Assembly (NCBI GenBank): GCA_964106915.2
Contig: OZ066925.1
From: Podarcis gaigeae
Lineage: Eukaryota
Length of the DNA stretch: 64,000 bases
Direction: 5' to 3' (one strand)
The translations under genes and the position numbers were made by a program. This document shows positions 1 to 64,000 of the stretch, in pieces. Numbering within the stretch: the first letter of the stretch is position 1; each line of letters opens with the position of its first letter. The notes beneath the pieces were generated by a model, which was not told where the DNA came from, ran no database searches, and saw nothing but the letters and a program-made list of their open reading frames with translations.

Positions 1-990
1 ACTTCAATTGAAAGCTATTAGCATTTTGGCTAGATATTCTCCTTGGAGAGAGGCTTCCAGGAAAACCAATATAATTCAAAAGACTCACTGTCCTAACAAA
101 ATAAACAGTTAGCTATATTAAGAAACAGCTTTTCACACCCCAGTATGGTATAAAAGAGAACAGTTTGTGCACACTTTCAGACTGTAGATTGCAGGACTTT
201 GGAACAGGGGCACTTCTCTTTTATTTCAAGATACTGTAAGTTGATTAAATACTTATATACAACCAAATAACAGGTTTTATTGACTACTGCAATGAATATG
301 AGCTTAGTTTTGAAGGTGTTAGATATGTCATTCCCACGAAATAAATGGAGCATGCAGTCCAGTCTTCCATTTTAATCAGACATTTGTTTAATCAAGTTCA
401 GTTAGACTTCTAAGCAAATGTGCATCCTTAGACATGCCCTAAAAATGTACCTAATGAAGTGTAGTTGTTCAGGGCAATTGATGAGCACCTGCCTTAAGAG
501 CTTAACTACGTACTCTTAACTATAAGTGTGATACTGTTTCTTATTTTGTAAAGTAGCCCATAGGCCATTTGCCATCTCCCCTTTCAATATGTCAAGCCAA
601 TCTTGAAGGGAAGAAAGCAGGGCAGGGAGTTTGCCTAGTCAGCAGTAACAGGTGGCAAGGTTAGACCAAGCCTGATGGTGCTAGCTGGGACTGATGGAAA
701 TTTCAGTACAAAAGACACAGAGGGGACACAGTTGTCGAAGGCTGGCCTAGACAGAACCAAAGAATGAGCTGAAGCAAGAATTTTCTGTTTCTTTTTCTTG
801 GATGCAGCTGGGAAGTCAGAGACCTGAGGAAGCTGCTCTGGCTTCTGTTCCTTAGCGAATTATTTATTTTCTCCCAGTTTTATATCCAAAGTTGCCACGT
901 TAAAAAATAATAATAATAATAGAAAAAACAGAAACACACATTTACTATATGAAAACTTCAAAAATGATTGCTCCCTAAGATAGCACTTAC

Positions 991-1138
991 TTGTAGGGAA
1001 ATATTTTGCTGCATTAACAAAGCTGTCTGTCATGTCTCCGAAAACAATCATCATGAGAGGAAGGGAGGCTCCATGAAGGGCTGACATGACGGTGCCTAAT
1101 ATCATTAGCAACTTATCCAAGCAGTCAGCGTAACGAAA
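991..1138 (-). CDS. ABCB1: ABCB1 (P-glycoprotein/MDR1) third coding exon (TM1)
   Basis: Translates [49 protein letters not shown], the ABCB1/ABCB4 elbow helix plus TM1. ttttcAG acceptor (1140-1139) and GTAAGT donor (990-985); 148 nt, phase 0 to 1. ABCB1 preferred over ABCB4 because of adjacency to RUNDC3B. The gene continues off the left edge. Confidence 0.92.
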
Positions 1139-1328
1139 CTGAAAACAAAAAAAAATACACACACATTGTTTTAAGTAAAGTGCATTTACAAAGCACATAA
1201 AACATTTGATTGTGTCAGTGTTTCACAGATAACACAAAATCACAAGAGAAATCTACTGATTTTTTCCCCCATTCCTTCTCACTGGCATTAAATCAAGTAC
1301 AGAACTGTGGCACTGTTCTGTTATTGTT

Positions 1329-2328
1329 CCTCTTCATGCTGGAGAAGAGTGACTAGTGGGGTGCCACAGGGTTCTGTCTTGGGCCCGGTCTTATTCAACA
1401 TCTTTATCAACGACTTGGATGATGGACTCAAGGGCATCCTGATCAAATTTGCAGATGACACCAAACTGGGAGGGGTGGCTAACACCCCAGAGGACAGGAT
1501 CACACTTCAAAACGACCTTGACAGATTAGAGAACTGGGCCAAAACAAACAAGATGAATTTTAACAGGGAGAAATGTAAAGTATTGCACTTGGGCAAAAAA
1601 AGTGAGAGGCACAAATACAAGATGGGTGACACCTGGCTTGAGAGCAGTACATGTGAAAAGGATCTACGAGTCTTGGTTGACCACAAACTTGACATAAGCC
1701 AACAGTGTGACGCGGCAGCTAAAAAAGCCAATGCAATTCTGGGCTGCATCAATAGGAGTATAGCATCTAGATCAAGGGAAGTAATAGTGCCACTGTATTC
1801 TGCTCTGGTCAGACCTTACCTGGAGTACTGTGTCCAGTTCTGGGCACCACAGTTCAAGAAGGACACTGACAAACTGGAACATGTCCAGAGGAGGGCAACC
1901 AAAATGGTCAAAGGCCTGGAAACGATGCCTTATGAGGAACGGCTAAGGGAGCTGGGCATGTTTAGCCTGGAGAAGAGGAGGTTAAGGGGTGATATGATAG
2001 CCATGTTCAAATATATAAAAGGATGTCACATAGAGGAGGGAGAAAGGTTGTTTTCTGCTGCTCCAGAGAAGCGGACACGGAGCAATGGTTCCAAACTACA
2101 AGAAAGAAGATTCCACCTAAACATTAGGAAGAACTTCCTGACAGTAAGAGCTGTTCGACAGTGGAATTTGCTGCCAAGGAGTGTGGTGGAGTCTCCTTCT
2201 TTGGAGGTCTTTAAGCAGAGGCTTGACAACCATATGTCAGGAGTGCTCTGATGGTGTTTCCTGCTTGGCAGGGGGTTGGACTCGATGGCCCTTGTGGTCT
2301 CTTCCAACTCTATGATTCTATGATTCTA
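1329..2328 (+). mobile_element. CR1 LINE 3' fragment (RT C-terminal half, open ORF)
   Basis: ORF 1307-2251 with [19 protein letters not shown] and FADDTKL RT motifs; ends in the CR1 (ATTCTATG)n tail. Confidence 0.96.
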
Positions 2329-2688
2329 CCTTGATCACTTGAGATCCTCTGATGGGGCACTCCTAGTAGTTCCCTATGCTCCTGAGGTAGCTCAAATACA
2401 AGTTTTCCTATTGGTTGTGAACAAGTACTTTGGCAAGAGGATGAACACAACTAAAAATGGCCCAATGTAGTATGGGAGCTTTGGCATTCTGCTTTGTGCA
2501 GAAGATGTGCTGTTAAGATGCTGGTGGGGTGGTTATGTCCACGTCAGAAAATATCTAAACCATCTATGCTTTCGACAAATAGGAGAGACGGGCTGCTTGC
2601 TAAAACAGGGGCAGTGTCAGGCATTGGGGTTCCTCTCTTCCTCTTTGCAACCATCCAACAAGCCCAATATTTTGTTGGGCAAAATGTT

Positions 2689-2757
2689 CTTGCATTGCAG
2701 AGGGTTGAACTAGATGGTCCTCGTGGTCCTTTCCAACTCTATAATTTTGTGAGTCTA
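2689..2757 (+). mobile_element. Degraded CR1-type 3' tail fragment
   Basis: Resembles 2263-2328 (gggttgaactagatgg...ttccaactcta). Confidence 0.55.
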
Positions 2758-3091
2758 AAAGCAGGGGATTCCAGTGGTCAGCAGCACCCCCTCAGCTTCC
2801 CCTATTCAGACATTCAGATGGTATGCATCAATCTGTTTGCATAAATTAATGTGCATGCATTGCTGTTTACTGTATTGTTAATGAGCTAATTGTTGTTGTT
2901 TTTCTTGTGTTTTTATTATTAAAGAAAAGAATATGACCGCTCTTCAGGTTCCCTCCTCAGTCTCCTGTTCTCCAAGCTAAATCCCCAGTTTCGTCAAACT
3001 TTCTACATAGAACTAGCTTTCAACCCTGTCCTCCTCAGAACCCCTTCCAATGCATCCACACTGATTTCAAGGTGCAGAACTGAACGCAATA

Positions 3092-3656
3092 CAGTAGTAC
3101 CTTGGTTGTCAAACTTAATCAATTCTGGAAGTCCGTTGCAAAACCAAAGCATTCCAAAACCAAGGTGTGCTTTTCCATAGAAAGTACTGTAATGCAAAAC
3201 GGATTAATCCGTTCCAGACTTTTAAAAACAACCCCTAAAACAGCAATTTAACATGAATTTTACTATCTAACAAGACCATTGATCCATAAAATGAAAGCAA
3301 TAATCAATGTACTGTACTATAAAATAAATAAGACAGTATTGTAGATGATGAAAATTATCATCCACACAGTCACTAAAACAAATTAACCGAAAAAGCCTCA
3401 AAAACAAAAATGCAAAATAAATAGCAAAAACAAAAACACCAAACTTAATCTGTTCTGGAAGTCCATTTGACTTCCAAAATGTTTGAAAACCAAAGCGCAG
3501 CTTCTGATTGGTGCAGGCACCCTGGAAACAATAGCTGACAGTCGCACTGGACATCCGGCTTCCAAAAAAGTTCGAAAACCGGAACACTTCGGGTTTTCGG
3601 TGTTTGGGAACCAAGGCGTTTGAGAACGAAAGCGTTTGAGAACCAAGGTACCACTG
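3092..3656. mobile_element. Non-autonomous Tc1/mariner (pogo/Tigger-type) element
   Basis: TIRs CAGTAGTACCTTGGTT / AACCAAGGTACCACTG, TA target duplication. Confidence 0.85.
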
Positions 3657-4635
3657 TACTCGCAAAATAGGTCTAGCAAATAGTTGACTCAGTAGTTTGT
3701 TGGTTTTTGTGCTGCCTGATCTGACAAACGAACATCGCATAAATTTAATAACTGCAATTGCCAAACTGCACTCTACTTGTAACATAGTTGTGGGATTTAA
3801 TTTTGGGAGGCTGAAGAATCTTGAGCTGTTGATTTGCACCAGTTTAACAAATCAGTCTCTGGCATCAGGAAATGGGATGGGATAAAAACGAAGGCTTCCA
3901 GTACTATAGAGAGTTGAACAAATGCACATTTCTATGCAAATGAAATGTCGTTCTTTAGGGTTGATGTTTCCTAACATAAGCACCCTATGGATAGCAATCA
4001 GTCATACTTATGTCCTTACTCACCTAATATACATTTAATATTTGACACAATAGCCTAGTGCAAATATTATGCAGCCATTCACTACCATATCCTTGCCTCT
4101 CCATGTAAACTATTTCTTTCTTCCGATAGCATTACATCATCAAGACTAACTATGCTGTGTACACATTCTTGTTTACTCTGCATATAGTGTGCTCCCACAG
4201 CCGCTTTCGGAAGTGGTGTACACATAAGGTTATTCACAACCAATATCACTCCTGTTGTTTCTAATAGAAATACTGCGATTTGATGTGTTTTCTCCCAAAT
4301 GAGCTTCAATCCTAATTGAGAAAAAGAACAGCCTTGCTGTGTTTTAAGCATGCAAAGTGCACACAGCCTTAATTTAACCATGAAGGCTTACCCTAATTAG
4401 TGTTTAACGGACTCTGCAGATCCTGGTTAAAGCTAACCATAGTTAACACTGCACCACATAATTAATGCTGATAAGAGAATAAGGGGTGAAATTTGCACTT
4501 GAGGGAAAAAAGAGGTGAGAGTCTACAGTTGATGTCTTATCTATTAAAAGATCACCAGTGCTACATCTGCAATGGGCCTGTAGAAGTGTGCATCGATTGA
4601 AGTACAGTACAATATACACATGGAACAGAGCTTAC

Positions 4636-4690
4636 CATTGTAAATGGGCTGACCTTCTTAGGCTTCTCTTTGCTTGGCTTTTCTTTACTG
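4636..4690 (-). CDS. ABCB1: ABCB1 second coding exon
   Basis: tgttcAG|C AGT AAA...ACA ATG|GTAAG; encodes SKEKPSKEKPKKVSPFTM; phase 2 to 0 joins both neighbouring exons in frame. Confidence 0.88.
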
Positions 4691-5335
4691 CTGAACAAAT
4701 AATAAATAGCTTTGTGAGATTTCAGAGAAGAACCAAGTTTAACCGTTAACGATAAACAAAAACAAAATTTACCCTTGAAGGCATAAAATAAAAGCAAATT
4801 GCATTTGTTCTTGTGTGATGCATTTTGCAGCTATTTCTAAAGCCCCTTTTAAAATGTGTGTGCATGTAACATCTCTTAAGTAAGTCTCATATCACCACAA
4901 AATTATGGTCAGACACCAGTAAGAGCAGGCATTAAAATACAAAATCTAAAATCCCTTTCTGCTCCTCAGAATTGGCGGCTCTGTAATTTTGGGTTGACAT
5001 AGGATTTCAAACTAGCACAGCAGGGCCGGCAACATTATACTAGGGTTGTGTATTCTCAGAGGGATTTAAGGCTTTCCCCAATTGAAACAGGTATCCATCA
5101 AAGCATCTGAACTGAATAGGTCTGCTCCTGAATCCTGGGATTGCACCAGAGCTTCTGAGATTTCAGAGGGCTCAGAGGACCATGTCATCGGTTTATTTGC
5201 ATGTCATTTCCACACAACATTTCCCCCCAAATTGGCTCAGAACATATCAAATGAATAGCAGTGGCAAGTCAAAAATTATACATTACAAGCATTCTACAAG
5301 GCATTCAACAAATATTTGCCCTAGTTAGTTTAAAC

Positions 5336-5471
5336 CAGGCTTCCTCAACCTCGGCCCTTCAGATGTTTTGAGACTACAATTCCCATCTTCCCTGACCACT
5401 GGTCCTGCTAGCTAGGGATCATGGGAGTTGTAGGCCAAAAACATCTGGAGGGATGAGGTTGAGGAAGCCTG
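5336..5471. mobile_element. Palindromic hAT-type MITE
   Basis: TIR CAGGCTTCCTCAACCTC / GAGGTTGAGGAAGCCTG, internal actacaattcccatc/gggagttgtag arms, imperfect 8-bp TSD. Confidence 0.75.
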
Positions 5472-6085
5472 GTTTATAAATTTTAGATAGCAGCCATATA
5501 TCTCACTAGCACACACACCCTGCCCCAGATAATCTCATCTTTCAGTTTAGTTCTCATCTCTCATTTCTCCACTTCTCATCTGTGTTTTTCTTTTAGGCTG
5601 AACTTTACATATTTATATTATCGTATGTGTTTACAGCATCTGTTTTGCTATTTCAAACAAATCACGGTTTCCCATTACAGCTGTACGCAGAGGACAGCAT
5701 GGTTTGTCCAAACCACAATGATTTAAACCAGGATTTGAAACCACAGTTTTGATCCTGGATTGCTATATTCTTATGTAACCTATTCAGACATAACAGGACC
5801 CCGAAATGTATTCCAAAGAGCAAAAGGAAGCTTTAAACATCTTCTCCTAGGGCAAAAAGGGGAAGGGAGAGCATGTGAGCCTCACTTGCTTGTCATAATT
5901 CTGAACCAGAGTTGTTTAGAATTATGAGCACATCCATGGCATATGCTTCAAGCAATCTTATACCTCTTTAGCAGGCATATGACTTCACCCAAAGTAACCA
6001 GTAATTTGTTATGGGTACTGAGAGTTGTTAAGAGACCCCTTTAAGCTCCCATGACTCTTTGAGGGATGCCAAGACTGGTAAAGGG

Positions 6086-6407
6086 GTGAAGATCAAACCT
6101 ATCCATTCTGAAGGAAATCAGCCCTGAGTGCTCACTGGAAGGACAGATCCTGAAGCTGAGACTCCAATACTTTGGCCACCTCATGAGAAGAGAAGACTCC
6201 CTGGAAAAGACCCTGATGTTGGGAAAGATTGAGGGCACAAGGAGAAGGGGACGGCAGAGGACGAGATGGTTGGATAGTGTTCTCGAAGCTACCAGCATGA
6301 GTTTGACCAAACTGCAGGAGGCAGTGGAAGACAGGAGTGCCTGGCGTGCTCTGGTCCATGGGGTCATGAAGAGTCGGACACGACTAAACGACTAAACAAC
6401 AACAACA
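6086..6407 (+). mobile_element. RTE-BovB LINE 3' fragment
   Basis: Encodes MRREDSLEKTLMLGKIEGTRRRGRQRTRWLD...VMKSRTRLND; (CAA)n tail. Confidence 0.93.
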
Positions 6408-8309
6408 ATAAATGTATAGTGTGGATGTGACTATTTATGAACTGATCCAAACACATCTAATCAGTTTCCCCTCCATTTGATATATAGAGATAGAAAAGAA
6501 AATGTGTGTGAGAGGAGGGATCAGGGAGGCCTCCTTTCTAGCATACTGAGGTGTTGATGGTCCAGCCCTACTGGAATCAACAAAGCAGGGAGACCATGCT
6601 GAAGATGCCAGGTCACTCAGCCTTGCAGAGGATAAGGTGGGGCTCGAGGGGCTTTGGGTGTGGATTCCAGCCATGGAGAAAGGGAAATGAAGGGGAATAT
6701 GTGAGTGAGTGGAACTGAGGAGGAATAAGCAGAGGCCCTGGAAGTAAACAGGGTGAGGAAACGAGGGAAATTAACAGCAGCTGAGAGCAAGATGCTGAGA
6801 GCAAGATGCTGACCGTGATAGGAATAAGGGGAAACAGCATCACCTGTGGTAAATTCAGAGGTTACAGCTGGAAAAAAAAAGGAAATGGCAAATACCACCA
6901 GAGAAGGAGGAAACAAGGAAGAGAGGAAGGAGGGGCCGCAAGTCTGGGGCATCCTACCTCAGCAATGGGCTAAGTAGCAAAAGCATAACGAAGCCACCCT
7001 AAGAGGGTGTCTGGAAATGAGAAGAGCCCGAAACATTAGAGGGCACTGGGGCTCTTAAGGCATTTGGGACCCACAAGAAAGTGAGATGGGAATCTTCACA
7101 GCACAATCCTTACTCGCCTGCAGGCTTGGCAATTTGTCCTTGATTTCACCTCCCACACAAAACTAGACATGAAGCTTCCTAAAAGGTTAAAGTGAGCCGC
7201 TTTGCATTGCAACAAACACCCACATTATTTTTTTACTGTTAGAACACAATAGAGCAACATAATTGACGTGTGATGTCCTGTCTCCCGGCAGGTTTGTGTT
7301 TCTAAGAGCTAGACAGTATCACTAGACAGTAATGCAGCAGGTGAAGCTTTCTCCTAGCAGTTAGCGGCAATGATGGGATAAGGTACAAGTGCCGAACTTC
7401 TGCCTATAAGCACCGATTATTATCTGTAAGGAGGGGGGATTAGTAAAATCTGAGCAAATTCATACATGGCTGGCAAAGTGCCAAATGTGGTTTCAAGCTT
7501 TCTGAATTAATCAAGATCCAGAATCGTAAATATATTTGTAATGCCCCAAGGCCTTGCCAAAAAGTAGTCAAAAAAGAACATACCAATGATTAAATATATA
7601 ATGTCAGAACTGTTTCTAGGTTGTTGTATTTTTGAACAATGTTTATTTTAAAAAAACCAAAAAACCTTATACTTTTTACTTGGGATGGACAAATTAGTCA
7701 GTTCTGGTTCTCCGGTTCTCATTTATGATTTTTGCCTTTTTTAAAAAATGAAAATTTGTCAGCATCTCAGGATGTATTTCTCCTAATGTACACATTTTTT
7801 GTTGGGAGTTTTTCCTAATATTAGTGTATGTTATTTTCACCTATCTATGCCTTTAAAAGATTCTTCTATGGATTAGATTAGAAGGATGGAGAATTAGATT
7901 GTGAAATTCAGAGAAGTGTGAATTTCAAAAGATGCTTCACATACTGCTTTGGAAAATGCAGTTTGTTAAGTTTGCCTTTAAATATGAACAGGATTTAATT
8001 TCTACCCGAGCCTTAATTTTGACAAACAAACCATGTAATAACATACAGACAGTAAAGCTACCAAGATGACAATATATTATTCTACCATGTCTGCAGATCA
8101 CAAATTAATGTCTAGATACACCAAAAGAGATACAGTATTAGATGTTGCTGGCTTCCCTAAAATCCAAGAGTCAGCCGGCAAATAACTTGAACAGACTAGT
8201 TGCATTTGAAAGGCTGTGTATAAGTAGGTGATGTTTTCCTCCATGAACAGGAAGCATTATGAAGCAAGTAAGACAAACTCATGGGCTGTAAATGCAGGAA
8301 AATACCCAC

Positions 8310-8401
8310 CTTTTCCTTTCATCTTGAGAAGCATTATTTCTTTCAGCCATCTCTTCAAGCTTTCCGTTCATGTTTGCCTTTGCTTGGCTCTCTGATGCCA
8401 T
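8310..8401 (-). CDS. ABCB1: ABCB1 first coding exon (exon 2; full exon 8310-8407 with a 6-nt leader GCAGAA)
   Basis: catcAG|GCAGAA ATG GCA... encodes MASESQAKANMNGKLEEMAERNNASQDERK, then AG|GTGGGT; phase 2 matches the next exon. The short pre-ATG leader mirrors mammalian ABCB1 exon 2. Confidence 0.85.
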
Positions 8402-8881
8402 TTCTGCCTGATGAGCAAATGGAATCTTTCAGGAAATTAAATAACAAACCACTTTAGGTCTTAAAGAAACATGCTGCTAATGGGACTACAACATGCACGC
8501 ACGCACACACGCAAGCAAATGCTGCTTTTAAAACAAATGGACTTCTCCAAAAATAGCATTCAGAACAACCGGCCAGTAATTATTTTATATTAAATAAAAT
8601 GCTACATTGGACAGCCTTCAGGTGGAGTAACATGAAATTCACCAGAGTAGTTTTTTTTTAAAAAAAATAAAACCCTGTTGTGTTGTTTCATTTAAATTTG
8701 GGCATACATTAATATGGATTTTGGATCCCTGATTGAAATAGTTTTGTGGAATTAATTAGAGTGAAAAAAGGACCAAAGTACAGTTTTCTGTTTAATAGTT
8801 TGGCACTCTCACTCTCACTTTCACACACTCAGTCTCTGCTTTTTTAAAACACAGCATTTAAGTGTACATGATACACAAAAC

Positions 8882-9056
8882 CAGTGCTTTTTTAAATAAA
8901 AAAATATTTAGGGGTACTCTAATTTTGACTCAAGAAAATAACAATTTTATAGTTCAAATTGGGAAAAATAAACACAGTAAATGGACAAAAGTACAAAGAT
9001 TCACAAAATGTTTAGGGGTATGCGTACCCCTGCATCCACCCAGAAAAAAAGAACTG
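8882..9056. mobile_element. hAT-type MITE in ABCB1 intron 1
   Basis: TIR CAGTGCTTTTTT / AAAAAAGAACTG; perfect 8-bp TSD CACAAAAC at 8874-8881 and 9057-9064. Confidence 0.75.
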
Positions 9057-9094
9057 CACAAAACTCAGAAAAAAGTAGAAAAATCCAGACTTAC

Positions 9095-9385
9095 CAAAAG
9101 TTGGGGTTCTTCTTTCTTGTCTTTAATTCTTGAAATGTTGAGAAGCTATGAGTTGCAGTGAAATGGCCGGTGATGGGAGGTAGGTGATATGGCAAGTTAC
9201 TGTTCTGTTACATAAAGCAGTGAGTGACAAGGCAAATGCTTGTTATAACAGATATTTGCAGGCAGTTCCTGCTCCCCTTGGACCTTGTCTACTCCCAGGC
9301 AGACTCCACCTCCTTCCAGACTTAATGTTTAACACAGTCAGAGCTGTCACTTAGGAACCTCTCTCACTCATAATTCCACATGAAT
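9095..9385 (-). other. ABCB1: Probable non-coding ABCB1 exon 1 (5' boundary approximate)
   Basis: Consensus donor TTG|GTAAGT at 9095/9094, about 690 nt upstream of exon 2; start inferred from the TATA-like box at 9412-9418. Confidence 0.55.
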
Positions 9386-9409
9386 AAAGAGCCCTTCCTG
9401 TTTTCATGA

Positions 9410-9425
9410 TGCTTTATAAGGTCAG
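9410..9425 (-). promoter_or_regulatory. Candidate ABCB1 proximal TATA box (TATAAAG) with adjacent TGACCT nuclear-receptor half-site
   Basis: Minus strand reads TGACCTTATAAAGC; motif and position only. Confidence 0.35.
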
Positions 9426-9649
9426 AATCTGCTTCCCAAAATATCAGTATCAACTACTATTTTCTTCTTTCTCATTTTTGGTAGTTTTAAAAGCACTCTC
9501 TAGTATTACAGAGCACAAATGGTAGAAGAATAGGTAAACTATTGGAGATAAAAGGACAGGAAATCTCAAAATGGGAGAGATGGAAATAATGTTTTAGGGA
9601 AGGGATTGAAGATTCCAGAAAGGGAGTAGTCAAAATATATATATGTATA

Positions 9650-9955
9650 TCCCCTGACCGTTAAGTCCAGTCGGGACGACCATGGGGTTGCGGCACTCAT
9701 CTCACTTTATAGGCCGAGGGAGCTGGTGTTTGTCCACAGACAGCTTCTGGGTCATGTGGCCAGCATGACTAAGTTGCTTCTGGTGAACCAGAGCAGCACA
9801 CAGAAACGCCGTTTACCTTCCCGCTGAAGTGGTATCTACTTGCACTTTTGACGTGCTTTCAAACTGCTAGGTTGGCAGGAGCAGGGACCGAGCAACAGGA
9901 GCTCACCCCGTTGCGGAGATTCGAACCACTGACCTTCTGATCAGCAAGCCCTAGC
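9650..9955 (-). mobile_element. Sauria SINE (POM-type), 5'-truncated
   Basis: Collinear with the copies at 13427 and 41823. Confidence 0.88.
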
Positions 9956-10066
9956 ATGTTTACTTAGAACTATATTTCCTAGCACTAGCTGGACCTGAAG
10001 GGAGTTGGAATCCAAAGCATCTGGAGAACACCAGCTGGGCAAAATCTGCCACAGTAAGTTTGTTTC

Positions 10067-10345
10067 ACAGGGGTCAGCAAACATTTTCAGCAGGGGGCCG
10101 GTCCACTGTCCCTCAGGCCTTGTGGGGGACTGGACCCACCCTCTCCCGAAAGGGGTAAGAGTGCCCCTGCCCACAGCAAGAGTGCCCAATGCACGCACAG
10201 ACACCCCACCGCCACTCATGGCATCTCCTGCTCTGCTCTGTCTCCAATGTCGGCGATGAGAAAGCCAAACTTTTTGACGTGGCGCTCGTTGTCGGATAAT
10301 GGGAGTCGTAGTCTCAAAACATCTGGAGGGCCGGGTTTGGCCACC
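10067..10345. mobile_element. hAT-type MITE, degraded
   Basis: CAGGGGTCAGCAAAC start and gggagtcgtagtctcaaaacatctggagggcc end, related to the 5336 element. Confidence 0.5.
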
Positions 10346-10469
10346 ACAGGTTTACGACATTGATCTTTGGGTGGGACTTACTTTAGAGTAAATAATATGT
10401 CCACAGAATTGTGATGTAAGTCTTCCAAAGTGTTTCTTCATATTGTCTGTAAACATGTCTCATGGTATA

Positions 10470-10729
10470 CAGTCATACCTCAGGTTGAATGTGCTTCAGG
10501 TTGAGTGCTTTTGGGTTGCGCTCTGCAGCAACCCGGAAGTAACAGAGTGTGTTACTTCCGGGTTTCGCTGCTCGTACATGTGCAGACATTCAAAATGACG
10601 TCACACGCATGTGCGGAAGTGGCAAAACGTGACCCACGCACACACAGACATGCCGTCGCGTCTTACGTTCTATTCAGGATACGAATGGGGCTCCAGAACG
10701 GATCCCGTTCACATCCCGAGGTACCACTG
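10470..10729. mobile_element. pogo/Tigger-type MITE
   Basis: TA-CAGTCATACCTC ... GAGGTACCACTG-TA. Confidence 0.8.
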
Positions 10730-10772
10730 TATGCTATTTTTTTAAAAAAGGTAAAGGACCATTGCTCTCAAC

Positions 10773-11049
10773 TGTTATGTACTGAAGTTTTCACCCTGGG
10801 CCAGCAGGGGGATACTGTAGATAGTTCAGGTCCACATATGCAAATAAGGGATCGAAAGTGACGTTCAGTGATTGGATAGTTACAGAAAATGGTTACTGTT
10901 GCGTTCTAGTGGAGCTCTATATAAGCAGGCTGGCTGAACCCTTCAGTTCAGTTCTGTTCTGGCCTGTGAATAAACAAGAGCTGTTTGAAGAATCGCTGTG
11001 TTGTCTGATATGTTCACCCACAACTTAACACTGGCGATGAAGGTGGGAT
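10773..11049 (+). mobile_element. Gypsy-type 5' LTR (10773-11030) with tRNA-Ser-like primer binding site (11032-11049)
   Basis: TGTTA...TAACA termini, TATATAA 10918, AATAAA 10969. Followed by TGGCGATGAAGGTGGGAT, near-complementary to the tRNA-Ser(GCT) 3' end as recalled. Internal sequence is absent. Confidence 0.8.
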
Positions 11050-11721
11050 GGATGGATAACAGAGCACAGCATACAAAAATGAATTATATTAAGGGAAATT
11101 GCTTACAGAAATCTGTGCATTAGTCAAAACGGCATACAAAAATGGATCTGTTGGGAGAAATTTGCACTAAAATACAAATGAATTTTCCTGAGGCTTTAAA
11201 AAATAATAATAAATTGCTGCCAAAATTTGTAGAATGGAATTTAAGATTGGAAAAATGAGAAAGAGAAAGAACCTAAATGGACAAATCCATCCATCCCTTC
11301 TCACCTATAACACCACCTCCAGCTGGGGGGGCTGTCTCCTTTTCTTCACCTACTGGAAAAAACTTTAGCTAGTAGTTTCTGTGGCAGTCAGTCATCTGTG
11401 CTCCTCAGTCATACAAACGGATACTTAATAGAGCTATTGACTTAACAAAGGGACTGGTTTGATCGCTTTAGCAGCCTCCTTTGTTACAGCCCCTTACTTT
11501 ATAGATTTGAACCACAAGTTTGGAGGGGACCCCAGGATGACATTCGGACTTACCACCACCACCCCAGCAATTTTATAGTGATACTTTTCAGATAAACAAC
11601 CCAGAAATGCCATTACTGTATTTTAAGGGATGAATGCATTTGTTCTTCTACAGACCTCATGTCAGACTAATTATATTTATTGTTATATTATTATGCTATT
11701 CTTTATACAAAGATGACAGAT

Positions 11722-12000
11722 CATGGGTGTAGCTGGGGGGCAGGGAGGGGCAGCTGCCCCCCCCTAACTAAAAATCAATAAAAGGAAGTTTTTAATGACT
11801 GATGTTTTAATGTATTTTTAATCGTTTGTTGGAAGCCGTCATAAATGAAGACGAAGACGAAGACGAAGACGAAGACGAAGAAGAAGAAGAAGAAGAAGAA
11901 GAAGAAGAAGAAGAAGCTAACTGAGGTTCTGCCCCCCATAACAAGAGTCCTACCCCCTAACAAAAGGCTTGCCCCAACAAAAATCCTGGCTACACCCATG
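11722..12000. mobile_element. hAT-type MITE containing a (GAAGAC)n(GAA)n microsatellite
   Basis: TIR CATGGGTGTAGC / GCTACACCCATG; perfect 8-bp TSD TGACAGAT at 11714-11721 and 12001-12008. Confidence 0.82.
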
Positions 12001-12495
12001 TGACAGATAGAACCCATTTTTATTTTAACTAAGTAAGTAGTTCTGTCAGTACAAGAATTTTTTCCTCCTCCTCCTCCTGCGATCCCCCCCTCGCATCTCT
12101 TCTAGGGTTCCCTCAACACTCTGGAGCATATGTCGGGAGGGTGCAGGGTGTGGGTGTGTGTAGCGTAGGGAGGAAATCCTGTTGCACTAGTGATAATCCT
12201 TGAGTTGATGGGAGAAGATAGTAGAATAGCACCATACATTCTGGCCATACTGTCCTAAATATGTCTACTCAGAAGCCAGACCAACAGAGTTCAATGAGTC
12301 CATTAGTCTTAGTCAAATATAAGTAAGCCTTCCTTTTTAAACCCACTTGCTATGGAATAAGACCCATTGAACATAGAGAGGCTTATTTCTATGTAAACAC
12401 GCATACGATTGCCTTGTTAAGTTTTCCAGAATGCATTTGAACACTTGTGAATGTACATAACAATTATCTTGATGGATCAGACGAAAATCTATCTA

Positions 12496-12754
12496 CCGTA
12501 TTTTTTGCTCTATAAGACTCACTTTTTCCCTCCTAAAAAGTAAGGGGAAATGTGTGTGCGTCTTATGGAGCGAATGCAGGCTGCGCAGCTATCCCAGAAG
12601 CCAGAACAGCAAGAGGGATTGCTGCTTTCGCTGCGCAGCGATCCCTCTTGCTGTTCTGGCTTCTGAGATTTAGAATTTTTTTTTTCTTGTTTCCCTCCTC
12701 CAAAAACTAGGTGCGTCTTGTGGTCTGGTGTGTCTTATAGAGCGAAAAATACGG
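12496..12754. mobile_element. TcMar-Tc2-type MITE
   Basis: TIR CCGTATTTTTTGCTCTATAAGAC / GTCTTATAGAGCGAAAAATACGG, TA TSD. Confidence 0.85.
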
Positions 12755-13426
12755 TAGTTCAGCATACTGTCTTTAGCTGAGTCCTGGGCACCTCTAAGAA
12801 GGAAGTGCCCATGAAGGGCACATGAAGGCAATGACTGTGCCATGTTCTTTGCACTCTGATTTGCTGAGGTATACTACCCCTGTACATGTAGGTTACATTG
12901 ACCTACCATGATTGATAGACATTAATAAATCTATCCTCCATGAATTTGTCCAACCCGGTTCAAAGCCTTATAAGGTAGCTTCATATTTGCTGGATGTGGA
13001 AAGACACCCAACACCCACATCCTCACAACTAGGTAAAAATTAACAAATATATATTATGCAACTTTTGATTACACACAACTTTTTTATGACCCAATCTAAT
13101 TTATATCTGCAATTATATGAGCCATAGAAATCATCTAAACCTGCCAGGTGTTTATGCGGCAAGATAATACTTGAAGAATTAAAACATGCCAAGAAAAGGA
13201 TAGCAAACAAAAAAAAAGTTAGCAAAAAAAAGTTTTCTTTGGGACTAGACAGCTCTAGTCCCTAAAACAGCTCTTTGGGTTGTGGCTTCCATGTTGCTGG
13301 AAGTCAACACGGATGCTACAATCCAAAGAGCTACTTCAGACACACATGCCATTTTGTTTTATTTATAAACTCCTTTAGGTGTGCTAAATGCCACATGGCA
13401 AGCAGCTTTGGTTATTGATGTGGTAT

Positions 13427-13772
13427 AGGTAAAGGTAAAGGGACCCCTGAGCGTTAGGTCCAGTTGCAGATGACTCTGTCTGGGGTTGCGGCGCTCATCT
13501 CGCTTTATTGGCCAAGGGAGCCAGCGTACAGCTTCCGGGTCATGTGGCCGGCATGACTAAGCTGCTTCTGGCGAACCAGAGCAGCGCATGGAAACGCCGT
13601 TTACCATCCCGCCAGAGTGGTACCTATTTATCTACTTGCACTTTGATGTGCTTTCGAACTGCTAGGTTGGCAGGAGCAGGGAGCTCACTCCGTTGCGGGG
13701 ATTCAAACTGCCAACCTTCTGATCGGCAAGCCCTAGGCTCTGTGGTTTAACCCACAGCGCCACCCGTGTCCC
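13427..13772 (-). mobile_element. Full-length Sauria SINE
   Basis: tRNA-like head, (ACCTTT)n tail, TSD tgaygtggtatag on both sides. Confidence 0.92.
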
Positions 13773-14112
13773 ACTGACGTGGTATAGAACTGTCTGCCAG
13801 ATTTCATTTGAAAAAAACAGATGGGTGGGTAGGCGGGTGGATGGATGGATGGAAGGAACAGAAAAGGAACTGGGGACACCATTCTATCACATTTTCCTAA
13901 AGCAGCAATCCTATTCTCACTTGTCTGGGAGTAAGTTGCACTGAACTCAGTACAGCTTACTTCTGAGTTATGTATAGGATAGCATTGTAAAGGCATTTCA
14001 GCAATATTGGGGCCACCTCTGAGCACATACAGCTGTGCTCCTGATTAATGGCAATAACCTGACGGTATTCTATCAGATGACAGACATTAGGCAGCTACTA
14101 CTATTACTACTA

Positions 14113-14348
14113 GTAAAGGTAAAGGTACCCCTGCCCATACTTGACAGACTCTAGGGTTGTGCGCTCATCTCACTCTATAGGCCGGGAGCCAGCGCTGTCC
14201 GCAGACACTTCCGGGTCACATGGCCAGTGTGACAAGCTGCATCTGGCGAGCCAGCGCAGCACACGGAATGCCGTTTACCTTCCCGCTGGTAAGCGGTCCC
14301 TATTTATCTACTTGCACCCGGGGGTGCTTTCGAACTGCTAGGTTGGCA
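14113..14348 (-). mobile_element. Sauria SINE, 5'-truncated
   Basis: SINE body and tail; flanked by the direct repeat actattactacta. Confidence 0.85.
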
Positions 14349-15316
14349 ACTATTACTACTACTACTACTAATTTATTGTTTATACCCCACCCAGCTGGGT
14401 TTCCCCAGGCACTCTGACTTATGTCAGGCTGCACTGTATGCCTTTTTGGGTGCCTGCTAAAACTACTTTTGTTTAGGCAAGCCAATCCAGACCTGTAGCA
14501 TGTTGACATGTGTTTTAATCTGGTTTTAATTTAATTTCTTTTTAATGTTTTAAATAGTTGTGTTTTACTGATAACTTCATTATTATTTTCTTTTTGTAAA
14601 CTGCTTTGAGGTTTGTTTTTATGATCAGGCAGTATATAAAGTTTGTAAAATAAAACAAAGAAATTAGCAAAACAGGTTATTCTTGACTCAAGCAGGAAGC
14701 CGTTGTGGCTACATCGGCCAACCTGCACACGCTTTCTTCTATTAGGAAGGGCCACTAAATGTTTGACAGCAACATATGCTTTTTTGTGGGGGAGGTCTGC
14801 TAATAATTTGTGGACTGAAAACACACATTTATGAGAAATGAGAAATGTGCACATTAGAACCCTGGAAATATGAACAAGTTCAGCTACCACCACATTTTTT
14901 TAATGGCAGCACTTACTTTTTTATAGGCTTGTCATTCCCCAAAGTTTTCTCAGCTACTTTAATACATTTTACATATTTGCTAGCCAAGGGAAACAGAAAC
15001 AGAAATTCATATCTACAGCTTACTTTGTGCAAGGGAAAAATAAAGTTTATAAAACAACCACTTCATTAGAAAGCTTTATCTGTAGGCACAGCACTTTCCA
15101 GAACCATTTCCACCCCACCCCACCCCCGGAAGGTTAACTTGTACTGTAGGTGCAATCTTCTATAACATCACTAGTTTGTTGTTTGTCAAAAAATATGTGT
15201 AGTGATTGGATCGATGTTCTTCTCTCTGTTGAACTCCCCCACCCTCACATCAATAACGACAAAGAAAAACCTGGATGTTTATTGATGTTTCCCAAAGAAC
15301 CACAGGAAGCCAATTA

Positions 15317-15542
15317 CAGTGGTATCTCAGGTTAAGTACTTAATTCGTTCCGGAGGTCCGTACTTAACCTGAAACTGTTCTTAACCTGTAGCACCACTTT
15401 AGCTAATGGGGCCTCCTGCTGCTGCCACACTGCCGGAGCACGATTTCTGTTCTCATCCTGAAGCAAAGTTCTTAACCTGAAGCACTATTTCTGGGTTAGC
15501 GGAGTGTGTAACCTGAAGCTTATGTAACTAGAGGTACCACTG
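15317..15542. mobile_element. pogo/Tigger-type MITE (same family as 61543-61784)
   Basis: TA-CAGTGGTATCTC...GAGGTACCACTG-TA. Confidence 0.85.
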
Positions 15543-16717
15543 TATACTGAGTCGGACAACCATTATCTCAGCACTGACTGGCAGCAGCTCTCCATGGTTT
15601 TAGACACAGGTCTTATGCAGTCCCACCTGGAGATGCCTAGAACTGAGCATGTGCTGTGCCATTGAGCTATTAAAAAAAATTAGAGTCCTGCCTGGTGGCT
15701 TTGTCTGTAAGGCAATTTTCAGATTAGACAGACAGTCAGGAACTTTGTCTTCGCGTGGGAATGTGCTTGCTACCTGCAAGATGGCTGGCCATTGTTTTGA
15801 ATTGCTCCCTGTGGCTGCTGCTTCAATGTGGCAACAAGGTGCTTTTAAGCGGTGATTTGACCCAGAAATAGAGGGGTTTTCTTGTGCCAAGGCAAACCTC
15901 CAAAACAAGAGATTTTTCAGCAGCACAGAGCAAATCCTCATATTCCTGTGGTGAGCTGCTAATCCCAAACAAGGTTCCTACATGTAGGCAGTTCTCCTTG
16001 CCTTTTATTAGGGGCTAAGAACTTGGAGGAGGAGTAACCATGTCAGAATAAATGTTCATCAACAGGTTCCAAGCTCTTGCTGTGCAGGTTCATTTCCTTG
16101 TGCACATTCACTGGGGTTATTACTGGATGCATGGCATATTGTCATTAGATGTATCACATGCTATGACCAACAGGTGTGATGTCATGTATCCCTCATTACT
16201 TGTGTTATCAAGGCTGTGGACAATTGTTAAGGAGGAAATGTGCCTGGTAGGTTTGTGTGTGTTAGGCAGGGCTTAGTTACTCTCCATACAACCAAATGCT
16301 GTTTGTTTCTTGCATTGGGAAGCCTGCTTCTGCTTATTTTTTTTATATTGTGAGGTTAAGAAGCTCTTTGAAAACCACATGCAGAGGACTTGCAGGTTAT
16401 TTTCTAAATCATAGGCTACATTTGTTGGCTAATGGGTCTCTCGTGGGTTGAAATCCATCTTGGCAGATTTAAAAAAGGAAATAGGGGAAGCAATTAGCCT
16501 GAGCTGCTCTTTGAGAAGGATCCTGGTGGGTTTTTTTTTAATGCATTGGTTATTTTTGTTGTGTTTTAAAAAATAAGTATTTTAACTTGTTAGCTACCTT
16601 GGGAGGATTTGTTTCCTGGAAAGCAGAATGATGGGTGATGATATCATCATCACCATTGAGGTTGAGTGGACACATTTGTTCATTTTAAGATTTAGACATC
16701 ACTAGACTCTAGGTCTA

Positions 16718-17029
16718 GTGAAGATCAAACCTCTCCATTCTTAAGGAAATCAGCCCTGAGTGCTCACTAGAAGGACAGATCTTGAAGCTGAGGCTCCAAT
16801 ACTTTGGCCACCTCATGAGAAGAGAAGACTCTCTGGAAAAGGCCCTGATGTTGGGAAAGATGGAGGGCACAAGGAGAAGGGGACGACAGAGGACGAGATG
16901 GTTGGACAGTGTTCTCGAAGCTACAAACATAAGTCTGACCAAACTGCGGGAGTCAGTGGAAGACAGGAGTGCCTGGCGTGCTCTGTTCCATGGGGTCACG
17001 AAGAGTCGGACACGACTAAACGACAACAA
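16718..17029 (+). mobile_element. RTE-BovB LINE 3' fragment
   Basis: Near-identical to 6086-6407; flanked by the direct repeat agactctag. Confidence 0.92.
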
Positions 17030-17311
17030 AGACTCTAGATCTTCTTTGACATATACCTTCTTGTCAATTTCATACTAGTTCCTCAATCTACCAATCACAT
17101 TCCTGAGTTTCTGGGCAATGTTGCATTCTCCCTATATGTAAAAACGCTAGCCTAGCACACAGCACACCCTTCTGCAATTTATCTGAGCAATCTGTAATCT
17201 AAACAGAGGAGGCAACCAGGTTTCGCTTTACGTTTAACAAGTTTTATATACTGCTTTATTGGGGGGGGGGGGAACTCTCTTAAGTGGCTTACATAAAAAG
17301 TATAAAATTGA

Positions 17312-17339
17312 CTATTATTATTATTATTATTATTATTAT
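17312..17339. repeat. (TAT)n microsatellite
   Basis: Directly visible. Confidence 0.9.
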
Positions 17340-18540
17340 GGCTTCTAGTGCTCAAGGCTATTTGCCCCAATGACTCTGCTCCCAGATATGTTGGAGTTTG
17401 CTATGGTTATGCAAAAAAGAAAAAGCACTTGGCACAAGCTCAGATGATTAAACAGCACAATCCAAGAAAAAGCCCTGAAATTAAAAAACAACAAAGAAAC
17501 ACCAGTTTCTGTAGCTGAGTTGTGGCTCCAATTAAACTGCGCTCTAGCTATCCCCAGGAATATGCTTATTAATGCCCAGATTTGGAAGTCAGATGGAATT
17601 GGGCTAGGATTTCACACTGTACTGTGACAAGGAAAAAACCTTTGAAAATGTTATCATGGATACCAGAGCAAGAAAATTATTTCTCTCTTTCTACGTAAAG
17701 TCTGCAAGGTAGAAACCATTAGCATTGCCAAAATGACAAAAATCTTCATGGTTTTCTTTTCTGGCTAATTAATGTATGTCTGACTGTTAAGTACCTTCTT
17801 ACTGCTTGGCTAGCATTGTTTGCGTTAGGGCTATTTTGCTTAAAAATGGATGTCAGTGAACTCAATTCACTGAGAAAGAAATATTATGGCACTAAATCTA
17901 TATAGTGTATAACATCAGCCTTTGAACTGAGGAGGTAATAAATACCTCATTCGCTTGCTTTGTTCCCTTATATCATGTGCTCTTGTAAATGAAAAATAAA
18001 ACATTTATGAAACCTTGTAGCTGTAAAATATTAAACAACTTGTGTCCAATGTACGTAAGTGTGATCACACTGAGATCTCTAGGAATAAACTGGAGCTTAC
18101 CATCTGCATGACATATTTGGTGAATAAGGACAAGGAGAGAGGCTTTTTAAAATTCTATTCTAAAATAAGTGGATTTAGGGCAGCACAACCAGAATCTAGG
18201 GGGCACTACAGAGCATAGCAACTATTGAGCAGAATGGAAGGCAAGAAGCAGAGGATAAATTTTGGCCTCGCACAGGACACTGCTGAAATTTGAAAGACCG
18301 AAGTCCTCCCTTGCTAAAATTGTAGAATATATTTTCAAAGATCTGCCATAGTGGAGGCTAGTGCACAAGGGTAAATGGGGCACTGCCCCACTAACCTGAG
18401 TCCACCCTCAGCCCAGCTCTCGCCTGTCTGCCCTCTACCTTACAACCAGTCCAGAAGATAGCACTATCTTGTTCTCTTCCCTAGTCCATAGTCTCAGGAA
18501 TCATTCATGCTGTTATTTAATGTGGGTAACAAGGGAAATT

Positions 18541-18710
18541 ACAAGGAGAAGGGGACGACAGAGGACGAGATGGTTGGACAGTGTTCTCAAAGCTACCAGC
18601 ATGAGTTTGACCAAACTGCGGGAGGCAGTGGAAGACAGGAGTGCCTGGCGTGCTCTGGTCCATGGGGTCACGAAGAGTCGGACACGACTAAACAACTAAA
18701 CAACAACAAC
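18541..18710 (+). mobile_element. RTE-BovB 3' fragment
   Basis: TRRRGRQRTRWLD...VTKSRTRLNN, (CAA)n tail, TSD aagggaaatt. Confidence 0.9.
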
Positions 18711-18721
18711 AAGGGAAATTA

Positions 18722-19038
18722 GGGACGTGGGTGGTGCTGTGGGTTAAACCACAGAGCCTAGGACTTGCCGATCAGTAGGTCGGCGGTTCGAATCCCCACG
18801 ATGGGGTGAGCTGCCGTTGTTTGGTCCCTGCTCCTGCCTACCTAGCAGTTTGAAAGCACGAAGTGCAAGTAGGTAAATGGTGTTTCCGTGCACTGCTCTG
18901 GTTCGCCAGAAGCGGCTTAGTCATGCTGGCCACATGACCTGGAAGCTGTACGCCGGCTCCCTCAGCCAATAAAGCAAGATGAGCGCTGCAACCCCAGAGT
19001 CGGTCACGACTGGACCTAATGGTCAGGGGTCCCTTTAC
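18722..19038 (+). mobile_element. Sauria SINE
   Basis: GGGACGTGGGTGGTGCTGTGGGTTAAACC head, B-box GGTTCGAATCC, ends CAGGGGTCCCTTTAC. Confidence 0.92.
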
Positions 19039-19593
19039 AAGGGAAACTGAGTATTTCCTCCTTTGTTGTTATTGTTTTTGCTGCTGCTGCTGTTTTACTA
19101 CACTTTAGCTGAATAGTGTAGAAAGAAAGAACCCTACTGTTAGGTTTATAAGCTAAGGAAATACATAACACAAAGGGGAAAGGGGTTGGGAAGGAAGGGG
19201 GGGGGAGCAAACTTGCGCACTAGTTATTAGTTACAAAGTAGATCAGGTAGTACCGTAATTGAGCTGGTAGGGTGATGGAGCTAAGCACAATGGAAAAGCT
19301 ACTGCTTCCTGTCCCTCTGAGGGCCTGAGTGGGGGCTGATGGTAGCTGGAAGGAGCAAGATTCTCAGCTCAGATACATGGACTATATCAGTATCTGCTGC
19401 TCATACGACTCATCACATGAGTAAAAGCAATTTCCCTCTTCAGATATGACATGGCAGCATGAAAAAACAGATGTTCAAGGTGATCATGCATCCTATTTTC
19501 CCCTACTTTACCATAATAATTGAAGCCACTCTCTCCTTTTAAGATTGAGCTTATTTTTTTGAAGACACTTATTTGACTCATTGCTGTTGGATC

Positions 19594-19743
19594 CAGTGGC
19601 GTAGCGTGGGTTGTCAGCACCCGGGGCAAGGCAAGTAATTTGTGCCCCCTAACCCGTGGATTTGCGCCCCCTAACCCTAACCCCCAGATGTTGCGGCCGG
19701 TGCAGCCGGGCCCCCCCCCTGCACCCCCCATGCTACGCCACTG
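19594..19743. mobile_element. hAT-type MITE
   Basis: TIR CAGTGGCGTAGC / GCTACGCCACTG; perfect 8-bp TSD GTTGGATC. Confidence 0.85.
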
Positions 19744-20759
19744 GTTGGATCAGTTTAAATTTGAGAACTTCAGTTAAATTGGGTATGTGAATTATGGGGC
19801 CATTATGAATCATTTTGATACTGCAAGAGACTACAGCCCCAACCTTTCTCCCTTCTTAACACCAAAAACAGGACATCCTAAACAACACAGGATGTCTGGC
19901 GATTCTTTGTACAGCTACCAAAAAACGTATTTCCTACCACTGAGGAATCTTGTGATATTTCAAGCTTTGAACTCATAGCTGAAGAAACAGGCCATTCTTA
20001 TCTGGGAGCACTTTAAACACCAGTTTCCCTATGTAACCTGCTGGGACTTAGGAAGTCTTGTGTATATATTCAAATGTATCATGTAGAAAGTCTGCTGATA
20101 AGGTCTGCCCTGGAAAATAATAGCAGTTATCAGAAGGAACAGCAGAGAATAAAAGAAATTTGTTGTTGGTTAAAACTTAAACAAATCATATTAAGGTGGA
20201 AAATCAGTTTGCCGAACATAAAAAGTCCCATGTAAAAAGAAAGGGGGGTGGTGGTTAAAACCATTTCTTTGGGTTGCAACATGTCTCTTCGTGACATAAC
20301 CGTGAGTGAAATGCCCTTTGTTCAATGACATCACTTGCAAAATTAATCTATAACATCCGTTTCTCATTCAGTTCAGTGGAAATCCCCTTAATTTAGAACA
20401 AAATGTTATAGTCTGAATTGTTATGACTCATCATGGGATCAGAAATATCTCTGTTCAGCTCTGTCTATATCTTCATCGGTGGGATTTACCTTCTGCAGGA
20501 CTGGGAGGTTGTTGGTTTGTGCTTTGTCAACCACATCCTTTTGAAATTAGAGGTTTGGGTTGCCAAAGTTATAAATGATAGTTTCACAGGAGCAGCTCTG
20601 AAACCCCACCTCTCTGCTCCTTCCCCTCCCACCCAATTGCTCCTTCCCTCTTACTTGCAGGAGTAAGCAGAAGCAAGCAGGATTCCATTTGCCTCCGGAG
20701 CCAATAGGTGAAAGCCCCAAATGCAGCAATTTTTGCTACTACGAAACTTTTGAAGCAAA

Positions 20760-21850
20760 ACTTCCTCTGAAGGAGCAGCTTCGCAGTTTCGGGGTCCTCC
20801 TGGATCCTTTGCTGTCGCCCAAGGCTCAGATGGCCTCAGTTGTCCGGAGTGCCTTCCATCAGCTTCGGCTGGTGGCCCAGCTATGCCCCTATCTGAACAG
20901 GGATAGCTTAACTACTGTTGTCTACGCTCTGGTAACCTCAAGGTGGTTATATGTAGGGCTGCCTCTGAAGACTGTTCGGAAACTTCAGCTAGCACAGAAT
21001 TCAGCAGCCAGGTTGCTCACCGGAGCAAGAGGGTTTGAGCATATTACACTGACCCTGGTCCGACTGCACTGACTACCAATTCAAAGTGCTGGATTTGACC
21101 CATAAAGCCTTAAACGGCTCAGGACTGCAATACCTCAAGGACTACCTCTTTCCATATGAATCTACCCAGACCCTGAGATTATCTTTTGAGGCCCTGCTTT
21201 GTGTGCCTCCTCCTTGAGAGGTCCGGAGGGTGGCAGCACTCACAGGCCTTCTCTGCAGTGGCACCTGTGGGATAAATGGGTAAGAAAAGCTTAGCATAAA
21301 TAACCATACCTTGCTGTTGTAACTGCTTACATTGCGAAGGAACAGGAAACTCGTGGTAATAAGTCAAGTTAAGAAATCACTGAGAGTAGCCAAAAGATAA
21401 TGCCTTATAAGGTACTAGGAAGGTGTGTGGGTGGTTCAGAACCACAAGGGGAAAAGGAAGAGAACAGTTAAAAAACTCTTGTGCATGCTTAAATAGGCTA
21501 TGAATATTAGTGAAACCGCCCCTGGTGGAGCTAGAGCTAATCAGCATGATCATGGGATGTACTGTATTTAACGGAGGGGGTACATATCAAAGGGAAAATA
21601 TGGCACCTTCATTATACAACTTTAGGTGCCAGGCAAAAACCTTCCTTTTTAACCAGGCCTTTGGTTGATTTGACTGACATCCTATGCCCTTTTAAATGTG
21701 GGGAGTTTTGTGGGGGGGGGGGAGTTATTGGATTGTTATTTTTAATTTGATTGTGTATTTTGTGGTGTTATATTTTGATTTTCTTCAGTGAACCGCTCTG
21801 AGACCTCCGGCTATAGGGCAGTATATAAATTCAATAAACAACAACAACAA
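20760..21850 (+). mobile_element. L2-type LINE 3' fragment, interrupted at about 21267-21600
   Basis: Decayed ORF ...LGVLLDPLLS-like, YVGLPLKTVRKLQLAQNSAARLLTG...EHITLTLVRLH; 3' end gggcagtatataaat...(CAA)n. Confidence 0.75.
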
Positions 21851-23994
21851 GGCACACTCTGGCTGCATACACACAATACCTTTAAAGCACATTCAAAGGA
21901 CAAATTCCCCCACCCTCAAAGAATTCTGGGCACTGTAGTTTGTTAAGAGTTGTAACTCTGTAAGGGGCAAATCACAGTGCCTAGATTTCTTAGAGAAGGA
22001 AAATGTGCTTCAAATGTACACTGTATATGCAGTTTCTATCATAAGTGAAGAACTCTGGTGCTGCAAAGTTGTAACTTTTGCCTAAAAACTGGGTGCTTAT
22101 TTCAAAATAAATTGTGTGTGTCTCCCTATTGAAAATGTGTTTTGTGTTTTGTCATAGCATTTCAATGTTGTTTTGTTTATCAAAGAGGCCAGTAATTTAA
22201 AGAAAAGAAAAGATAAGGTTATCTCTAACGATAGCTATTATACAGCCTCATTGCATAGCACCAGCTTCTCAAACAAATGTATGAGAGCATCCACAATAAT
22301 TATATCCCATAGTGAACTCTGTTGACTCGCCTGGAGAGACCTGGATTGGTTCCACATAATACGACTTGCAAAAAATATTATCACCACCAGAGGAAGCTCT
22401 TGCACAAACATGGTGGATCGCTTCAGTTCACCATTGCAAAGCCCTCAAGCTGAACTATAATAGTAAGTGAACACCCCCACAATCAGTGGGAAATCTGTCT
22501 GGATCTTGCCATGTGGAACGAAGGTAGGCAGCAAATGGATCTGCCGGCCAGGCTTACTCTTGTCTATGACTGATGCCAGACAACTCAAAGGAAAGGGAAA
22601 AAATAAGATCTTGTAAAGTGTGGGTTTTGAGAAGTCAATGGGGAAGAAAAAATGTCTTCAGGGGAAAAAAATAGAACGGACGTCCTCCATCACTGTCATC
22701 TAACAATAACTGGCAGGCACACCAAACATGTAATCACTCTTAATGACTAGGGGAGGATGATAGATCATGTCACTCCCCACAAAAAAGTGCATGTGGCAGT
22801 GGGGAGCACCCAGATCTCTCCACTTGGTGCTATGTGAGTTGTGGTGCTGTGAGAAAGATACTTAAATAAATAAATCCAGGATGCACTTTAGGGAAACCTT
22901 CAACCTTTTTAATTGCAGGATGGTGAAACTTCCTCTGTGCTATCAGCCTCTGGCTTTTGGTCATTCTGGTTTTGATTATATTACCCATTCTGGGTATACA
23001 GCAGCGGGTGGGGAATGTCATGTCTGAGGACCTCTCCATCCTGCCCTTGGGACTGTCAAGCCTCTTTCCCAGGCTACACGCCTCACTAGTCCTGCTCTAC
23101 ACCCTCCAGTAGCTGAATTGTGTTTCTGAGCTGTGATGATGCCTCTTACTGGATGGAGAGATGTGGGTGAGTGCAGAAATCTCAGGTTTTTGTGTGGCTA
23201 GAATATAGCCTGCTGTACAAAGGGAAGAGTCATAGCTGTTGTTCCACTGGGATTGGGGTTTTGTTTTGCCTCTTTTCTGTCCCAGGGCCAAAGTTGGTCC
23301 ATGAGATAATTTCCCCACAAAGACGCCATTTCCCCCCAGTAAGGAGATATGGTAATCAGGAAAGTTATCTTTGGGTACCTGAAAGCTGCTCCTGTTGAAT
23401 TTGTGTCTTTTAAGCACCTAATACACCAAGCTAAAAATCACATGGAAGCATCTTACCCTAAACACAGTAGAATTTACTAGCATGGAATCTGTTTTAGGAA
23501 TAACAAAGTTACAGTGTTGACAACACACCCCCACACACCCAGTTAGCATGTTTATAAGCAGAGACCAAGAATACAGACTGGTTGCAGGTGTGAGCCCACC
23601 CTAATCCCGGAAATGTGGACCTCCTCAGTATCTTTTGCATATTCTGATTTGTTCAGTAAAGTCATGCTCTTTGCTGACTTCACAACTTTTTGCAGATTTC
23701 ACAAAATTTGCTGACTTTTGCAACTTTAATAAAAACCTTACCTTTTGGAAGCAGATAATCGCTGATGCTTTGAACCAAATGATCTGTCTCAATAGTGATG
23801 GGGCTAAAGCTTGTGGGCATACTGTTTTTAACTGGATAGCAGTGTTTATTTAACATGACATACAATGGGATAAAGAAAAAACCAAGGTGCACCTAGGCAA
23901 ACATAACTGCTTGGCTAAATGAGGCCACCTTGTGGCAATGTATTGGTATGGCTGAGGAAGAAACTTTTTTTCTTTCATTACAAGTCAGCTGAGA

Positions 23995-25560
23995 CTGAAT
24001 ACCCAGGAATACTTACCAGGGAGTAAGTCCTTACTGAACTCAGATGAATTTAAGATTGCACAGTGAGTCAGGAACATGAAGACAAAGGGGCTTGGGTCCC
24101 AAAATAGCTAGAAACAGACGTTTATTTTTAAAAATGATAAAATTCATTTTTAAAGCCTATTATGCCTTTCTCTCTAATTCTTTTGGTGCTCCCTTTAAAT
24201 CAGAACAATTCTGCATTTCAGAAATGCAAAATAATGCAAAATAATGAAATGCAAAATAATGTTTTAAATCGAGCCCCAGTTTCTACTATAATCATTCCTA
24301 AACAAAAGCACACTGTAAATAGATGTAGGCATTAAAATATGTCTCCCCCCATTATTTATTCTTTCAACTTCATATTATTTCTTAAATTGTTGAGGCCACA
24401 ATCAAATATAATTTCAGTGCATAACTCCATATTGGATATAATAGTTTAGAAAATGCTGAATAGATTGTTTATACAGTGGAATTATGAGTTTGTGCTGTAG
24501 GATAGTAAGCAGAAATCAGTTACTGTACCAGTTTCAAAATGTAGATTTCAGCTTGTCTACATTCACATGCAGTGATACTGGTTAGCACCATTTGCTGACT
24601 GACTAAGCATGCAATACTAACCCACTTACTGGGTAGTAAGTCCTTTGTAATTCATTGGGAATCACTTCTGAGTAGACATGGTTAGAATTGCAATCTGCAA
24701 TACTGTGAGCACTTACTTTAGAATAATAAACTCAGTGGGATTTTTTAATATACATGGATAGGCAGAAACTATAAATGCCTATCTCGTTCAGGAGGCAGTA
24801 AGTTTACTGAGCAAAACAGTGTTTTCCATTAGATTGAATGAAAATGTTTGTGTTATTTCATTTGCAGGTGGAGTACAAAATTTGCATAATTGCAATGTGT
24901 ACGTATGTCAAAAGGGATAAAACAGAAATAATGTATTGCCCAGGTGGTCTCAGTAAATTATGAAAGGCAATTTACTCCTGCAGTGGTAATACACCTTTAT
25001 TTGGGAATAAGTTGAGTTAACAGGCTTATTTCTGAATAAACAGGCTCAAACTGTAAACTTCAAGTGTGAAAATGGCCTAAGGACTCATAATTAATGAAGC
25101 ACAGCAACACTATTTTCACATGTCCCTGAAAGAGCTTCAATACATGAAGCTTAAATCACTAAGGCTCAGTCCTATACAGTAGTACCTCGGTTTATGAACA
25201 GTCCTGTTTACGAACTATTCAGTTTACGAAATCTGCAGAACAGGAAGCAGTGCTCCAGTTTGTGAACTTTACCTCAGTCTACGAATGGTGGAAGGGCACT
25301 GGTGGCGGGAGGCCTTATTAGGGAAAGTGTTCCTCGGTTTAAAAACGGATTTGGTTTAAGAACGCACTTCAGGAACAGATTAAGTTCGTAAACCGAGGTA
25401 CCACTGTATTCACTTAGCCAGGGTAAGTCCTATTGAGCTCAGTAGAATTTTTTTCTGAGTAGACATTTATGGGCTTGCACTGCACAGCAACATCCTAAAC
25501 TCATTTACTTGACTCAAGGAACTCAGTAGGACTGACTTTTGAGTGAAGATGACTAAGATT
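23995..25560. repeat. Cluster of short (about 80-bp) palindromic squamate MITE-like repeats
   Basis: Degenerate copies of gcaatcct...acttac-gggagtaagtcc-actgaactca...ttctgagtagacat...gattgc at about 23995, 24610, 24705, 24990, 25163-25481 and 25484; related copies at 12250 and 13901. Confidence 0.6.
25177..25406. mobile_element. pogo/Tigger-type MITE nested in an older palindromic repeat
   Basis: TA-CAGTAGTACCTCGGTTTA...TAAACCGAGGTACCACTG-TA. Confidence 0.85.
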
Positions 25561-25696
25561 AGACTTCACCCTTCTTGTATTCTATATCTCTTTGCAGAGA
25601 ACTTCTCTTCAGAATCTCTCCTCCATTAGATAGAAATGAGCAAAACAACATGCTTAAGCTACTAATGGGACACAAAACTGTGGAACTAAAGATGCC

Positions 25697-25999
25697 CACC
25701 TTGGAGTTCAGTCCATTCTTGCAGCTGTTTGCGTTCCCCTTCATAGCTCTGGGAAAGAACCATGACTCCTCACTTGGGGAAAGTTCTGCCTATTCCCTGC
25801 TAGGACAGAACCCATATCCTTGGCATGCTGGGTTTTCTAAAACAATGTTTTCAAAAATCTTAATTCTTGAATATTATTTTGCTTACATGTGTGATATAAA
25901 TATAGCTTGACGTATAGCAGGTGGCTGAGCTCACTTGCTTTGGTTATCTGGTTTGCATGCACAATTAGTTCTTGTTTTGTGCTTGGGACATATGTTGTT
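25697..25999 (+). repeat. Left arm of 303-bp inverted duplication
   Basis: Reverse complement of 31282-31584 except one C/T difference at 25911; the ORF track shows identical peptides from both arms. Confidence 0.97.
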
Positions 26000-27149
26000 T
26001 CCAGATGACCAGTTTATGGAGCATTCATCCTGAGTTGTTTGCACAGAGTTTGCTGGGAAGATATATGAAGCCATTTAGTGAGTATTCATTTTGATCTGTT
26101 TGTATACGATGCCTCTTTAAGCAATTGTTATCCAACACTTTCCAGTGCCTTTCCCCATCAAGTTCCTGACTGTAAAATTTCAGATTTATATAGAAATCTG
26201 TTTGTAGTTTGGATTGTGTTACATTGATACATTTTGGTCTGCTATCATGTGCTGTTGTATATTATCTGATTGAATGATAGAAGAGGTTGTAAGCACACAC
26301 ACATATACCTTAAATGAAAAGAATGCTTTTGCTGGGCTCTGTCTCTTTATTGTCCAGGTACAAATATATGATGCTGAAGTTGGTTACTAGTTCTCAGTTT
26401 CTTATTTGCATAGACGTTTGAAACACAGCTCAGTCAGAAAAAAAGCTGAAGTTGTTATGTCCCTAAAATAAGCTTTGACTGAGCTATATTTCAAACTGTC
26501 ATGCAAATATAGAGTAGGGGACTTCAGCATCGTTAAAAATACTGCCTTTCAAGATTTGACAATACACTTTTGATATGTATTTTAATATTGTTCAACACTG
26601 TCTAAACACAGGAGGCATGTAGAAATGTTTTTAATAAATAATAACCAATGTAGGCTTAATACTTAAACAGCAAATTGGGAATTTTTTTTTTAAGTGGCTT
26701 TACTGTCAGGTTGCGAATTTTCGGTACCTTGAAGATTTAACAGCTGTATTGTAACATGTTTGTGTGGACCATATGGCACCTTTTCATATGCATGACTTGC
26801 TATCTTCAGCCAGTGGATGCACCCATTTGAACATCTCTGTATGCCTATATAGACATGCCTTTACACACATGTGTGTAATGATGCCTGTAATCCACCAGGC
26901 TGTGAATTTTTATTTTATTTTATTGGGGGGGGGGGTGAACTGGACTCCGGTGCTTTTACCCTTCCACCTTCTCATGTATGTTAGCTGGGTAAATCATTAT
27001 CTGACGAATCAAGCTTTGGTGTCCAAAAACCTGACGCCGCTAAAAATTCTGTTTTGCCTTGTTGTAGGCTCCACACAAGCCTCTGTGTGTTTTGCTGTAA
27101 CCCACCAACGGGGCTCACACGAGCATTGCGAATAACAGTCTCAGCAACA

Positions 27150-28120
27150 AAGGAGCGTGACTTTTATATAAGCGCGAGGCAAGGAGGAGAAAGGAGAGCG
27201 AATGAATCAACTGCGGCGGGCGAGGGCGCACCTCCGCCTCACGAGCCGCTTCAACCCCCCGGCTACCCTCCGCCCCACACAACGCTCCCCCGCCCTTTCC
27301 GAGCCTCCTAACGGACATCTGCTGCCATTATGGGAGAACCCACGAGCCCCTTGCTTAGAAGACCAATCCCAGTTTTAGGTCCCGCCCCTGCTGGCGTGCC
27401 ATTGGCTGGCGGAGCCGGCGCTCTGCAGTCCCGGCCTCGGGGTGCTGCTGAGGCGATTTCTGAGGTGCAGCCGCGACTTCGAAGGCTCAGACGAGCGAGG
27501 AGCCGAGCGGAGCGGAGGAGGCGCTACTACCGCTGCTGGGACCTCCGGTCCCTTCTCGCGCCGTGGCCTCATGCCCAGCCGCGCTGCCCCCGTTTGGGTG
27601 CCTAGTGGAGGGGTTGCCGGGCTTCTCCTCCTCCTCAGCCGCCGCCTCTTGGGGCGGTAGCTGGGGCAGGGGAAAGGAGCGGCGGTAGAGCAGCCGCTGC
27701 CCCCCCTCACCCCCGGCGTTTCCCGCCCTCCGAACAAAGGCGCCGCCAGAGGCCCCCGCCTCGCCCTCCGCTGCGAGATGGCGTCGTTCAACATCGGGGG
27801 ACTCAACGCCTCCTCTCGGAGGAGAAGCGTCCATTCCCGCAACGCCACTGTCGAGAGGCGGAATCTCATCACCGTCTGCAGGTGAATTGGCTCCACCACA
27901 TACACACACACACGCAGGCACACGGGTTTTTCTCCGTATGTATGGGGCTGCATGTGTCGTCGATAACCCCGCTCAGTTGGCGGTCCTGCTCTGCAATGCG
28001 TGCCCAGCAGACCCCCGCTGTGCTTCAAGGGGCTTGCACAGTAAATGCCTTCAGGTTTTGCTGCCTTAATCCGGAGTAAGCGCCACCACCCCGCGCTCTC
28101 TTTTTCCGTTCCGCTCTTGC
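27150..28120 (+). promoter_or_regulatory. RUNDC3B: CpG island promoter of RUNDC3B
   Basis: Sharp GC/CpG enrichment; CCAAT at 27363, ATTGG at 27401, GC boxes CCGCCC at about 27270, 27290 and 27382. Confidence 0.88.
27778..27881 (+). CDS. RUNDC3B: RUNDC3B exon 1 (coding part)
   Basis: MASFNIGGLNASSRRRSVHSRNATVERRNLITVCR; GAGATGG Kozak; AG|GTGAAT donor. Confidence 0.93.
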
Positions 28121-28506
28121 ATTTAACAGCAGGGAGGGAACCCCAGCTTCTTCTCCCCCACGCTGGCTCTGAATGGTGGTGGGGTGTGTGAAAGGATGCT
28201 CAGGGCGCAGCTAAACTCTGCTTAGGTAGACTTCGGGAACAGAATAGGGAATTCCCTCCACTTTTGCATTCGTCTTCTCTCCTCCCCCTCCTTACACCTT
28301 CCTGATGCTGCCCCATGAGCATCTGTGGAGAACTCTTTCCAATCTTCCTTTCCCATCTGTGAATTTGCTACAGCTAATTGCATGTGCGCTGTTAGATGTG
28401 TCAAGTAGGGGATCCTGGACTGGAATGCGATCTGTGTTAGGGCATTTGTATGGTGAGTGAAGGTGTATAGCCTGCCTGATTCTGGCCCCATCAGGCAGTT
28501 TTGATG

Positions 28507-28638
28507 ATTCATAGAATTACAGAGTTGGAAGGGGCTAGTCATCTAGTCCAACCCCCTGCAATGCAGGACTCTTACGCTCAACATGGGGCTTGAACCCACA
28601 ATCCTGAGATTAAGAGTCTCATGCTGTACTGACTGTGA
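28507..28638 (-). mobile_element. tRNA-Lys(CTT)-derived SINE with CR1 3' tail
   Basis: Minus strand 28636-28575 reads cagtcagtacagcatgagactcttaatctcaggattgtgggttcaagccccatgttgagcg (degenerate tRNA-Lys-CTT), joined to cctgcattgcagggggttggactagatga...ttccaactct (CR1 tail). Confidence 0.8.
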
Positions 28639-31281
28639 ACGCCAAGAGAGAAATATTACTATACTAAGCCCTTGAGTTTGTATTTGCCCCATACAGGATG
28701 CAATCTCTCTACCTCGCAGCTCGGTTATACTTGAACCAGATTTCAGCTTGACAACAGTCTGTGTTGAATGTCATGGTACTACTCCAAACCATATGGAGGG
28801 AAAGTGATGTTCTATTAATGTGACTACGGAAATATGACTAAGGAAAACACAGGGTATGTCTCTGCAGAAGAGAACTGGTGTAACAGTAATGATGACAAGC
28901 TCCTATTACTAGGGGGGGGGGGAACCTTCCCCTTACCACAGATACTGTGTCTGGCTTAGTTCCCATGTGTTTGTGTCCCTGGAGTTCTTCCCCATACAAA
29001 TGAATGGTTTAGCTTTGCCATTCATTCTATTGGGGGGAGATTAAAGGCTGCTTTTGTGGCACTGTTATAGTAAAGGCAAAAAATGTCTCACACAGAATGG
29101 CATAGATTTCACTGAACCATGGTGTGTCACTGCATCTCACCAGGGAGCAGTCTCACCACCCACCTCCATCTTTAATAATGATATGCATTTTGCTGGTCCA
29201 TTGATATCAGCCTCTTCCTAGGATATATGTGCTTTCTCTCTGTAATGCTCCGTTCATAACATTCTGTCCAACTCCAGCAGTCTCAGAGTTTGACTATGAA
29301 TATGAAGTGTTACGTCTATCAAAACATTTGTCTGAGTTCCATAGGACACAATAAATAGGTTGAAGTCTAAGATATAGCTGAGGTAAGGCAAACCTACCAT
29401 TCTCACCAGACATTGGAATCCCTGAGTGTAGGAGCTTAGTATCTAACATGTCAGTGAACATCTCACATTTGGTTCTATGGGTAAAAAACCCCCACTGCAC
29501 TTAAGAACAAGGTTGCAGCGGAAGAAAACCTGTCAAGCCACCAGTGGGGATACCATGGGAGCTGCAGTGGTCCAGACATGCATATATGTCAACACTTCCA
29601 TCCCTTCAGGCTGTATTTGTGGGAGAGGCTTTTCTCTCTCTGTTATCTATGCAGGTTCTGAGTTGGAAGAAGGGAAAACATTCCTTATTTCATTGTTGGT
29701 ATGGGTTTGTGTTTGGTTGAGGGGAATGAGAGGGTGGCTAGATGTGAAAAAGCCAGATTGGCTCTGTTGCCTTTTCCAGAACAATGGTCTCAGTGCTGGT
29801 CTGATAGTATGGAGTGGTCAAGGTAAATGCAGGCATGTAATGGAACTGAAGAAAACAGGAGAAATGATCAGTCCCCTCTTTGCTCATCATGTGATGCTCC
29901 CTTCCCAAATTAATGACAAACAGAATAGTATTCCTTTTTCAATAGTTTTCCTTTATTTATTAAATCAGTAATATATACTTCAATTACATACACAAATAAA
30001 GAAAAAGCAATGCATTTGAATAAAAATTAATCATGGATAATATAAATTTGGGTCATTTCATTCACAATCCTGGGGGGTAGGGGTGGGAATATTATTACTA
30101 AGAGGCAGTAATATGTTTTTTTAAAGATTTGTTTTATTGTCTTCTAGGTCTTATGATATTCACACTTAAAACTGAAAAATTAATAAATATTCCAAATACT
30201 AGTGTATTTTACAGGAAGCATTTGAACATTGCTATCATCATATGTTGTAAATATATATTACAATCAGGAAGACTTGGCTTAAATGTGGTTATAGCCATAT
30301 TTATGTTTATGGGCGTTTTTCTTTGCCTTTGTGGAATTTCACATGCTCAGCTTCTTGTATAAGCTGGTATGCTGACACTTACACATGCATATTTACATGT
30401 TCCAGAGTCATAGATGGTTGGTAAATTAATGTTGAATGTTCAGGCACTGGAAATTCATTTATGTGTAATGGCACATTCTTGTAACCCTGCACAGGCAAAC
30501 ATGTATTTCTCTTACAAAAAAGAAGAAGAAAAAGGCTGGCACAGTTAAAACTAAGGCTCTAAACATTAATGGTGCCATTACTGTATTCTTAGTTGATCTA
30601 TTCTGTCGAAATTGCCTTTCATTTAGCTCTATACATTAGAAGTAGATTTTTCTGTATTATAGCATGTTAATTGTTTATTTTCAGTCAGAAAACCCCAGGG
30701 TTTAATTATCTCAACTTAGAACTATATTTGGGGAGGTTTTTTTAATGTGAACTGGGACACATTGTCATATCAAAATGTGAGTAAAAAAGAATGCTGTGGG
30801 TGTTGAACTCACACTGTGGGTAACTTTCAGTGAATTTAACACCCACAAACTTGTCATGTCTCACATAATTCAACTGATAGCCCTCTCCAAGTCCTGTTCT
30901 CCCCCTTTCATCCTCCAGATTTGTGCCACTTTGTGTCCTGTATTTAGTTTGTGTGAGAATTCATTGTAGTTTTAAAGTATGAAGAGAGACTAATGCTCTC
31001 CTCCCCTCTGCTGTAACAGAGAGATAAGGTGCGTACTTGCTGCCAATGTTTGATTTAAAAAAGCCTCGGAGCATATACTCAATTCCGAAGCTCTGTTATT
31101 CAACACTCGTTCAGTTCTTCTAGCAAAGCTTTGGAAATATGTACTTGCCTGCTCATTTGTAGCAGTCAGAATGGTCTTCAGGCAACCAAGCATAACCTCA
31201 TCCTTACTTCTGCATATGATTGTGCTCTCTCCTGTCAGATGTATCTACAAATACACCTTTCCATTATGTTTTTTGAATTGG

Positions 31282-31584
31282 AACAACATATGTCCCAAGC
31301 ACAAAACAAGAACTAATTGTGCATGCAAACCAGATAACCAAAGCAAGTGAGCTCAGCCACCTGCTATACATCAAGCTATATTTATATCACACATGTAAGC
31401 AAAATAATATTCAAGAATTAAGATTTTTGAAAACATTGTTTTAGAAAACCCAGCATGCCAAGGATATGGGTTCTGTCCTAGCAGGGAATAGGCAGAACTT
31501 TCCCCAAGTGAGGAGTCATGGTTCTTTCCCAGAGCTATGAAGGGGAACGCAAACAGCTGCAAGAATGGACTGAACTCCAAGGTG
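31282..31584 (-). repeat. Right arm of 303-bp inverted duplication (RUNDC3B intron 1)
   Basis: Reverse complement of 25697-25999. Confidence 0.97.
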
Positions 31585-32316
31585 CTGTGGCTGCTACATC
31601 TGCAGTCCAGTTTTGATACAGACAGGCTGAGTGCCTACCTGACAGCACCAGTAGCTGTGATTCTCCAGTTGAGTAAATGCAGCAATGGACTATAGGTGTT
31701 TATCATGCAACTAGTGAGATGGGGATGGGTGGGAGGGAGGTACTATTATGTATCCACATGAGTGGTGTTTTACTTTACCCATTTTATTATTTCAAAGTGT
31801 TTAATATCTAACAATTTTTTATTTATTTTTACAAATTGTGTAGTGTGTACCACTCAATTACTACTATCTGGTGGAAGAGAAATTAGGGCAAGCTCATTGG
31901 TCCCTCCCACATCATTGCGTTCCATTACCAGATTCATCATCTTCCACATACTAGAAGTCTATCAGGAAGTCTTCTGTGCTCATGTAGGCTGCCCATCTGA
32001 AGGAGTTTAGAATGCTCTTCCGGGGAACTAACTCAACACTTTTGATAAATACTTTGGATAATAGTACTTTGGATAATAGTAATCGGAACTTCTTAACAGA
32101 ACAAATATACTGCTTTGAAGAGGCACAAATCAACTGCTTGAATGGCTGTGGAGTAAAAGATATTTGCATACTAAGGTGGAATATAGTGAAGAAAACTCAA
32201 ATATTGTTGAAATCTAAATGTATTTGTTTTGGAAATTACAAACATCAGTGGTGTGCTTTTGTCAAGAAATATGCTTCTCTAAAATACTATGCTGTCCAAC
32301 CTGCATTATATTTTAA

Positions 32317-32523
<207 letters not shown>

Positions 32524-32567
32524 TAAATGAGGTTTAGGCTGTTTTAATTGTTATGGCTTCATCATAA

Positions 32568-32807
<240 letters not shown>

Positions 32808-34418
32808 TAGCTAATGTCCCTATGCTATTTGCTGCTGTTAAACATTTTATATTGATAGATATATCCAAAAGCTTTCTGTGCTGGTTTATTTTGAGGTAAA
32901 TTAATGCTGTGAACAGGTCAGGAACCTTATATTTTATTAAAGCCTGTAAGACTTGTTATATAACTTCACTCGTTCATGAGTTTTTGATTCTACCTTCTGT
33001 GATGAGCCAAGTGGTGTGTCTTTGTGGTTGCATGTGTGTTTTGGAAAGCAATAGATGATGTTAATGCTCTAACCATGGGTCTGTAAACATGATCATTGCT
33101 ATCATCAAAATGCTGTTTTAAATACTGCATTTGATCAGATCTCATAACACAAAAACTTTAGTATGAATCTTTTTCTGGTGAGTGTAGGTGTGTATTCATA
33201 TTTTGAGTTTCATATAACTGCATCTCAAAGGATTCTTAACTTGAAAGTTTCCATATGGTTTCCTGACAAAAACAGAAATAGTACAATAAATTTTATTTTG
33301 TATTTCTTAACTTGTTAAAGCACAAATCTATTGTTCATAACTTTTTTGGGGGGGGGGTGTATGAAAAATCTGTTAAACTGGTAGGACATTGTAGCCCTGT
33401 GGATGAAAAGTTAGCCATTCTTGCACATCTATTACCTATTTCCTACTTGTCAGGAACTTTGTTAAGAAGCAGAAGAAAAACTTAGGTAAAAGCAGTGGTC
33501 ACAACTTTCTTAAGCTTGGGTGGGTTGCAGGTATGTATTTTCTGTGAAGACTGCTGTTAGATAATTATATCTTGCTTCTCAGATTAATGATTGCTTCTAG
33601 AAAAACAGTACTGAGTCTGAATGATATAGCCCATTCTACCACCTTATTCTATGGTATATGGAAACAGCCTGGTGTGTGTGTGTGGGGGGTGTATAGGACA
33701 ATAATTTGTGATATTTTGGTTTGCCTAAAAAAGATATTGCCCTAGTATTACCATATATGGTGCGCCGTGATGTACATTTATTTAAGGGTGGATGCATGAT
33801 GCAGGGGGGGTTCACATATGGACTGTGTGGTGGCATGCGTGAATATGCAGGAGATAAGTGGTGAGAGTTCAGCTGTCATCTGGTTTGGATGACTTGGAGG
33901 AAACCATTACTGCTCTGTGCTTTCATTGTGGGTTGGCACAAACAAGTACTTGAAAGAGATTGCTTTAAAAAAACACAAAAACCCACCAACCAGAATTGCT
34001 TACAATTCTGAGTACTTGCTTATTTTTTAATTATTTTAAAAAATGAAGTCCACTGGGGTTTTGCTGCAATAAGATTTGTTCACTTTAGACTTACCGTATT
34101 TTTCCCTCTATAACACGCAGATTTTTTCTCCTAAAAAGGAAGGGGAAATGTCTGTGCGTGTTATAGAGCGAATGTGTGGTCCCTGGAGCCGAAAAATCAA
34201 GCAAAAATCAAATTGCGGCGCTGCACGCTGCACGGAGAAGCGAAACCTGAAAAGAGGAAGCGGCTGCTTTCCTGCATTCTGCCTCAGGGTCTTACTGCCC
34301 ACCCTCCTCTGTTTCGTTGCTGTGTTTGCTGAAACGGAACAAAGAGCAGGGAAAGCCCCTCCCCTCCAGGCAGAGGGGAATTCCTCTCTGTGCTGCTGGG
34401 GGAGAGGGAGAGAGAGGG

Positions 34419-34568
34419 NNNNNNNNNNNNNNNNNNNNNNNNNNNNNNNNNNNNNNNNNNNNNNNNNNNNNNNNNNNNNNNNNNNNNNNNNNNNNNNNNN
34501 NNNNNNNNNNNNNNNNNNNNNNNNNNNNNNNNNNNNNNNNNNNNNNNNNNNNNNNNNNNNNNNNNNNN
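34419..34568. other. Assembly gap (150 N)
   Basis: Run of N. Confidence 0.99.
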
Positions 34569-34650
34569 GAGACTTTTGCCTTTATTTCCTCCCTCCCGTT
34601 AAATCCCTCTCCTGCATTCTTAGCCAGCTGCTTCCTTCGCTCCCCACTTA

Positions 34651-35198
34651 AAATGTGGTTACAAAGCATAGATCCACATGGATCCTCAGGATCTTTGCAT
34701 TGGGTCACCCCAAATTCACCATCAGATCACATAGCATGTCCATGGCTACAGCCTGCCCCCCCCAAAAAAATCACGCACCCACTGTTGCCTGGGGCTGCAA
34801 TGGTGCAAAAATGTGGTTACAAAGCATGGATCCACATGGATTCTCAGGATCTTTGCATTGGGTCACCCCAAATTCACCATCAGATCACATAGCATGTCCA
34901 TGGCTACAGCCTGCACCAAAAAAATCACGCACCCACTGTTGCCTGGGGCTGCAATGGTGCAAAAACGTGGTTACCAAGCATGGATCCACAGGGATTCTCA
35001 GGATCTTTGCATTGGGTCACCCCAAATTCACCATCAGATCGCATAGCATGTCCATAGCTACAGCCTGCACCAAAAAAATCACGCACCCACTGTTGCCTGG
35101 GGCTGCAATGGTGCAAAAACGTGATTACAAAGCATGGATCCACAGGGATTCTCAGGATCTTTGCATTGGGTCACCCCAAATTCACCATCAGATCACAT
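34651..35198. repeat. Tandem array, about 154-bp unit x3.5
   Basis: Units begin at 34651, 34809, 34963 and 35117. Confidence 0.95.
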
Positions 35199-35435
35199 GT
35201 CTGTGGCCACAGCATGAAGCCCAAAAATGATACATCCACTGTTTCATTCAGAATGTTTTTTCCCTTGTTTTCCTCCTTTAAAAACGATGTGCGTGTTATG
35301 GTCAGGTGCGTGTTATAGAGCGAAAAATACGGTACTTTGGGGAGAAATGGACTGCAAGTGAATGATCACCAAGTGTGAAGCTTATTGCTTTGCTTATTGT
35401 TGTGTGACACTACTGTTTTCCTTCTGTCAGCTTGA

Positions 35436-35600
<165 letters not shown>

Positions 35601-36038
35601 TAATCTCCTTTATTCAACAAAAAATTGAAGTATATTTCAAAGGTTCATGTGTAATTCTTTTATTATATATTATAATATTATAATAAATATAATATAATAA
35701 ATATTATAATAAAATACTTAGTCATTTTTCACTTTTCAACTTTTTCAACTTTTCACTTTTTCAACTTTTCACTTTTTGTTCTAAAAATGATTATAGAAGG
35801 AAGGTCCTAATCAGCCAGATGTTTATCTTCTCCCTCCCCAGCTGGCTCACTTTGACAGGTGGGTGGGACATCATCTGATTTTACAATCACATCAGGTCAC
35901 TGATATGTGGATGAACCCACCCTCCTGTCAGAGTTGACTTACATTGGTGGGAGTGAGGACAGTAACCAGAAAAGCAGCAGCTATCAGGATGAAACTCAGC
36001 AATTCAGTCATGTTCTCTGCAGGTTTCTGAGCAGGCTT

Positions 36039-36040
<2 letters not shown>

Positions 36041-36074
<34 letters not shown>
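36041..36074. repeat. (CA)n microsatellite
   Basis: Directly visible. Confidence 0.92.
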
Positions 36075-36075
<1 letters not shown>

Positions 36076-36571
36076 ATCAGTTGATGAGTGGGGGGTAAAA
36101 TCTTGCTGCCTTGTGGGGAACTGATGTGCACAAACAACATGGGATGGACCCCCACCCTCACCCATAATCTGACTTCAGCTGCCCATTGAAGAGATGTCAG
36201 TGGATTGACTGGTGGGCATGGTTTTGGAAAAATGGTGTTGCGGGCCAAATTGGATCCCCTGCTTTATATAGTGATGGAATACCAAAATCTAGCACATGCT
36301 AGATGTGCTCTTTTTTCAGAGTAACATTTTACTTTATACTGGCCAGTTGATGTGATTAAATAGGGTTTAACACTTGCTTGCCCATTTCACAATATCCTTG
36401 AAAATTATGGGAAGAGTTGAGGTTCCAGTTGCAGTACTGAGCAAAGTAGTTGTGTGAACTTTGTAAATATGAAATTGCTAGCTGACAATGCTGATTGTTT
36501 AGTTTGTCTTTAACTTTGTGTAGCTAGCATGTCACTAAAATGGCAGAGAGTATAACTGAACTGGAAATTAA

Positions 36572-36718
<147 letters not shown>

Positions 36719-36775
36719 TGAGGAGGGAAAGCTTATGAAATTTGGCATTGGAAATAACTCTAGAAGTTCATAAGC

Positions 36776-36996
36776 TTATTTTGTCCCATATATAATTGAA
36801 GGATTTGTCTTCAATTTTTTGGTGGTATATGTCCTAAAATGCCAGTCCTAAAATGCCTGTCTGAAACTTGTATCCTGTTTTAAATCTAGTTTATTTTGTC
36901 CCATATATAATTGAAGGATTTGTCTTCAATTTTTTGGTGGTATATGTCCTAAAATGCCAGTCTGAAACTTGTATCCTGTTTTAAATCTAGTTTATT
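36776..36996. repeat. Direct tandem duplication (115 + 101 bp)
   Basis: Units start at 36776 and 36891; the first has an extra 14-bp internal duplication. Confidence 0.93.
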
Positions 36997-37910
36997 CATT
37001 ATGTTTTTAGTTGTAGAGTTGAGCATATAAGTGCAGCTGCTTGCTCAGCATGTACGTATCTCACATTCAGGAAGTTAGCTTTGCTGAATGTCATCAGAAG
37101 ATGGGAGGAGTGTTTTGTTTTTCCAAGGTAAAACTGGAAATCGACACCAAGTGTTACATCAGATGTAACACTATGCTGTGATTTAGTATTATGTTAACCT
37201 TCGCAAGCTTCAGACTTACATGCTCCCTTCTCCTGGCATGCTTGCAAGGAGGAGATCAGAAGCATTTGCTTTCTAGTTTTAAACTGACCACAGATCCCAG
37301 TTGAGAGAACTGTGATTAAACAATGGTTCATGAACAAGCCAACATTATAAACCATATTTTTGATCCTGGCTTGTCTGAACTACCCACAGTTTCTGCAACT
37401 TCAGATAAAGTGGGGAGCTGTGGTTAATTTTAAAACTGAAAATCTCCTTGGGGCTGCATCAAAGGAAGAAAGGGGAGGGTGTGTGTGCAAGTTTGAGAGT
37501 CATGCAGATTTATTCATGGAGTGCCAAGTCATAATTTAGTGTTATGATCAATCAATCCCTATTCTGTGACTAAGGGTTTTCTGTTTGCCACTCAGTGCTT
37601 TATAGTAACCATAGCTATCTGATATATGGCAGAATTAAATAGTTCCTACTAATATCTCCTCAGTTTTACCTTTGAGAGTGGTAACATCAAGTACAATACA
37701 ATAATTGTATTGATTTTTTATATATTTATTGAAATAATTATAGACTGCACTTTCATTTAAAATATCACAAGAATTCTTTCTTGATTCAACACAAGCCTAA
37801 CTTTTCATTACTGAAAATAGTTTCCATATCTCCTGTATACTGGCAATTTTGTGAGAAAATCAAATTATATGCTAAGGTTATTTAGTATTACTATCATTTC
37901 ATTTTCTTGA

Positions 37911-38060
<150 letters not shown>

Positions 38061-38537
38061 TAAACTTTAACTTACACCAGGCTAGCTTGACATTTATTTA
38101 TCACTTCAAACACTTCAAAGTGGTTTTCCACTTGTCCTGTACTTTCTAGTTGTGGGTCCGAGTGGTTTTGCCTTTGCCCCACTGCTTGCCCCTGGAAAAC
38201 CTCCTCAATGCTAAATTGGAACTAGCAGTAGTCTGCAGAAAATCCAACTGATGTTTGTTCTGATTCAGCACTAAACTACAAGTTTTTCCAGGGGAAAGTG
38301 GTGGTGCAAACAGAAGTGTTGTGAACTGCCTTGAGATCTTCAGATGAAGAGCAGTATACTAGATAAATAAATGTGTGACTGAACCCTAATACTGAGTTCC
38401 CAGTGTTTTGCACAAGGAAGAACTTGCAACTTCATGATGCGTGTGTAACAGATTTGAACAATTGCATCCAACCCTAGTTAGGGGTCTCTTCAACAATGGC
38501 TTGCATTTCTAAAGCAGAGTCTAGATCTTTCAGCTGA

Positions 38538-38768
<231 letters not shown>

Positions 38769-39784
38769 TGAAAGAGCTGAAGATATTTGGTGTGTTACAA
38801 TTGTAAATAGAAAATGTTATAAACTTAATTTTAGAGAAATTTATTCTTTCATTGGAAAATAATTGCTTTATTTTGGTATGGCTTTCTAGATACAGAAACC
38901 TTCAGACATGGCTGCTTTAAACAAAAAAGGAGCTCACTAGAAGTATTTCACATTTACTTTCCTCTTGCTGTAAAAGCTCACAACTAGCCTAATGGTAGCA
39001 CATGAAGTCAATATAGATTATATGACCCCAAATGAGAGTGCTTGGGAAGGACTTGGAAAATAGTAGATTATCTTTCATTTTATAGAAGAGCAGACAGAAG
39101 ATCAAAGACTCGACATACTATCTAAAAAATAGAATTATTCCTTAAAACAATTACTCTCATCTCCTGAATTGCAAATCTAAAACACTAAAAGTAATGTGGA
39201 ATGAAAGTTGCAGAACATTTTCTTCTTCTTGGATGTTTTGTGTCACGTAAGAACATAAAACAGAAGAAAAGCCCTGCTGGATTAGGGCTGAGGTGCCTGT
39301 AGTCCAGCATCCTCACAGTGGCCAACCAGACAAAGCAGGCATATTAACAGAAAACACCATGGAAGCTTTCCCACCCTTCTGGGGTAACTGCAGCTTTCAT
39401 TGGTCCGGCTGAACTATTCTGAGTCCCAGCTCCTTTAGTAAAACTACACATTAAACATGCTCCTGGCAACACACTATAACAATTGGAAGGCTGTCACACC
39501 TCCTGCTATTAATGGCAGATGTATACATAACATATTAATTACATAACTGTATACAAAACTACTTATTTGTTAAACAGAATGATTTAAATAGTTTTTCCCC
39601 TTAACATTTTATTATTGATAGTTACGGTAATTACCAAAGAATAAGTTTTAACATTTTCTAACTACTTGTTTCAAGAAGTATCAAATGCAAGAGAGCTCAC
39701 CAAAATACTTTAAAAATAAATTTTAAAATATTAGTTGCTTGGTTTGCAAATTTTGCAGTACAATTAATACTTATGTGTTTCTAG

Positions 39785-39943
<159 letters not shown>

Positions 39944-40109
39944 TAAGTTGGATGCAGTGCAGAAAACTTGATGGAGAAGTAATGTTTTTTTGAAGAATAC
40001 TGTAGTTTTTTGGTCATTATATGAAAAAATCCAGCTCATATGTTAATCAAATTAATGTAGTTCAGTTACAAAAACTGAAATTATATTTGAAAATCCTTGG
40101 GGGGGAAAC

Positions 40110-41015
40110 CAATTTTTTATTTCAGAAAATGTATACTGCCCACTATAAAAAAAAATCATGGCAGTGAACAGCATAAAATACACAATAAAATTGCATTCAT
40201 AAAACAAGTACAAAATACATCACAAATCATAGGCATAGCTGGATCACCCCTCAGGGAAAACTTGGGTTAAGTTTTAAGATTTAAGCAGGTGCCTAAATGT
40301 CAGTGCTGTAGGTGCCTGCCTGATGTTCATTGGAAGCATTTTCCCAAAGGACAGATGTCACTACACAAAATGTCCTCGTCTTAGTGGACATAAGATGAAC
40401 CATGGGAGCATACAAAACAACTAAGACTGCCTCTCTTGAAGACTGATGTGCCTGGCCAGTGGCATACAAAGTAAGGAGTTCCCAGAGGTAACTGGTTCCA
40501 AGTTGTTCATGGCTTTATACGTCAATAACAAGACCTTAGACTTGACTCAGTAGCATATTGGCAGCCAGTGTAGCACTTTGAACACAGGAGTTATGCACTG
40601 TTGATAGGGCATCTGCTATAACAACCTTGCTGCAGATGCCTTATCCAGTCTTAAGGGAAGGCCCACAAAGAGGGCATTGCAGTAATCCAATCTAAACTAT
40701 GAATGCCTGAACTACAGCAGCTAAGCTATGGTATCTACCAGTCCAGGAATAGTTGTAGCTCTTGCGCCAGCTGACATCCAGGGGCAGTTCTAAGCTACAC
40801 ACCTGCTTCTTCAGAGGGAGAGTAACCATACCCAGAAGAGGCAGCTAACCTATTTTCTGAATCTGGGAACCTCTCACCTACAGAGCTTTTACCAGCTTTC
40901 TTTATTGGTCCTCATCCAGCCCACCACTGTTCCCAGGAACTGATCCAGCTCCTGTGCTGCTACACCTGAGTCACATGTTTTGGAGAAGTAGAATTGGGTG
41001 TCATCAGTATATTGG
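40110..41015 (-). mobile_element. Old degraded L2-like LINE fragment
   Basis: gtgtcatcagtata (YADDT-like motif on the minus strand) near 41000 and L2-like decayed coding sequence. Confidence 0.5.
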
Positions 41016-41822
41016 GTGCCAACAACATGTTGACACTGTGTTCCAAATCCTGTAATTACCATTTTCAGTGGGTGGCTTCTGCTCCCAGGAGATTGGCCAA
41101 GAGATTTCTCTGAATGGGTACAAATTTCTTCATATCACAAGAACAAATACAATGACAACATAGCAATCTGAATTGCATGAAAAAGTTACTCATCTTATGG
41201 CCTCTGTGGAAACTGCAAATGCCACCTTTGTAAGCTCCCAAAGTTCTTTAAAGGCATAAGCCACTGTCCCTTTCTTTCAGCTAATGCAGGGGCACAGGTT
41301 CCAGTGGGCAGGTGGGCCACTCACTTGTCAATCACTTGACATCACATCAGGTGACCTGTTTTTGCCTGCGTAGTTTGAAATAAAGCTATACAGATAAAGA
41401 CCCAGCACTGTCCACTGATTCTGAGGGCTTGCAAGGCTCTGTGAAGGGGGCTTTGCACAGGGCTGCAATCCTCTTTGGGCCCAGTCTTTGCCTGCTTTGT
41501 AGGGCAGGTGAGCATGGCTTTGTCAAAACAACCTTCCAGAAGAGGTTTGGTGAGTCTGTTAATGGCTTCCCTGTCATCCCCCATGTTGTGGGAATGGGAT
41601 TTATTTCTTATTATTAGGAGATCTAGAGAGGGTTTTCCTTTAGTCTGTTGCCAGTTGTTGGAATGAACATATCCTAGACTCGAGGGCCTTTCAGAAGAGT
41701 CACTCAGAATAAATTGGAATAGGAATGGAATCCCTGCCTCGACATATGGATTCCATATTCTCCAATAAAAGTGTATAAACAACTGCATACTAATTTCCAT
41801 ATTATGATGTATGTGTAAGATT

Positions 41823-42173
41823 AAAAGGTAAAGGGACCCCTGACCATTAGGTCCAGTTGTGACCGACTCTGGGGTTGTGGTGCTCATCTTGCTTTATTGG
41901 CCGAGGGAGCTGGCGTACAGCTTCTGGGTCATGTGGCCAGCGTGACCAAGCCGCTTCTGGCGAACCAAAGCAGCGCACGGAAACGCCATTTACCTTCCCC
42001 CTGGAGCGGTACCGATTTATCTACTTGCACTTTGATGTGCTTTCGAACTGCTAGGTTGGCAGGAGCAGGGACCGAGGAACGGGAGCTCACCCTGTCACGG
42101 TGATTCGAACTGCGACGTTCTGATCGGCAAGTCCTAGGCTCTGTGATTTAACCCACAGCGCCACCCGCCTCCC
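41823..42173 (-). mobile_element. Full-length Sauria SINE
   Basis: Perfect 13-bp TSD TATGTGTAAGATT at 41810-41822 and 42174-42186. Confidence 0.94.
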
Positions 42174-42194
42174 TATGTGTAAGATTGGGTATAA

Positions 42195-42530
42195 GCTATT
42201 ATTATTATCACCCTTCATCCAAAGATCACAGGGTAGGTAATAACCTAAAAATACAAAATAAGAACACAAAATACACAATAAATAAAAAAACAAGCCAGCA
42301 ACCCCCCTCCCTGCCCACAAACCTATTTAAAGGGACTAAGGCCTGGTGGAAGAGATGGGTGCCAGGTGATCCTCCCCTCCCTGAGGAGAGCTTTCCAGAA
42401 TGGGGAGCCACTGCAGAAAAGGCCTGTTCTCATGTTGCCACCCTCTGGACTTCTTATAAAGGAGGCTAATGAAGAAGGGCCTCAGATGGTGATTTCAGGG
42501 TCCAGATTGGTACATATGGGTAGAGGTTAA
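42195..42530 (-). mobile_element. L2-type 3' fragment
   Basis: Reverse-complement similarity to 21150-21260 (gccactgcagaaaaggcctg...tgccaccctctggac). Confidence 0.6.
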
Positions 42531-44693
42531 AGCTATTCTAGCTTTAGATAAGACAATGAATGTGACTCTTGAGATATTTTTCTTAGCAGGTTTACTTGCC
42601 TTGGACAATGTATAAAGGTTTGACTTACTAGATACTTCATTTTGAACAACTTTTAATTCTCATTCAAATTTAAAGATACCACATTATTAGAAATTTGTCA
42701 AAGATTTGTTAACTGAGATTGATGACACCTAAGTGCTGCAGTTATAGTTGCAGTGATACTTAGGTAGATATGTAATATTTTCTTTATATAATTTTATTAT
42801 TTTTTTGTTAATAACAATCCAATGTATTAATACAATACCAAATCATAATTCAATTAAAAACGCCAATTGTCAGATTCCAAATTAAACATTTTGGTCGACT
42901 TCCCAAAGTCATGTTGACTTCCCATGTTAGGAGATTTTTAGGAGATGTTGATTCCTTGTTCCCACTCCAATCTGCTTATTTAATCAAAATAATACAGTTC
43001 TGATGTTGATCCTTTATTTTAACAGCCACTGATGTGTTGTTTGTTCATATTTATCCTTTAATTTGCAATTTGCATATCCTTTAATTTGCAAGTGGACTTT
43101 ATATCTGGTAACTCTGTGTGGAATGTTTTTTTTAAAAAAACGTTCAACCTTCCTTTCTTGTTGCAATCAATCATTTTCAGCATCCCCCCCGCCCCCACTC
43201 CAAGGACTCAATTTTACTGTGTAGTGACCTTTCACCATCTTGCTTTTCTTAAAACTGAAAGTGGTCTGAAGTCTGGCTATTACTCCAGCCTCACTGCCAG
43301 CGTTTTCTTTGAATTCTTTCCCATCCAATAACAAGCTGATATCTTATCAACACCATAGTAAATCAAAGTTCAAGTCCTCCATAGGAGGGTATTGCCACAG
43401 AACATCCCAATATTTTCCACACAGTTCCATTTTTTCAATTAATCCATAAGCATTATAAAGTCCTTGTTAATTCCCTCTTGCAGTCCATTATTAATTGCAA
43501 TCCATTAATAATTGCAATCCATTAGTAGCTAATTTTCTTCTTTGGTGAAGAGTTGCCAAATCATAAAACAGCATAGTGAATATGTACTGTACTGTTGAAA
43601 GTAAGAAATTTTTTAATGCCCCCTTAAAAGTATTTTTTTTTTTTACTGGCTTCTTAGATCTCAGGGGGTTCTCAACTAAAGACTTGAGCTAGCGCAAGCA
43701 GATTCCACCCCATGTCCCCAGATCTGATTTAGAGATGCATGATGGAAGGAGATGGAGAGAGGGTTCAATATTCTTAAGGAAATATGTTGATTTTTCTTTA
43801 TATATAGAGTGTACTTCATGCATAGTATTTTGTTTAGCTGTGTCACCTTTTCATGTAATATGTGCTTACAAATCATGTGTTGTGTGACACTTGTAGAATC
43901 TGTGCTTCTAGCCAGAAGTGGGTAGAAGGTTAAAGTTCAGATAAAATTTGTTCCAGCCTTTTTACTTTCATATATCATTTTACAGAACATGACTACTCAT
44001 GTGATTCATCCTTTTTCTTCTTTTTAAGACAACCCAGCTTGATTTTTATCACCTGTCTCCAGTTATGATGATAAGAACATATTGGCCTGCTGGATCAAGC
44101 CAGGGACCCATTTCATCCATCAGTTTGCTTCCACAGTGGCCAGCCAGAAGCTTGCTGGAAGCAGCAGCTCATATTTGTCACTAGTTTGGCATATTCTGAA
44201 TTTGAACATACTAAATCCAAGTAACAACCCAAAAAGCCCCCCTCCCTTTATTTTGAATTATCTGTATATAATTAGAATTACATTCTAGATACAGTTCTGG
44301 CACCTAAATATTCATCTCATCATTTGATCTTAAACAGGAGCGGGCAGCTTAAATGATAAAGATTGTGTCAGTGGGACCCATTGTAGAATGCTTTTCACAA
44401 GCAAGATGTGCATAATAAAATTGCCTTTTTTCTTTCTTACCCCATGCTTTAGATGCTTGGTGCAGCTCTATGTGGATCTCTGGTTAATTGTGATGTTAGC
44501 TCTTTTATTAGCATTTTTTTGATACTGCATTAGTCAGATTGTTGTGAGTCATGGTTTACTTAATATGAATCATCTTTTTAGCTGCATATCTGTAATACTC
44601 TGGAGAATATACTGCCATAGTTGCTTTGCATGTAGGTATAGTCTCTGTAAGAAGATAATGGGCTTTAAAGATCTGAGGGGCAGACAATATTCA

Positions 44694-44696
<3 letters not shown>

Positions 44697-44724
<28 letters not shown>
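44697..44724. repeat. (AT)n microsatellite
   Basis: Directly visible. Confidence 0.9.
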
Positions 44725-44727
<3 letters not shown>

Positions 44728-46830
44728 ACAGAAGAAACAGTAGATAATATTTGATCGGTTTTTTAACAGCAGTTAAGCAGCTAAGTTAGTAGAACACCAT
44801 CAGGTGCATGTTGAGAGTTTCTTTTTGAAAATGTGTTAATGAAGTTACCTTTTGCTAGCATATTCCATTGACACATTAGAGGTATGTGTTGTTCATATAA
44901 GAATAAGACAATTTTTAAAGCAATCTGTCAGGTCTTTTAGCTCTACTTCAGATTTTCCTTAAAGGAATAACTTAGAAATGGTAGGGAACAGTTGTTTGAA
45001 GCTAATGGCTAGTCAAACTCCCCCAGGTACTCAGAACTGTACTGAAAATTTAAGTGGTAGAGCAGAACATTCTGTACTTGAAACAGATGCTTAGCAACAG
45101 TTGCGAATGCTGTTAGCGATTTGAAAAATGTGTAATTGGTACTTTGGCAGTTTCTATTATGATTGGGAGGTGTGAAGAATAGATCACAGTTCATGGAAAG
45201 CATTGTCTTTTAAAACATGATTATGACATATTTGTTAAAAATCCAGTATTATTTTTTTTACTATAAATGTCTGTTCTGATTCCCTTTGCTCTTTGTCCTC
45301 AACTTTGATCTCAGCAGCTAGCCACTGAATGCCATGGCATTTGAATCAATCCAGACTGTTCAGGCTGTTTTTCTTTGATAGAGGTTTAAAAATTAAATAT
45401 GGTTATGACTCACTGTCAGTGTGACAGAAGAGATTTAAAATTACAGGCTGGGATTTAAACTTAAATGTGATTACATGACTCATTATTTGATGAAACTGCT
45501 TGATTTAAAAAAAAGATAATGCCAGAAATGAAACCCAAAACCTTAATCCTCAACTGTAATGTTATGTAAATGGCATAGTATTTTAAATGCTCAACATTTT
45601 AAAATTATTTACAAAAGTATACTAAGAAGTGACAGAATTCATATGACGATCATGGTCTAAACTTGTGAATAGTCTGAAGCATTCCTGTTCAGTTGAAGAA
45701 TCTAGCCCTTAAGCAATTTTTTAGTAAAATACCACTCTGAAACAGATTATGCAGAAAATTGTCAAAATAATTGCATAAAAATATTGCACATTAAAATTGT
45801 GGCAATAAGATACAACTGTAAATGCAGTTAAGTTGTAACGGTTTGTATAGTTATAAAATGGTGAATGCAAGTGTTTGCATATAGAAGCTGGAAAATAAAG
45901 CTGGCCTACTTCTGAGTGTGGCACTCAGGCATAAAAAGCCCCATTAATTTGTTTTTCATAACCAGGAAGGCTCAAATATAATAATATTTGTAGGAATCTG
46001 TGAAAAGTTGTGTTTCACTTGAGTTCTTCTGAGTAAGGATATTAATCTGTATGAATAACATTTACCTTCTGCCCTACCCCAGTCAGTGGGGTGGGGGCAA
46101 TACCTTAAATATATAAACTTGGCCATCTACTTTATTATCAGGGAGTTTTACCTGGACACATCCTCTTATGATCTGATATTATCAAGACCAGGTGCATGTC
46201 TTGTGTCTTCAAGGAGTTGTGCTTTTGGTTTAGTGGGCCCAACACCGTCCCATTAGAAAGCAGGCAGGCACTATTCCTGTGAAGTTTCAGAATCAGTTTA
46301 ATTTTTTTTTATTTCAAAAGGCCTTTGAATTATGAACACAATTTTATGTTTTCAGACGCTTTAACATATCTCTTGAATTTCTGTGTATTGTATGGCTGAG
46401 GCATATAGTGAAAAGCTGCAATTGATTGCATAGAATAAGCCCCCCTCTGAAGAAGATGTTAGATTATTCCATTGCTGCTGGCCAGCAGTATTAAGTTTCT
46501 TGGGATTTGCTGCATCTTTTGCTTTGCACATTCTACCATGGCAAAAAGAGGCAAGCAAGCTCTTTTCAGTCTTGCCCAGTTTGCCTTCACCAGTCATGGA
46601 TCGAGAGATTGTTTTTGTGATACAGATATTAAATGAATTTGGACTGCTTTCTATACAAATCCCAGGTACATGAAAAATCATTGGCAATTGGGGGGGGGAG
46701 AGAGAATCCTAATCTTTGTTCTGACAATACTGTATTCTTTTAATTTCATTATATATATTTTATTGTTGATTTAGGATTCCTTATCCTGAAATCAGCTCTT
46801 ACAGATGTTGTTCTTGTGGCTAGTTTCAGA

Positions 46831-47195
46831 ACTCACAGGGTTAAGGAGTTCTGAGTGACGTCTCTCCATTCCTGAGGCGTGACTAGAAGGAAGGAGTGGC
46901 TTTTCTCACTGCCTGTTTTGTCTCTGCTTCCGAAAGAGACAGAAGGAAAATGTGCGAGCTGAGTCCAGGAAAGCTCTGTAATTGTTTAACTGCTTGAATA
47001 AAGACTGAGTTATAAACACACTGACGCCTAAGTGTGTTTGATCTGCTTAACACCGTGGAGCAACAGCACGCTGCGGGAAAACTCTGCAACTGTGGCTGAC
47101 GGAGGTCGGAGGACCGAGAGCAGAAGCGCCAGACGGAAGTGTGCCGGGCTTCCATTCAAGCAGCTGTGCCTAATTGGGGTCCAATCCAATTAGCT
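46831..47195 (-). promoter_or_regulatory. Candidate antisense promoter and first exon inside RUNDC3B intron 8
   Basis: Local CpG cluster, ETS motif CGGAAGT, CCAAT boxes, forkhead motifs, strong-Kozak ATG at 46869 and GTGAGT donor at 46836. Confidence 0.45.
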
Positions 47196-47649
47196 ACGCC
47201 AATTATTCCACAGTTCTTGCATAAGAGGAATGTGAAAAGGGGGAAATGTAGCTTGTGGTAATAGCAGGGAACAGGTGCATTTGTTTATGATTAAGATTTA
47301 CTGGTTAATTGTGGATTGACTTTATTGATCTTGCTTGAGGTTAGATGGCACCTTAGGGTTCTTATTTAGAAGCCATCTGGGCATTGAGGGATATATAAAT
47401 TAATAAATAATGATATGCCTTGTATGTGCTCCTTCTCTGGGTTTGCACATTTCTCTGTACTATTCTCTCTTCCTACTTTTTGCTGTTTTACATTACAAAT
47501 ACATTGCCAGGTTTTGAGCAAATACTCATGATGTCATAGTTCTCGCCCTTTAACCAGATAGTGTTTTAAGTAACTTCAACAGAGTTACTTTTTTGTTTTC
47601 TTTCCTACGCCTACAGAGGAAGCAGTTTTTGCTTAAATATTACACTGTA

Positions 47650-48090
47650 ATAGGGATGTATGGGATGTTAGTGGAGGCTTTCTGAGCAGACGAGACCAAT
47701 GGTGGGTTCAACCATCAAGAAGGTGGTTTCCGCATGTGCTGTAGAGGGAAGTGTGGGGCAGATGGGGCTCGTCAACCTGGGAAGGTAGTACATAGGGAGA
47801 AGGAAAGCTCTGATCCTAAACCGCTGCCTTGTGGGATACATTCAGGAGAAGAAAAGGCTAAGGAGTAAAACCTGCACAAATACTGAGTGGAGTCCCTAAG
47901 ACGGTTGGATGGCTCCTTGTACGCCTCCTTCTGGCAACTCCTGCAGCCAAGCTGGTGCTAAATGTATTGCTCTGCTTTCCTTTGGACCACAACGGCAAGG
48001 CCAAGGTCTTGTCACCTCCATATACACTGTCCAAGCTTGGCCCCGAGGCGCACTCTGTTGTCTCTTGAGACAGATGGGTGCCAGAAGCAT
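47650..48090 (+). mobile_element. Non-autonomous Vingi/RTE-related retroelement (5'-region motifs)
   Basis: gggctcgtcaacctgggaaggtag...agggagaaggaaagctctgatcctaaacc resembles recalled Vingi/RTE 5' UTRs; no ORF. Confidence 0.45.
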
Positions 48091-50867
48091 TGCAATATAA
48101 TGTTACTAAATGGCCAATAGTATGGGATGAGGAATGAGTAAAAGAGTATTTGAAAATCTTGCATAAAAAAATAAAAGTTGAATATTTTTCTTTTGAAAAC
48201 AAGCACATATGTGAAAGCCCATGTTGCCTGGTGTGTAACAACATATAAAGGATTATTTATGGCAAAACATTGTGTGATTTGTCATAATGCATATTAATCT
48301 ATTTTTACATGCTTTGTATCACACCAAAGTTCAAGCTGGTTTATAAAAATCAAAATCTAGTGCGAACCTAAGAATAATACCAATTTAAAATACAATAAAG
48401 ATAAAGGTTCAAAACAGCACTGCAAAATAGCCTTAAACAGCCCAACGTCTATCTGCAATTAAACCCGCCAATGTTCTTACTAAATGGAAAGTTTTTTGAC
48501 TGAGACCTTTTGTGGATGCAATGGGAAGTACTGAAAGCACACGGGTGCCTATGGGTGTTGGAAACTCATGCCTTAGCAAATTAAAATGGTTTTTCCTGGC
48601 ATCTAAAACAAATCAAAGTAGGTTCAAAGTAAATATGTTTGGAGATAACATCATACAATCAGGGTGCTGCAACAGATAACCACTGTCCTTATGATTACCA
48701 CCTAATCCCATAATATATGGCATGTGTATATTAAACTACTAATAAATTTATCGTGGCTACTACTTGCAGAAAAATGTATTAATCTGACTTAATAGTATGT
48801 GGGAAAATTATTTCCAGGATCAGTATTCCTGTGAAACAGCTGCTTCTGGTGCCAGTTTCCCTCCATATGTATATCATTTTTAAAAACAAAACAGGACTGT
48901 CACTTTTAACTGCAGACATGAGCATATTTAAGGCAACAATGAGTACCAGTTTACCTAGAAGTAAGTTCGATTTTGAGTAGACCTGTACAGTGTAGGTTTG
49001 TGCTTTTAGGCTGGGTTTATTATTTTCAGGAAGCATACAGATACATGCCAGCAATCTGAATTTAGTCTTAAAATAGCTATGAACAATTGAAATGTGGATT
49101 TGGTATGTAATAGTTGGCATATTTGGAGCCACTTGCAGAAACAGCCTTATCTTGGCTTACTACTTGTGGCTTGTTTGGGAGAAATAAACCATGAGCACTG
49201 CTTCACACATAATGCTAAGCCAAGCCTTGTTTGTTTGCTCTGTATGTAGGCAAAGTAGGATAGGAGCAACTGAGCAGCATATACAAGCACACTGCTTGTT
49301 CATCGTAGGCCAGGGCTGAGGCCAAACTGGGCCCTCTAGGCTGTTTTGTGCAGGCCTTGCCCATCAGCCCTATATACAATGCCATGGTTTAGATGAATTA
49401 GTGCTGTGTAAGATAAGACCACTGATTTATATTTTACATGTATGCCCAGAACTTTTGCTAATCTCTTTTATTTTCTGTTCCTTGGGGAGACTGGTAACAA
49501 GTCTCCCAAGAGTGACAATTATGGGAAATACCCTGAGCAGAAAACTATGCTGCTTGTCAATAACTAGAATTCTACTATTGTCATCTCCTCCATAAATCCG
49601 CAGTCTTGGATTCCCTTAGTTTGTTGGGTTTTTGTTTGCTATTGGGAGTTCTGACACTATACTAACATGTAGTTAGAGGCAAATAACACACCACATGCAT
49701 CGTTGCATGGGCTCACATCCATGACATTTGAAATTTCAACAGATTTGAGTCATCAAGGTGGTGCTGACAACTCATTCCATAGAGAGGGGATATGTGAAGG
49801 AGATTTATCCAATAGGAGAATTCATAGTACTGGTAAGTAATCAAGCTATGGCTGTACTGTTAAGTTAAAAACACTCCCAGTCTTTTCCCATGTTAAATAC
49901 TTTCCCCACTGTGAAGTATACCTGCTTTTGATCTTACAGAAATGACACTTTTTCTGTAACTTTTCTGACCTGAGATGGTGAACTTATTTTCAAAATGATA
50001 CAAATTACTTTTTTACTTAAGTCACTTTCTCTGTGTCTTTACTCTTATTTGGCTTTCTTGCTGTTTTTTTGCCTATGTGTCAGGTATAACTCCTAGGTAA
50101 TACATTGAGACACACATATAGATCCCAAATTAAGTATTTTTCTTTACAGTAGTAGAAGTAAAATTGCACAGTGCAATATAATCAACCTGTTTAGGAGGTA
50201 CACAATGCAGTTTTTGAAGAAAACCACTAGAAAATAAAACTACATTAAGTTTGCCATGAGTAACTGTATGGAAACCTTCATTAACACATTTTTTCTTTTA
50301 GTTTTGCCCCAGAAAAGAATTAATATAAAATAGCACTTAAAATTCTCTACTTGGTTTGTTTTCCAGGATGAAATAAAAGTGAAAAACAATAGGTACTTCA
50401 GTTGCAATGCAGCTGTTAACGGCATTTTTGTACCTTGTGTAGTTCTATTGACAACCACACTTCTGCTTGAAAGAAATGTGAAACTGGACTTTAATCTGGA
50501 CTCTCCTACAGACTGCTGATATAGGCAGATCAATTTGTTTTAGAGCTTAATACCTTGATTTCTTCTTTTGTAAAAGTTATAAATTAAGAACTTAGAACTT
50601 GCGCTGTTTGCTAACTGAAAACTGAGGATAATATTTGCTGTTTAAGAAGTAGTATTTAACTCATTGCTTTTATTTCTACATTATTTGCAGTTCACTGGTC
50701 ACCTTGTATACTGTAGTGTAAGTCTCTCTCTGTACAGTTCCTTTCAGTTTTTTGTTTTGTTTTCAGTACTAACATTCTGATTGAGAAGTCTCCTAGGAGG
50801 AAAGGTGCTTTAAGAATAGCATGCTAGCAGGTGATCTTCCAAGAATGAGCCTATTTTCTTCCTGTGA

Positions 50868-51062
<195 letters not shown>

Positions 51063-51240
51063 TAAGTTGAAATATTTGTGCAGTGCTCCTAGAGATCCCA
51101 GAAATTTCATTCTCCCCACCCCCCACTCTAGTGCATCTTGTCAACCAGATTATGTATGTGTTTAAGGGGAAAACTGGTAGATAACTAAACATTAGATAGC
51201 AGAATAGAATTATATAGTAGCATATTTATCTTAAACACAT

Positions 51241-51520
51241 TAGGTTGTATGCAGCTAAGTCATGCTCATGAGTACAGATGCATTGGAATCAATGGACAAA
51301 TTAGACAGGTATATTGAGTTCAGTAAGTCTTCTCTGAGTATGACTTAGTTGGATGCAACCCATCTGCTATAACAAATCATACTCATAAGCACATAATACT
51401 TTTTGGGTGGTATCTAAGTCATACTCTGTTTAGACGCTTTGAAATCAATTTCAATAAACTTAAGTTAGTCATGACTGAAGTCCATTGATTTCAGTGAGTT
51501 TGCTTAGAGAATCACTTAAT
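51241..51520. repeat. Two adjacent degenerate palindromic MITE-like repeats
   Basis: ggttgtatgcagctaagtcatgctca / tgagtatgacttagttggatgcaacc arms; second copy from about 51406. Confidence 0.55.
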
Positions 51521-54174
51521 ACAAAGTATTTTACATACATTTCCAGCAAATCTTAGAATAACCTTTATTATCTATTTTACTCAACAGTACCTCGTTTACA
51601 TGCTGCATTAAACCATAGTTTAAATCAAACTACAGTTTAATGAATAAGCAGCATGCTGGTGCAGAGTGTTCATGGTTTCTTGCTGGCTGACTGTTCTTGA
51701 TTTATTTAGAGGAGACGAGCTATGAACCCAGATTCAGAGCAACATAAGCCAGAATCTGGTTTGTTTTGTCTGCAGCACGAGAGGAACAGGAGTGATGAGG
51801 AGTACCATGGTAACTTTTGAGTATGATAATTGTTGCTCATTCACATTGCTTTGAACTATGGATTAATGTGATGTAACTGAACCAATGCAAATTGTTCTGC
51901 ATAATGAGTTTAAGATGGGGTTGTTGTTGTTACTGGCATTTTTATCCCACTCTTTATCCAAAAAAGGTTCCCAGAGTGGTTTACAAATATCAGTGAAGTT
52001 TTATCAACTGTAGTTAAGGACATACTAAATTTGTCTGGAGTGTTCATTAGGATCATCATACCTTTAATGAAGGTTAACAGTAGTCAGACGTAATGTAGAG
52101 AGAGTGGGGGTTTCCCATACAAGATGTGGCAGGGGCATGATTCCACAGCCTGATCCCTTTATCAGCAGTGGGCAACATGTGCTCTTCCAGGACTTGTTAG
52201 ACTCTAACTACCATCAACCCATCAGCATGAGCAATGGGAGTTGTAGTCTAACAACACTTGGAGGGCCACAGGTGTATGTTCTTGCTATATAGTTCAGCCT
52301 TAAGTCATCTTCAGCCTTTAAAATTTATTAGAATTATATTTTCATATTAAAATGGGAAGTGCCTAATTGCATTATTACCTCAAATTTGCTGAGATTTCAC
52401 TTGGAGGCTGATTTCACTTTGAATTTAGCATCCCATGTTACATTCTGCAACATAAAGGTTGGTCTAAAATTTATAGGAACATGGAGTGGAATCAGATTTG
52501 TTCCCTTGCACTCACAGAAGGGCTTTTGATCCAGTGTTGTCTAATGGAGGAGGAGCAGGTACCTTGGGCCACTGCAACATTTGCAGACCCCAGTCCCCCC
52601 TAAAAATCCATTCCAGAGAGTTGAAGGACCTTCCAGAGCAAGGTGCAAGGTGGCATGGGGTAGAGCTATTAGGGAAAGGAGGAACTGGCAACATTTGCTT
52701 CCCCTCTACATTCTGTTGTTGGTGAAACTCATTAGTATGGGTTATGCAGCACCACCTTGTGGTCGAGGCATTAAAGTGTTGATTAGGAAAGTAACCAGCT
52801 TCCAGAATTCAGTTTGCTTTCCTGCCTTGAGTCGAGCTGTCACTGTTCTTTGTTGCTCCCTGCCTTTTCTCACTAAATACTATATCTGCGGGGTGGTTGT
52901 TTTTTGTGTGGTCGTCCTGTTTTCTGTGGGAGGTCTCCTGTTCCTTGAGTAAATCAAGTGTCTTCATGTACTTCACTTTAATTTCTGGGGGGGGGGGTAG
53001 GTTTGCCAGTTGGACTTCTCCCAGTTTGCCAATTTCATAGCTTTTAACTCTGCCTTTTTTTTAACACTGTTTCTCTGCTTTGTTTTCTTCCAGTGTGTTC
53101 TTTCCCCCGTGACTTTATATTGTAGTTTCTGCCACCCTGTTTCTGGCTTTGTGCATTCCTGTTTATATTTAGGGGGAGTTCCTTAAATGTATATAGTCTA
53201 TTTCACTCCTTTGCTTTCCCTTCTCGGTGACCACTTTTACGAAGGGTAGGAATCAGTTGAAAGTTTGAGAGACTCTTGTATTGGGAGCCATGCCTAAGAA
53301 GCCCCAGCAAGCGCACCTTCTTATTAGGTGTTTGTGTTGGTCCCGCGCTCAGATTCCATTGCAGCTGTCATTCTGCAAAGCAATTTGCCTTTCCAAGAAA
53401 TTATGTGTACTGCATCCCCCATCAGCTTTGGTTGTCCTGTGGCTTGCAAAGTGATTCAGAAGTGCAAACATACTGAAGGGGCTGTTTCTCATAGCTCTAA
53501 GAGACACAGAAGTGCATTTGTTATAGGGATGAGTGCTCAGCAACAGAGGGGATGAGTTCTTGAATGGCTGTCTCCTGTCCATTTAAAGAGAGAGGCTGTG
53601 TTGTGGGATGTAATGTGATGGAGATGGATCACCAAGCCCAGCATGTGAATGTTTCATGCTCCCACAGCTCCTCAGAAGGGGAGGACTTTGGGGGATCCCA
53701 GGGCTCTCCTGTCAGTCCCCAACCCCAGGAGTTGCCTAGTTTAGCTATGCCTCATTCATATTCTATTACTGCTAACAATACTGCTGCTGGCACTTCTCAT
53801 CAGGCTGCCTCGCTTTTCTCCCGTCTGTGTTAATTTCAGTGAAGGCCTTAAACCCAATCAAAGAGGTGCCATTAGGTGCTTTTTCTTTAGAGCCCAGGGG
53901 TTTGGATCCTGAATCTAATTCTGTGCCTTCCTGTTCCCATAGTCAGCTCTATCTCATTCCTTCTCAGAATTTGGCAACTGCTCCCTCTCTTATGGCAGGC
54001 AGCCAGCCACCTCCTGATGCCTCTTTCAGTCAATTCCATGCAGCTAAAGGCATTGCTGTTGCAGCGGATTCTGCATCTAATGGCCCTGCAATAAAGGGGA
54101 AAATATGAATCCTTATGGGGAATTGGATATTGAGGAAGTGAAATGAAACGAGAGATCTCAGTCAGAGGCTCATT

Positions 54175-54760
54175 CCTCTTAAAAACCAAACTGTTAACTG
54201 TAGCCAACTTAGATTCAGATGAAGGTGATGTCTGACTGAGGAGGAAAATGTCATGGGGAAGTTATGGCCAGATCCAGAATGTCTGACATCCATGGCCAAT
54301 ATGGTGCCATTAAAATTAGCAGAGCCCTTTCTTCCTAAAGTTTCTGTAGGAGTTGAGGAATAACCGGAACTGGAGGGAAGGCATAAAGTAGACCAGGTGG
54401 CCACAAAGCTGCTAGCGCATCTGTTGCTTCTACCATCAGACAATGGAACCCGGTGAAGAACCTCTCAACCTGACAATTTATGTCAGATGCAAAGAGGTCC
54501 ACTTTGATTGTGCCATAACAAGTCTGAATTTGCTGAAATACAGCTGGGTGTAACATCCACTCCCCCAATATTACCCTATCCACGGTCAGATAAACTGTTG
54601 CTGACTTGGTGTTTATAGAGAGGTGCCCAGGTGAATCAGCTGACTCACTTACATGTGGTGACTTTTGGCCCAATTGATCAAGCAACTGTGGTCTTGCAGG
54701 CATGAGACAGCTCGGCATGTCCTGTTGAGCCTGATCCAAAATTACTAGGCACAAATTGGA
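54175..54760 (-). mobile_element. DIRS-type tyrosine-recombinase retrotransposon relic (RNase H C-terminus and methyltransferase-like domain)
   Basis: EWMLHPAVFQQIQTCYGTIKVDLFASDINCQVERFF...ATDALAALWPPGLLYAFPPVPVIPQLLQKL, then after a disruption LMAPYWPW. Matches the DIRS DLFAS/YAFPP/APxWP motifs. Confidence 0.82.
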
Positions 54761-56219
54761 TTTCACAGTGTCTTTATGCTGCATTGCAGTATATGAAGGA
54801 CATTTCAGCAAATGTACCTCTCCATAGGTGGCTTATAATTTAGTTTTTCATATTTATAGCCTGCTTTTCAAGGCAGCAACAGGTTATTTTAGTGCATGTA
54901 GTGAAAAGAGCTAAAGGATGGCTGGTCTCCGGTCTCCCAGTTGCTGAAGAAGGAAGGCTTGAAGGATTATTTCCAAAGGCTTTAATGTTTTGATTACTGC
55001 AGTACATATACACATTGCTGGCACTTCAGGCAATACACGTGACTAATTTTAAATGCAGCTGCAAGGCCGGTACTCTTAACTGTCAAAGTTTTAGTTGTTG
55101 ATCAGACACACCCCCCTTTGTGAAATGGGATGGGCTCATCGTAGGGCAGTTAGCGTTTCTGCAATATCACACTACATATAGTAGGCGGAACCCTCAATTG
55201 CCTACTCTTTTTGCTCCTGCTGGACCTAGTGAAATATCCCCGTCTGGGTAGGCACAGTTACTCCTTTTTTCTGAAGATGCCGAGGTGGGTGGTGCAGTGA
55301 GCACTGAGGGTGTGTTAGATAGAGGTTCTGACAGCCCTGTAGAGGGAGGTGGGGTTCATGGGGCTCATTATGGGGACAGATGAGACAAGTGAGCAGGTTA
55401 AGGGAGCCCCTCTTCCCAGGGTCCTCACTAACAGACTGCTCCACTCCTGGCAGAGGCCCCCACATCCTGCTGCAGCCCTTGCCAGGTCCTCAGCCAATCC
55501 TCCATCTGCATTGTCCTGACACAGCCATGACTTAGCCCAAACACGCAGGCTCCCAGGGAGCAGATGACAGCCACTTGGCTGCTCCCTAGTTGTTTTGTTG
55601 TTTTTCTGCTGTGCTGAGCTAAGCCATAGTTTGGCTTAGCATGCTATCCAAAGTTGGGTGTATGGTTTAGCACTCTCCAGACTAACCATGACTTCTACAG
55701 CAAGAACAAACTTTGATTTGGCTTAGCATGTGTGAACCAGGCCACTGAATATTTGTTTTAAGATTTTAGCTCTTCAATCAAACTATCAGAGTGGCTTACA
55801 ATAAATATTGAAAAAATAGTAAAATACAGCAAATCTAGAAAAATCAACATTAAAATAACAATCAAGATGAAATCAAAATTATCACTGTGTGTGGAAACAG
55901 ATGAATGTTAAAACTTTTAAAGAATAGTGCAAATGTTCTTAATTCCTTGCCTATATCACCGGTGGAGCTCCCTTTGGAATTGTACCCTTGACTATAATGC
56001 TGCAGTGTCTCTGTTTAAATAATGAAATGTGTGCATTCATAACTGAGTAGAGGATAACACCTTTTCTTCCTTTATGTAATCCTATTTAAAGAAAAACACA
56101 TTTTAAAATTTTCAGCTTTATTTTATAGTACAGCATATTTGTTTGGAATCGCTGATGCAAATAGATGCTTTCCTATAAGTTACTATTTGCTATAGTACTT
56201 TGTAATAAAAATACCGTAA

Positions 56220-56447
<228 letters not shown>

Positions 56448-56604
56448 TAAAGCAACTTATTTCCATTAGGGATTTTGGGGTTTTTTTAGTACCTGCAGCT
56501 ATCCCACTTCTTTCCTGCAACCTGCAATAATTCTAAGACCCTAAATCAGGTGAATGCCAAAGGATGGATATTTTCAGTCCCAGTAAAGTCAAGACTTCGC
56601 AATA

Positions 56605-57062
56605 TAGAACAATCTGTCTTGAATAAGACAATTTGGTAAGGCATTATCTAGCTACTCTGGGAAAGGTTTTTGAGGAGCAGGTTATAATAAGTACATAAAA
56701 ATAAAGTGATGATTTAGGTCCACATGCTTTCATCTTAAAGCCAACTTGCTTACATGACATTTTATTAAATTTAATTCCATCTTCTCATTGCAAATAATAA
56801 GCATCAATTGCAGTTTAAGAAACCATACTCAGTTAAGACCAGAAGATACTCATACACATAAGTGTGTAACTTTGCTTAAACACCATCCTACAACTCCATA
56901 TCTTGTGTATGTGTAAAATTACAGGATGGTGTTTAAGCAAAGTAACACACCTATGTGCATCATCACTTCATATTTATGTACTTCTTATAACCTGCTCCTC
57001 AAAAACCTTTCCCAGTGTAGCTAGATAATGCCTTACCAAATGGTCTTATTCAAGACAGAATG

Positions 57063-57067
<5 letters not shown>
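56605..57067. repeat. Long imperfect inverted repeat (fold-back) in RUNDC3B intron 10
   Basis: 56613-56713 pairs with 56959-57059; 56855-56889 pairs with 56923-56957. Confidence 0.93.

Positions 57068-57106
<39 letters not shown>
57067..57106. repeat. (CA)n microsatellite
   Basis: Directly visible. Confidence 0.92.
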
Positions 57107-57107
<1 letters not shown>

Positions 57108-58333
57108 AATGTTTAAAAACCTTAGATTCCCTTGTTCAATTGCATGAAGGCCAAATCTCAGCTTGCAGCTTCCAAACAATTTGAAATGCTTCTGCATAGT
57201 AGTTCTTTGAATGTGTGAACCACTTGTCACCTATATGATCTTGGTCCTGTGGGGTGAACTGCAGCCTTGCAGCATCCTCCCATACTGCTAAGCTCAAAGT
57301 GATGTGCAGATCCTTAAGAGACAGATCTACTGAGTTGTAATATACAAAAGTTTCATGCAAGGAGAAAGGTTATTATTTAGAAACTAGTATCATAATACTA
57401 TTAGCTGATACCAAGATCCATTTAGTTTCTGTTTTTCACAAAATACTTTCCTGCTTCTCATTTTTTATTCTTTCCAATTGACTTGCCTCATTTTGAAATA
57501 AAGTTGTAATGTATATCTGATGTCTCATGGACAAACTATAGCTTCAAACGTAACTTGCCTTCAGATGAAGCTGAGAGAGAAGTAACCCCATTAATAAGTG
57601 CAGAGGGAATTCCTCCAAGATAAATCCACCCAGAAAGGAAAAAAAGTTGAATCTGGAAATAAACAGCAATAGGAACAAAAACGGAATGAAGTGAGGAGGG
57701 CCAAGTTTGGATAGAGGGGCACAGAGGAGTAAGGTGTCAGGAGAAAATGTGATAATCCAACAACTGTGAAGTGGTGAACGCTGCCTGGTGTTACACTATT
57801 GGTTCTGAAACCTTACTGTGTTACTGTCAGTTAGTAAGAAACTGGATTTTAGCCATGCAAAAACCCATATATTCTCCGATCAGTAAAAACTTCATTTGGT
57901 TTGTCCAGAGAGAGAGAGGGAGAGAGAGACAGAAAGTCCAAAGCAATGTGTTTTTTGAGAAGGTGCAGATGGGCCCACAATAGCAAATGGATGTGTTGTC
58001 TAAAAATGAAACTGCTCCATCTTATGACCAAATGTGAAAATGCAAGCCACCTGCATTATATACAAGTAATTTTTTTATTACAGGTAATGGTGCTTGGAGG
58101 CAGTAGTGGATTGGATGAGAGCAAATAAACTGAAGCTGAATTCTGCTAAGACAGAGGGTAGTTCATGGGCAGTTCTTGTATCCAGAAATTAGGTGAAATG
58201 CCTGGTTCTAGACAGTCACACTTGCCCTGAAAAGGGTAGAAGGGAGAAAAGTGATTGCTTTATGCTCCCTTATTGATCACCCTGGATGGGCCAGTCACTA
58301 GTGTTATATATAAGTGTTAATTTTTTTTCTTAA

Positions 58334-58510
<177 letters not shown>

Positions 58511-60097
58511 ATTTGTATTCAGTTGACATTCCTTAATTTATCTGCGGTTGAGACTCATACAACATTATGCTGGTTTTAAAAATTGCTACTCTATCCTTTT
58601 TAGCAACATCTAAAAAACAATGGCTTGCAGTTGTTGTTTTTTAAAAATACTCCTTGATTGCTTACAATATTCATGATTTTCAGTCTGTTGAATGTACAAT
58701 TAAGGCTGCAAATCATCATTAAGAGAAAAGGGGATTATCTTAACTGCCAAAATCTGTCTTCTCTTGAAGCTTACTTTCCTCACTTCTTTAGATATGCTCA
58801 CATTTACAAGGATAACTTAAATCTCAATAGGCAAGTAAAAATATTGACTATTGTAAGAACAAAATATTTGAATTGTATTCTATTATGATGGATTGAAAAA
58901 ACTGAACTACTTAGAGCGGTGGTAGCTATTAGATCTACACCTGAATTTTCATTATACTAGTCTTACTTCCATCAGGGTTTCCCACATATTTGGCATTCTG
59001 ACACGCTGAACTACTTGCAGGGTACAAAGTGGAGAAATTTGGAGATGGCATCCAAATTGTTTGTGCTCATGACATGTTCGAATGTAAAGGTAGGAGACAC
59101 TTGTAGAGAAAAGTAGTGCAACTATTTATAGTGGTTCCTTTTAAGAACTTGGTTTTTCTCCGAAAAGCAAGTATCACAATAGACTTGTATGTAAGTCTTG
59201 CTACCTGCTCTGTAGTATAAAGTTTAAATCAGGTGTCACTGGTCAACAGTTAAACAATGCTAGCCATGCTTTTTTTAACCTTTTGCAGTTTAATTTTTAA
59301 AGTGCAACCCTTTCTACAGTGTAACGAGTTTCATTTCCTAGCATTACTGGGAATTGTTACATGCAGTGATCACAGGCTATTTTGTGTAAAAGTACTGATA
59401 CACATACAGTCCCTAAACTTCATGACTCTGAGGAAATGCTTTATTGTGCCAAAGAAGTTCCATGCATTGTTTTCTAATTTGGAACAACTATCAGTTTGAT
59501 TACCTACTTATTATTTTGCCAAAAAGAGATGTGCCTCTTGTAATATTTGCTATAAAAATTGATTAGCATTAAGAGAAAGCAGATTATACATGAAATTCTT
59601 TGTGTTGGCAAATTCATTATTTTTCATATGTGCTGAGCTAAATTATGAGACAAAAACAAGACAATGTTCCTGCTTTGCCAGATGTTACGTACTGACTACC
59701 TGATAAAAGTAATGCAATGCATGTTAATTATCTCTTGTAAAATAGTTATCTTTTAAGAACATGAGGAAAAATGAAATCTTTACAGCCAAGTTTTGAGAGG
59801 TATATAGAGTATTGTTAGCAGGTTTGTATGTGTGAACTCTTCCTTGGGACAGTTTACTGTTGATCTGGAAACATGACTTTGTCATGCCAGTTATTGACTA
59901 GTTGGAGCAGCTGGGATCAAAGCCTTTTTTTTTACAGACCATAACTAAAATCTCTAGTTTGTATGTGAAACCAGTCAGGTCAATATTTGTGCATGAAAAG
60001 TTTACTGTATTTGTTCTGAAATCCTGTCAAGTTTTCAGACTTGGAAAAAAACCCAAATTGTGCAGACTTGCGCTGCTGTATCAAATGTTGCATGTGC

Positions 60098-60145
60098 ATT
60101 AAACATTTTGTACTATTACTACTTTCGTTGTTGTACTTTTTCTTT
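60098..60145 (+). terminator. RUNDC3B: Candidate RUNDC3B polyadenylation signal
   Basis: ATTAAA at 60098-60103 followed by a GU/U-rich tract (ttcgttgttgtactttttct). Confidence 0.5.
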
Positions 60146-61542
60146 ATAACAGAAATATTGCCTGCCATTGTTTTATCATTTTAGCTTGTACACAATCTTG
60201 AGAAGGATTTCAATAGGTGTTACATAATACCACAATGAATATTGATTCAAATGGAACAAACGGTCAAGCGCACTACACCAATGTTATCATAAGGGAATTG
60301 CAGAGTTGTGCTAGGAAACTATAAAGTGTTCAACTTTGCATTACAGACTGTTTTACTACAGACATTATTATTTACAATTATATACTGCTTTCTGTCTGAA
60401 AGATCTTTAAGTGGTTTACAGTAGATAAATGTGGTTAGAACATACTGCATAAATCCTACATCAATTACTGTGGCTACCATTTTCTTTCACTTACAAGGTG
60501 TGGAAACTTTATTCTGGGAGTTAATTTGTAGTTATGTTTTAACTGGACCATTTGCAATGCTGCTGTGTCAAATATTTGTACTAAATTACATTATTTTTGT
60601 AAGCTTATGATTGATTTTAAAACCTGAATTAAAAAATGGGAAAGTGGCTATAAACCTATCAAATAAAATACAGCCCAATTTATGTTGCATTTAAAAAGCA
60701 ATTTGCCCAATTTTCTCTCAAGTGTGTCATATAATCTGTACAATGAGCTGCTACTGGTGGATTGCAATTTTGATGCTTTAGTGTTTTTGTAATTGATAGA
60801 GAATAATTGTTTTTTATACATCCCAGGGATGACATGTATAGTCAAACCACCCCTGTGCGAGCATCCTTACCCTTTCTGAAGGTGTGTACTGAGCGGCTTT
60901 GCCCCCTAAGGCGAACTTTTAAGTTCCCAAACTTACTGGGCTCTGGGATGCTCTTGAGAGATCTCATTAGGTCAAGTTACTGCAAGATCTTGTGAGAGCC
61001 TTCCAGAGCCCTGTAAGCAAGTCTGGGAGCTTAAAAGTTCTTTCTGGGCTGGAAAAATGCTGTACAAAAAAGAGCTTTTAAGCTCTTCACCTTCAGTACA
61101 CTTAATTTGTGATTTCAACTGCATAATTTAATACATATAAGTTCCATTCATCCTGTATTTTAAATTGTTCAGTTATGTTTTAAGGTGCCACCTTGAGGGT
61201 ACAATGTTTTAAATAAGGATGTGGAACGAAAGTTTGCTGTGATCACAACTGTTTGTGAAATTTAGAAATTTAAGATGTTAAATTTTCTTGACTACTAGGA
61301 TATTTTGAGGAAGATGTTTATCTTCAAAATTAGCAGTACTGTGGTAAGTCAAATAAATAGTCCAATAGATCTGAAACATCTATAACAGTGATGGAGCTTC
61401 AAGTGCTGGTCTAAAGTGTACTATGATCCTTATATAACAATGCCCTACATATTCACTTGTGGACGTGCTAACACTTTAAAAAAAAATTGTCTTTGTTCTC
61501 TTCGCACCCGTGGTAGTTTTACTTTGTAACATTCATAGTGTA

Positions 61543-61784
61543 CAGTGGTACTTCAGGTTAAGAACTTAAGTCGTTCTGAAGGTCTGTTCTTAACCTGAAA
61601 CTGTTCTTAACCTGAAGCACCACTTTAGCTAATGGGGCCTCCTGCTGCCGCCGCGCCGCCACTGCACGATTTCTGTTCTCATCCTGAAGCAAAGTTCTTA
61701 ACCCGAGGTAATATTTCTGGGTTAGTGGAGTCTGTAACCCGAAGTATATGTGACCTGAAGCGTATGTAACCCGAGGTACCACTG
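61543..61784. mobile_element. pogo/Tigger-type MITE
   Basis: TA-CAGTGGTACTTC...GAGGTACCACTG-TA; collinear with 15317-15542. Confidence 0.87.
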
Positions 61785-63624
61785 TAATTTAAACTCTGTG
61801 TGAATATATTAGAGTAATTTCTACAGCTGGCAAAAGATAATTGGCCATGTGCTATATTGAATTAATTTAATAATGTATTGCCCATGTGCCTAACACTGTA
61901 TTATCAAGTACAACTGGAAGCTAGGTGTGTGTACCCTTTTGCCCAACAGCTGGATGCATGCCTTTATCAGTCCTGGAAAGACACCAAGTGTAAACTTTAT
62001 ATTTTATTAAGAAAATACATTTTCCTTGTTTAATTTAAAAGGTGGTTGTTTCTGGGTAATGCCATGCTCAAGATTTTGGTAACATAACAGTGTAGAAATA
62101 TCCAAACTAGGAAATTCTCATGGTTTTCATTAAGATCTGTGCATATTAAACATAGCTGCTGAAGAAATTTGTTTGTCCTACTCCTATGCCTTATTCACAT
62201 ACGCTGTTAACCTGGATTATTCAATCACATGATGTAGGCACTCTAAATAATATGGCCTTGAGTGTCTGAGTCATTATTTCCTTTGTGGAAATACAATCTT
62301 GTATGTATAATTTCAAAATACGGTTTTGTGGGGGGAAAATATTGCTAAAACCAGCTGGACTGTTACCAGCTATAGATGGTTAGCTACATCAAGTGGCTAC
62401 TGTATGAAAGACATTTCAGTTTTCCCAGAGGAAGCCTAGGGCAGTTCATGGGCTGTGCAGCATTCTTCTTTTGCAGAACTAGGTCCTCGTCTTGAACAGA
62501 GCTGACTTGAAGGCGTGCATGATATGCAAGGAGCTTATCAACTATATTTTTAAGATATAAAATTATCTTATGGACCTTCTTACTGCTGCCACCAAGTTTA
62601 CAGAATCAGCATTAAAGGTTCTTCATAGCTTTGTCTTTATTTATTCTACGGAAGAAAGATTTCCCATATTCATAGGCGCTGATCATTATGGCACAAGCAG
62701 GAGCAATTTTTGTCAGTCTTGGAATAATGCCTACAGAAAAGATAAATTACAACTATTCAAGAGCATGGAAGAACTAAGTGGGAGATCATCAGTAAGCTAT
62801 TGTATGTAATTGCTTAAGATTTTGCACAACTAGCACAATGTTATTGTACTTACCCGTTTATTTCAATCATTTGTTATGCTTAGCATAGAAGAGGGGAGGG
62901 GACATGAAGGACTGTCACACAAAAGATGGAGCCGAGTGGGGCCAGAACCAATTATCTATATTTCATTATTCTCAAGTCTAAAGGGACCACACAGTATGTT
63001 CATTTGCTTATTGGTTTCTCCTATTGTTCAGTCTTGCAATTTGAATGCTCTTATATTTATCACTGAGCAGAAACCATTATACCAATATATTTTTACAGAC
63101 CCTATCTCACAAGATCACTGCACATAACTTAAACCTACAATGTACAGAAAGCACAGGTTTGTCAAGCCTTGAGCCATCACCCATAAACAAAATATTTGGA
63201 GTATATGAATAGTGGCTTTGTAGCAGATTTAAAAGAGATCAAAGCCATTTGAAAAGTAAGGGTAATAAATCTGAATGATGTTATCAACAATGCAGTTGAA
63301 TGAACTTAATCATTGTTAATATAATAAAGTTCACAGATTCTTTGAGAGATTCAAAAGCACAACCCTAATTGTTTACCCATAACAATGTTCATGGTAATGC
63401 TTCAGGCTCTCGTAGAGACTGTGAAAGTACAGTACATGACAATTTTTATTTGCCAAGGCTGTTTCTCCAGAATTTTTGTATTTATTTTACCTGCATCCCA
63501 TTCTTACATGGGGGCTTAACAGTTTCTCATCATTGGGACTGATCAGTGCCCTGGGGGCCTCCCCAATTAAGTAACTGAGTTAGTTTGTTTTCCACTTTTC
63601 ACAACTGCAAAATAAGTTTGTAGG

Positions 63625-63869
63625 GAAGAAGAAGAAGAATTTGGATTTGATATCCTGCTTTATCACTACCTGGAGGAGTCTCAAAGCGGCTAACATTCTC
63701 CTTTCCCTCCCTCCCCCACAACAAACACTCTGTGAGGTGAGTGGGGCTGAGAGACTTCAGAGAAGCGTGACTAGTCCAAGGTCACCCAGCAGCTGCATGT
63801 GGCAGAGCGGAGACGCGAACCCAGTTCCCCAGATTATGAGGCTGCCACTCTTAACCACTACACCACACT
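63625..63869 (-). mobile_element. tRNA-derived CORE-type SINE (Squam3/MIR-like)
   Basis: Minus-strand head agtgtggtgtagtggttaagag, CORE-like gtgaccttggactagtcac, (TTC)n tail. Confidence 0.8.
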
Positions 63870-64000
63870 TTGCTATGCAAAACAATAAAGTGTTGTTGTC
63901 ATAACTACAGAAAGACGGTCATAATGGTTTAAATAGCTTAAGGTACAATCCTAATCAGAGCTGCTCCTAACAATTGGGCAGGACCACCACTGCATCTGGA

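Follow-up and report, generated by a model that had tools for sequence, protein, structure and literature searches.

Two nearly identical inverted segments bracket the promoter and first exon of RUNDC3B in the lizard Podarcis gaigeae, within a stretch of 64,000 nucleotides (contig OZ066925.1; hereafter the window) that also carries the start of ABCB1. The question raised by this arrangement is whether it forms a promoter cassette that can turn toward ABCB1, as a first-pass annotation proposed, or is the trace of a recent, neutral templated insertion, which the same annotation named as the simpler explanation. On the best reading of the sequence, the arm pair is an ordinary and likely neutral templated insertion of the known inverted-duplication class. 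Among the titles listed by literature searches, none dealt with the RUNDC3B/ABCB1 arm locus in lizards.

The arms and the DNA between them

25697..25999, plus strand: left arm, the putative ancestral donor, upstream of the RUNDC3B CpG island; crossed by unbroken contigs in the related species B and E
25911, plus strand: the lone arm-to-arm difference; C, apparently derived, in the donor arm, and T in B, E and the right arm
27100..28200, strand unassigned: RUNDC3B CpG island and promoter, from motif matches only (CCAAT in both orientations, GC boxes)
27163-27172: TATA-like site in the RUNDC3B promoter, motif match only
27778..27881, plus strand: coding part of RUNDC3B exon 1, 104 nt (34 codons and 2 nt), ATG at 27778, phase-2 donor
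31282..31584, minus strand: right arm, inverted and putatively derived, lying in RUNDC3B intron 1, 3401 nt past the exon 1 donor

The near-perfect 303-bp inverted repeats described earlier are reproduced by blastn: the arms are reverse complements of 303 nt each, 5282 nt apart (E 2e-154), with 99.7% identity. The sole mismatch (C on the left, T on the right) corresponds to an arm-to-arm divergence of 1/303 (95% CI 0.008–1.8%) and splits each arm into perfect tracts of 214 and 88 nt. Both the CpG island and coding exon 1 do lie between the arms, and the exon 1 ATG has a strong Kozak context. The gene is taken to be RUNDC3B, in part from synteny (PMC7654162). Three exons downstream of exon 1 match the Pfam RUN family (PF02759); exon 1 by itself hit none of the Pfam families, and a search of the species' own genome for PF02759 gave 15 matches, none within the window.

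The arms do not resemble mobile DNA. Searches for a terminal inverted repeat inside the arm, and for a target duplication at the right arm, agree with the earlier statement that such features and other transposon motifs are lacking: no terminal repeat was found, and the right arm is flanked by just one direct repeat, a 6-mer not contiguous with the arm. The retrotransposon marks sought (tail, target duplication, multicopy state) are absent, and the arm pair therefore does not fit a transposable element, which would show dispersed copies, terminal repeats or a tail, and a target duplication. An Rfam search of 25400-26300 gave no matches. In the 1.5-Gb genome the arm has two matches, both local, and no dispersed family, in a DNA search that skips very common words; in 1.0 Mb of control DNA it has no match below E 0.25. 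The 682 nt just inside the right arm (30600-31281) are single-copy in the genome, which suggests that nothing beyond the arm was copied. An insertion larger than the right arm had been considered, since B and E have no contig depth over 30824-31074 and none of the four runs compared below has a long contig listed to the right of 31584; it was dropped, as the record listing is incomplete and 30600-31281 is single-copy.

Contigs from sequencing runs bear on whether both arms are real and on which came first. The comparison covered four runs: X1 and X3, which are different samples of the window's species (species A) from different studies, and X4 and X7, from the related species B and E. In both X1 and X3 the arm is a stand-alone contig of 303 nt, and neighboring contigs stop at 25726, resume at 25970 and stop again at 31311, that is, 30 nt into the arms. 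This is the pattern of a two-copy repeat, and its presence in two samples from two studies argues against misassembly. The depths of the 303-nt contig (66.4 against 25.7, 28.3 and 40.6 for its neighbors, and 20.2 against 7.9, 13.6 and 12.6) fit two copies of the arm, although depth is not a copy-number measure. That the pair stems from faulty assembly, or represents two copies from a dispersed transposon family, is extremely improbable. Near-perfect identity unaccompanied by hallmarks of origin, and a genome search that passes over very common words, would suit that explanation, but the break pattern recurs in the independent sample and study (X3), the search yields two matches, and neighboring true repeats gather thousands of contigs where the arm does not.

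Origin of the right arm

In species B a single unbroken contig (25382-28564) spans the left arm, and in species E another does so (25388-26041); both are collinear with the window and run on from the arm into the inner segment. Because of these contigs, the left arm appears to be ancestral, the right arm the new copy and the orientation seen in the window the original one; the ancestral arm that the first-pass annotation proposed to seek in related lacertids would thus be the left. Since B and E both have T at 25911, the mismatch is best read as a gain of C in the donor. The earlier view of this site as CpG decay is reversed by the outgroup bases, which point instead to a TG-to-CG change in the donor arm. 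Divergence from the window is 14/6055 compared bases in X3, 39/5061 in B and 99/5625 in E.

The right arm was very probably copied recently, in inverted form, from a unique sequence of 303 nt that lies 5.3 kb away; the copy was likely made by template switching and is likely without function; the earlier suggestion of a recent neutral templated insertion finds its support in the B and E contigs. The starting point would have been a 3′ end within RUNDC3B intron 1 that had stalled or broken. Pairing with the opposite strand near 26000 by means of a few common bases (TGGAA), it could have copied 303 nt from the donor and then returned, in a single template switch during replication or break repair. 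The copying would postdate the split from species B (about 0.8% divergence), and the donor would later have acquired its one T-to-C change. Features that may mark the junctions are:

31279..31283, plus strand: inner-junction microhomology TGGAA, also present in the donor flank; reaches 3 nt past the arm and includes a slip of one A
31597..31615, plus strand: outer-junction microhomeology, 17 of 22 columns matching 25694-25673 in the donor flank, at a 10-nt offset

The TGGAA match is short enough to have arisen by chance, and the outer match is weak (P 0.093 from 1000 shuffles, P 0.010 from 4965 random pairs). The empty ancestral site was not found among the 15 of 199 contig joints listed, nor was an empty allele seen in the contigs of X1 or X3, where contigs drop variants; with that site unseen, the bases proposed for the junctions, a possible deletion and the likely sense of the copying are read from the left-arm contigs.

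A different history, in which an old and diverged inverted pair was recently homogenized by gene conversion in species A, is highly improbable. The right-hand site of the relatives lies outside the contig view and could hold a diverged copy. However, no residual homology extends past either arm end (none significant at 40, 100 or 500 nt; shuffle P 0.085–0.985), and a copy with any 31-nt word in common would have interrupted the contigs of B and E over the left arm, both of which are unbroken. The scar of a staggered-break inversion was also considered; it is ruled out by the collinear inner segment in the relatives, and a flip followed by a flip back needs two events.

Control DNA gives a measure of how common such arrangements are. 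In 1.0 Mb there were five low-copy local duplicate pairs, one inverted and four direct, and no inverted pairs of at least 200 nt and at least 98% identity within 20 kb (upper bound about 3 per Mb). Inverted pairs as young as the arms would thus seem to be uncommon. The window itself contains an older two-piece inverted copy at 56923-57067. Of 9740 control intervals, each 5282 nt long, 618 contain a whole island-like stretch, and the bracketing of the promoter by the arm pair is likely a coincidence.

It is possible that the copied DNA is not inert, given the low divergence of the donor and its donor-like splice sites. The segment 25388-26041 is less diverged from species E than its neighbors are, differing at 4 of 654 positions where 12.5 differences are expected (post hoc P 0.005), and four donor-like splice sites lie on the left arm's minus strand (0.14% of 6450 control windows). 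The donor might then hold a conserved minus-strand element, whether an upstream non-coding ABCB1 exon, a promoter or an enhancer, and the copy would be a new regulatory input or cryptic exon of RUNDC3B. No flip is needed for this, as the copy places the element in sense shortly before RUNDC3B exon 2, with three of the four donor-like sites retained in sense (31347, 31395, 31508), and human ABCB1 has an upstream promoter that lies beyond RUNDC3B (PMC7654162). Yet the low divergence and the splice sites were both picked out post hoc, the seven contigs compared vary in divergence (0.6–3.0%), and the splice-donor matrix was a crude one. The copy was also scanned for acceptor-like sites and polyA signals, with none found, and a nearer candidate for an ABCB1 non-coding exon exists, with its donor at 9094. 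A new regulatory input or cryptic exon of this kind is very unlikely.

Consequences of an inversion

On the ABCB1 side, the relevant exons are:

8310..8407, minus strand: ABCB1 start-codon exon, 6 nt of UTR and 92 nt coding, phase-2 donor
4636..4690, minus strand: next ABCB1 coding exon, phase-2 acceptor

A later ABCB1 exon (1013-1138) matches solved chains of ABCB1 and ABCB4. Recomputation of the acceptors at 8407 and 4690 and of the phases bears out the geometry and frames proposed for a flip to about 21 kb from ABCB1: the exon 1 donor would lie 20,993 nt from the acceptor at 8407. The earlier frame predictions also hold. Spliced to 8407, exon 1 gives a frame of 47 codons that runs over the ABCB1 ATG and ends 58 nt short of the following junction, which predicts decay of the default product and little P-glycoprotein. 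Joined to the 4690 exon it is in frame, at the cost of skipping the exon that holds the ABCB1 ATG.

The proposal that the arms recombine, and that a flipped allele segregates or recurs often enough to matter and turns the RUNDC3B promoter and exon 1 toward ABCB1, is very unlikely. Rare ectopic recombination could in principle invert the 5.3 kb: the geometry permits a flip, inverted repeats of 99.7% identity at both ends are the arrangement expected for inversion through homologous recombination of non-allelic repeats (NAHR), and the in-frame junction with the 4690 exon would be available. In PMC2583991, recombination between alpha-globin repeats 5 kb apart is reported with less than 50 bp of matching sequence, and the thresholds for mitosis are put at about 134–232 bp. 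The perfect tracts of 214 and 88 nt fall inside that mitotic range but below the meiotic estimate of 300–500 bp from the same source; the longer, at 214 nt, is marginal for recombination. The arm is under half the length of the smallest repeat (654 bp) among 24 human NAHR inversions (PMC6748972). The order through the left arm is the same in the window, in B and in E; the contig graphs of all 24 listed runs, built from short words, are identical for either orientation of the 5.3 kb.

A programmed invertible promoter relies on short recombinase sites and a cognate recombinase. A scan confined to RAG-type signals turned up nothing resembling a recombination signal within 100 nt of either arm, and the arm simply copies ancestral sequence, which does not suit such a switch. 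Since a flip would strip RUNDC3B of its promoter and start codon, the prediction is that flipped alleles are purged or, at best, neutral, and a flip would probably break RUNDC3B rather than activate ABCB1.

Of the first-pass reading, the fallback of a templated insertion thus gains support from the comparative contigs, and the invertible, ABCB1-capturing promoter is left without positive support; against the latter stand tracts of 214 and 88 nt where the human repeats are at least 654 bp, and an exon 1 that is coding. That the lineage-specific copy either makes the RUNDC3B promoter a recurrent flipping cassette, germline or somatic, or imports a conserved ABCB1-side regulatory exon into intron 1 is very unlikely. 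If either were true, a xenobiotic pump and its neighbor would have been rewired in one lizard, a natural counterpart of ABCB1 capture in tumors; if flipped molecules or arm-derived transcripts exist, a 300-nt accident would have become a regulatory switch beside the main drug-efflux gene of vertebrates.

Relation to known rearrangements

The closest parallel is the small inverted-duplication class in the 1000 Genomes structural variant map of Sudmant et al. 2015 (PMC4617611). Inverted duplications there are the commonest kind of human "inversion" call (54% of 229 resolved sites), nearly all under 1 kb, within 5 kb of their source, not typically linked to retrotransposition and attributed to replication errors, an origin like that proposed here. 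The lizard pair conforms: 303 nt inverted, about 5 kb away, one copy ancestral, the intervening DNA collinear and no retrotransposon features. It differs in its host, in a spacing of 5.28 kb that is just over the 5 kb quoted, and in that the human copies are polymorphic whereas the lizard copy occurs in both samples checked. The locus would provide a clean, dated reptile example of this commonest small "inversion-like" class and a species-level marker. The class 2 templated sequence insertion polymorphisms of Onozawa and Aplan 2016 (PMC5110952) likewise lack a target duplication and polyA tail and have junction microhomology, weak here, and an intact donor. Their donors are distant and an RNA intermediate is proposed, whereas the lizard copy is local and inverted.

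Among human inversions, HsInv0030 (CTRB1/CTRB2) and HsInv1051 (a CCDC144B fusion) exchange first exons or yield fusion transcripts; they too have inverted repeats that bracket a promoter and first exon, an arrangement in which a flip rewires transcripts (PMC6748972). The repeats of the human NAHR set span 654 bp to 24.2 kb and the flips are observed; the lizard arms are 303 bp and known from sequence alone. As in the SLC25A40-ABCB1 tumor fusions, a flip would set a neighbor's promoter upstream of ABCB1 in the same orientation, but those fusions are somatic and drug-selected, use non-coding donor exons and leave the ABCB1 frame intact (PMC6426934, PMC7654162), and RUNDC3B is there the weaker promoter (PMC6426934). 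In contrast, exon 1 of lizard RUNDC3B is itself coding, in a frame that does not match that of the ABCB1 start exon, and so does not fit a capture fusion. The F8 intron 1 inversion of hemophilia A offers a further likeness, with one repeat in intron 1 and a flip that severs the promoter and exon 1 and so disrupts the gene; that interval is 140 kb and the inversion is documented in patients, whereas the lizard interval is 5.28 kb. The F8 repeats, at about 1 kb, are also longer than the lizard arms.

Reality and age of the arm pair

The two arms bracketing the RUNDC3B promoter are reverse complements across 303 nt, spaced 5282 nt apart, and differ solely at 25911 (C versus T), as the first-pass annotation had described. 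They enclose the CpG island and coding exon 1, as it had also claimed.

25697-25999: left arm, upstream of the RUNDC3B island
27100-28200: island-like stretch inside the arms, the only one in the window
27778-27881, plus strand: RUNDC3B coding exon 1, from its ATG to a phase-2 donor after 27881
31282-31584: right arm, in RUNDC3B intron 1
8407-8310, minus strand: ABCB1 start exon, 6 nt UTR and 92 nt coding, phase 2
4690, minus strand: beginning of the next ABCB1 exon

Three downstream plus-strand exons match the Pfam RUN domain (E 6e-4, 7e-7, 5e-5). Among solved chains, the minus-strand exon at 1013-1138 fits ABCB4 (E 2.5e-13) and ABCB1 (E 1e-11) about equally, so the names ABCB1 and RUNDC3B lean on synteny. 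Human RUNDC3B is described as the upstream neighbour of ABCB1 (PMC7654162, PMC6426934), and a single Abcb1 gene is described for the anole (PMC4213008).

A search of the species' own genome (1.51 Gb, 211 contigs) with the arm gave two matches, both local, a check that the annotation had proposed; the DNA immediately inside the right arm is single-copy in the same genome. Inspection of the arm and its flanks revealed neither terminal repeats within the arm nor a tail, and no target duplication adjoins it, as previously noted. The right arm contains no polyA signal, an Rfam search with the arm region gave no matches, and comparison with 1.0 Mb of control DNA gave nothing under E 0.25.

Four of the 24 listed sequencing runs were compared with the window. 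Two, X1 and X3, are assembled contigs of the same species from different samples and studies; X1 may be the source sample, and X3 is independent. In both, a 303-nt contig stands isolated, and the contigs beside it break off 30 nt inside an arm: one stops at 25726, one begins at 25970 and one stops at 31311. This break pattern is that of a two-copy repeat. In the related species B and E, single contigs (25382-28564 and 25388-26041, respectively) cross the left arm unbroken, in window order and with T at 25911. The left arm is therefore the ancestral one, and neither B nor E carries a near-identical second copy of it; the window retains the ancestral orientation, and the right arm arose later as the copy. 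The shared T also indicates a T-to-C change in the source arm rather than the CpG decay first proposed. No empty right-hand site turned up among the contig joints listed.

Over the long listed contigs only, differences from the window number 14/6055 aligned bases in X3, 39/5061 in B and 99/5625 in E. One arm difference in 303 has a probability of 0.32 if the copy dates to the B split and 0.03 if it dates to the E split, and fits a copy that postdates the separation from B. The arm pair is real and recent. Of the annotation's fallback, a recent, neutral templated insertion, recency is upheld by the ancestral left arm in B and E; neutrality is likely.

Formation and background frequency

The simplest account would be a single template switch onto the opposite strand 5 kb away, then back. 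At the inner junction, source and recipient share TGGAA with a one-A slip; at the outer, an alignment shifted by 10 nt has identical bases in 17 of 22 columns (P 0.093 relative to shuffled sequence and 0.010 relative to random pairs). Both signals are weak. If an old inverted pair had instead been refreshed by conversion, wider homology around the arms would point to it; this was looked for and is absent.

An older two-piece inverted copy lies within a RUNDC3B intron at 56605-57067: 56923-56960 mirrors 56852-56889 (38 nt, 92%), and 56959-57067 mirrors 56605-56713 (109 nt, 94%). A genome search found no further copy elsewhere, and its layout looks like iterated template switching.

The controls were five blocks of 200 kb each from the same contig, sampled at round coordinates. 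They contain no inverted pair of at least 200 nt and at least 98% identity within 20 kb (upper bound about 3 per Mb). At 90%, controls and window together hold 40 pairs, of which 39 are multicopy repeats. Regardless of age, local pairs of low copy number, judged inside 1.06 Mb only, come to five in the controls, one being inverted. Among 5282-nt intervals drawn from the controls, 618 of 9740 contain a complete island-like stretch. Given these intervals and the absence of young control pairs, such a pair is uncommon per megabase, yet a few promoter brackets of this kind per genome would be expected by chance.

In this DNA, promoters are commonly surrounded by inverted pairs that have diverged. 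The pair 18720-19038 / 41828-42175 (82% identical), which we take to be SINE-like, also encloses the island. In one control block (G000:C24, about 5,164,342-5,171,670), a low-copy 553-nt sequence recurs in direct orientation 6.2 kb away with 95.7% identity, and in the window a tandem array of units of about 154-158 nt at 34597-35243 adjoins a 150-nt run of N. Inverted-repeat brackets are not rare in vertebrates, since some 1,400-1,600 human genes are reported to be flanked by inverted repeats (PMC11794170).

Possible inversion toward ABCB1

Inversion between the arms would turn the RUNDC3B promoter and exon 1 toward ABCB1. The geometry permits it: the exon 1 donor would land 20,993 nt above 8407, in line with the 21 kb first estimated. 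An occasional flip in an individual cell is plausible, but a segregating or regulated one is unlikely. Against a working switch, uninterrupted identical tracts are 214 and 88 nt, and a recombination-signal-like site was looked for near the arms and not found. Repeat-length needs are put at 300-500 bp in meiosis and near 134-232 bp in mitosis, although close repeats may recombine on shorter matches (PMC2583991); in the human set described in PMC6748972, 24 of 24 NAHR inversions have repeats of at least 654 bp.

The flip would also take the promoter and start codon away from RUNDC3B. Default splicing into 8407 would yield a 47-codon frame, its ATG flanked by G at -3 and +4, that by computation runs across the ABCB1 ATG and ends 58 nt ahead of the next junction. 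Upstream frames overlapping the main ATG lead to poor translation and decay, and both are therefore predicted here; ribosomes could conceivably restart at an in-frame ATG further on (exon position 58). The phase-2 match noticed earlier holds: joining the start exon is out of frame, and an in-frame RUNDC3B-ABCB1 chimera arises only if that exon is skipped (exon 1 to 4690). Tumour ABCB1 fusions, as described, work because their donor exons are non-coding (PMC6426934, PMC7654162).

It is possible that the RUNDC3B island is already bidirectional and fires toward ABCB1 without any flip; the segment 27163-27405 contains a TATA-like word that reads as such on either strand, CCAAT motifs pointing both ways, and GC boxes. 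On the minus strand, a strong donor-like site at 9094 might close a non-coding first exon; it lies in CpG-poor DNA some 690 nt upstream of the ABCB1 start exon. A tandem CAG-CAG acceptor at 4688-4690, serving an ABCB1 exon on the same strand, would allow one-codon alternative splicing.

One lead speaks against pure neutrality: the arm might itself hold an ABCB1-side exon or enhancer, in which case the copy would set it in sense within RUNDC3B intron 1. The contig over the source arm (25388-26041) is less diverged from E than its neighbours, with 4/654 differences against an expectation of 12.5 (post hoc P 0.005; range across seven contigs, 0.6-3.0%). The left arm also carries four minus-strand donor-like splice sites (25934, 25886, 25773, 25699), a post hoc observation matched by 0.14% of 6450 control windows under a crude matrix. 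We nevertheless regard this reading as improbable.

Relation to known rearrangements

The arm pair lacks the features that were tested as marks of an ABCB1 promoter-capture fusion, and likewise those of a recombinase switch. It is an inverted duplication of an already-known class. It shares every testable feature of the small inverted duplications among human structural variants, as that class is outlined in PMC4617611: a length under 1 kb, a position about 5 kb from the source and freedom from retrotransposition marks. The copy is also like the class 2 templated insertions outlined in PMC5110952, but is local.
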